Shown: positions 1 to 23,589 of the stretch, piece after piece | Layout of the letters: every line of letters starts with the position of its first letter | Numbering within the stretch: position 1 is the stretch's first letter | Virus genome (UHGV): UHGV-0074613 | Source of the DNA: a virus | Direction: 5' to 3' (one strand) | Length of the DNA stretch: 23,589 nt | Made by a program: the position numbers and the translations under genes | Notes under the pieces: model-generated | Database searches by the model: none | Told to the model about the DNA's origin: nothing | What the model saw: only the letters and a program-made list of their open reading frames with translations

Positions 1-7131: not shown

Positions 7132-7602
7132 ATGGTAGAGCAGACCCTGAAAGAAGTAGTGAAAGCGATGTGCAAAGCATATCCCGGTGGCCGCGAGGCT
7201 ATGGCTGGTGCATTGGGCATGTCAGTAACTCAGTTCAATAACAACCTGTATGAGAAAAACGGCTGTCGTTTCTTTGAGGTAACAGAGCTGGAAGCGATGG
7301 AAGACATTTCCAACACATCGCTGGTGGCTGATTACTTTGCTAAGCGTCGTGGTGCTTTGCTGGTGGACAGGCCACTCCTGGAAGATCTGGACCGCGTTGA
7401 TTTATTCAGTCGGGCAATACGTACATCTGCGGCGCGTGGGCAGGTTGACCAAATCATTGAGCAGGCTCTGGAAGATGGGGTGATCGAGCAGCATGAAGCA
7501 GAAGAAATTATGGAACATCACCGCCGCCACCTGGCAGCACGTGAGGAAGAGATTCAGGCAATCATCACTCTTTTCGGACGTAAGAAAAGCCAAAAAAAGT
7601 GA
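7132..7602 (+). CDS. YdaT/CII-like regulatory protein
   Basis: ATG 7132 with SD AAGGA at 8-nt spacing; follows the cro-like gene as in Rac-type ydaS-ydaT pairs. Family assignment is by position and general resemblance only. Confidence 0.5.
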   Translation: MVEQTLKEVVKAMCKAYPGGREAMAGALGMSVTQFNNNLYEKNGCRFFEVTELEAMEDISNTSLVADYFAKRRGALLVDRPLLEDLDRVDLFSRAIRTSAARGQVDQIIEQALEDGVIEQHEAEEIMEHHRRHLAAREEEIQAIITLFGRKKSQKK

Positions 7603-7663
7603 CGCCAGCGAGTGTGCAGCTCCTGGCGTCGTGGCGTGTCGTTATCAAGTGGAGAACTAACGC

Positions 7664-8002
7664 ATGAACAGTGTAAACCGATTCAGACCAGTTAAGCAAT
7701 TCAGATGCCCACCGCTGGTGGGGCGTGATGCCCCGTTCGGCTATGTGGGAATAGTACGTACAGCGAACGGAAGCCACAACTACCAGTGTGGTTCAGAGAT
7801 GGTAGAGGCGTTTACTCAGATGAATGAGAAGGGGCGTGAGGAGTGGCTGAAGTTGACCGGCGATTCAGAGACCACCGTGGAATCGAAGTCAGGGTTATCC
7901 GTTGGGAGCCCGAGACCGGACGCGTTATATACCTTCGCCAAGGGTACGATCATGAGTGCTTCAGCCCTCTTGAACAATTCCAGCGTAAGTTTACAGAGTT
8001 AA
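7664..8002 (+). CDS. Hypothetical protein (112 aa)
   Basis: ORF with SD GGAGAA 6 nt upstream of ATG; sits between the CII-like and O-like genes. Confidence 0.45.
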   Translation: MNSVNRFRPVKQFRCPPLVGRDAPFGYVGIVRTANGSHNYQCGSEMVEAFTQMNEKGREEWLKLTGDSETTVESKSGLSVGSPRPDALYTFAKGTIMSASALLNNSSVSLQS

Positions 8003-8011
8003 AGGACGACC

Positions 8012-8896
8012 ATGAGCACTAAATTAACCGGTTACGTTTGGGACGCTTGCGCTTCTTCAGGCATGAAGTTGTCCAGCGTTGCCATCATGGCGCGTCTGGC
8101 AGACTTCAGCAGCGATGAGGGAGTTAGCTGGCCTTCAATTGGCACTATTGCTCGTCAGATTGGCGCTGGTGAAAGCACTGTACGCACAGCGATATCCCAA
8201 CTGGAGAAGGATGGCTGGCTTACTCGTAAACAGCGCCGCAATGGCAACCGTAACGCCTCAAACGTGTATCAACTGAATGTCGCGAAGCTTCGTGATGCAG
8301 CTTTCTCTCACCTGTCAGATTCTGACGCATCAAAATCTGATGCATCAAAATCCGACCCGTCAAAATTTGAGGCATCAAAAAACGACGATAACGGCACTTT
8401 TGACCCGTCAGAATCTGGTGGGGATCCGTCAGTAAAATCAAAACCAGAACCATCAGTTAAAAATAAAACCCCTTGTCCGGTTCCTTCGAAACCTGACGAC
8501 GTCGATTCTGATCCTGCTGTTCAGGTTCTTGACCATTTCAACCAGGTCACCGGGTCTGAATACGGTCGTGGTGGTCGTAACAAAACCACGCTGGGATACA
8601 TCCGTGGTCGTCTCGCTGAAGATTACACCGCTGATGATTTGAAACTGGTGGTGGATTATCTCAACGCCAAGTGGGCAGACGATTCGAAGATGAGTGACTA
8701 CCTGCGCCCTAAAACGCTTTTCGGCGCGGAAAATTGCACGGAGTACTTCGAGAAGGCCAAGAAGTGGCGAAAGAGCGGTAGCCCGAAATGTGTCAACGGG
8801 CGCTGGGTCAAAGAGTCTGATCCGGTCCCTGTTACTCGTGAATCCTACGATAACGTTGATTACGCACTGCCTGAGAACGCGGGGTTCCGCCAATGA
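8012..8896 (+). CDS. Replication initiation protein (O-like: N-terminal wHTH + conserved phage C-terminal domain)
   Basis: N-terminus ...SWPSIGTIARQIGAGESTVRTAISQLEKDGWL is a winged-HTH typical of phage initiators; C-terminus ...QVTGSEYGRGGRNKTTLGYIRGRLAEDYTADDLKLVVDY matches the conserved replication-protein C-terminal domain; internal iterons. Confidence 0.75.
   Translation: MSTKLTGYVWDACASSGMKLSSVAIMARLADFSSDEGVSWPSIGTIARQIGAGESTVRTAISQLEKDGWLTRKQRRNGNRNASNVYQLNVAKLRDAAFSHLSDSDASKSDASKSDPSKFEASKNDDNGTFDPSESGGDPSVKSKPEPSVKNKTPCPVPSKPDDVDSDPAVQVLDHFNQVTGSEYGRGGRNKTTLGYIRGRLAEDYTADDLKLVVDYLNAKWADDSKMSDYLRPKTLFGAENCTEYFEKAKKWRKSGSPKCVNGRWVKESDPVPVTRESYDNVDYALPENAGFRQ
8308..8382 (+). repeat. 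Iteron array (putative replication origin) inside the O-like gene
   Basis: Four 15-bp direct repeats (TGACGCATCAAAATC, TGATGCATCAAAATC, CGACCCGTCAAAATT, TGAGGCATCAAAAAA) plus one degenerate copy; followed by a fairly A-rich stretch (8440-8470). Confidence 0.6.
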
Positions 8897-9366
8897 GCAT
8901 GCTGAAAGAAGTTCAGGCCTTCCTTGCCAAAAATCCTGGGTCCGGAAGTGCGGAGATTGTGGAGGCGTTCAGCCAGTACAGCGCACGAAGTATTCAACGC
9001 ACAGTGTGCCGACTTTATGACCTGAACCGTGCTACTCGTGAAACCGTTGGTAACCGCTTTGTCTACTCAGCTGATATGCCACTGGATATGGCGAAAGGGT
9101 GCGCTTCTCCTGCAAAAGTCGTTGTTCAACAAATGCCACGACAGGTAGTTACTCATCTCATCGAAAAAGCCGATCACCTTATGAGTCGTGGACTTTATCG
9201 CCGCGCTGCCACGATGTTCATGGAAGCGTTCGAAGGGGCTGTTCATACCGAAGAGCGAGACTATTGCTTACGCCAGCGTCAGCGCTGCCTAAAGAAATGC
9301 GCAGTGGACAAAAAGCGGCAGGAGGAATGGTGTCTTGCCGGGAAGTTTTGTGGAGGTGACATGTGA
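8893..9366 (+). CDS. Hypothetical regulator, possibly PerC-like C-terminal domain
   Basis: 157-aa ORF coupled to the O-like stop (ATGA). C-terminal RGLYRRAATMF...RQRQRCLKK resembles the G-(L/Y)-WRRAA core of PerC/Pch regulators (recollection, not searched). Confidence 0.4.
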   Translation: MSMLKEVQAFLAKNPGSGSAEIVEAFSQYSARSIQRTVCRLYDLNRATRETVGNRFVYSADMPLDMAKGCASPAKVVVQQMPRQVVTHLIEKADHLMSRGLYRRAATMFMEAFEGAVHTEERDYCLRQRQRCLKKCAVDKKRQEEWCLAGKFCGGDM

Positions 9367-10031
9367 ACTACGAGCTGATTTACGCCGATCCTCCATGGTC
9401 ATACGACAACACAGCCAGCAACGGTGCAGCAGAAAACCATTATGGAACGATGAAGCTCATCGACATTAAACGCCTTCCAGTGTGGGAGCTTTCTGCTGAA
9501 AACGCCGTGTTGGCCATGTGGTACACCGGGACGCATACCCGCGAGGCTATAGAGCTGGCGGAAGCATGGGGATTCAAGGTCCGCACGATGAAGGGCTTCA
9601 CCTGGGTCAAGTTCAATCCGCTCGCGGAGAAGCACATCAACAAAGCGCTGCAGGCTGGGGGTGTGGAGGACTTTTACGATTTCCTCGACCTGTTGAACGT
9701 CCAGACCAGGATGAACGGCGGCAACCACACCCGAGCCAATACAGAAGACCTGTTGATCGCCACAAAAGGGAAGGGGTTAGAGCGCCTGAACGCCGGTATT
9801 AAGCAGGTTGTTTACAGCCCACTCGGTGTACACAGCCAAAAGCCCTGGGAAGTTCGCCACCGCTTAGAGCTACTTTACGGTGATGTATCGCGCATTGAAT
9901 TATTCAGCCGCAACGGTTCGCCAGGCTGGGACCACTGGGGCAATGAAGCGGAAAACCCTTCGGTGTTTATGGCTCCTGGTTATGTCTGTCCGGTTGATAT
10001 GCAGGATGAGGTGACCAATGCCGGGTATTGA
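9363..10031 (+). CDS. MT-A70-family N6-adenine DNA methyltransferase
   Basis: N-terminal YADPPWSY (DPPW motif); 222 aa; GTG start overlapping the upstream stop with SD GGAGG. Confidence 0.8.
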   Translation: MNYELIYADPPWSYDNTASNGAAENHYGTMKLIDIKRLPVWELSAENAVLAMWYTGTHTREAIELAEAWGFKVRTMKGFTWVKFNPLAEKHINKALQAGGVEDFYDFLDLLNVQTRMNGGNHTRANTEDLLIATKGKGLERLNAGIKQVVYSPLGVHSQKPWEVRHRLELLYGDVSRIELFSRNGSPGWDHWGNEAENPSVFMAPGYVCPVDMQDEVTNAGY

Positions 10032-10236
10032 AGAGCGTAACCTCCTGAAGAACATTGCCCGGAAAGTGAATGATGAAATCAGAGCAGAGCGGAAAGCCAG
10101 GCCCAATGAAAGCCCTGACTCGATATCGAGAAGGATCATGAACCGAGAAATGCCGATGGTTAAGTTGATGGGTTTTATGCCGTCCCATCTCTACTTCGAG
10201 ATCGGTGTGCTCAATGGCAAATGTAAGGAGCGGTGA
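10018..10236 (+). CDS. Hypothetical small protein (72 aa)
   Basis: SD GAGGTGA directly upstream of ATG; basic and charged. Confidence 0.45.
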   Translation: MPGIEERNLLKNIARKVNDEIRAERKARPNESPDSISRRIMNREMPMVKLMGFMPSHLYFEIGVLNGKCKER

Positions 10237-10237
10237 G

Positions 10238-10558
10238 ATGGAACAGTTAACAATGCGTCAGGAAGAAGTACTTGGGATTATCGAAAACTACCAGCAGCGT
10301 ATGGGGTTTCCGCCAACCGTCTACGAGCTGGCAAATCTGATGGGCTGCACATCCGGCAATGCGGCGGCGATTCAAATCAAGGCTCTGGAGAAGAAGGGCT
10401 ATATCTCTGTCGCTCGCGGCGCAGCCAGGGGGATCACCATTCTGCGGGAGAGTCAGGAGCCTGATGCTGTAAGCATCGTTCGGGCGCTGCTGGTGGGCGA
10501 TGCTGACGCGCGTCAGAAAGCAGTCTCCTGGCTGGAATCAAAAGGGGTAACGATTTGA
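10238..10558 (+). CDS. LexA DNA-binding-domain-only protein (no S24 peptidase domain)
   Basis: From ATG 10238 (SD AAGGAG, 7-nt spacing): MEQLTMRQEEVLGII...GFPPTVYELANLMGCTSGNAAAIQIKALEKKGYISVARGAARGITIL aligns along its length with the LexA N-terminal domain (LTARQQEVFDLI...[47 protein letters not shown]). Ends about 30 aa later with no Ser/Lys protease domain. Confidence 0.75.
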   Translation: MEQLTMRQEEVLGIIENYQQRMGFPPTVYELANLMGCTSGNAAAIQIKALEKKGYISVARGAARGITILRESQEPDAVSIVRALLVGDADARQKAVSWLESKGVTI

Positions 10559-10953
10559 AACTGACACTCCCGTTTCCCCCAACGGTCAATTCCTACTACC
10601 GCGCCCCTGATAAGGGCGCTTTGAAGGGTAAGCACCTGATCAGCGAGGCAGGCCGTAAATTCAAGAAGAACGTCTATGCCGCAGTGGTGACGCAGTATGG
10701 CGGTATACCAAAGCCGGTAACTATTGACGTTGAGGTGAACATTACGCTTTACCCGCCAGACAGACGCCGCCGCGACCTGGACAACTACAACAAGGCGCTC
10801 TTTGACGCACTGACCAACGCCAGAGTGTGGGCTGATGATAGCCAGGTTAAGCGCATGCAAATTGAATGGGGGCATGTGGTGAAGCAGGGGAAGGTTGATA
10901 TGACCATCTCAAAATATCAACGGGATGGAGACTGTTGCCATGCTTCCTCCTAA
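10555..10953 (+). CDS. rusA: RusA Holliday-junction resolvase
   Basis: LTLPFPPTVNSYYR and PDRRRRDLDNYNKALFDAL motifs; probable TTG start with SD AGGGG. Confidence 0.85.
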   Translation: MKLTLPFPPTVNSYYRAPDKGALKGKHLISEAGRKFKKNVYAAVVTQYGGIPKPVTIDVEVNITLYPPDRRRRDLDNYNKALFDALTNARVWADDSQVKRMQIEWGHVVKQGKVDMTISKYQRDGDCCHASS

Positions 10954-11029
10954 AAATGAGTGTATTGTAAGCAAGTGCCAGCGAACCGGGAGTGCAGTCC
11001 CGCTCGCATTACAACAAGTGGAGAGGCCA

Positions 11030-11844
11030 ATGGATCAGTTATTCGTAATTGATGGCGTTTCTGTACGCCAGTATTTTGAATCTAACTATTGCCTGAATGA
11101 CCTTCAGAAAGCAGCCATTAACGCTAGTGGTGAAACTCGCTCATCACGATCGATGGAGGTTTACGAGTTCATGCGCTGCCCTGAAACGCAGGCGCTTGTA
11201 GAATTGCTCGAAAAAGAAACTACGGGAAATTCCCGTAGTATCCCGGTAATGACTATCCAGGGACGTAATGGCGGTACTTACGTTTGCAAAGAACTGGTTT
11301 ACGCATACGCGATGTGGATCAGCCCTGCGTTTAATCTCAAAGTAATCCGGACATTTGACGCCCTTCAAAACCCAACTTCGGAAAGCATCACATCAGACAA
11401 AATTCAGGCTGGCGTGATCCTGCTTGAATCAGCGGCTAAAATGCTGAACCTCTCAAACTCTTCAAGACTTGGTGCGTACCAGAAGCTTCAGCAAGTAGCA
11501 GGACTCCCTGATTTATGCCGCACTACGCCATTGATGCCCCTGCTGGTGCGCCAGACGGTTCAAGCCGTCCAACTCAATCCCTTAGCGCTTTACTCAAAGC
11601 CAACAATCTTCGCATCACGGCTAATCAGGTCTACCACATGATGTCCAGACAGGGCATCGTTGAGCAAAAAGAGCGCCGCAGCCGTTCCGGTGTTAATGGC
11701 GTGAAGAAGTTCTGGTCTCTCACTGCCAAGGGTTGCCTGTACGGGAAGAACATCACCAGCCCGGCAAACCCACGCGAAACACAGCCGCATTTCTTCGAAT
11801 CGAAGTTTGCGGAGTTGATGAAAATTATCGATCTCGTTGGCTGA
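11030..11844 (+). pseudogene. KilA-N domain protein (antirepressor-like), apparently split by a frameshift near 11510
   Basis: KilA-N-like segment (...GRNGGTYVCKELVYAYAMWISPAFNLKVI) in one frame to 11641; the continuation (MPHYAIDAPAGAPDGSS...) is in another frame from 11515 with no SD. Frames would join by a 1-nt indel near CCCTGATTTATGCC. Confidence 0.5.
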
Positions 11845-11851
11845 GGTGTAA

Positions 11852-12841
11852 GTGAGAGCTCTGTTAACGCCGGAAGTTGCTAATGGGCTGGGTATCGTAT
11901 TGTTCCGTCCCGGTCCTGACCTGATGTACCTGTTCAAACGTGGGCGCGTACTGATTGAAGAAGAGCCGGAGAACTACGCCACCTTTCCAACAGGGGCAAT
12001 CCCTCCCGCATCTCAACCACTGGCAGAAGAGCCAATGATGAAGGCCGTGTTTGAGAATAAGAAGGTGATAGCGCGTGCTGGTGGGCTTGTTTCACTCGAC
12101 AGGTGGTTAGAGAGTTCATTCGTCTGTCAGTGGCCCCACAACGACTATCACAGCCCGCATTTTACGCTGTTTCGCCATTATCCAGGCTCAATCAGATTGT
12201 GCTGGGCATGTGATAACCAATTACGTGATCAGACCACGGAAAGACTGGCAGGCATAGCGCGTGAAAACCTGGTATCCTGGATTTTATCTGTAGTGCTTCG
12301 TGAGCTGGGTTTCAGTGATGACCACCAGCTTACTCTTCCTGAGTTTTGCTGGTGGATGGTGCGAAGTGGCCTGGCTGATGTCATCCCTGAAGGGATAGCG
12401 ACTAAAGCCATGGGAATGAAGCCAGAAGAGCATCAGTCAGTGATGCGGGAGAGTGACATTGTTCCGCGTCCGGCAGCGACGGAAGTACTGCAGGAAAGGG
12501 CGAAAAAGGTACTGACGATAAAGGTTGATGACGAATCGCCGGAATCTTTCATGCTGAGGCCTAAGCGCCGTCGCTGGGAAAATGAGAAGTACACGCGCTG
12601 GGTTAAAGCACAGCCGTGCGCCTGCTGTAACAAGCAGGCAGATGACCCCCATCACCTGATAGGCCACGGTCAGGGTGGAATGGGTACAAAAGCGCATGAT
12701 CTCTTTGTGTTGCCGTTGTGCAGGCTGCATCACCGGGAGCTTCATGATGACACCGTGGCATTTGAGAAGAAATACGGCTCACAACTGGAGCTGATATTTC
12801 GTTTTATCGATCGTGCGCTGGCAACCGGCGTACTGGCGTAA
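11852..12841 (+). CDS. DUF968-family phage protein (YdfU-like) with C-terminal HNH/zinc-finger-like motif
   Basis: 329 aa; C-terminal CACCNKQADDPHHLIGHGQGGMGTKAHDLFVLPLCRLHHRELHDD; sits immediately upstream of Q as in Qin-type prophages. Confidence 0.65.
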   Translation: MRALLTPEVANGLGIVLFRPGPDLMYLFKRGRVLIEEEPENYATFPTGAIPPASQPLAEEPMMKAVFENKKVIARAGGLVSLDRWLESSFVCQWPHNDYHSPHFTLFRHYPGSIRLCWACDNQLRDQTTERLAGIARENLVSWILSVVLRELGFSDDHQLTLPEFCWWMVRSGLADVIPEGIATKAMGMKPEEHQSVMRESDIVPRPAATEVLQERAKKVLTIKVDDESPESFMLRPKRRRWENEKYTRWVKAQPCACCNKQADDPHHLIGHGQGGMGTKAHDLFVLPLCRLHHRELHDDTVAFEKKYGSQLELIFRFIDRALATGVLA

Positions 12842-13687
12842 GTGGAGAACGCTATGAACCTTGAAGCCCTACCAAAATTTTATTCACCAAAATCGCCAAA
12901 GTTGAGTGATGACGCGCCAGCAACCAGCAATGATGCATTGTCTGTGACTGATGTGATGGCTGCACAGGGGATGACACAGAACCGCGCATCATTTGGCTTT
13001 TCTGCGTTCCTGGGGAAGTTGGGGATCAGCATCACTGAAAAAGAAAAGGCTATCGCGCTTCTTTCTAATTATGCCCTTGCTCGCTGCGACAGAGTCCCGG
13101 CGCTTCGAAAATTGAGCGCTGAAATCAAGCCAAAAGTAATTCGCATTCTCGCTGTTTATGCATTCGAGGATTATTCTCGAAGTGCAAGCACTACACGAAT
13201 CTGTGACTGCTGTAATGGTGAAGGGTTTATTGATGCCGAAGTCTTCAGCATGAAAACCCACACACCAGGCAAGAATAAAGAATTTGTCAAAATGTCACTG
13301 CATATGGGCGTAAAAGATATCAAGCCATCAGCATATGAGGTGCGCAGACAAGTGAGAGAAATAAACCGCGTTCTGTGCCATCAGTGCAAAGGGAAGAAAG
13401 TAGTTAGTTCCTCATGCAACGATTGCCATGGTCGCGGTAAGGCCGTAAACCGCGAATTAACTGCAAAGCAGGGAGTACCGGTATTCACCGACTGTAAACG
13501 ATGCGGTGGTAATGGCTATGCAAGAATGCCGTCAACGGAAGCACTGGAAGCAATACGCCTTGTTACTGATGCCATTTCTCTCGATACATGGAAAAAGTCT
13601 GTGAAGAAGTTCTATGACGATCTCATTGAAAAGTTCGAAGTAGAAGAGGCATGGGCTGAAGAGCAATTGCGGCGGGTAACAAAATAA
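12842..13687 (+). CDS. Late-gene antiterminator Q (QuuQ-like)
   Basis: Last gene before the tandem terminators and lysis cassette; four CxxCxGxG-type Cys pairs (CDCCNGEG, CHQCKGKK, CNDCHGRG, CKRCGGNG). Alternative start ATG 12854. Confidence 0.65.
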   Translation: MENAMNLEALPKFYSPKSPKLSDDAPATSNDALSVTDVMAAQGMTQNRASFGFSAFLGKLGISITEKEKAIALLSNYALARCDRVPALRKLSAEIKPKVIRILAVYAFEDYSRSASTTRICDCCNGEGFIDAEVFSMKTHTPGKNKEFVKMSLHMGVKDIKPSAYEVRRQVREINRVLCHQCKGKKVVSSSCNDCHGRGKAVNRELTAKQGVPVFTDCKRCGGNGYARMPSTEALEAIRLVTDAISLDTWKKSVKKFYDDLIEKFEVEEAWAEEQLRRVTK

Positions 13688-13791
13688 AAACCAGTTAAAT
13701 TTAGATGTGATATTTACTTTTCCCGAATCTGTGTTAATTTTTATCTAACGATGGGCTTTGTATGTCCACGGTTAGAAAGAATATCAAAAAA

Positions 13792-13849
13792 CCTCGCTTC
13801 GGCGGGGTTTTCGCGTTTTTAGGGCTGCCAATTGGTGGCCTTTTTTATT
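13792..13849 (+). terminator. Tandem intrinsic terminators (tR'-like) between Q and the lysis genes
   Basis: CCTCGC-TTCG-GCGGGG hairpin plus TTTTCGCGTTTTT (13792-13820); GCCA-ATTGG-TGGC hairpin plus TTTTTTATT (13823-13849). PR'/qut presumably in 13690-13790 but not pinpointed. Confidence 0.65.
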
Positions 13850-13891
13850 CCCCTCGTTCTGAGAGGACTCACGGCAATAAGAGGGGGCTAA

Positions 13892-14287
13892 ATGTCCGAT
13901 CCTGTTTCTGGCACTACGGTTGCCGCTGGTGGCCTTATGGGTGCCAGTGTTTTTGGTATCGCAACCGGTATTGATTATGGCGTGGTGTTTGGCGCTTTCG
14001 CAGGAGCTGTGTTCTACGTGGCGACAGCAGCAAACATCAGCAGGATGAAGTTGGTTGGCTATTTCGTGACGTCGTTTATTGTCGGCGTTCTCGGCGCGGG
14101 GCTTGTCGGTTCGTACCTTGCCAAATGGACAGGCTATAGTGACAGGCCGCTTGATGCACTCGGAGCGGTGGCGGTAGCTGCATTAGCCATCAAACTTCTT
14201 ACCTTCATCAACAGTCAGGATTTGGGAAGCCTGTTCAGTATGCTTTCGCGATTGCGTGGAGGAGGGGCCAGCAATGGTAACAAGTGA
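13892..14287 (+). CDS. Putative holin-like membrane protein (131 aa, about 4 TM)
   Basis: Gly/Ala/Val-rich hydrophobic segments; first gene after tR', directly upstream of the endolysin; SD GAGGGGG. Confidence 0.55.
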   Translation: MSDPVSGTTVAAGGLMGASVFGIATGIDYGVVFGAFAGAVFYVATAANISRMKLVGYFVTSFIVGVLGAGLVGSYLAKWTGYSDRPLDALGAVAVAALAIKLLTFINSQDLGSLFSMLSRLRGGGASNGNK

Positions 14288-14555
14288 TCCTTCAGCGATG
14301 ATTAATGCGGGTATTTGCGCGGTCATCGTACTTGCTTTGATGTTTTACCAGCGTGGCGGTGCCAGACATCGCCCGATAGTTTCTCTTCTCGCTTACTTCA
14401 CGGTGCTGGTTTATGCCAGCATCCCGTTCCGCTATCTGTTCGGCCTCTACCAGGAATCACACTGGCTGGTGGTCATCGTTAACATCCTGATATGCGCCGC
14501 CGTGCTTTGGGCTCGGGGAAACGTGGCGCGTCTTATTGATGCTCTGAGGCACTAA
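14274..14555 (+). CDS. Putative holin/antiholin-like membrane protein (about 93 aa, 3 TM)
   Basis: Three hydrophobic helices; ATG 14274 with SD GGAGGGG; stop overlaps the endolysin start. Confidence 0.55.
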   Translation: MVTSDPSAMINAGICAVIVLALMFYQRGGARHRPIVSLLAYFTVLVYASIPFRYLFGLYQESHWLVVIVNILICAAVLWARGNVARLIDALRH

Positions 14556-15166
14556 TGAACCAATCACAATTTCAACAGGCGGCTGTTATTAGCGCCGGGT
14601 TAGCTGCACGCTGGTTTCAGCCGATTACGGATGCAATGAAAGAGTTCGGCATCACGGAGCCAAAAGATAAGGCGATGTTCATTGCTCAGGTAGGACATGA
14701 ATCAGCGGGATTCTCTGCGCTGGTGGAGAACTTCAACTACACACCTGCTGCATTACTGACGACGTTTGGACGCCGGGTAACGAACTACCAGGCATCAATG
14801 CTTGGACGTGCCAACGGTAAGCCAGCAAGTCAGGAAGCTATCGCAAACCTGGTATACAGCAACCGCCTGGGTAACAAAGCTGCTGGTGATGGCTGGAAAT
14901 ACCGTGGGCGTGGGTTAATTCAGATTACCGGTCTCACCAATTACCGTGATTGCGGTATTGGTCTTAAGCTTGACCTGGTTACTACCCCTGAACTGCTGGA
15001 GAAAGACATTAATGCTGCACGTTCTGCTGCATGGTTCTACGCCTCCAAAGGTTGTCTGAAGTACACCGATGACCTGGTGCGCATCACTCAGATTATCAAT
15101 GGCGGTCAGAACGGCATTAATGACAGACGCGTGCGTTACGCCAAAGCGAAAGCGGTGATTGCATGA
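14555..15166 (+). CDS. Endolysin, glycoside hydrolase family 19 (chitinase-like lysozyme)
   Basis: FIAQVGHESAGF and YRGRGLIQITGLTNYRDCG match the GH19 phage endolysin pattern; 203 aa; positioned between holins and spanins. Confidence 0.85.
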   Translation: MNQSQFQQAAVISAGLAARWFQPITDAMKEFGITEPKDKAMFIAQVGHESAGFSALVENFNYTPAALLTTFGRRVTNYQASMLGRANGKPASQEAIANLVYSNRLGNKAAGDGWKYRGRGLIQITGLTNYRDCGIGLKLDLVTTPELLEKDINAARSAAWFYASKGCLKYTDDLVRITQIINGGQNGINDRRVRYAKAKAVIA

Positions 15167-15441
15167 GTATTGTAGAAATCATCATTGGTGTTATTGGCGC
15201 TATCTGTGTTGCCGCTGCTGGTGGGTTTGGTCTTGGCCACATTCGCGGTACCAGCAAAGCAGAAGCAAAAGCCGATCAACAACGCACTGAAGAAAACGCT
15301 GCGGCGAAGATTGCAGTGGCAGAACGTCAGGCAGAAGTAACCAGAGAGGCCAGCAATGTACAGCAGAGTGTTAACCATATGCCTGATGACGATGTTGATC
15401 GCGAGCTGCGCAAAAACTTCACCCGCCCCAGTGGTGGTTGA
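15163..15441 (+). CDS. i-spanin (Rz-like)
   Basis: N-terminal TM (IVEIIIGVIGAICVAAAGGFGLG) followed by charged periplasmic region; ATGA overlap with the endolysin stop. Confidence 0.6.
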   Translation: MSIVEIIIGVIGAICVAAAGGFGLGHIRGTSKAEAKADQQRTEENAAAKIAVAERQAEVTREASNVQQSVNHMPDDDVDRELRKNFTRPSGG

Positions 15442-15586
15442 TACCGGTTGCCTGTGGACCCGAATTATCTATCTGACCTACAGCGATATCGACGTGCTGG
15501 ATAAGCAGACGAAGCGCGACATTCTGGCACATAACAAAGCGTGGCAGGCGAATTGCCAGAAGGTGCAAGGAAATGAACATCAATAA
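15356..15586 (+). CDS. o-spanin (Rz1-like lipoprotein), overlapping the i-spanin 3' end
   Basis: Signal peptide with lipobox L-I-A-S-C (MYSRVLTICLMTMLIAS|C); SD AGAGAGG; 86-nt out-of-frame overlap with the i-spanin. Confidence 0.6.
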   Translation: MYSRVLTICLMTMLIASCAKTSPAPVVVDTGCLWTRIIYLTYSDIDVLDKQTKRDILAHNKAWQANCQKVQGNEHQ

Positions 15587-15815
15587 TGTTAACGCTGCTT
15601 CAATATTATGCGAGCAGCTTAAGGAGCTTGAAGGGCAATACTCACTCGTCGTCCGTGGGGAAGGGCTAGGCATAACGATTCAGAGTCGTTATCAGGATGA
15701 TGCTTTTGTTAATGCGGTACGTAGCAGCGTTACTGGGGAACTTAGCCGACGCATTGGAGCCGTTAAACATCAGCTTAAAGAACTAGGAATAACGTCATTT
15801 ACCAAAGAGCAGTAG
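15573..15815 (+). CDS. Hypothetical small protein (80 aa)
   Basis: ORF coupled to the o-spanin stop; no motif recognised. Confidence 0.4.
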   Translation: MNINNVNAASILCEQLKELEGQYSLVVRGEGLGITIQSRYQDDAFVNAVRSSVTGELSRRIGAVKHQLKELGITSFTKEQ

Positions 15816-15905
15816 CCATTACAAAGCTCATCTGCTGGTGGGCTTGATAATGGTTATCCCCGTAAGCGGATAATGCAATCAATATACCCTCTAAAGGATA
15901 AAACT

Positions 15906-16106
15906 ATGACACCATTAGTTCTGACAGCAGAGCAGATCAAATCCCTTGCAGAATTTGCAGAGCAGGAAGGTCAGCCGTTCTATACGATCGCCCACTCAAC
16001 CATTCCTGAGTTTGAATCAGAAAGTGGTGAAGTTGTTCCGGCATATGAAGGGCTGATTGCCTACTCCGAGTCAGAGGAACATGGCGTTCTTCAGCTCGAC
16101 GATTAA
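15906..16106 (+). CDS. Hypothetical small acidic protein (66 aa)
   Basis: ATG 15906 with SD AAGGAT; Glu-rich (EFAEQEGQ...EFESESGE...SESEEHG). Confidence 0.4.
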   Translation: MTPLVLTAEQIKSLAEFAEQEGQPFYTIAHSTIPEFESESGEVVPAYEGLIAYSESEEHGVLQLDD

Positions 16107-16360
16107 GCATTACAGCAGGCATTCACTGAGTGCCTGTGATAATGTCGAATTGTGGTAAATGCGCAGGCTGATGCGCAGCGCGTGGATGTGAAGCGAAGCA
16201 AGTCGTGCCGTTGGTTCCCTGCTAAGCGCCAACGGAATTCCGGGTTCAGCACCGGATACCACACCTAATTGAATTGTCAGTGGCTAGGGTAGCTCCTGAA
16301 AAGCGGCATCGTCACCGCCTGCCACTGATAACCTGACGAACAACTAAGACGAGGTTGTAG

Positions 16361-16738
16361 ATGAATGGTGAAGAATACCGCGCTTTGATAGCCACTCTTT
16401 TTGAAGAGTTAGTAATTGCAAATGGACTGATCAAGGAAATCTGCTCGGTACGAGAAATACCGATACCTGCTGCCTCTATGAAGAGAATGGACAATGCTAT
16501 TCATGAAGCAAGACATAAAATGTCTGATGGTTTCGAAAGAGATTGGATAAGCGTTGATGAAAGACTGCCGGAAAGCAAAGAGGGTCAGTGGTCGAAAGAG
16601 GTAATCGCGCTTAGTGATACTGGTGATGTGTTCAAACTATCCTGTATGGGAACTTACTGGCAGAGAACAACAGCGTTCATTGAATCGAGTTCCAGCAAGA
16701 TTACTCACTGGATGCCGCTGATATACCCCGATGATTAA
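16361..16738 (+). CDS. DUF551-like phage protein
   Basis: C-terminal ...ITHWMPLIYPDD resembles the DUF551 THWMPLP signature; SD GAGGT; followed by a strong terminator. Confidence 0.55.
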   Translation: MNGEEYRALIATLFEELVIANGLIKEICSVREIPIPAASMKRMDNAIHEARHKMSDGFERDWISVDERLPESKEGQWSKEVIALSDTGDVFKLSCMGTYWQRTTAFIESSSSKITHWMPLIYPDD

Positions 16739-16755
16739 AACAGAATGAAAAATAG

Positions 16756-16780
16756 AGGTCGCTTAGGCGACCTTTTTTAT
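16756..16780 (+). terminator. Intrinsic terminator after the DUF551 gene
   Basis: AGGTCGC-TTAG-GCGACCT hairpin followed by TTTTTT. Confidence 0.7.
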
Positions 16781-16898
16781 TGCGCTTCGCACGCGCATAT
16801 CGAAGAGAGTCTTTCAGTAGTGAGCCTGGGTAATGCCGTTAGGTTGCGTTTACCTCTCGGGCGGCGTTGCCGTGCGACAGGCTCACGTCTAAAAGGAA

Positions 16899-18362
16899 AT
16901 GCACATGCAGGTCACAATAGATGGTGTCCCGTATGCACCTGTCAATAATTCACACTCAGCGGTAGGGATCGCCATAACTACGCATAACAGACCTGATGTT
17001 CTTAAGCGTGCCATCGAGCAGCACATGAAGCATCTTCCGTCCGGTGCGCTGGTGGTCGTCATCGACGATGGCTCAAAGCCTCCCGCTGTTGTACCGGCTA
17101 ATGTAAAACTGGTTCGTCATGACCAATCATGCGGTATTGTCGCTTCGAAGAACGCCAGCCTGACCGCACTGGTGGATGCCGGGTGTGAGCATCTCTTCCT
17201 ATGGGATGATGACGCGTGGCCCATCGCCGATAACTGGCATCTTCCCTACATCGAATCTCCCGAGCCGCACCTGGCTTACCAGTTTCTCGATCTTGCTGGG
17301 CCGAGAAAGCTTAATGATATGGCCGTGCTGTACCGGGATGATAAGCACATCGCTTACACCGGACAACGCGGTGTGATGCTGTATTACCACCGCAGCGCTA
17401 TTGAGAAGGTTGGCGGTTTCGATCCGGTTTATGGTCGCGGCATGTACGAGCATCCAGATCTGGCGCTACGCATTCACAATGCCGGTTTATCGACCTGGGC
17501 GTTCGCTGATGTGGTCGGATCTGAAAAACTGATTCATTCAATGGATGAGCACGAAGAGGGTACGCGCTCAATTCCACGACCTGACCGAGAGGCGCTGGTA
17601 AAAAGAAACGTTGGCATATTCAATGCTCGCCGTGACAGCGGTTATACAGGCTTTTCCTCTTATAGCAGAAATCCAAATCTGGTGATTACGACGCTACTCA
17701 CAAGCCAGCCAGACCCACAGCGCGGCGGAAAGATGAAACCCGACCCGCAGGTTCTGCAATCATGGGCTGACTCAATATCCGGCGCACTACCAATTGTCTT
17801 GGCTGACGAATTGAAAGAGTCGCCAACTGGTGCTGGTTTAAGTGAAGTCCCGCTGGTGGACATGAGCCCATACTTTGCTCGCTGGCTTCACATCTATCAG
17901 TTTCTACGTGCGCACCCTGAGTATCACCTTGTCTGGTGCACTGATGGTACTGACGTTGAAATGTTGCGAGAGCCCTGGGCAGAAATGCAGTCGGGTAAAA
18001 TTTACGTTGGCTCAGAGCACAAGACGTATTCCGACGAATGGATGAAAGCAAATCACCACGGCAAGGCGTATAGCGATTTCATCGAGCAACATCGCGATGA
18101 ACCACTGCTAAATGCTGGCTTGTTAGGTGGTAACCGTGAAGACGTTATGGAGTTCGCGCATCGTATCATTCGTCAGTATTACCTGATTGAAAGTCATCGC
18201 TTCTGGAAGATTGAAAGAGCGCCTGAAACGAAGGTTGATATGGGTGCATTCGGCATGGTGGCGAAGTCATTTGGAGACAAGGTTATTACCGGGCCCAAGG
18301 TTCACACCATCTTCAAGTCTGAAGGCGTTGGCAAGGAGTTGGCATGGTGGATGCACAAGTAA
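16899..18362 (+). CDS. Cytoplasmic glycosyltransferase, family 2-like GT-A domain with additional C-terminal domain (487 aa)
   Basis: N-terminal VGIAITTHNRPDVLKRAIEQ...VVVIDDGS...WDDDAW (GT2 Rossmann start and DxD-type acidic motif); no hydrophobic TM segment; C-terminal half has a second TDGTD acidic motif. ATG 16905 is the more likely start (SD AAAGGA). Confidence 0.7.
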   Translation: MHMQVTIDGVPYAPVNNSHSAVGIAITTHNRPDVLKRAIEQHMKHLPSGALVVVIDDGSKPPAVVPANVKLVRHDQSCGIVASKNASLTALVDAGCEHLFLWDDDAWPIADNWHLPYIESPEPHLAYQFLDLAGPRKLNDMAVLYRDDKHIAYTGQRGVMLYYHRSAIEKVGGFDPVYGRGMYEHPDLALRIHNAGLSTWAFADVVGSEKLIHSMDEHEEGTRSIPRPDREALVKRNVGIFNARRDSGYTGFSSYSRNPNLVITTLLTSQPDPQRGGKMKPDPQVLQSWADSISGALPIVLADELKESPTGAGLSEVPLVDMSPYFARWLHIYQFLRAHPEYHLVWCTDGTDVEMLREPWAEMQSGKIYVGSEHKTYSDEWMKANHHGKAYSDFIEQHRDEPLLNAGLLGGNREDVMEFAHRIIRQYYLIESHRFWKIERAPETKVDMGAFGMVAKSFGDKVITGPKVHTIFKSEGVGKELAWWMHK

Positions 18363-18937
18363 AGTTTGTGGTTGTTGGTCACCATCTGCGCCACAAACAA
18401 GCATTAATTCTGGCTGAGTCGATAGGTGCATTACTGCTTATCGACACGGGAGATAACGGTGCTAACTGGAATCACCGCCGCGCTCTTGAATGGGCAGAAG
18501 AGCAGTCTTGCCGAGTGGTCATTTTAGAAGACGATGCAATTCCAGTTGATGGGTTCACCAACAAACTCGTTAAGTGGATTGAGCGCTTCCCTGATGCACT
18601 GGTTTCTTTCTATCTCGGTACTGGTCGTCCTCCACAATATCAACTCGATATAGCATCAAAGCTAATCGCAGCAGATAAGAGCAGAACTGATTACATAACA
18701 CTTTCACGTCTGATCCATGGCGTCTGCTACAGCGTACCGCATCAGCATATCAAGCGAGTTCTTGATAAATGGAACCACGGCAAAGCAGCAGATTATGCAG
18801 TAGGTGATGCTTATGGTGGCCCTGTTGTTTATCCATGCTACTCGCTCGTTGACCATGCTGACGGACAGCCGGTAGAACCAGCGCGAGACAACCAGCCACG
18901 TACAGAACGCCGAAGAGCATGGAGGTTACATGTCTAA
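18344..18937 (+). CDS. Putative glycosyltransferase, family 25-like
   Basis: GANWNHRRALEWAEEQSCRVVILEDDAIPVDGF resembles the GT25 (Lic2A/LgtB-type) G..SH...W + ILEDD core; start overlaps the GT2 stop, stop overlaps the HNH start. Confidence 0.5.
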   Translation: MVDAQVKFVVVGHHLRHKQALILAESIGALLLIDTGDNGANWNHRRALEWAEEQSCRVVILEDDAIPVDGFTNKLVKWIERFPDALVSFYLGTGRPPQYQLDIASKLIAADKSRTDYITLSRLIHGVCYSVPHQHIKRVLDKWNHGKAADYAVGDAYGGPVVYPCYSLVDHADGQPVEPARDNQPRTERRRAWRLHV

Positions 18938-19298
18938 ACTAAAGACACTACAGCCACGCCTTAAAGCTATCGACACGCGGCGCATCAAACCTATCTATGG
19001 TGAGCATCGTCGAGTCAGTGGCAGTGCCAGGGTAAGCCTGAAGCGACGTATCTATGTTCGCGACGGTGGTCATTGCTGCATGTGCAAGCGAGTAGTAGAC
19101 CTGCATGACAGTGAGCTTGACCACCGCATTGCTCTACAGTTCGGCGGTGACAACGATGAGCGCAACCTTTGGACGCTGTGCATCGAGTGTCATTCAGGTA
19201 AGTCATCGCGAGAAGCATCAATGAACCAGCCTGATGGTGAGGCTCTGAAGCACTCTGTGCCGAAAGATAAATCACAATCTGGCATCGTAATTCTCTGA
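18930..19298 (+). CDS. HNH endonuclease (packaging-associated)
   Basis: CCMCKRVVDLHDSELDHRIALQFGGDNDERNLWTLCIECH is an HNH motif with zinc-binding Cys pairs; immediately upstream of the candidate cos and TerS. Confidence 0.85.
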   Translation: MSKLKTLQPRLKAIDTRRIKPIYGEHRRVSGSARVSLKRRIYVRDGGHCCMCKRVVDLHDSELDHRIALQFGGDNDERNLWTLCIECHSGKSSREASMNQPDGEALKHSVPKDKSQSGIVIL

Positions 19299-19304
19299 CC
19301 AAAC

Positions 19305-19367
19305 ACCGGGGGGGTATCAGTGGGTGTCAACGCCGATCGCGCTGGACACCGCGCCCCCTCTCACGCG
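19305..19367. other. Candidate cos/packaging site
   Basis: GC-rich block between HNH and TerS: G7 run (19308-19314), imperfect two-fold symmetry GGTGTC...CGATCG...GACACC (19323-19350), C5 run (19354-19358). Confidence 0.35.
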
Positions 19368-19398
19368 TAGAAAAAATTCCCTTTTGGAGGGTGTTAAC

Positions 19399-19881
19399 GT
19401 GTTAACAGGACAGAAGCGCAAGTTCGCACAGGCGCGGATGTCCGGTTCATCCCAGGCTGAAGCAGCCCGTAAGGCCGGTTACTCCGAGAAAACCGCAAGG
19501 TCTCAGGGTTCACGGCTGGCAAAAGACCCGGATATCATCGCTTACATTGAAAAAAATGGAGCAGGTGATAAGCCTTCAAAATTTGTTGGGCTGCCAATTC
19601 CTCCATCAGCGAAGGTGGGAAAAGATCTACCCATGGAGGTAGAGCCAGTACCGACCCTGAACAAATATGAAGATCCTCTTGAATTCCTGAAATCTGTCAT
19701 GAATGACCCAACTCTTGAACTTGATGACAGAAAAGACGCAGCGAAGGCGATGCTTCCATACATTCATCAGAAAAAAGGTGAGGGTGGGAAAAAGGAAGCG
19801 AAAGGCGCAGCCGCAAAAAATGCAGCCAATAAGTTTGCCGTTCCTGCACCGCCGAAACTTGTTGTAAACAACCGGGGGTGA
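19399..19881 (+). CDS. Terminase small subunit
   Basis: HTH-containing N-terminus KRKFAQARMSGSSQAEAARKAGYSEKTARSQGSRLAKDPDIIAYIE typical of small terminase subunits; GTG 19399 with SD GGAGGG; directly upstream of TerL. In-frame GTG at 19324 gives a longer alternative. Confidence 0.75.
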   Translation: MLTGQKRKFAQARMSGSSQAEAARKAGYSEKTARSQGSRLAKDPDIIAYIEKNGAGDKPSKFVGLPIPPSAKVGKDLPMEVEPVPTLNKYEDPLEFLKSVMNDPTLELDDRKDAAKAMLPYIHQKKGEGGKKEAKGAAAKNAANKFAVPAPPKLVVNNRG

Positions 19882-19884
19882 TTA

Positions 19885-21543
19885 ATGCCAGAATGGACTA
19901 CAGCATGCCCTGACTGGAGTGAACGACTTAAGCGCGGTGATTCGATAATTCCACCACCGATTTATCCTGAACAGGCAGAGATAGCGCTTAATATTTTCAA
20001 GCAACTGAAAATAGTTGATGCGCCAGGCTCTCCAACGTTTGGTGAGTCGTGTGCCAATTGGGTGTTTGATCTGGTTGCGGCGCTTTTCGGTTCGTACGAT
20101 GCCGAAACAGGAAGGCGGCATATCACGGAAGTTTTCGTACTAATACCGAAAAAAAACAGTAAATCTACACTTGCTGCCGGAATTATGATGACGGCACTGC
20201 TTCTCAACTGGCGACAAGCTGCCGGCTACACAATTATTGCCCCAACTGTAGAAGTAGCAACGAACGCATTTAACCCCGCTCGCGATATGGTTAAGCGTGA
20301 TGATGACCTTGATGATCTTTGCCAGGTACAAACCCATATTAGGACCATTACTCACCTGGTGAGCGATACCACGCTGAAGGTTGTTGCAGCAGATGCAAAC
20401 ACTGTTTCTGGGATTAAATCAGTAGGAACGCTGATTGATGAACTTTGGCTATTCGGAAAGCAGGCAAATGCGGAGGATTTACTTCGTGAAGCGATAGGTG
20501 GTTTGGCATCTCGTCCTGAAGGATTCGTGATGTACACTACTACGCAATCAAACGAACCTCCAGCCGGTGTTTTTAAACAAAAACTTCAGTACGCTCGCGA
20601 CGTTAGAGACGGGAAAATTATTGATCCAAACTTTCTTCCCGTTATTTTCGAACACCCGCCAGAAATGGTTGCCAACGGCGATCACCTTCTTCTTGAAAAT
20701 ATGCCGATGGTTAACCCTAACTTGGGGTATTCGGTCGATGAGCAGTTTCTTAATCGTGAGTTTAGGAAAGCCAAAGAAGCAGGAGAAGAAGCATTTCGTG
20801 GATTCATGGCAAAGCACGCGAACATAGAGATTGGTTTGGCGTTACGTGCTGACCGATGGGCAGGTGCTGATTTCTGGGAGCAACAAGCAGAAAGGGTAAG
20901 TTTTGAAGAAATTATTCAACGCAGCGAGGTCATCACGGTTGGTATTGATGGTGGTGGTCTTGATGACCTACTTGGACTGTCAATAACCGGCAGAGATAAA
21001 GACACGCGAAAATGGATATCCTGGAGCCATGCTTGGGCCCACGAAATTATGCTTGAACGCCGTAAAAGCGAGATATCGAAACTGCGTGATTTTGAAAAGG
21101 CCGGAGACTTCACCATTGTGAAGCGAGTTGGTCAGGACACAGAGCAAGTTGCAGAGTACGTCAGCAGAATTTATGAAGCTGATTTGCTGGATAAGATTGG
21201 TATTGACCCGGCAGGCGTTGGGCAAATTCTGGATGCACTGGTTGAGGCAGGAATCCCTCCTGAACTGGTAGTCGGTATCAGTCAGGGCTGGCGACTTGGC
21301 GGCGCGATAATGACTACCGAGCGAAAACTTGCTGAAGGCGTCCTGATCCACGGCGGTCAGCCGATGATGGCCTGGTGCGTTGGTAACGCAAGGGTAGAAC
21401 CTAAGGGTAACGCCATCCTGATTACCAAGCAGGCCAGTGGGAAGGGGAAAATTGACCCCCTTATGGCGCTATTTAATGCCGTCTCGTTAATGGCACTGAA
21501 TCCAGAGGCGAAGAAACAAGATTACCAGGTATTTTTCATATAA
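19885..21543 (+). CDS. Terminase large subunit
   Basis: 552 aa; Walker-A-like PKKNSKST; size and position immediately after TerS; SD GGGGGTGA. Confidence 0.85.
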   Translation: MPEWTTACPDWSERLKRGDSIIPPPIYPEQAEIALNIFKQLKIVDAPGSPTFGESCANWVFDLVAALFGSYDAETGRRHITEVFVLIPKKNSKSTLAAGIMMTALLLNWRQAAGYTIIAPTVEVATNAFNPARDMVKRDDDLDDLCQVQTHIRTITHLVSDTTLKVVAADANTVSGIKSVGTLIDELWLFGKQANAEDLLREAIGGLASRPEGFVMYTTTQSNEPPAGVFKQKLQYARDVRDGKIIDPNFLPVIFEHPPEMVANGDHLLLENMPMVNPNLGYSVDEQFLNREFRKAKEAGEEAFRGFMAKHANIEIGLALRADRWAGADFWEQQAERVSFEEIIQRSEVITVGIDGGGLDDLLGLSITGRDKDTRKWISWSHAWAHEIMLERRKSEISKLRDFEKAGDFTIVKRVGQDTEQVAEYVSRIYEADLLDKIGIDPAGVGQILDALVEAGIPPELVVGISQGWRLGGAIMTTERKLAEGVLIHGGQPMMAWCVGNARVEPKGNAILITKQASGKGKIDPLMALFNAVSLMALNPEAKKQDYQVFFI

Positions 21544-21561
21544 CACACACGTCAGTTAATG

Positions 21562-21587
21562 ACCCGCTACGGCGGGTTTTTTCGTTT
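21562..21587 (+). terminator. Intrinsic terminator between TerL and the capsid gene
   Basis: CCCGC-TACG-GCGGG hairpin followed by TTTTTTCGTTT. Confidence 0.6.
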
Positions 21588-21601
21588 CTGGAGGACAGAA
21601 A

Positions 21602-23539
21602 ATGAAGCTTGACCGCGCATGTACCATCATGACGGTGAAAGCGGTGGATGAGGATAAACGGATTATCACCGGCATTGCCTCCACACCATCACCAGACCGT
21701 GACGGCGACATTATGGAGCCTGACGGCGCGAAGTTTGGCAGTGAAAACCCGTTTTTATGGCAGCACGACAGGTCTCAGCCCATCGGTAATTGCTCGGCGA
21801 AAAAGGTGAAAGAGGGGCTGCAAATTACAGCTCAACTTGTTAAGCCAACACCTGATATGCCATCGCAGCTGGTGGCCAGACTTGAAGAAGCGTGGGCATC
21901 AATTAAGTCAGGACTTGTAAAAGGTCTGTCGATTGGTTTTAAGCCCATCAAATACGCTTATCTCGACTCTGGCGGCATTCAATTCCTCGAATGGGAGTTA
22001 CTAGAAGTCTCTGCCGTAACCATTCCCGCTAATTCTGAGTGTTCAATTCAGACAGTTAAATCTTTTGACCGCCAGTTACTCGCCGCGCTTGGCAATGAGA
22101 AACGCGTGGTTAAAGCAAATCAATCCGCTGGCGCTACAGCACAAAAACAAACTTCTCAAAAAGGAAAACCAACGATGAATATCGCTGAACAGATCAAAAG
22201 TTTTGAAAACAAGCGTGCAGCGCTGGCCGCTTTACTGAATGACATCATGAGCAAAGCTGCTGATGAAGGTCGCACTCTGGATGTAGAAGAAACTGAAAGC
22301 TACGACAACACCTCTACGGAAATCAAATCGGTAGACGAACACCTGAAACGCCTTCGTGACATGGAAGCCAGCATGGCATCAACCGCGAAGCCGGTGACCA
22401 AAACTGCAAACGGTGAAGTTACTGTGATTAATAACGGGCCGTCCATCATTCGCGTAGAGCCGAAACTGGAAAAAGGTATCGCTTTTGCCCGTTTCGCAAA
22501 GTCACTGGCCGCTGGTAACGGTAGCCGATCTGAAGCCCTGCAGATTGCGAAAAACCAGTATCCTGATGACACTAAACTTCATCATGTCCTGAAAGCGGCG
22601 GTTAGTGCCGGTACTACTACAGACCCGACCTGGGCTGGCGCACTGGTAGAATACCAGGATTACGCACAGGACTTCGTTGAATTCCTGCGTCCGCAGACCA
22701 TTATTGGTCGCTTTGGTCAGGGTAATATCCCTTCTCTTCGTCAGGTTCCATTCAACGTTCGTATTCCAGCGCAAACCTCAGGCGGTTCAGCAAGCTGGGT
22801 AGGTCAGGGTAAAGCAAAACCTCTGACTAAATTTGACTTTGCCACCATCACCTTCGGTTTCTCCAAAGTGGCATCTATCGCAGTGTTGACCGAAGAACTG
22901 ATCCGCTTCTCTAACCCATCTGCTGATGCTCTGGTGCGAAATGCACTGGCAGAAGCGGTGATCGCGCGACTGGATACAGACTTCATTGACCCTGCTAAAG
23001 CGGCGGTCGCTGATGTTTCTCCGGCATCTATCACCAATGGCATCACTGCTATTCCTTCTACCGGTGATCCTGATACTGATGCTTCTGCAGCATTTGGTCA
23101 GTTCATTACGAACAACCTGCAGCCGAATGGTGCGGTATGGCTGATGTCCAGCACTACGGCACTTACTCTGTCTATGCGTAAAAACGCGCTTGGTCAGAAA
23201 GAATACCCGGATATGACCATGCTGGGCGGTACGTTCCAGGGCTTGCCGGTGATCGTTTCACAGTACGTTGGCAACCAATTGGTACTGGTTAACGCACCAG
23301 ATGTTTATCTGGCAGATGATGGTGGCGTCGCCGTTGATATGTCTCGCGAAGCTTCTCTGGAAATGCAGAGCGCTCCGACCCACGACAGCACAACGCCAAC
23401 TCCAGTTGAATTGGTTTCGATGTTCCAGACTAACAGCGTGGCAATTCGTGCTGAGCGCTGGATTAACTGGAAACGCCGCCGTGATGCAGCCGTAGCTGTT
23501 ATTTCTGACGTTGATTACAGCACTGGTTCAACCAGCTAA
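21602..23539 (+). CDS. Fused prohead protease (HK97/S78-like) - scaffold/delta - major capsid protein
   Basis: N-terminus ITGIASTPSPDRDGDIMEPDGAKF...FLWQHD...PIGN...LSIGF resembles HK97-family prohead protease; followed by an Ala/Gln-rich linker, a coiled-coil delta-like segment and about 400 aa of capsid-like sequence; SD GGAGGA. Confidence 0.7.
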   Translation: MKLDRACTIMTVKAVDEDKRIITGIASTPSPDRDGDIMEPDGAKFGSENPFLWQHDRSQPIGNCSAKKVKEGLQITAQLVKPTPDMPSQLVARLEEAWASIKSGLVKGLSIGFKPIKYAYLDSGGIQFLEWELLEVSAVTIPANSECSIQTVKSFDRQLLAALGNEKRVVKANQSAGATAQKQTSQKGKPTMNIAEQIKSFENKRAALAALLNDIMSKAADEGRTLDVEETESYDNTSTEIKSVDEHLKRLRDMEASMASTAKPVTKTANGEVTVINNGPSIIRVEPKLEKGIAFARFAKSLAAGNGSRSEALQIAKNQYPDDTKLHHVLKAAVSAGTTTDPTWAGALVEYQDYAQDFVEFLRPQTIIGRFGQGNIPSLRQVPFNVRIPAQTSGGSASWVGQGKAKPLTKFDFATITFGFSKVASIAVLTEELIRFSNPSADALVRNALAEAVIARLDTDFIDPAKAAVADVSPASITNGITAIPSTGDPDTDASAAFGQFITNNLQPNGAVWLMSSTTALTLSMRKNALGQKEYPDMTMLGGTFQGLPVIVSQYVGNQLVLVNAPDVYLADDGGVAVDMSREASLEMQSAPTHDSTTPTPVELVSMFQTNSVAIRAERWINWKRRRDAAVAVISDVDYSTGSTS

Positions 23540-23589
23540 GAAGGAGGGCGGGGGAAACCCCCATAAGCGCTAACTTAAGGGTTGTGGTA

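What the first reader, a model, noticed from the sequence alone, without database searches (positions are those of the whole stretch)
8308..8470. Iteron-type origin embedded in the replication initiator gene
Four and a half 15-bp direct repeats centred on GCATCAAAA occupy the linker between the N-terminal wHTH and the C-terminal domain of the O-like protein (encoding SDASKSDASKSDPSKFEASK), followed by a fairly A-rich stretch. This mirrors lambda ori inside O. No P/DnaC-like helicase loader follows, so the initiator may recruit host helicase directly.
Basis: partly seen in the sequence, partly recalled or inferred. Interest (0 to 1): 0.45.

Follow-up and report, generated by a model that had tools for sequence, protein, structure and literature searches.

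The report
Phage origin inside its initiator gene
The repeats are real and, judged from 76 related prophages, are kept by selection on the DNA itself, so this is very probably a lambda-style replication origin inside the phage's own initiator gene, in a group of lambda-like phages that carry no helicase loader and whose replication is not yet understood.

Summary
Four 15-bp tandem units lie at 8321-8380, a degenerate unit at 8306-8320 and a separated sixth at 8399-8413. All sit in the codons for a predicted disordered linker of a 294-aa initiator (8012-8896): winged-helix N-terminal domain, Phg_2220_C/DnaD-like C-terminal domain.

In 76 homologous genes from Enterobacterales, synonymous sites are nearly saturated in the N-terminal domain but almost frozen through the linker (normalised codon entropy 0.79 vs 0.26, p=5e-15). 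No alternative reading frame stays open.

The unit is a dyad, TCTGA-N4-TCARA. The half-sites are conserved even at third codon positions. The N4 and the encoded amino acids vary, and copy number runs from 2 to 9.

Downstream lie an invariant block (8399-8456), the least stable A-rich 40-mer of the gene (8429-8468) and a palindrome kept by compensatory changes (8475-8497). Lambda ori has the same order of parts.

A different N-terminal domain family (mEp390 type) carries different repeats at the same place.

No helicase or loader is recognisable from integrase to Q. The relative LLS, a viable phage, has none in its whole genome, as published in 2025. Origin activity and the way the helicase is loaded remain untested.

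Verdict: a new member of a known kind, of moderate interest.

The parts
8012..8896 (+). Replication initiator gene (294 aa), which holds the origin
   Evidence: ORF list and translation. Pfam: HTH_36 35.1 bits and Phg_2220_C 63.3 bits. PHROGs: 'replication initiation O-like', 'primosomal protein' and 'replication initiation protein'. More than 2000 homologues, named only 'conserved phage C-terminal domain-containing protein'.
8012..8305 (+). Codons for the N-terminal winged-helix DNA-binding domain (aa 1-98), the presumed reader of the iterons
   Evidence: AlphaFold model: helices and wing across aa 3-104. Foldseek matches are MarR-type dimeric winged-helix proteins. The recognition helix STVRTAI and the wing RRxGNRNASN are nearly invariant in 76 loci. 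Synonymous sites here are near saturation.
8306..8320 (+). Degenerate leading unit TCTCACCTGTCAGAT; the right half-site TCAGA is intact
   Evidence: In register with the array. Its codons TCT, CTG, TCA and GAT show no synonymous variation across the loci that carry them.
8321..8380 (+). Four head-to-tail 15-bp iterons, TCTGA-YNNN-TCAAA-A, each an imperfect inverted repeat
   Evidence: TRF score 78, with 0 of 200 shuffles reaching it. Logo from 386 units of 77 loci: positions 1-5 and 10-15 carry 1.1-2.0 bits, including third codon positions; positions 6-9 carry 0.3-0.9 bits. Ser codons are TCT or TCA and never AGY.
8381..8398 (+). Variable spacer (AAACGACGATAACGGCAC)
   Evidence: It differs freely among loci although both flanks are invariant. 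This argues against a recent sweep as the cause of the conservation.
8399..8418 (+). Sixth iteron-like unit TTTGACCCGTCAGAA plus a trailing half-site TCTGG
   Evidence: Matches the iteron pattern. Nearly invariant in 72 loci. This block is itself duplicated two to three times in the Proteus loci L074, L075 and L077.
8399..8456 (+). Block conserved at nucleotide level, TTTGACCCGTCAGAATCTGGnGGGGATCCGTCAGTAAAwTCAAA...GAWCCATCAG, with an invariant GATC at 8423
   Evidence: Column identity is mostly 0.9-1.0, third codon positions included, across 72 loci from Escherichia to Proteus, Providencia and Yersinia. Codon entropy is about 0. GATC count.
8429..8468 (+). A-rich, low-stability stretch; the presumed unwinding element
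   Evidence: 72.5% A+T, dG -45.1 kcal/mol. It is the least stable 40-mer of the gene and lies at the 99.6th percentile of the window. GC falls to 0.40-0.42 with AT skew up to +0.37.
8475..8497 (+). Palindrome GTCCGGTTCC-TTC-GAAACCTGAC at the junction with the C-terminal domain
   Evidence: Across 61 distinct sequences, 7.74 of 10 arm positions are complementary, against at most 4.05 when the partner arm is slid by 1-3 bases. Different classes keep the symmetry with different bases: GGTTGC/GCAACC, GCCTGC/GCAGAC, AACCGC/GCGGCA. Lambda has a palindrome at the same relative place.
8504..8773 (+). Codons for the helical C-terminal domain (aa 165-254; Phg_2220_C, DnaD-like fold), the presumed contact with the replication machinery
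6767..6796 (+). pR-like promoter upstream of the cro-like gene, cII and the initiator; it would drive transcription through the origin
   Evidence: The only sigma-70-like site in 6700-9500, 10 of 12 matches. It lies between the cI-like repressor gene (6054-6773, minus strand) and the cro-like gene. Its role in activating the origin is inferred from lambda.

Best explanation
Nucleotides 8306-8497 are the phage's origin of replication, built like lambda ori and embedded in the linker-coding part of its own initiator gene.

Shown:
- Five contiguous 15-bp dyad-symmetric units plus one separated unit.
- An invariant block, an A-rich low-stability 40-mer and a palindrome, in that order.
- All of these are under purifying selection at the DNA level, while the peptide they encode is a disordered, variable linker.

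Inferred:
- The initiator is made from rightward early transcripts.
- Dimers of its N-terminal winged-helix domain bind the half-sites TCTGA and TCARA, whose centres are 9 bp apart.
- Five or six dimers packed every 15 bp form an O-some-like complex.
- Together with supercoiling and transcription through the site, this complex melts the adjacent A-rich stretch.
- The DnaD-like C-terminal domain, tethered by the roughly 60-aa linker, brings in the host helicase DnaB.

The phage has no recognisable loader, helicase or primase. Loading must therefore use host factors, most simply the DnaB-DnaC complex. Host primase and polymerase III would do the rest.
For: 1. The repeats are not chance.

2. Selection acts on the DNA.
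- In 76 homologous genes the normalised codon entropy is 0.79 for codons 2-97 and 0.26 for codons 98-141 (Mann-Whitney p=5e-15).
- At identical amino acids, the fraction of identical codons between the window and the other loci is 0.44 in the N-terminal domain and 0.85 in the linker. It is higher in the linker in 75 of 75 loci.
- Serine in the units is TCT (270 of 292) or TCA (340 of 373) and never AGC or AGT, although AGC is the commonest serine codon elsewhere in the same genes.
- First-codon substitutions Ser to Phe, Pro, Thr or Tyr keep the bases YT-GA.
- The N4 positions and the 18-bp spacer vary freely.

3. No other reading frame is open across the loci: 0 of 72 in four frames and 27 of 72 in the fifth. 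There is no Rfam match and no promoter-like site in the region.

4. Copy number ranges from 2 to 9 in whole units. Lambda and Stx phages likewise differ, with 4 and 6 iterons (PMC7466680).

5. Specificity is modular.
- The same N-terminal domain and repeats are joined to several different C-terminal domains.
- The mEp390-type N-terminal domain carries different repeats, CGCGAAGTCGCGRAAY in 4-6 copies, at the same position.

6. The order of parts is that of lambda: iterons, A-rich stretch, palindrome.

7. The motif occurs only in this gene, both in the window and in the complete LLS genome.

8. The protein has a MarR-like winged-helix domain, a disordered linker and a DnaD-like C-terminal domain. 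PHROGs names it a replication initiator.

9. No loader is present here or in the viable relative LLS (PMC12315714).
Against: - Nothing here shows binding, unwinding or origin activity. All support is comparative or by analogy.
- The A-rich stretch is only 72.5% A+T.
- A 15-bp head-to-tail spacing differs from lambda, where 18-19-bp iterons start 20-24 bp apart. No characterised origin with this geometry was found for comparison.
- The protein is not detectably homologous to lambda O, so the analogy rests on architecture.
- As RNA the region also folds unusually well (z -4.66), so an mRNA-level role is not excluded by energy alone.
- The 76 loci are related sequences, not independent samples.
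- Several early genes have no known function and could hide an unrecognised loader.
Confidence: 0.8

Rival explanations
1. The repeats are only a low-complexity protein linker (SDxSK repeats) made by replication slippage. They have no function as DNA.
For: The region encodes a predicted disordered linker. Copy number varies in whole 5-codon steps, as slippage would give.
Against: - Third codon positions are more conserved than the amino acids.
- Chemically unlike residues (Ser, Phe, Pro, Thr, Tyr) replace one another while bases 2-5 stay fixed.
- Two of the six serine codons are used almost exclusively, each at its own place.
- The non-repeated block 8399-8456 is equally frozen, while synonymous sites of the well-conserved N-terminal domain are near saturation.
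Confidence: 0.03
2. The DNA is under selection, but for a function other than origin activity. Candidates are a conserved junction that promotes homologous exchange of initiator domains between phages, an mRNA structure that controls translation of the initiator, or binding sites through which the initiator represses its own gene.
For: Mosaic breakpoints fall exactly here. BLAST matches to other phages end at window 8463 or 8497-8499, and the same N-terminal half is joined to several C-terminal domains. The RNA folds with z -4.66. Initiators of iteron plasmids commonly repress their own genes (general knowledge).
Against: - Exchange at a conserved block follows from its conservation and does not explain dyad-symmetric iterated units.
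- It also does not explain the switch to a different repeat type with a different N-terminal domain.
- The RNA stability comes from the dyad units themselves, and copy number changes would alter any fixed fold.
- There is no Rfam match and no promoter-like site.
- The match in order of parts to lambda ori is left unexplained.
- Autoregulation could coexist with origin function.
Confidence: 0.1
3. It is the origin, but the initiator does not recruit the helicase by itself. Loading depends on a loader supplied in trans. Candidates are host DnaC, the PriA-PriB-DnaT restart primosome acting on recombination intermediates, a P or DnaC-like protein of a co-resident prophage, or an unrecognised phage protein.
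For: - E. coli DnaB is normally loaded by DnaC (general knowledge).
- Some relatives with the same N-terminal domain and repeats do carry a loader: lambda P after a Phg_2220_C initiator in L049, and DnaC-like plus DnaB genes in Proteus L074, L075 and L077.
- KpF5 has a true lambda-O-type C-terminal domain (38% identity, E 2e-26) yet no P gene.
- The window has 17 Chi sites, 16 on one strand, and no recognisable recombination genes. This is the LLS class, whose growth is helped by RecBCD (PMC12315714).
- Several early genes have unknown function.
Against: Nothing speaks directly against it. It refines the last step of the main explanation rather than replacing it. About 65 of 70 related loci show no helicase or loader in the two genes after the initiator. 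A dedicated phage loader is therefore dispensable for this initiator type, and dependence on a co-resident prophage would be a fragile strategy for viable phages such as LLS.
Confidence: 0.45

Closest known systems
Bacteriophage lambda ori within gene O (also Stx phages 933W and P27)
   Same: - The origin lies in the middle of the initiator gene, in the codons between the DNA-binding N-terminal domain and the C-terminal domain.
- Several iterons are each an imperfect inverted repeat.
- They are followed by an A-rich stretch of about 40 bp with A on the top strand, then a palindrome. In lambda: iterons 39034-39118, A-rich 39120-39161, palindrome 39162-39189 (PMC7466680).
- Iteron number varies between relatives and changes the protein length.
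- The origin lies downstream of pR.
- Domain exchange happens at the origin.
   Different: - The initiator does not match PF04492, and profile comparison with lambda O is not significant.
- Units are 15 bp and abut head to tail, rather than 18-19 bp starting 20-24 bp apart.
- The core is TCTGA-N4-TCARA, not ATCCCTCAAAACGAGGGA.
- The C-terminal domain is Phg_2220_C (DnaD-like) rather than the lambda P-binding domain.
- There is no P gene.
'O-only' replication modules of lambdoid phages (phage LLS; 34 of 314 Enterobacterales lambdoid phages; Genome Res 2025, PMC12315714)
   Same: - The window's initiator belongs with LLS gp44. The N-terminal half and the repeats share about 82% DNA identity and the same Pfam architecture.
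- The gene order is the same: cI, cro, cII, small ORF, initiator, methyltransferase.
- There is no loader or helicase.
- Chi density is high and no recombination module is recognisable.
   Different: The paper records the absence of a loader and states that replication of this type is not understood. It does not mention iterons or an origin ('iteron' occurs 0 times). The origin anatomy and the evidence for selection come from this analysis.
DnaD-like 'replisome organiser' initiators of phages of Gram-positive bacteria (lactococcal and streptococcal temperate phages; SPP1 G38P), from general knowledge
   Same: A winged-helix N-terminal domain and a DnaD-like helical C-terminal domain. Repeats that act as the origin lie inside or next to the organiser gene.
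Iteron plasmids with a single Rep protein (pSC101 RepA, R6K pi, RK2 TrfA), from general knowledge and PMC4980987
   Same: One element-encoded winged-helix initiator binds tandem iterons next to an A+T-rich region. It relies on the host DnaB and DnaC, with no loader of its own.
   Different: Plasmid iterons are usually 17-22 bp, spaced about 22 bp apart, and lie outside the rep gene. Those origins normally have DnaA boxes. No DnaA box with at most one mismatch lies between 6063 and 11312 here.

Membership tests
Lambda-type origin (iterons inside the initiator gene) | Three or more tandem direct repeats with internal dyad symmetry inside the initiator's coding sequence | tested here: met
   Five contiguous units plus one separated unit of 15 bp, TCTGA-N4-TCARA. 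They exceed chance.
Lambda-type origin (iterons inside the initiator gene) | The repeats lie in the codons between the DNA-binding domain and the C-terminal domain | tested here: met
   Units are at aa 99-123 and 130-134. Pfam domains cover aa 23-70 and 172-246. pLDDT is below 50 for aa 103-164.
Lambda-type origin (iterons inside the initiator gene) | An A+T-rich, easily melted region next to the iterons | tested here: met
   8429-8468 is 72.5% A+T, the least stable 40-mer of the gene, at the 99.6th percentile of the window. It is weaker than the lambda A-rich stretch.
Lambda-type origin (iterons inside the initiator gene) | A palindrome beyond the A-rich region, as in lambda at 39162-39189 | tested here: met
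   8475-8497. Symmetry is kept across 61 distinct sequences with compensatory changes.
Lambda-type origin (iterons inside the initiator gene) | Selection on the DNA sequence independent of the encoded protein | tested here: met
   Codon entropy 0.26 against 0.79, p=5e-15, with 75 of 75 loci agreeing. Third positions are conserved. No overlapping ORF.
Lambda-type origin (iterons inside the initiator gene) | Repeat sequence is matched to the type of the initiator's DNA-binding domain | tested here: met
   The mEp390-type N-terminal domain has CGCGAAGTCGCGRAAY repeats at the same position. Within the present family the recognition helix and the half-sites are both conserved.
Lambda-type origin (iterons inside the initiator gene) | The initiator binds the repeats, and the segment supports initiator-dependent replication | not testable with these tools
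   This needs EMSA or footprinting and a plasmid replication assay.
Lambda O protein family (Pfam PF04492, Phage_rep_O) | The N-terminal domain matches PF04492 | tested here: not met
   Lambda O scores 123 bits on PF04492. The window protein has no match to it at E up to 0.01.
Lambda O protein family (Pfam PF04492, Phage_rep_O) | Detectable homology to lambda O over the whole protein | tested here: inconclusive
   hhalign gives probability 0.1% against lambda O alone and 1.1% against a 14-sequence lambda O alignment. Both profiles are shallow (Neff about 2). Brezellec et al. 2017 report HHpred matches of 'O' to HTH_36 and PF09524 (PMC5509034).
Lambda O protein family (Pfam PF04492, Phage_rep_O) | A lambda-type C-terminal (P-binding) domain and an adjacent P gene | tested here: not met
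   The window has Phg_2220_C instead, followed by PerC-like and MT-A70 genes. Relatives such as KpF5 join the same N-terminal domain and repeats to a true lambda O C-terminal domain (38% identity, E 2e-26).
Phg_2220_C / TIGR02220 phage proteins (Pfam PF09524) | The C-terminal domain matches PF09524 above the gathering score | tested here: met
   63.3 bits against a cut-off of 27, aa 172-246.
DnaD-like replisome organisers | A DnaD-type winged-helix N-terminal domain | tested here: inconclusive
   PF21984 DnaD_N scores 23.7 bits, below the cut-off of 27. The fold is a generic MarR-like winged helix.
DnaD-like replisome organisers | A C-terminal domain with the DnaD fold | tested here: inconclusive
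'O-only' lambdoid replication module (LLS type) | The initiator is the only recognisable replication gene; no helicase, loader or primase | tested here: met
   Pfam and PHROGs scans of the ORFs from integrase to Q find none. The same holds for the full LLS genome and is stated in PMC12315714. Caveat: several ORFs have unknown function.

The most novel reading that the evidence does not exclude
This is a lambda-type origin that works without any phage-encoded helicase loader. The initiator, through its DnaD-like C-terminal domain, would hand the opened origin directly to host machinery. That machinery is either the DnaB-DnaC complex or the PriA/PriB/DnaT restart primosome. Origin firing would be coupled to the Chi/RecBCD-dependent growth seen in this class of phages. 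The invariant GATC sites in the origin, together with the methyltransferase gene that usually follows the initiator, would add control by methylation.
Probability: 0.3. Interest if true: 0.65.

Novelty: new member of a known kind. Interest (0 to 1): 0.42.

Why it matters
About one in nine sequenced Enterobacterales lambdoid phages (34 of 314) carry only an O-type initiator and no loader. The 2025 paper that noted this says none has been studied and that their replication is not understood.

This analysis gives that class a defined candidate origin with named parts: the iteron consensus, a conserved block with GATC, an unwinding stretch and a palindrome. All are conserved from Escherichia to Proteus. 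It also offers a clean experimental handle, because the units can be recoded synonymously without changing the protein.

That makes the open question directly testable: how a lambda-style origin loads DnaB without P.

Genome annotation could use the result too. These genes are at present labelled only 'conserved phage C-terminal domain-containing protein'. The principle itself, an origin inside the initiator gene, is textbook, so a specialist would not be surprised by it.

Tried and rejected
- Overlapping gene as the cause of the synonymous constraint. Rejected: four of the five alternative frames carry stops in all 72 loci, and the fifth is open in only 27.
- Known RNA family. Only a microRNA model at 25 bits against a gathering score of 97, which is noise.
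- Internal promoter or terminator. None in the region.
- DnaA boxes near the origin. None between 6063 and 11312, and the window total is as expected by chance.
- Recent sweep as the cause of conservation. Rejected: the 18-bp spacer and the N4 positions vary while bases a few nucleotides away are invariant.
- The upstream ORF 7664-8002 as a linked accessory replication gene. A relative was found in only 10 of 76 loci.
- Homology to lambda O by profile comparison. Not significant, with shallow profiles.
- Foldseek with the full-length model returned only the N-terminal winged-helix domain. The C-terminal domain had to be modelled separately.
- Single-linkage clustering of the C-terminal halves merged nearly all of them and gave no usable classes.
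- Covariation between the recognition helix and iteron variants inside the family. Both are simply conserved.
- Weigel and Seitz 2006, 'Bacteriophage replication modules', is not in the paper library. Searches for 'initiator-solo', Phg_2220_C and TIGR02220 gave nothing on an origin for this family. An earlier description in a subscription journal therefore cannot be excluded.
Full report
**1. What is there**

The window carries the early region of a lambda-like prophage. In order it holds:
- integrase (50-1039, minus strand);
- a leftward operon of small genes of unknown function;
- a cI-like repressor (6054-6773, minus strand);
- a cro-like gene (6786-7109);
- a cII-like gene (7102-7602);
- a small ORF (7664-8002);
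- the gene in question (8012-8896);
- a PerC-like gene (8893-9366);
- an MT-A70 methyltransferase (9363-10031);
- a gene with a LexA-type DNA-binding domain, RusA, KilA-N, DUF968 and Q (12842-13687).

ORF 8012-8896 encodes 294 aa. It has an HTH_36 winged-helix domain (aa 23-70, 35.1 bits) and Phg_2220_C (aa 172-246, 63.3 bits). PHROGs calls it a replication initiator.

**2.

Tandem Repeats Finder gives one array at 8321-8380: period 15, four copies, score 78. None of 200 dinucleotide shuffles of the window reached that score; the best was 63. The pattern TYTGANNNNTCARA occurs four times in the window, all within 8321-8412, against 0.14 expected.

In the reading frame the units are:
- 8306-8320, TCTCACCTGTCAGAT (degenerate);
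- 8321, TCTGACGCATCAAAA;
- 8336, TCTGATGCATCAAAA;
- 8351, TCCGACCCGTCAAAA;
- 8366, TTTGAGGCATCAAAA;
- an 18-bp spacer;
- 8399-8413, TTTGACCCGTCAGAA, followed by the half-site TCTGG.

Each unit is an imperfect inverted repeat, since TCTGA is the complement of TCAGA.

The AlphaFold model has a folded N-terminal domain (aa 3-104), pLDDT below 50 for aa 103-164, and a helical C-terminal domain. The repeats and everything described below therefore encode a disordered linker.

**3. Selection is on the DNA**

A scan of one genome per bacterial species returned 79 loci that encode the same N-terminal domain at 66-94% identity. They run from Escherichia, Citrobacter and Enterobacter to Yersinia, Erwinia, Providencia and Proteus. 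All complete genes carry the array, with 2 to 9 units and a mode of 5.

The logo of 386 units has 1.1-2.0 bits at positions 1-5 (TCTGA) and 10-15 (TCAAAA). This includes the third codon positions: position 3 is T in 92% and position 12 is A in 92%. Positions 6-9 carry only 0.3-0.9 bits.

Serine is encoded by TCT at the first codon of the unit (270 of 292) and by TCA at the fourth (340 of 373). It is never AGC or AGT, although AGC is the commonest serine codon in the rest of the same genes. Where the first amino acid changes (Ser to Phe, Pro, Thr, Tyr), the bases YT-GA stay.

In a codon alignment of 76 genes, conserved amino acids of the N-terminal domain use nearly all their codons. From codon 98 to 141 codon variation collapses:
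- normalised entropy is 0.79 against 0.26, Mann-Whitney p=5e-15;
- the identical-codon fraction against the window is 0.44 against 0.85;
- it is higher in the linker in 75 of 75 loci.

Nucleotides 8399-8456 are 90-100% identical in most columns across 72 loci. The 18-bp spacer just upstream varies freely, so the conservation is site-specific and not the trace of a recent sweep.

No alternative frame is open across the loci. There is no Rfam family and no promoter-like site.

**4. Anatomy compared with lambda**

Downstream of the units lies the least stable 40-mer of the gene, 8429-8468. It is 72.5% A+T, has A on the top strand, and lies at the 99.6th percentile of the window.

Next comes a palindrome at 8475-8497, GTCCGGTTCC-TTC-GAAACCTGAC. 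Across 61 distinct sequences, 7.74 of 10 arm positions are complementary, against at most 4.05 when one arm is slid. Different lineages keep the symmetry with different bases.

In lambda the annotated iterons (39034-39118) are followed by an A-rich stretch and then the palindrome GTCAGAGAATTC-TGGC-GAATCCTCTGAC. The order of parts and their place in the gene are the same. In lambda O the origin occupies codons 116-168 of 299; here it occupies codons 99-162 of 294. Published work describes lambda and Stx origins in the same terms and shows that iteron number varies between relatives (PMC7466680).

**5. Modularity**

The same N-terminal domain and repeats are found joined to several C-terminal domains:
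- two Phg_2220_C types (window; LLS and E. coli Nissle);
- a true lambda O C-terminal domain in KpF5, 733R5 and Shigella (38% identity to lambda O aa 179-280, E 2e-26);
- a further type in Proteus.

BLAST matches to other phages stop at 8463 or 8497-8499, which is at the origin.

Conversely, mEp390 and its relatives have a Phg_2220_C C-terminal domain but a different N-terminal domain. At the same position they carry a different repeat, CGCGAAGTCGCGRAAY in 4-6 copies. It is followed by an A/T-rich TATACAGA stretch and the same type of palindrome.

This pairing of DNA-binding domain with repeat type is what cognate binding sites would show. Within the present family the recognition helix (STVRTAI), the wing (RRxGNRNASN) and the half-sites are all conserved. 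The motif occurs nowhere else in the window or in the 42.9-kb LLS genome.

**6. The protein**

Foldseek matches of the N-terminal domain are dimeric MarR-type winged-helix proteins. E-values are 0.03-0.1, a weak but consistent set. Half-sites whose centres lie 9 bp apart, with a variable 4-bp centre, suit such a dimer; this is an inference.

The protein does not match the lambda O model PF04492, and hhalign against lambda O is not significant. It is therefore O-like in design, not a demonstrable member of the lambda O family. Brezellec et al. report HHpred links of 'O' to HTH_36 and PF09524 (PMC5509034). I could not reproduce this with the shallow profiles available.

**7. The missing loader**

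No helicase, loader or primase is recognisable anywhere from integrase to Q.

Phage LLS forms plaques on E. coli K-12. Its gp44 shares the N-terminal domain and the repeats. Its annotated genome shows no other replication gene. [quoted passage not shown] That paper does not mention iterons.

Among 70 related loci, the two genes after the initiator are mostly DNA methyltransferases and PerC-like genes. Only Proteus L074, L075 and L077 (DnaC-like plus DnaB) and Lonsdalea L049 (lambda P) showed a Walker A motif or were confirmed by individual scans. The family counts list one further IstB-like match that I did not place.

The helicase must therefore be loaded with host factors. Whether the initiator contacts DnaB, DnaB-DnaC or the restart primosome cannot be decided here. 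No DnaA box lies near the origin.

**8. Verdict**

The element is larger than reported (8306-8497).

It is a new member of a known kind. The principle is that of lambda, but several things differ:
- the initiator family;
- the 15-bp head-to-tail geometry of the units;
- the loader-less setting.

I found no prior description of an origin for this family in the searchable literature.

Interest is moderate. The finding is not surprising in principle, but it makes an acknowledged open question experimentally approachable.

Noticed in passing
window 1090-21875 (17 sites): The Chi octamer GCTGGTGG occurs 17 times in 23.6 kb against 0.75 expected, 16 of them on the + strand. The leftward operon has no recognisable recombination genes. 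This matches the 'no Rec module, high Chi' class defined for phage LLS, whose growth is helped by RecBCD (PMC12315714).
   Followed up: partly
window 8423-8426 and 9363-10031; loci L007-L082: A GATC inside the conserved origin block is invariant in 76 loci. 57 of 72 loci have two GATC sites 24 bp apart in an 84-nt block, against 0.13 expected. The gene after the initiator is very often an orphan DNA methyltransferase: among the 128 ORFs scanned, Dam 31, D12 6, C5 6 and MT-A70 6. This hints that methylation controls the origin.
   Followed up: partly
L004:4780-4900; L125 and L126 (linker of the initiator gene): mEp390-type initiators have a different N-terminal domain. At the same linker position they carry a different repeat, CGCGAAGTCGCGRAAY in 4-6 copies. 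It is followed by a TATACAGA-rich stretch and the palindrome GTCCGGTTGCnnCGCAACCnGAC.
   Followed up: yes
L002:4410-5348 (Klebsiella phage KpF5); L005 (phage 733R5): These viable phages join the window-type N-terminal domain and repeats (about 7 units in 733R5) to a true lambda O C-terminal domain (38% identity, E 2e-26). That is the domain which binds P in lambda, yet no P gene follows; a methylase and RusA do.
   Followed up: partly
L074, L075, L077 (Proteus), about 3300-5840: The block encoding FHPPESG (the sixth, separated unit) is duplicated two to three times, while only 2 canonical units remain. A 199-aa DnaC-like ATPase gene and a DnaB-type helicase gene follow the initiator, whose C-terminal domain is of a distinct type.
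   Followed up: partly
L076 and L081 (E. coli chromosomes), from 3001: The first 79 aa of this initiator are fused in frame to an unrelated 455-aa ORF. From memory this resembles the e14 element's YmfN fusion; that was not checked here. It would be a decayed copy of this replication module.
   Followed up: no
window 8300-8500: As RNA the region folds far better than shuffles (-54.1 kcal/mol, z -4.66), because the dyad units pair with one another. An effect on translation of the initiator mRNA is possible.
   Followed up: no
window 7664-8002: A 112-aa ORF (phrog_1170, function unknown) sits between cII and the initiator and ends 10 bp before the initiator's start codon (8012). RefSeq annotates only its last 59 codons, as DUF4222. 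Relatives were found upstream of the initiator in only 10 of 76 loci.
   Followed up: partly
L025, L037, L050: Typical enterobacterial versions of this prophage gene appear in assemblies labelled Vagococcus, Chryseobacterium and Martelella. These are probably contaminated or mislabelled records.
   Followed up: no
window 8893-9366 and 10205-10558: A PerC-like transcriptional activator gene (phrog_1324) directly follows the initiator and overlaps its stop codon. A protein with a LexA-type DNA-binding domain but no peptidase domain lies further on. PerC-like genes follow the initiator in 11 of the scanned downstream ORFs.
   Followed up: no

Follow-up and report, generated by a model that had tools for sequence, protein, structure and literature searches.

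PerC and its Pch homologues are single-domain proteins of 89-104 aa in which a helical core, residues ~6-56 in PerC, is followed by a conserved C-terminal half with the pattern NxxEIKQAV...MG...FRxYK. perC has a GC content of 35% and is a member of the perABC operon on the EPEC plasmid (pEAF/pMAR2). PchA, PchB and PchC are encoded on EHEC prophages; there, pch stands alone as a moron, ~470 bp past the lysis genes and before those for the terminase, and the DNA upstream of it has 33% GC. Pch is a DNA-binding protein that breaks up the silencing complex of H-NS, StpA and Hha and so activates LEE1 (PMC4764244). Activation of LEE1 has been shown only for PerC and PchABC, and other PerC-like proteins are inert or repressing (PMC11773190, PMC5931665); one such protein, encoded by the PICI element EcCIMP1, represses LEE1, two more from PICIs left it unaffected, and the authors of that work suspected a relationship between PICI PerC-like proteins and the ANR family (PMC11773190). 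ANR (AraC negative regulator) proteins, such as Aar and Rnr, consist of three helices and have a conserved Cys (PMC4038620); they bind AraC-family activators as well as H-NS (PMC4983702, PMC5570504) and act as anti-activators through protein-protein binding (PMC4038620, PMC4983702). A further branch of the PerC family comprises Orf40 of Shigella phage SfV and YfdN of E. coli K-12 (b2357, in the prophage remnant CPS-53). The searchable literature mentions yfdN solely as the 'K12 unique PerC homologue', deleted as a precaution from a ler-lacZ reporter strain (PMC5931665).

We analysed a 23,589-nucleotide stretch of the virus genome UHGV-0074613 (hereafter, the window), which is a lambdoid, SfV-like prophage. 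Sequence comparison identifies one of its early genes as encoding a divergent member of the YfdN/SfV-Orf40 branch. The gene belongs to the early backbone of the phage and is not a moron, and its product is more likely a regulator of the phage cycle than a virulence switch. The sequence-only reading from which we started had placed an ORF at positions 8893-9366, directly after a replication gene. Both points held: the ORF lies on the plus strand and encodes 157 aa from an ATG that overlaps the TGA of the 294-aa gene before it.

Table 1. Features of the early region and of the PerC-like gene (positions in the window)
Feature	Position	Strand	Basis
Integrase gene	50..1039	-	
cI-like S24 repressor gene	6054..6773	-	
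pR-position promoter-like site TTGTCA-18-AATAAT, between cI-like and cro-like genes	6767..6796	+	Consensus promoter scan
cro/YdaS-like gene	6786..7109	+	
CII/CP76 gene	7102..7602	+	
Upstream replication initiator gene, 294 aa	8012..8896	+	Pfam Phg_2220_C (2.2e-17), HTH_36, DnaD_N
PerC-like gene, YfdN/SfV-Orf40 type, 157 aa	8893..9366 (including stop codon)	+	ORF list, PHROG 1324, YfdN BLASTP, dN/dS
Predicted N-terminal winged helix-turn-helix (aa 1-62) with a beta-hairpin wing and three helices	8893..9078	+	A1 profile vs PDB, AlphaFold2
Variable low-confidence linker, aa 63-82	9079..9138	+	pLDDT 58-72; gap-rich, length-variable region of alignment A1
Predicted C-terminal three-helix PerC/ANR-type module, aa 83-147	9139..9333	+	
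PerC-homologous core, aa 91-141, with GLYRRAA and conserved R129 and C132	9163-9315	+	
C-terminal tail, aa 148-157, family motif (W/C)xLAGxFxGG, predicted disordered	9334..9363	+	pLDDT 54-65
Downstream MT-A70 DNA methyltransferase gene, 222 aa, GTG start	9363..10031	+	Pfam MT-A70 (1.2e-23)
Terminator-like sites with a long G+C-rich stem, behind Q	13788-13842	+	Promoter/terminator scan

The gene is tightly packed between its neighbours. Its junction with the initiator gene, which also matches the replication initiation/primosomal PHROGs phrog_11896, phrog_428 and phrog_391, is a stop-start overlap (ATGA). At its other end, its stop codon overlaps the GTG start of the methyltransferase gene (GTGA), whose ribosome-binding site, GGAGG, sits within the 3' end of the PerC-like gene; the methyltransferase itself matches phrog_359 (1.5e-94) and the PADLOC model MTase_II (3.4e-53). 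Three results place the ORF beyond chance. First, it matches phrog_1324 ('transcriptional activator') over its full length (E 9e-45, aa 1-157 on profile positions 15-169 of 172). Second, a HMMER search of 1.84 billion cluster representatives returned 54 relatives at E<=1e-3, most of them 140-165 aa long and aligned end to end. Third, dN/dS is 0.16 against a 97% identical relative and 0.18 against a 71% identical one. The ORF is thus a real gene under purifying selection (dN/dS about 0.17), and most substitutions relative to the 71% relative fall in the central linker. Eleven public contigs carry a gene call for the identical protein, and the GC content of the gene (51.5%) is typical of the window (49.6%).

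YfdN aligned with the protein at 34% identity (BLASTP, E 5e-26), and tblastn picked out full-length homologues, 30-36% identical, in 53 phage records, 51 of which were covered over at least 80%. These include SfV orf40 and genes of SfII, SfIV, mEp460, ST64B and Stx2 phages, several of them annotated 'PerC family transcriptional regulator' or 'YfdN'. Neither the GTDB species representatives nor IMG/VR yielded close relatives, and at the megablast level the gene was absent from complete E. coli genomes. The neighbouring DNA of the window matches prophages of Klebsiella and E. coli at 80-84%. The protein shares its full-length two-domain architecture with YfdN, SfV Orf40 and Sb43 of Salmonella phage ST64B, and their loci share its gene order, which runs from the rep gene through the PerC-like gene, a DNA methyltransferase gene, a gene for a LexA DNA-binding domain (LexA-DBD) and RusA onward to Q. 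It differs from the homologues in sequenced phages in its low identity to each of them, and from YfdN-type loci in the enzyme encoded downstream, which is of the MT-A70 type here and of the Dam type (PF05869) there.

We next considered the architecture of the protein. The AlphaFold2 model has a mean pLDDT of 88.4, with both domains above 90 and the linker between them in the low range given in Table 1, and predicts helices at residues 3-13, 19-25 and 31-43, a hairpin at 47-60 and helices at 83-98, 102-115 and 119-147. A profile of 28 two-domain family proteins (alignment A1) matched BlaI (1p6r, E 1.5e-4), MarR and MecI in the PDB, while a Foldseek search of BFVD returned generic winged-helix matches only. 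The extra N-terminal domain proposed from the sequence is thus there, but its length of about 95 aa is not: the A1 profile and the model divide this region into a winged helix of ~62 aa and a linker of ~20 aa. The first 62 residues have the fold of the BlaI/MecI and MarR/ArsR winged-helix repressors; unlike those proteins, this one lacks their dimerisation or sensor domain, and all of its Pfam and NCBIfam matches to them fall below cut-off. From the modelled fold, DNA binding by the N-terminal domain is probable. We rejected the idea that this domain arose by duplication of the winged helix in the initiator, since comparison of the two revealed no similarity. In the C-terminal tail, G150 is nearly invariant in A1. 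The succession of winged helix, linker and PerC-type module is a feature by which we recognise the YfdN/SfV Orf40 subgroup; the full-length match to phrog_1324 and a position between rep and DNA methyltransferase genes in the early-right operon are others, and all are found here.

Profile comparisons establish that the C-terminal module and the N-terminal core of PerC and Pch are homologous. The Pfam PerC profile (PF06069) aligned residues 92-137 with profile positions 6-51 of 90 at 19.8 bits (E 9.7e-4), which is 2.8 bits below the gathering threshold of 22.6 bits. The match is borderline, and the window protein alone does not pass the family's own cut-off; the same is true of its 97% identical relative (P0001, 21.9 bits). 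Other relatives do pass (P0002, 25.6; P0003, 29.6; P0004, 25.4; P0005, 23.6 bits), as do YfdN (36.1 bits) and SfV Orf40 (38.9 bits), and 27 of the 28 A1 members match the profile at E<=0.01, the best at 2.3e-9. When A1 was aligned by hhalign with 13 sequences comprising EPEC PerC (pMAR2), a group-1 Pch protein from an O157:H7 genome and their relatives (alignment A3), the two families matched over 51 columns with a probability of 97.45% (E 8.9e-12), which places residues 91-141 on PerC residues 6-56. Directly compared, EPEC PerC is 33% identical over 46 aa without gaps (BLASTP). Two PHROGs that cover the C-terminal part only matched at 5e-16 and 2e-12, and an NCBIfam scan of the protein gave no match above cut-offs. 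The resemblance to PerC that had been noticed from the sequence is thus true, although the homology is remote.

Conserved residues follow the same register. The C-terminal stretch quoted in the first reading lies at residues 91-136 and does contain the conserved core, but the motif given for it, G-x-WRRAA, was misworded: the protein reads G-L-Y-R-R-A-A, which is the Pch form and is close to GFYRRAA of PerC. Within RGLYRRAA (residues 99-106), R104 and A105 are invariant in A1, and R129 and C132 are nearly so; the same positions are conserved in A3. The common PerC motif accordingly consists of (K/R)G(L/F)YRRAA, a second helix, and a third helix with a conserved Arg and Cys (R129 and C132 here; C47 in PerC). 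The shared part covers only the first ~50 residues of PerC. Pfam searches aligned none of the two-domain members beyond profile position ~57-59, so that the C-terminal half of PerC and Pch (profile ~57-90) is missing and a short LAGxFxGG tail stands in its place, and the N-terminal winged helix is an addition that PerC and Pch do not have. Like PerC and Pch, the protein is carried on a horizontally acquired element.

The same module resembles ANR proteins, with which it shares a small three-helix fold and the conserved Cys. The NCBIfam ANR model (NF033650) scored the window protein at 14.6 bits (E 0.022), below its cut-off of 32 bits. It matched 19 of the 28 A1 members, of which only P0032 exceeded the cut-off (36.2 bits) while also matching Pfam PerC, and it matched YfdN (E 3.6e-5), SfV Orf40 and EPEC PerC (E 0.0017) too. 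These cross-matches show a real relationship at family level, and they make the ANR fold and the PerC core look like a single helical module. ANR proteins differ in being stand-alone proteins of 40-80 aa encoded beside AraC-family activators, whereas the window protein has 157 aa and two domains.

We then examined where the gene sits in the phage genome. Beyond CII/CP76, the order is a 112-aa ORF, the initiator, the PerC-like gene, the MT-A70 methyltransferase, a 72-aa ORF, a protein consisting of a LexA DNA-binding domain only, RusA, KilA-N, DUF968, the Q antiterminator and holin; from cro to Q, the genes form a single-strand string in which neighbours are contiguous or overlapping. The promoter-like site at the pR position is the sole sigma-70-like plus-strand site between 5300 and 14000. 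None was found between pR and Q, although a weak internal promoter could escape so crude a consensus scan. Plus-strand terminator-like sites with a long G+C-rich stem occur only behind Q. SfV has the same order (rep orf39, orf40, dam, orf42, RusA and on to Q), as do Stx2a_1447, ST64B, 118970_sal3 and metagenomic relatives, and the remnant yfdO-yfdN-yfdM of K-12 CPS-53 preserves it.

With moderate confidence, we propose that the protein is an early phage regulator that is transcribed from pR after infection or induction and acts through a winged helix on DNA and a PerC-type module. The gene would be silent under CI repression and would be expressed from pR only once the phage infects or is induced. 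The winged helix may tether the protein to DNA, and the PerC-type module may then contact or displace another protein; candidate precedents are the relief of H-NS/StpA/Hha silencing by Pch and the binding of transcription factors by ANR proteins. Any influence on host genes would follow from induction as a side effect, and a trait expressed in the lysogen would not be expected. Some points weigh against this proposal. The missing C-terminal half means that the activity of PerC cannot simply be transferred to the protein, its own score stays under the Pfam PerC threshold, and the promoter scan could have missed a weak internal promoter of the kind annotated in SfV, where the dam promoter lies inside orf40.

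The gene is nearly always accompanied by a gene for a DNA methyltransferase. A two-domain gene adjoins a DNA methyltransferase gene in 11 of 12 tabulated contexts, usually with overlapping stop and start codons, and the enzymes fall into at least five types, spread over three different backbone contexts. The gene downstream encodes an MT-A70 enzyme in the window and in loci L001 and L012, a Dam enzyme (PF05869) in L015, L021 and L106, Dam (PF05869) followed by a separate C5 methylase in L105, a 761-aa C5+D12 enzyme in L013 and a 694-aa C5+Dam enzyme in L020. In L103, type I HsdM and HsdS lie just upstream, so that the PerC-like gene stands between the type I methyltransferase and Q, and in P0011 a YfdN-like protein and Dam are fused in one ORF. 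The exception, L019, has neither a methyltransferase nearby nor an adjacent rep gene. By a scripted count, a Dam-type or MT-A70 gene follows directly in 85 of 100 loci, a figure to be read knowing that 80 of the 100 are IMG/VR loci from near-identical YfdN phages and are not independent.

One possibility raised by this pattern is that the protein is devoted to the neighbouring phage methyltransferase, as its partner or its controller. It might set the timing of the enzyme's expression (as a restriction-modification C-protein does, or as Com does for Mu mom), assist the enzyme, or bind DNA in a way that depends on methylation. Adjacency across such varied enzymes, the fused ORF, the scripted count and L020, where the gene has left the replication module and kept its methyltransferase neighbour, speak for a partnership. 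We nonetheless consider it unlikely. Adjacency may merely mirror a conserved backbone slot of one phage lineage; six of the 80 near-identical loci run straight from the PerC-like gene to the LexA-DBD gene and retain the PerC-like gene with no methyltransferase, as does L019; the short PerC, Pch and ANR proteins have no methyltransferase link; and no interaction or regulatory site was found. The wider generalisation, drawn from guilt by association across these loci, that proteins combining a winged helix with a PerC/ANR module are dedicated companions of phage DNA methyltransferases, controlling the timing of a potentially host-toxic enzyme or reading methylation, is more speculative still. 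A component of anti-phage defence was also considered for the PerC-like protein and was rejected, as PADLOC-DB matched the neighbouring methyltransferase only.

The other flanking gene suggests a role in replication, in which the protein would work as an accessory of the Phg_2220_C-type initiator in place of the lambda P or DnaC-like loader that the prophage lacks. Translation of the PerC-like gene is coupled to that of the initiator gene, the upstream ORF belongs to the same rep family in 92 of the 95 loci that have an upstream ORF, no helicase-loader gene was recognised in the replication region of the window, and a fused rep and PerC-like ORF is annotated in Salmonella phage 118970_sal3. 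L020 speaks against this role: it has a complete module of lambda O and an IstB/DnaC-like protein, with DUF1367, and yet carries a PerC-like gene, which is apart from the replication gene and abuts the methyltransferase. Its methyltransferase adjacency with no replication neighbour weakens a replication-accessory role and leaves room for a link to methylation. The location of the gene between a type I methyltransferase and Q in L103, and the lack of an adjacent rep gene in L019, argue in the same direction, and the protein resembles neither known loaders (Pfam, PHROG, NCBIfam) nor the winged helix of the initiator. We therefore regard this role as improbable.

Equally doubtful is the function suggested by the sequence-only reading, which was that of a lysogenic-conversion regulator that is expressed in the lysogen and cross-activates virulence or H-NS-silenced regulons, in the way that PerC and PchABC act on ler. 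Homology of the C-terminal module to PerC and Pch favours this idea, as do reports that Pch relieves silencing without a strict target sequence (PMC4764244) and that prophage induction raises pch expression (PMC5931665). The genomic setting does not support it. A backbone early gene under CI repression argues against a lysogenic-conversion factor, and this one lies inside the pR early operon, is coupled to the genes on either side, has no promoter-like site of its own and is typical of the window in GC content, against 0.35 for perC and 0.33 for the pch upstream region. Moreover, pch occupies a different, moron position, the C-terminal half of PerC is missing from the protein, the gene belongs to the backbone in non-pathogen contexts such as K-12 CPS-53 as well, and PerC-like proteins other than PerC and PchABC leave LEE1 unaffected or repress it (PMC11773190). 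Least credible of all is that the protein is unrelated to PerC and resembles it by chance through a short helical TPR-like hairpin, a notion that we can virtually discard given the profile-profile match, the agreement of 27 of 28 family members, the conservation of GLYRRAA and of the helix-3 Arg and Cys, and the prior classification of YfdN and Orf40 in the PerC family by both NCBI and Pfam. Separately, an assignment of the core as a TPR repeat, drawn from the long repeat proteins P0020 and P0045, was set aside because their Pfam matches are incoherent and probably reflect compositional bias.

An early phage regulator is thus the function we favour for the YfdN-type protein of this prophage, and its setting bears on how the family is annotated. 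The label 'PerC family transcriptional regulator' is already attached to hundreds of enterobacterial prophage copies, including the one in E. coli K-12. For the YfdN branch, the description 'virulence activator' rests on about 50 common residues and is contradicted by the CI-repressed position of these genes in the early backbone; this position makes YfdN-type prophage genes unfit to be read as lysogenic-conversion factors. Through one helical module, the two-domain branch connects the PerC family with the ANR family; this suggests that the module is a protein-contact unit to which the winged helix adds DNA binding. If these proteins were indeed companions of methyltransferases, a phage-cycle function would fall to the YfdN branch and perhaps to the ancestral PerC/ANR module as well, and the virulence regulators PerC, Pch and ANR would have been recruited later. 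The near-constant adjacency to unrelated kinds of methyltransferase provides a testable lead to the function of K-12 YfdN.

Proteins of the PerC family were cross-matched by the NCBIfam model for ANR (AraC negative regulator), whose cut-off is 32 bits. P0032, a relative of the PerC-like protein, scored 36.2 bits and was also matched by Pfam PerC, while PerC of EPEC itself matched the ANR model with an E-value of 0.0017, and K-12 YfdN was cross-matched as well. The PerC and ANR 'families' appear to have a single three-helix module in common, in which a Cys is conserved.

The slot adjoining the PerC-like gene holds unrelated kinds of DNA methyltransferase across the window and its relatives (L013, L015, L020, L103, L105 and L106), namely MT-A70, Dam (PF05869), C5+D12, C5+Dam and type I HsdM/S. 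A methyltransferase adjoins the PerC-like gene in 11 of the 12 tabulated contexts, and it is missing from this position in 6/80 YfdN-phage loci. In the L103 prophage, the type I HsdM/HsdS genes lie directly 5' of the PerC-like gene, and a porin moron sits between Q and holin. Two fused ORFs were also observed: P0011 (382 aa) joins a YfdN-like protein to Dam, and gp059 of Salmonella phage 118970_sal3 joins a replication protein to the PerC-like protein's N-terminal portion. These could be genuine fusions or frameshift artefacts where stop and start overlap.

Coordinates of the features discussed (window positions unless a locus is named)
Feature	Position	Strand	Match
P0032	L019:3501-3980		
EPEC PerC	L002:18487-18756		
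YfdN	L010:6388-6882		NCBIfam ANR model
DNA methyltransferase adjoining PerC-like gene	9363..10031	+	
118970_sal3 gp059	L018:2529-3842		
HsdM/HsdS genes and porin moron of the L103 prophage	L103:1-2551 and 4048-5148		
tRNA-Arg(TCT)	5666..5741	-	
112-aa ORF between cII and initiator gene	7664..8002	+	
LexA DNA-binding-domain-only protein, 117 aa	10205..10558	+	PF01726 E 3.5e-19; phrog_362 'transcriptional repressor'
Q-type antiterminator, 281 aa	12842..13687	+	PF03589 E 7.7e-42

The 112-aa ORF had no match in a Pfam search; in relatives the same slot is taken either by a DUF4222 gene of ~60 aa or by an ORF of 108-112 aa that lacks annotation. The tRNA gene lies inside the prophage, with left-operon genes on one side and the cI-like repressor gene on the other. 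Residues 179-226 of the antiterminator gave a sub-threshold match to a DnaJ-type CXXCXGXG zinc finger.

The LexA-like protein lacks the S24 peptidase domain, and its gene is kept a little 3' of the methyltransferase in SfV (orf42), Stx2a_1447, L012, L015 and L106. This protein could be a non-cleavable LexA mimic in the early operon that interferes with the host SOS response.

Follow-up and report, generated by a model that had tools for sequence, protein, structure and literature searches.

The two glycosyltransferase genes directly ahead of the packaging genes of the viral genome UHGV-0074613 probably represent, as far as can be judged from the sequence, a phage-encoded O-glycosylation system for virion proteins, i.e. 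the enterobacterial counterpart of the system of the mycobacteriophages Che8, Corndog and Myrna, whose capsid and tail-tube subunits are described as glycosylated in the literature. This kind of system is already known from mycobacteriophages; new is the cassette in enterobacterial HK97-like phages. The original prediction, which was made on the same stretch of 23,589 nt (referred to here as the window), had proposed virion proteins, phage DNA or the LPS core as targets without ranking them. Virion proteins are clearly favoured because GT-B is orthologous to Che8 gp110 and Corndog gp38, GT-A is orthologous to PMC gp100, and capsid and tail-tube proteins carry a specific C-terminal tag, whereas DNA and LPS are poorly supported. 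The additional statement that no function is established for this module holds for enteric phages, but the orthologous module has been established experimentally in actinophages according to PMC12363180 and PMC11600133.

The upstream boundary of the cassette is a bidirectional intrinsic terminator (16754..16775; on the + strand, a stem of 9 bp precedes a run of T, and the − strand has the mirror site), which follows the DUF551 gene (16361-16738; Pfam E 5.6e-10). All subsequent features are situated on the + strand. A conserved structured leader (16776..16904) leads into GT-A (16905..18362), whose Shine-Dalgarno sequence and ATG lie at the leader's end; GT-A encodes a soluble glycosyltransferase of 485 aa with two GT-A-fold domains. 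The next gene, GT-B (18344..18937), encodes a soluble GT-A-fold glycosyltransferase of 197 aa with the motif E62-D63-D64 and is followed by the gene for an HNH endonuclease of the HK97 gp74 packaging type (18930..19298; 122 aa; Pfam HNH E 4.5e-7; phrog_589 E 8e-34). The first enzyme had been given 487 aa, corresponding to the listed ORF 16899..18362; this ORF is present, but the true start is almost certainly located 6 nt further on, at ATG 16905, because a protein of 485 aa fits the homologs and independent gene calls and an AAGGA Shine-Dalgarno sequence is found at 16893-97. The start of GT-B lies 19 nt inside GT-A (AAGGAG at 18333-38), an overlap shared by phage ECP1 and a prophage of E. 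coli, and that of the HNH gene lies 8 nt inside GT-B (ATGTCTAA; GGAGG at 18921-25). The three predicted ORFs between the DUF551 terminator and the HNH/terminase block, with stop/start overlaps running into the HNH gene, were all found. For the terminase small subunit (19399..19881; Pfam Terminase_2 E 9e-9; phrog_641 E 6e-52; placed by gene calls on identical contigs), the mechanical ORF begins with GTG at 19324 and the gene callers start at 19399 or 19438; this leaves approximately 100 nt free after the HNH gene, where the cos site may be situated. The terminase large subunit (19885..21543) was taken from its ORF, and the identical gene in locus L174 shows the Pfam domains TerL_ATPase and TerL_nuclease. 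It is followed by a prohead protease-major capsid protein fusion of 645 aa (21602..23539; Pfam Peptidase_S78 and Phage_capsid on the identical protein), whose C-terminal tail YSTGSTS (23516..23536) with its terminal Thr-Ser is the predicted O-glycosylation acceptor tag.

Both enzymes are soluble glycosyltransferases, as had been proposed: they lack TM-like segments (maximum 19-residue Kyte-Doolittle mean 0.98 for GT-A and 1.15 for GT-B), they have GT-A folds and they have glycosyltransferase orthologs in actinophages. In GT-A (AF2 pLDDT 93), two glycosyltransferase domains of the GT-A fold, each with invariant acidic motifs, are joined in tandem. The N-domain (aa ~20-245) carries DD54-55 and DDD101-103, the C-domain (aa ~259-485) D347xxD350 and N403/G405. 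The motifs that had drawn attention to the two proteins are present as well: the 487-aa reading of GT-A has VVVIDDGS at residue 52 and WDDDAW at residue 102, and GT-B has ILEDDAIP at residue 60. The C-domain has no Pfam family, and only its predicted fold identifies it as a GT-A-type domain; the assumption that it is a sequence duplicate of the N-domain was rejected (hhalign probability 0.6). For GT-B, the GT-A fold was modelled with moderate confidence (pLDDT 67). Thus, structure prediction returned a GT-A fold for both proteins, but the sequence searches of both against Pfam, NCBIfam and PDB gave sub-threshold matches or none, so that their families are neither confirmed nor named in this way. 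The N-domain of GT-A has at most a sub-threshold profile match to CAZy GT2/Pfam Glycos_transf_2 (PF00535), and the weak NCBIfam matches were to EpsD and a rhamnosyltransferase. The GT25-like label of the second protein had to be given up at the sequence level, since the family profile (CAZy GT25/Pfam Glyco_transf_25) was not matched. The informative searches for both enzymes were those with PHROGs and the tblastn search of phage genomes.

These searches led to the actinophages. Gp100 of the Cluster F mycobacteriophage PMC is a full-length ortholog of GT-A (blastp, 44% identity, E 1e-138). By tblastn, GT-A matched 606 phage records, 568 of them mycobacteriophages, and the alignments with Cluster F phages cover the whole protein at 43-45% identity (E ~1e-120). 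GT-B is orthologous to Che8 gp110 (37% identity over 191 aa, E 5e-30), PMC gp103 (36%, E 2.5e-27) and Corndog gp38 (31%, E 8e-17). The Corndog gp38/Che8 gp110 type of glycosyltransferase is called essential for capsid glycosylation in PMC12363180, and the enzymes of the mycobacteriophage cassettes are described as O-glycosylating capsid and tail-tube proteins in PMC11600133 and PMC11652166. The gene order also agrees. In Che8, the glycosyltransferases gp108-110 are followed by gp111, the HNH protein gp112 (weakly similar to the HNH protein of the window, E 1.6e-6), cos and the terminase small subunit, while PMC has gp100, the GT-A ortholog, further on gp103, the GT-B ortholog, then the HNH-like gp104 and cos. 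Che8 and PMC consequently have the order of glycosyltransferases, HNH, cos and terminase in common.

Among related loci with enough upstream DNA, both glycosyltransferases are present in 61 of 62 loci with the window-type capsid and in 48 of 51 with the HK97-type capsid, counts that come largely from closely related and phylogenetically non-independent phages. The cassette is near-fixed in these two large lineages of enterobacterial temperate phages. Clustering at 90% protein identity yielded more than 1000 clusters for GT-A and more than 1800 for GT-B, with hosts including Citrobacter, Enterobacter, Salmonella, Klebsiella and E. coli, and the pair also occurs in phages of Mycobacterium and Cellulosimicrobium. 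The glycosyltransferase pair had been described as welded to the HNH gene. This is indeed the common arrangement in relatives, but it is not obligatory: the pair is found away from HNH in the loci L177 and L182 and in a 299-kb phage record, and HK97 and HK022 have the HNH gene without the pair. Genes inserted between GT-A and GT-B were considered as additional glycan enzymes, which was ruled out because they encode HNH homing endonucleases. Likewise, upstream ORFs with the motif LKPGGLLY, considered as sugar methyltransferases in analogy to Corndog and Che8, were dropped, as they belong to PHROG families of unknown function.

More than 70 loci have the leader of GT-A, invariably placed immediately 5' of whichever gene comes first past the terminator. 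Its fold has a z of −3.6, and in the consensus helix UCUUU is paired with the Shine-Dalgarno sequence AAAGG; it has no Rfam match, and the strong conservation of its stems precludes a test for covariation. No sigma-70-like promoter was detected in the leader (16776..16904), nor on the + strand from 16738 to 19300, and a terminator is present upstream of GT-A but not ahead of the HNH gene. The pair is situated in the Q-dependent late operon, with the lysis genes on one side and HNH and terminase on the other. Since it has no promoter of its own and no downstream terminator and overlaps into the HNH and terminase operon, its expression is predicted to be late and lytic rather than lysogenic, and the same features agree with the original assumption of co-expression with packaging and head genes.

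This predicted expression bears on the possibility that the pair is a lysogenic-conversion moron, which remodels the host LPS core, O-antigen or another envelope glycan and thereby blocks superinfection or changes the serotype. Morons classically occupy the gap between lysis and packaging genes, the unit has a terminator ahead of it, PHROGs assigns the two families to the category 'moron, auxiliary metabolic gene and host takeover', and GT-A-fold enzymes of the GT2/GT25 type frequently act in LPS or EPS synthesis, to which the weak EpsD and rhamnosyltransferase matches would fit. However, late lytic expression does not suit a moron, and morons are sporadic whereas this pair is near-universal in two capsid lineages. 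Furthermore, it is found in phages of Mycobacterium and Cellulosimicrobium, i.e. of hosts without LPS, and PMC12363180 reports virion modification by orthologs. A GtrABC seroconversion cassette was rejected, in agreement with the original prediction, because neither protein has a hydrophobic segment and no gtrA-like gene is adjacent; a flippase and a membrane-bound GtrC partner are also missing. Hence, we regard a function in envelope remodelling as very unlikely.

A glycosylation of phage DNA bases by the enzymes at packaging, as a means to evade restriction, is extremely unlikely. The genes adjoin the packaging genes, phage glycosyltransferases acting on 5hmC or 5hmU DNA are known (bioRxiv 10.1101/2023.12.21.572611), and the window contains an MT-A70 methyltransferase. 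But this N6-adenine-type enzyme is the sole DNA-modification gene in the 23.6-kb window, which has no cytosine-5 methyltransferase, TET/5mYOX protein or dNMP hydroxymethylase; a pathway for hydroxymethylated or activated bases was thus not found in the visible 23.6 kb, with the right half of the prophage lying outside. Moreover, HK97-like relatives show almost no difference apart from the presence or absence of the pair, the orthologs act on proteins, and DNA modification would leave the pattern of C-terminal tags on capsid and tail-tube proteins unexplained.

It is this pattern that, besides the orthology, points to virion proteins as targets. The capsid protein of the window ends with DVDYSTGSTS, and its Ser/Thr-rich tail had already been taken as a clue, which turned out to be well founded, as a terminal Gly-Ser or Thr-Ser is specific to capsid and tail-tube proteins. 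We surveyed 160 related loci with 3246 ORFs in 385 families. The tail tube of this prophage itself lies beyond the window, which stops 50 nt past the capsid gene, and all contigs with the identical capsid end approximately 100 bp past it. The C-terminal tag is practically confined to six virion families, of which two are capsid and three tail-tube families and one is a family of head-tail adaptors; they account for 340 of the 360 cases, and the remaining 20 among approximately 2880 other ORFs correspond to a background of ~0.7%. It was found in 79/79 window-type capsids, 78/79 HK97-type capsids, 72/72 adaptors, and 71/71, 32/36 and 8/8 members of the three tail-tube families. In phages with the pair, the tag terminates a short flexible tail, that of the adaptor being a feature of HK97-like phages. 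The 79 window-type capsids are 78-96% identical elsewhere, and their last approximately 7 residues are hypervariable and rich in S, T, G, N and Q, always ending with the tag. A non-structural family of 81 aa encoded upstream of the cassette ends with GS in 6 of 11 members. The terminal dipeptides of capsid and tail tube were GS/GS in 25, TS/TS in 18, TS/GS in 10 and GS/TS in 0 cases, a distribution which is suggestive but confounded by relatedness.

Comparable ends are found far beyond these lineages. The capsids of Che8 and PMC end with KTGS, that of Corndog with LVGS and those of HK97-type phages with SSGS; the acceptor ends in Che8 are TGS and DGS. Among 12-14 structural proteins of Che8 and PMC, only capsid and tail tube have GS ends. 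Freeman and colleagues (2023) reportedly found the Che8 glycans attached at the C terminus. Five distant loci looked at afterwards followed the same pattern of tagged capsid and tail-tube proteins. In the distant GT-A-bearing loci L177 to L180, the capsids end with GS, GS, TS and GS (GAGS in L177, SSGS in L178 and L180, DATS in L179), and the tail tube ends with GS in L177 and L182; no other protein of these five loci has the tag. The capsid candidate of L182 ends with Ala-Ser, and the second glycosyltransferase of this locus is not a GT-B homolog.

Untagged proteins of GT-less phages serve as negative controls. The untagged members of the 165-aa tail-tube family, which end with VVTP, are all HK022-like (4/4); L095 among them was directly shown to be GT-less, and HK022 is without the cassette. 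The sole untagged HK97-type capsid (FSAD) belongs to the GT-less locus L108. On the other hand, an Ig-domain variant of the tail tube is untagged although its loci are GT-positive, and the GT-less phages HK97 and HK022, as well as L095 and L138, keep the SSGS tail of the capsid and the EEGS tail of the adaptor. The tag is accordingly not strictly dependent on the enzymes, and the covariation of presence and absence is partial. Its retention could have resulted from recent exchange or loss of the module, because these capsids are 99-100% identical to capsids of GT-positive phages. The retained tags would also fit another target, i.e. a host protein, a small molecule or a non-structural phage protein, for example in anti-defence, with the tails as an unrelated ancestral feature; the 81-aa family with its GS ends and the possibility of simple co-inheritance in mosaic lineages point in the same direction. 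Nevertheless, we consider such a target unlikely. The tag is found on at least five unrelated capsid and five tail-tube families from Enterobacteriaceae to Actinobacteria, always with the cassette and against the low background frequency, its untagged capsid and tail-tube variants occur specifically in GT-less phages, and PMC12363180 reports that orthologs are required for capsid glycosylation.

If virion proteins are the targets, both enzymes would work in the cytoplasm on nucleotide-sugar donors late in infection. GT-B is the probable initiating enzyme because it is the single component common to all versions of the cassette; it would read the free C-terminal Gly-Ser or Thr-Ser tail and add the first sugar to a hydroxyl, most likely that of the terminal Ser. 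The bifunctional GT-A may then add two more sugars, so that each virion would carry short O-glycans on several hundred copies of its capsid and tail-tube proteins. The gain would likely be a shielding of the surface against antibodies, proteases or adsorption sinks, and such shielding is reported for Che8.

So far, bacteriophage virion glycosylation has been demonstrated for a few mycobacteriophages only. Freeman and colleagues reportedly also stated in their abstract of 2023 that there is little evidence of it in the broader phage population. Papers from 2024-2026 still describe it as a trait of 'some actinobacteriophages'. A wider reading, to which we give about even chances, is that the free C-terminal Gly/Thr-Ser represents a portable, genetically encoded glyco-tag read by the GT-B/Che8 gp110 family, a small and hitherto uncharacterised group of soluble GT-A-fold enzymes, and that virion glycosylation is common in temperate phages of Enterobacteriaceae and not a peculiarity of actinophages. 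Such tag reading would span HK97-like coliphages growing on E. coli K-12, actinobacterial prophages and the 299-kb phage record, with capsid, tail tube and head-tail adaptor being coated. In this case, many gut phages would be covered with glycans and would show them to the mammalian immune system and mucus, which would affect antibody recognition, clearance and mucus interactions, and hence phage therapy. It would be testable in E. coli K-12 by comparing the phages ECP1 and mEp390 with their natural GT-less siblings HK97 and HK022. The enzyme pair and its tag of few appended residues would become a candidate minimal system for cytoplasmic glycoengineering in E. coli, and the 'moron/host takeover' database label of two widespread PHROG families would be corrected.

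Among the known systems, the chlorovirus PBCV-1 (A64R) and mimivirus (R655/R699) also use virus-encoded GT-A enzymes for capsid or fibril glycosylation, but the likeness is at the fold level only; in these giant viruses of eukaryotes, the glycans are N-linked or atypically linked, and there is no C-terminal tag. GtrABC of SfV and P22 has in common with the cassette that glycosyltransferases with a GT2-type catalytic domain are encoded by enterobacterial prophages. However, the Gtr proteins are membrane proteins (flippase, bactoprenol-phosphate glycosyltransferase and serotype-specific glycosyltransferase) expressed in the lysogen near attP/int, whereas the pair described here is soluble, predicted to be late-expressed and located beside packaging genes. 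The pilin O-oligosaccharyltransferases TfpO/PilO and TfpM (PMC12645811) modify an abundant structural subunit, with the Ser (or Thr) at its C terminus as the acceptor, as proposed here. Yet they are polytopic membrane enzymes of unrelated fold and sequence, which move a pre-assembled, lipid-linked glycan en bloc in the periplasm, while the soluble GT-A-fold enzymes of the cassette presumably act stepwise from nucleotide sugars.

The mycobacteriophage cassettes show more extensive likenesses. Gp35-gp38 of the Cluster O phage Corndog comprise an O-methyltransferase and three glycosyltransferases; as here, the cassette lies inside the late/structural region, the capsid ends with a tagged sequence (PLVGS), and gp38 is the GT-B homolog. 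Different from the window, it is situated between the portal/protease region and the capsid gene and not beside HNH, the other two glycosyltransferases are not GT-A orthologs, and a methyltransferase is present. The Cluster F cassette of PMC and Che8 (Freeman et al. 2023, Cell Host Microbe 31:1216) shares with that of the window the position at the right genome end, directly ahead of HNH, cos and terminase, the total of three glycosyltransferase catalytic domains, and the capsid and tail tube with a Gly-Ser type C-terminal ending. In contrast to Cluster F, the host here is a Gram-negative enterobacterium, the phage is lambdoid/HK97-like, the glycosyltransferase genes overlap, and the cassette is known from sequence. 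The capsid is a protease-major capsid protein fusion unrelated in sequence to Che8 gp6, and the cassette has neither a methyltransferase domain like that of Che8 gp108 nor a kinase like PMC gp102.

The original prediction described two glycosyltransferase genes that run with overlapping stop and start codons into an HNH gene, and these three open reading frames were found as claimed. They belong to the left half of a lambdoid prophage, with the nearest relative in Citrobacter freundii (97% identity for GT-A, the first transferase). The gene order begins with an integrase, a CI-like repressor, replication genes, an MT-A70 methyltransferase, KilA-N, DUF968 and the Q antiterminator, and continues through holins, a GH19 endolysin, spanins and DUF551 to GT-A, GT-B and HNH, followed by TerS, TerL and a fusion of prohead protease and major capsid protein. 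The large GT-A frame, listed at 16899-18362, is real, but the proposed 487 aa need correction: the start is almost certainly the ATG at 16905, because the resulting 485 aa match all homologs and independent gene calls, and an AAGGA Shine-Dalgarno sequence is present. GT-B (18344-18937, plus strand) starts 19 nt ahead of the GT-A stop and HNH (18930-19298, plus strand) 8 nt ahead of the GT-B stop, each with its own Shine-Dalgarno sequence; phage ECP1 and a prophage of E. coli show the 19-nt overlap too. A bidirectional terminator (16754-16775) lies upstream of the unit, and no sigma-70-like promoter was detected on the plus strand from DUF551 to the end of HNH.

Several other features of the window should be mentioned. 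The methyltransferase of the early region (9363-10031, plus strand) is of the N6-adenine type, a tRNA gene (5669-5741, minus strand) lies between the early-left genes and the repressor, and an Rfam int-alpA sRNA match (16277-16339, plus strand; 41.8 bits, gathering score 35.8) directly precedes DUF551. The mechanical TerS frame starts with GTG at 19324, and gene callers on identical contigs place the start at 19399 or 19438; the latter calls leave approximately 100 nt 3' of HNH (19299-19398), which could harbor cos. All public contigs with an identical capsid protein (L174, L175, L176) end approximately 100 bp past the capsid gene, as does the window at 23589, which points to assemblies repeatedly breaking off between capsid and portal genes, possibly at a repeat or variable region.

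The assignment of both proteins as glycosyltransferases was upheld by PHROGs, where GT-A falls into phrog_1579 (E 7e-230) and GT-B into phrog_854 (E 3e-70), labeled glycosyl- or glucosyltransferase in the class 'moron/host takeover'. It was not upheld by Pfam, in which GT-A scored below the GT2 threshold and GT-B had no match, and neither protein had a sequence match in the PDB. One representative protein of 649 aa (P0412) carries a GT-B-type domain at residues 447-641 and may be a natural fusion with another domain.

The most informative relatives are mycobacteriophages. A tblastn search with GT-A against 50,697 phage genomes matched 606 records, 568 of them mycobacteriophages, with full-length matches in Cluster F phages (43-45% identity, E ~1e-120). 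The right end of Che8 carries three transferase genes (gp108, gp109, gp110), gp111, gp112 (HNH), cos and the small and large terminase genes, and PMC shows gp100 (GT-A ortholog), gp101, gp102 (kinase), gp103 (GT-B ortholog), gp104 (HNH-like) and cos. GT-A is 44% identical to PMC gp100 (E 1e-138), and GT-B matches PMC gp103 (E 2.5e-27), Che8 gp110 (37% across 191 residues, E 5e-30) and Corndog gp38 (E 8e-17). Given these matches and the shared gene order, the window module is, as judged from sequence, an ortholog in content and position of an experimentally characterized virion-glycosylation cassette. Orthologs of these transferases are described as required for capsid glycosylation (PMC12363180, citing Freeman et al.). 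Capsid and tail-tube proteins are O-glycosylated by the mycobacteriophage enzymes and the virions thereby shielded from antibodies, according to two reports (PMC11600133, PMC11652166). Freeman et al. reportedly placed the Che8 glycans at the C terminus.

The capsids of Che8 and PMC end with NKTGS and their tail tubes with YSDGS, an end found in none of their other structural proteins (of 12-14), and the Corndog capsid ends with PLVGS. A C-terminal tag of this kind, [Gly/Thr]-Ser ([G/T]-S), recurs in enterobacterial loci. Our survey took in 80 loci for the window capsid family and a further 80 for the capsid of HK97 type that the cassette-bearing coliphages ECP1 and mEp390 have; both transferases were present in 61/62 and 48/51 loci, respectively, with enough upstream sequence. 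Blind clustering of every plus-strand ORF (3246 in total) gave 385 families; the tag ended 79/79 window-type capsids, 78/79 HK97-type capsids, 72/72 HK97 gp6-like head-tail adaptors and the tail tubes of 156 aa (71/71), 165 aa (32/36) and 150 aa (8/8), compared to only 20 of the approximately 2880 remaining ORFs (0.7%). Members of the window capsid family share 78-96% identity in the body of the protein, vary in the last approximately seven residues (YSTGATS, YSSGQTS, YGTTQTS, YGAGAGS, YGSNQGS) and always keep the [G/T]-S end. Outside the virion families, enrichment of the tag was limited to one non-structural family of 81-91 aa upstream of the cassette (e.g. L015 4355-4630, L022 4618-4863, L061 4289-4534), in which 6/11 members end with ESGS or EAGS.

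The tag rule was then tried on unrelated contigs with distant GT-A homologs (38-58% identity to GT-A of the window). Tagged ends occurred in L177 (capsid GGGAGS, tail tube KVSGS), in L178 and L180, a Cellulosimicrobium prophage, which have a different capsid family (SSGS), in the actinophage-like L179 (PDATS) and in the L182 tail tube (FGEGS); no other protein of these five loci has such an end. However, strict dependence of the tag on the enzymes is contradicted by several exceptions. HK97 and HK022 lack the transferase genes and have an HNH 99-100% identical to that of ECP1; phages of this type and the deletion variants L043 and L138 retain the capsid tag and, wherever an HK97-type adaptor exists, the adaptor tag. 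Transferase-positive loci include an Ig-domain variant of the tail tube that has no tag. In L182, the variant cassette (8537-12153) consists of GT-A and an overlapping 243-aa gene for a second transferase not homologous to GT-B, and the capsid candidate ends with PEAS. On the side of a link between tag and enzymes, the four untagged 165-aa tail tubes (VVTP) all belong to HK022-like loci, one of which (L095) was directly found to lack the transferases, and the sole untagged HK97-type capsid (FSAD) also comes from a transferase-less locus (L108). The exceptions fit recent module exchange or loss together with some motif flexibility, and they keep the virion-glycosylation inference short of proof.

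Nevertheless, virion glycosylation is the probable function of the cassette. LPS or O-antigen conversion is disfavoured, because neither transferase has a TM-like stretch, as originally predicted, Gtr partners are missing, the pair appears to be co-transcribed late with packaging genes, is near-fixed in two capsid lineages and also occurs in phages of LPS-less hosts. Glycosylation of DNA is likewise disfavoured; the window lacks a hydroxymethyl-base pathway and the tags would be left unexplained. That the enzymes have a different target and the tags are coincidental seems improbable to us. The late-operon placement, the soluble three-domain transferase complement, the orthology to mycobacteriophage enzymes and the tag distribution are direct observations. 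For virion glycosylation, both enzymes would work in the cytoplasm during late infection. Because GT-B is the one part that Che8, PMC, Corndog and the enteric phages all have in their cassettes, it is the probable initiating enzyme; its acceptor would be the free C-terminal tail, and there most likely the hydroxyl of the last Ser. In variants such as YGAGAGS, the variable tail has no hydroxyl-bearing residue other than this Ser. The bifunctional GT-A would then extend the glycan, and its replacement by other transferases in some lineages (Che8 gp108/109, Corndog gp36/37) could create glycan diversity.

The proposed welding of the pair to HNH is common as a gene order, but not obligatory. In L177 and L182 the pair is surrounded by head-tail genes, small ORFs and the terminase follow it in L178 and L180, and the jumbo-sized record L183 (MN871453, 299 kb, 'UNVERIFIED_ORG' Serratia phage KpZh_LPS_45) has adjacent GT-A (56%) and GT-B (44%) at 6001-8030 without neighboring HNH or terminase. 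Further GT-A matches came from several Klebsiella, Serratia and Cronobacter phage records. Moreover, 47/109 loci contain an insert between the two genes, frequently an HNH homing endonuclease (phrog_3593) exactly at the junction (L001 7617-8129, L004 9779-10360, L168 4086-4673 and approximately 45 other loci), which breaks the 19-nt overlap; as a place of repeated insertion, the junction resembles a homing site. Directly upstream of GT-A, at least 25 loci encode function-unassigned proteins of 260-310 aa (phrog_16910, 17079, 13555, 29765; e.g. L170 2502-3284, L150 1873-2709, L004 7113-8006, L005 5938-6876) with a common C-terminal LKPGG motif, one with tail-fibre-like stretches; they are absent from the window.

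A conserved structured leader of approximately 115-130 nt (16776-16904 in the window) directly precedes the first gene past the post-lysis terminator. More than 70 loci carry it ahead of differing genes, with two copies each in L033, L035 and L059; it was also seen in the transferase-less L095, in HK639 (annotated 'terminator'), phi80 and mEp237, and in the prophage of E. coli Nissle (95%). In the consensus fold, UCUUU is base-paired to the AAAGG of the Shine-Dalgarno sequence, a hint that translation is controlled here. No Rfam family matched the leader, and its almost invariant stems make covariation uninformative.

In the searchable literature we found no report of virion glycosylation in enterobacterial or HK97-like phages; recent papers continue to attribute it to 'some other actinobacteriophages'. 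The window cassette contributes an acceptor rule that can be read from sequence, and a test system in E. coli that is tractable at once. It is best filed as a probable Gram-negative case of the known virion-glycosylation system.

Follow-up and report, generated by a model that had tools for sequence, protein, structure and literature searches.

In HK97, the prohead protease gp4 and the major capsid protein gp5 are encoded by separate genes in different frames, and the portal gene precedes both. The HK97 protease is reportedly targeted via its own C-terminal tail. The capsid protein gp5 carries an N-terminal scaffolding delta domain, and there is no separate scaffold gene (for background on fused scaffold domains, see PMC10275583).

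In the lambdoid prophage Gifsy-2 these functions are found in one gene. Its "tripartite capsid gene" (Effantin et al. 2010, Virology 402:355) is a single ORF of about 650-700 aa which comprises a protease, a scaffold-like middle part and the capsid protein, and among fusions of this kind it is the precedent that has been studied by experiment. The Gifsy-2 protease is of the ClpP/S14 type, the portal lies upstream of the gene, and there is no sequence homology to the 645-aa fusion described here.

A full-length homologue of our gene is ORF56 of BP-4795 (645 aa, 72% nucleotide identity), which is labelled "putative major head protein/prohead protease". The same gene, with this label, occurs in the Stx phages 2851, 1717, Stx2a_WGPS6 and JLK-2012 (genus Marienburgvirus and relatives). 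To our knowledge, there is no functional study of BP-4795-type fusion genes. The same domain logic is seen in other sequence families, namely PHROG_4523, the actinobacteriophage "major capsid and protease fusion protein" and the ClpP-gpT fusions of Paracoccus prophages, and both curators and genome announcements have recognised it. NF045541 (scaf_prot_MCP2, "prohead protease/major capsid protein fusion protein") is also a different fusion family; our protein scores 42.2 bits where the cut-off is 525, and only its aa 49-249 match. Fusion entries exist in JGI, NCBIfam and PHROGs. In summary, the protease-capsid fusion is a large family of known architecture that is already annotated as a fusion, and the arrangement is, contrary to the initial annotation, not unusual.

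Position and architecture of the fusion gene

The stretch of DNA that we analysed (the window) is 23,589 nt long, and all features named below lie on its plus strand. Its gene content includes an integrase, an S24 repressor, replication genes, Q, holins and an endolysin. In view of this full lambdoid prophage arm we rejected a capsid-forming satellite (cf-PICI), which we had considered since a cf-PICI capsid is among the fold matches described below. The locus at 21602..23539 is the head-shell gene in the HK97-like head module of a lambdoid prophage, whose host is probably Citrobacter. The copy found here has 95-96% identity to database entries. The nearest relative of the fusion gene is found in a Citrobacter freundii MAG (96%).

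The packaging and head module opens with an HNH endonuclease gene at 18930..19298 (122 aa; Pfam HNH, E = 4.5e-7), which has an equivalent place in an E. coli relative. It is followed by the small terminase subunit at 19324..19881 (185 aa; Pfam Terminase_2, E = 8.9e-9) and by the large subunit, TerL, at 19885..21543 (552 aa; Pfam TerL_ATPase and TerL_nuclease). As described in the initial annotation, a terminator separates TerL from the fusion ORF: a pattern scan finds a terminator-like hairpin with a T run at 21561..21584 (GACCCGC-TACG-GCGGGTT, hairpin 21561-21578). The same E. coli relative and BP-4795 have this hairpin in common with our locus, and in HK97 a putative terminator is annotated at the corresponding position, ahead of gp4. 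Of 46 non-redundant related loci, 38 have a TerL homologue immediately 5' of the fusion gene.

We were not able to find a portal gene in the window, where only 50 nt remain after the stop codon, the final 28 nt being part of an IS element; it is this element at the window end that cuts off the portal side. The portal had been expected downstream or elsewhere, and 44 of 46 related lineages have it just after the fusion gene, so that it is simply displaced. For example, in a 96%-identical relative (L015) the downstream ORF matches PF04860 (E = 6.5e-77). The module runs from HNH via TerS, TerL, fusion gene and (small ORF) to the portal, and the BP-4795 group shares the order TerS, TerL, fusion, small ORF, portal. 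In the relatives, no scaffold gene is annotated between TerL and the portal, and there is no other protease gene between TerL and the connector genes. Extensions of about 440 aa in two homologues (P0124 and P0131) were considered as fused portals and rejected, as Pfam assigns an AAA ATPase domain to them.

Just as the gp4-gp5 pair of HK97, the fusion gene is bracketed by hairpins. The second of these, which is intact in L015 (GGGCGGGGGAAACCCCGCC), is interrupted here, and comparison with L015 leaves its 5' part (GGGCGGGG-GAAA-CCCC) at 23546..23561. The interruption is the left end of an IS4-family, IS421-like element (CATAAGCGCTAACTTAAGGGTTGTGGTA) at 23562..23589, which begins 22 nt past the stop codon and of which 28 nt are included before the window stops inside it. 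This end matches exactly a multi-copy E. coli sequence that adjoins a gene for an "IS4-like element IS421 family transposase". In another related locus (L106), the copy of the IS lies in the same kind of hairpin, with inverted ends and with GGGAAACCCC as the duplicated target. The element after the gene and the host lineage, with the C. freundii MAG as the closest relative, distinguish our locus from BP-4795.

The fusion ORF has an ATG start and no interruption, and encodes a protein of 645 aa (69.4 kDa). Its Shine-Dalgarno sequence GGAGGA at 21590..21595, 6 nt 5' of the ATG at 21602, forms a duplex of -9.3 kcal/mol with the 3' end of the 16S rRNA. PHROG_617 matches the protein end to end, over aa 1-639 of 645 (E = 3e-223). 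That one ORF joins protease, linker, delta segment and capsid protein, as the initial annotation had proposed, is supported by profiles, alignments and an AlphaFold2 (AF2) model. This model was calculated from an alignment of 92 sequences (pLDDT 68) and replaces an earlier one from 39 sequences that are at least 80% identical (pLDDT 42.9).

Profiles and catalytic residues identify the N-terminus as a prohead protease of the HK97 type (S78), and this part of the initial annotation holds. The domain comprises aa 1-142 (21602..22027). Peptidase_S78 (PF04586) matches aa 49-153 (E = 6.3e-11, 43.1 bits, cut-off 21), and phrog_80, "head maturation protease", matches aa 1-191 (E = 3e-40). An hhalign comparison with HK97 gp4, which belongs to the same protease family, gives a probability of 97% (E = 8e-11) and places His55 (codon at 21764-21766) and Ser110 (21929-21931) on H65 and S114 of gp4, which we take to be its catalytic residues. 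Both residues, as well as Glu135, are invariant across alignments of 10, 31 and 92 sequences. There is no match to a ClpP (S14) domain at the N-terminus. In the AF2 model the domain is beta-rich (pLDDT 67-83). The assignment rests on profiles and catalytic residues, since a PDB sequence search with the N-terminal profile gave no match for the protease domain and the Foldseek list was taken up by capsids.

The Ala/Gln linker noted earlier corresponds to aa ~142-191 (22028..22174), a hypervariable and A-rich stretch which is predicted to be disordered (pLDDT below 40) and shows scant conservation in the alignments. Near its 3' end the GC content is 0.32, compared to 0.51 in the whole gene. The coiled-coil, delta-like segment matches two long predicted helices, aa 194-222 and 228-260 (pLDDT ~80; 22181..22381 for aa 194-260). 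A flexible segment, aa 262-292 (22385..22477), is poorly conserved and has a pLDDT below 45; from the model, it is a candidate zone for the maturation cleavage, and the mature N-terminus would be expected between aa 262 and 370.

The capsid body comprises aa 293-640 (22478..23521), with a helical N-terminal part followed by the HK97 fold. TIGR01554 (major_cap_HK97) matches aa 203-584 (E = 2.7e-21, 76.1 bits, cut-off 27.5), a match that takes in the N-terminal region, and Phage_capsid (PF05065) matches aa 385-634 (E = 1.9e-14). The best 50 Foldseek matches in the PDB are all HK97-fold shell proteins with a probability of 1.0, of which 49 are phage, GTA or satellite capsids and one is an encapsulin. 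Their E-values range from 6e-14 to 1e-9, with Bxb1 as the best match (6e-14), HK97 at 1.4e-10, and T5, D3, GTA and cf-PICI capsids also present. Across most of aa 420-580 the model has a pLDDT of 65-91. A sequence search links the capsid part to PDB entry 9d9w (E = 1.4e-5). In BLASTP, the similarity between the capsid part and HK97 gp5 is not significant; the fold is the same. The C-terminus is therefore an HK97-fold capsid protein with a predicted helical delta segment at its N-terminal side, in agreement with the initial annotation. For some homologues, the domain PF25209 is listed as well.

Signals for a proposed internal start at Met192

The proposed nested gene (22175..23539) would begin in frame at Met192 and encode the delta segment and capsid alone (454 aa, 48.7 kDa). 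Its ATG at 22175 is placed where the delta domain begins. A Shine-Dalgarno sequence, AAGGA, is found at 22161..22165 (duplex -5.6 kcal/mol), 9 nt before this ATG, so that the motif AAGGA-N9-ATG spans 22161-22177. Inside the ORF, the capsid gene thus still has its original ribosome binding site and ATG. The BP-4795 group shares the internal AAGGA-ATG as well as the terminator-like hairpin before the gene. The Shine-Dalgarno duplex of the 5' start is stronger than that of the internal one (-9.3 vs -5.6 kcal/mol); the long form may therefore be abundant too.

Of 47 non-redundant lineages with identities of 43-100%, 46 have the internal in-frame start, as ATG in 44 and as GTG in 2. In all 46 lineages that have it, the Shine-Dalgarno duplex is -4.3 kcal/mol or stronger. 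The codon phase of the internal Shine-Dalgarno sequence varies between lineages, as do the amino acids that encode it, and distant clades show GAGGAGGG or AAGGAGGG at this place. Among 142 fused cluster representatives, the residue at the internal start is Met in 127 and Val in 13, compared to a background expectation of 15%. Five stand-alone capsid proteins start at or near the M192 residue, four of them exactly there. Finally, one relative is unfused (L099): its sequence is ...HK-TAA-ATG-TTKT..., where the frame is unchanged, TAA stands directly before the ATG, and the start has a Shine-Dalgarno sequence of its own.

Some tests of the Shine-Dalgarno sequence itself were weak. A control by synonymous recoding gave a median of only 0.19, since the motif is already specified by the residues K-G, K-E-G and E-E-G of the linker. 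The column-wise Shine-Dalgarno energy alone does not single out M192; the M580 column scores equally, owing to a conserved DDGG motif. It is for this reason that we added tests of RNA structure, of Met/Val at the start position, of the unfused relative and of codon usage.

We see that the RNA is open at the internal start. The 60-nt fold around it has an energy of -3.7 kcal/mol, compared to -13.1 ± 3.7 kcal/mol (z = 2.5), and no other 60-nt stretch of the gene in the window is as open. In each of 46 lineages, the region of the internal start is less structured than the gene average. The open, A-rich region could partly reflect the composition of the linker.

A step is also found in codon adaptation. 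With the weights of Sharp and Li (1987), which are specific for E. coli, the CAI is 0.264 for codons 1-191 and 0.505 for codons 192-645 (permutation p < 1e-4). TerL, with 0.247, is similar to the protease part. An unbiased search for the change point in the window gene gives codon 194. In all 21 enterobacterial lineages the CAI is higher for the capsid part than for the protease part, and the change point lies within 30 codons of the internal start in only 9 of these 21. In HK97, where both proteins are translated separately, gp4 has a CAI of 0.333 and gp5 of 0.487, and the contrast equals that in the fusion. The Gifsy-2 gene has a candidate internal SD-ATG at M221 and a weaker rise in codon adaptation.

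In the literature searched, we were not able to find a description of an internal start in protease-capsid fusions. For the Gifsy-2 fusion an internal start is reportedly not described, and as far as we know, a nested start has not been described for any protease-capsid fusion.

Alternative readings of the fusion gene

The likeliest explanation, which we hold with good though not complete confidence, is that the reading frame contains nested genes in the manner of lambda C/Nu3. In the family to which the locus belongs, the S78 protease gene has lost its stop codon and reads directly into the major capsid gene. Two proteins would be made from one frame, a 69-kDa protease-delta-capsid protein from the start at 21602 and a more abundant 49-kDa delta-capsid protein from the start at 22175. 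Judging from the signals described above, the protease is probably absent from most of the capsid protein that is made. The two forms would co-assemble via their identical capsid moiety, and since they share it, the long form could take the protease into the interior of the procapsid, tethered to the inward-facing delta domain. A separate targeting signal would be unnecessary, and the protease dose would depend on the relative use of the two starts and not be 1:1. After assembly, the protease would remove the linker, the delta domains and itself, and the mature capsid protein would remain.

On the other hand, there could be only the 645-aa polyprotein, with one protease per capsid subunit (1:1) and a later digestion of the protease and delta domain. 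The single ORF and its strong 5' Shine-Dalgarno sequence would agree with this; by a rough estimate a T=7 procapsid could hold the ~415 extra 21-kDa domains, and the Gifsy-2 tripartite gene is reportedly discussed as one polypeptide. However, a single start implies equal translation of all codons, and this reading leaves unexplained why a Met/Val start, a Shine-Dalgarno sequence, minimal RNA structure and the CAI step are kept at the N-terminus of the delta domain over identities of 43-100%. We consider it unlikely. The idea of the initial annotation that a fused protease is incorporated stoichiometrically with the capsid protein is probably wrong, because of the conserved internal ribosome binding site and ATG, the open RNA and the two-fold CAI step at M192.

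Another way to see the internal signals is as a fossil of the gene fusion, neutral or only marginally used. They are certainly inherited, since in the unfused relative the two genes differ from the fusion by one stop codon only, and the synonymous control of the Shine-Dalgarno sequence, taken alone, is not significant. However, the linker has diverged beyond recognition, yet the start has been kept in nearly all lineages and is Met or Val in ~99% of the 142 representatives. An exchange of Met for Val is what a start codon tolerates, and the Shine-Dalgarno sequence is re-encoded by different amino acids in different phases. A neutral relic would have decayed, and we find this explanation quite improbable.

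Potentially, the N-terminal domain could be a degenerate, catalytically dead remnant of a protease that serves as extra scaffold only. The equivalog model TIGR01543 gives 51.5 bits, below its cut-off of 59, and the solved structures show no sequence match to the domain. We nevertheless give this very little credence: the Pfam S78 score exceeds the gathering cut-off, His55 and Ser110 align with the gp4 residues and are, together with Glu135, invariant in 92 sequences, and the relatives contain no other protease gene between TerL and the connector genes.

The best 120 homologues of the protein are all 636-647 aa long, 117 of them 643-647 aa, and each one has both Pfam domains. Among representatives of 50%-identity clusters there are 14,396 matches to the 645-aa protein, and of the best 150, more than 130 are full-length fusions. 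The initial annotation had considered a sequencing error that hides a stop codon, and an artefact of this kind, in which a sequencing or assembly error masks a stop codon or a frameshift between two genes, has a negligible probability: one rare unfused relative and a few stand-alone capsid homologues do exist, but the uninterrupted ORF of ~645 aa recurs with both domains across thousands of independent genomic and metagenomic sequences, as well as in phage isolates and the 103 fused loci that we retrieved.

More tentatively, and with rather less than even confidence, we suggest that the nested pair is a property of the whole S78 fusion family, that is, of thousands of prophages from Enterobacterales to Rhizobiales, in which the capsid protein would come mainly from the internal start and the full-length protein would be a minor product, and that this has so far gone undescribed. 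The sole task of the full-length form would then be to hold the protease on a small number of capsid subunits, in place of a dedicated targeting signal, with the two ribosome binding sites fixing the protease dose by their ratio.

Possible relation to known nested genes

The fusion itself changes nothing, as it is a common type of head module that is already annotated. Annotation pipelines, for their part, label such genes "phage major capsid protein" and thereby miss the protease and what is likely to be a second product. A real nested start would explain why a head does not have to package 415 copies of a fused protease. It would also offer a simple and tunable system for protease dose and cargo tethering in HK97-like shells, which bears on engineered capsids and encapsulin-like containers. 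Moreover, the strategy of lambda C/Nu3 and herpesvirus UL26/UL26.5 would then extend to the capsid protein itself.

In lambda C/Nu3, herpesvirus UL26/UL26.5, OsHV-1 and gp17/gp17.5 of the archaeal virus HFTV1, a long form, with protease and assembly domain, and a commoner short form from an internal in-frame start share their C-terminus, and the long form is co-assembled in small amounts. The herpesvirus short form comes from a separate transcript and not from an internal ribosome binding site. All these nested systems have a free scaffold protein as their short form, whereas the short product of our locus would be the capsid protein with a built-in scaffold domain. By analogy, then, the fusion locus would act like the nesting of the lambda C/Nu3 type, of which it is not a member.

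The protease-capsid fusion and its homologues

The open reading frame at 21602-23539 on the plus strand (645 aa, 69.4 kDa) encodes a single polypeptide in which an S78 prohead protease, a linker, a delta region and a capsid protein are fused, as the initial annotation had proposed. In Pfam, the protein matches Peptidase_S78 (aa 49-153) and Phage_capsid (aa 385-634), the alignment with the NCBIfam model for HK97-family capsids (TIGR01554) begins at aa 203, and PHROG_617 spans the protein from end to end (E = 3e-223). The identity of the N-terminus is supported by a profile of the first 170 residues, which matches HK97 gp4 with 97% probability (E = 8e-11) and aligns His55 with gp4 His65 and Ser110 with gp4 Ser114. 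His55, Ser110 and Glu135 do not vary in any of three alignments (10, 31 and 92 sequences).

The AlphaFold model (92-sequence alignment, mean pLDDT 68) consists of a beta-rich protease domain (aa 6-141, pLDDT 67-83), a disordered linker (aa 142-191, pLDDT <40), two long helices (aa 194-222 and 228-260, pLDDT ~80), a second disordered stretch (aa 262-292, pLDDT <45) and the capsid body (aa 293-640, pLDDT 65-91 over most of 420-580). All of the best 50 Foldseek matches of the capsid body are HK97-fold shell proteins; the matches include Bxb1 (6e-14), HK97 (1.4e-10), T5, D3, GTA, a cf-PICI and one encapsulin.

A sequencing error that masks a stop codon between two genes is excluded, as the same uninterrupted frame recurs among the homologues: each of the best 120 has 636-647 aa and both domains, more than 130 of the best 150 cluster representatives (50% identity) are full-length fusions, and the frame is intact in 103 fetched loci. 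The nearest relative among these loci, with 96% protein identity, is a contig of a Citrobacter freundii metagenome-assembled genome (L015). The fusion is real but ordinary: its architecture is known, and database entries include nearly identical copies. ORF56 of the Stx1 phage BP-4795 is the same gene (72% nucleotide identity); its deposited label, 'putative major head protein/prohead protease', recurs in related Stx phages. NCBIfam holds a separate model, 'prohead protease/major capsid protein fusion protein', and PHROGs a family named 'major head and protease protein'. In actinobacteriophages, annotators use the term 'major capsid and protease fusion protein', and one third of the Paracoccus siphophage prophages have been reported to carry ClpP-capsid fusions. 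Two cluster representatives, P0124 (1094 aa) and P0131 (1091 aa), have an N-terminal extension of ~440 aa with an AAA ATPase domain (PF00004) before the protease-capsid fusion; their protein sequences could be read as a real triple fusion or as a gene-calling artefact.

Module order and the end of the window

The window represents one arm of a lambdoid prophage and contains a tyrosine integrase (50-1039, minus), an S24/HTH repressor (6054-6773, minus), a replication-initiator-like gene, an MT-A70 methyltransferase, a KilA-N protein, a DUF968 gene, antiterminator Q (12842-13687), lysis genes with two holins, and a GH19 endolysin located 5' of a family-2 glycosyltransferase (487 aa, 16899-18362), as well as HNH (18930-19298), TerS (19324-19881) and TerL (19885-21543) genes. 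The glycosyltransferase and a 197-aa ORF that overlaps its gene (together 16899-18937) lie between the lysis genes and HNH/terminase, an unusual position for cargo. The 197-aa ORF has no Pfam matches. The pair is also kept in an E. coli relative, and it possibly modifies DNA or surface polysaccharides.

The initial annotation had remarked on the missing portal gene after TerL and placed it downstream or elsewhere. The portal is indeed absent there, which a conserved displacement of the portal and an insertion sequence at the window end explain. In BP-4795, L015 (PF04860, E = 6.5e-77) and an E. coli prophage with 85% identity to the window, the portal gene lies 3' of the fusion gene, with a small ORF in between. 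Since a portal homologue is found downstream on the same strand in 44 of 46 non-redundant related loci (the other two have <650 nt of flank) and TerL directly upstream in 38 of 46, this module has a fixed order (TerL, protease-capsid, portal) in lineages that range from Enterobacterales to Rhizobiales. Past the portal lies a variable, unannotated gene (L015 7490-8374, 294 aa, weak CBM_5_12 match; BP-4795 14176-15561, 461 aa, 'hypothetical'). It fills the slot of protease and capsid in canonical HK97 modules and could be a decoration or head-accessory protein.

The window diverges from L015 22 nt beyond the fusion stop codon, in the middle of the hairpin GGGCGGGG-GAAA-CCCCGCC, and then reads CATAAGCGCTAACTTAAGGGTTGTGGTA, which is the left end of an IS4-family element that occurs in multiple copies and is annotated as IS421 in E. 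coli. The window includes only 28 nt of this element (23562-23589) and lacks the downstream side; it probably stops here owing to a break of the assembly in the repeat. In E. coli, the copy that was examined (L106 2513-3851) has inverted ends, lies in the same kind of hairpin with an GGGAAACCCC target duplication, and adjoins an ibs toxin gene. That both copies sit in near-identical hairpins suggests that the element targets this motif.

Between TerL and the fusion ORF lies a hairpin (21561-21584) that resembles a terminator and has a T run; together with the one at 23546-23561, it brackets the protease-capsid unit. The unit of HK97 is likewise bracketed (3309-3335 and 5192-5213): one hairpin precedes gp4, another follows gp5, and both carry the annotation putative terminator. 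Such hairpins may be transcript-stabilising or processing elements within an antiterminated late operon.

A proposed internal start at the protease/delta boundary

Codon 192 is an in-frame ATG (22175) with AAGGA (22161-22165) 9 nt upstream, and the delta domain begins with the residues after Met192 (MNIAEQIKSFENKRAALA...). We compared 47 non-redundant lineages (<90% mutual identity, 43-100% identity to the window). An in-frame start codon is present at this boundary in 46 of them (ATG in 44, GTG in 2), in every case with a Shine-Dalgarno (SD) duplex of -4.3 kcal/mol or lower; distant clades have GAGGAGGG or AAGGAGGG as the motif (-11 to -12 kcal/mol). The surrounding linker is otherwise unalignable, and the motif is written with differing amino acids and codon phases (e.g. 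QKGKPT in the window, HKEKTI in BP-4795). Synonymous recoding served as a control for the SD but is a weak one (median 0.19), since the motif is already specified by the amino acids.

Among 142 fused representatives of 50%-identity clusters, the boundary residue is Met in 127 and Val in 13; only 15% of random 7-residue windows contain Met. Five stand-alone capsid homologues start at or near the Met192 position, four of them exactly. In an unfused relative (L099), the protease ORF ends with TAA and the capsid ATG follows at once in the same frame with its own SD, so that, in sequence terms, the fused genes are the two-gene layout less one stop codon. The L099 junction (3001-3600, 47% identity) reads …HK*MTTKTVGEQI…, with GAGGGGA as SD.

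For the 60 nt that surround the internal ATG, the folding energy is -3.7 kcal/mol, and no other 60-nt window of the gene is as open (mean -13.1±3.7 kcal/mol). In each of the 46 lineages, this region has less structure than the gene does on average (median z 2.5). Codon adaptation (CAI), calculated with E. coli-specific weights, is 0.264 for codons 1-191 (TerL 0.247, other window genes 0.20-0.38) and 0.505 for codons 192-645 (permutation p < 1e-4), and the step falls at codon 194 in an unbiased change-point search. With a single start such a step is unexpected, since ribosomes would read all codons at the same frequency. HK97 gp4 (0.333) and gp5 (0.487), which are translated separately, show a contrast of the same size. 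The capsid part has the higher CAI in 21 of 21 enterobacterial lineages, although the CAI change point falls within 30 codons of the internal start in only 9 of these.

Two predicted products and related systems

The initial annotation had concluded that the protease is incorporated stoichiometrically, one per capsid subunit. The internal start with its SD, the open RNA and the CAI step argue against this, and the claim is probably wrong. Instead, the late transcript would carry one ORF with two starts, giving a 69-kDa protease-linker-delta-capsid protein and a more abundant 49-kDa delta-capsid protein, in a ratio made unpredictable by the stronger SD of the 5' start (-9.3 kcal/mol). If both forms co-assemble through their common capsid moiety, the long form would bring the protease into the procapsid beside the delta domains, where it would cut away the linker, the delta domains and itself; aa 262-292 are a candidate cleavage zone. 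Portal, connector and tail genes would follow downstream. On the other hand, the internal start is possibly a purely historical relic, but this fails to explain its conservation over such deep divergence. In the literature readable without subscription, our searches found no description of a nested start in protease-capsid fusions, and this is the only aspect of the locus that may be new.

The ClpP-scaffold-capsid gene of Gifsy-2 (L108 22471-24561), a 'tripartite capsid gene' reportedly studied structurally by Effantin et al. in 2010, has a candidate internal start just past the ClpP domain (GAGGAG-N9-ATG, Met221). The 60-nt fold there is only -6.0 kcal/mol, and CAI goes up from 0.19-0.26 to 0.31-0.40. 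ClpP-type fusions, too, may have nested starts. The two-start arrangement proposed for the fusion gene of the window follows the logic of lambda C/Nu3, herpesvirus UL26/UL26.5 and HFTV1 gp17/17.5, which would here be applied to the capsid protein itself.
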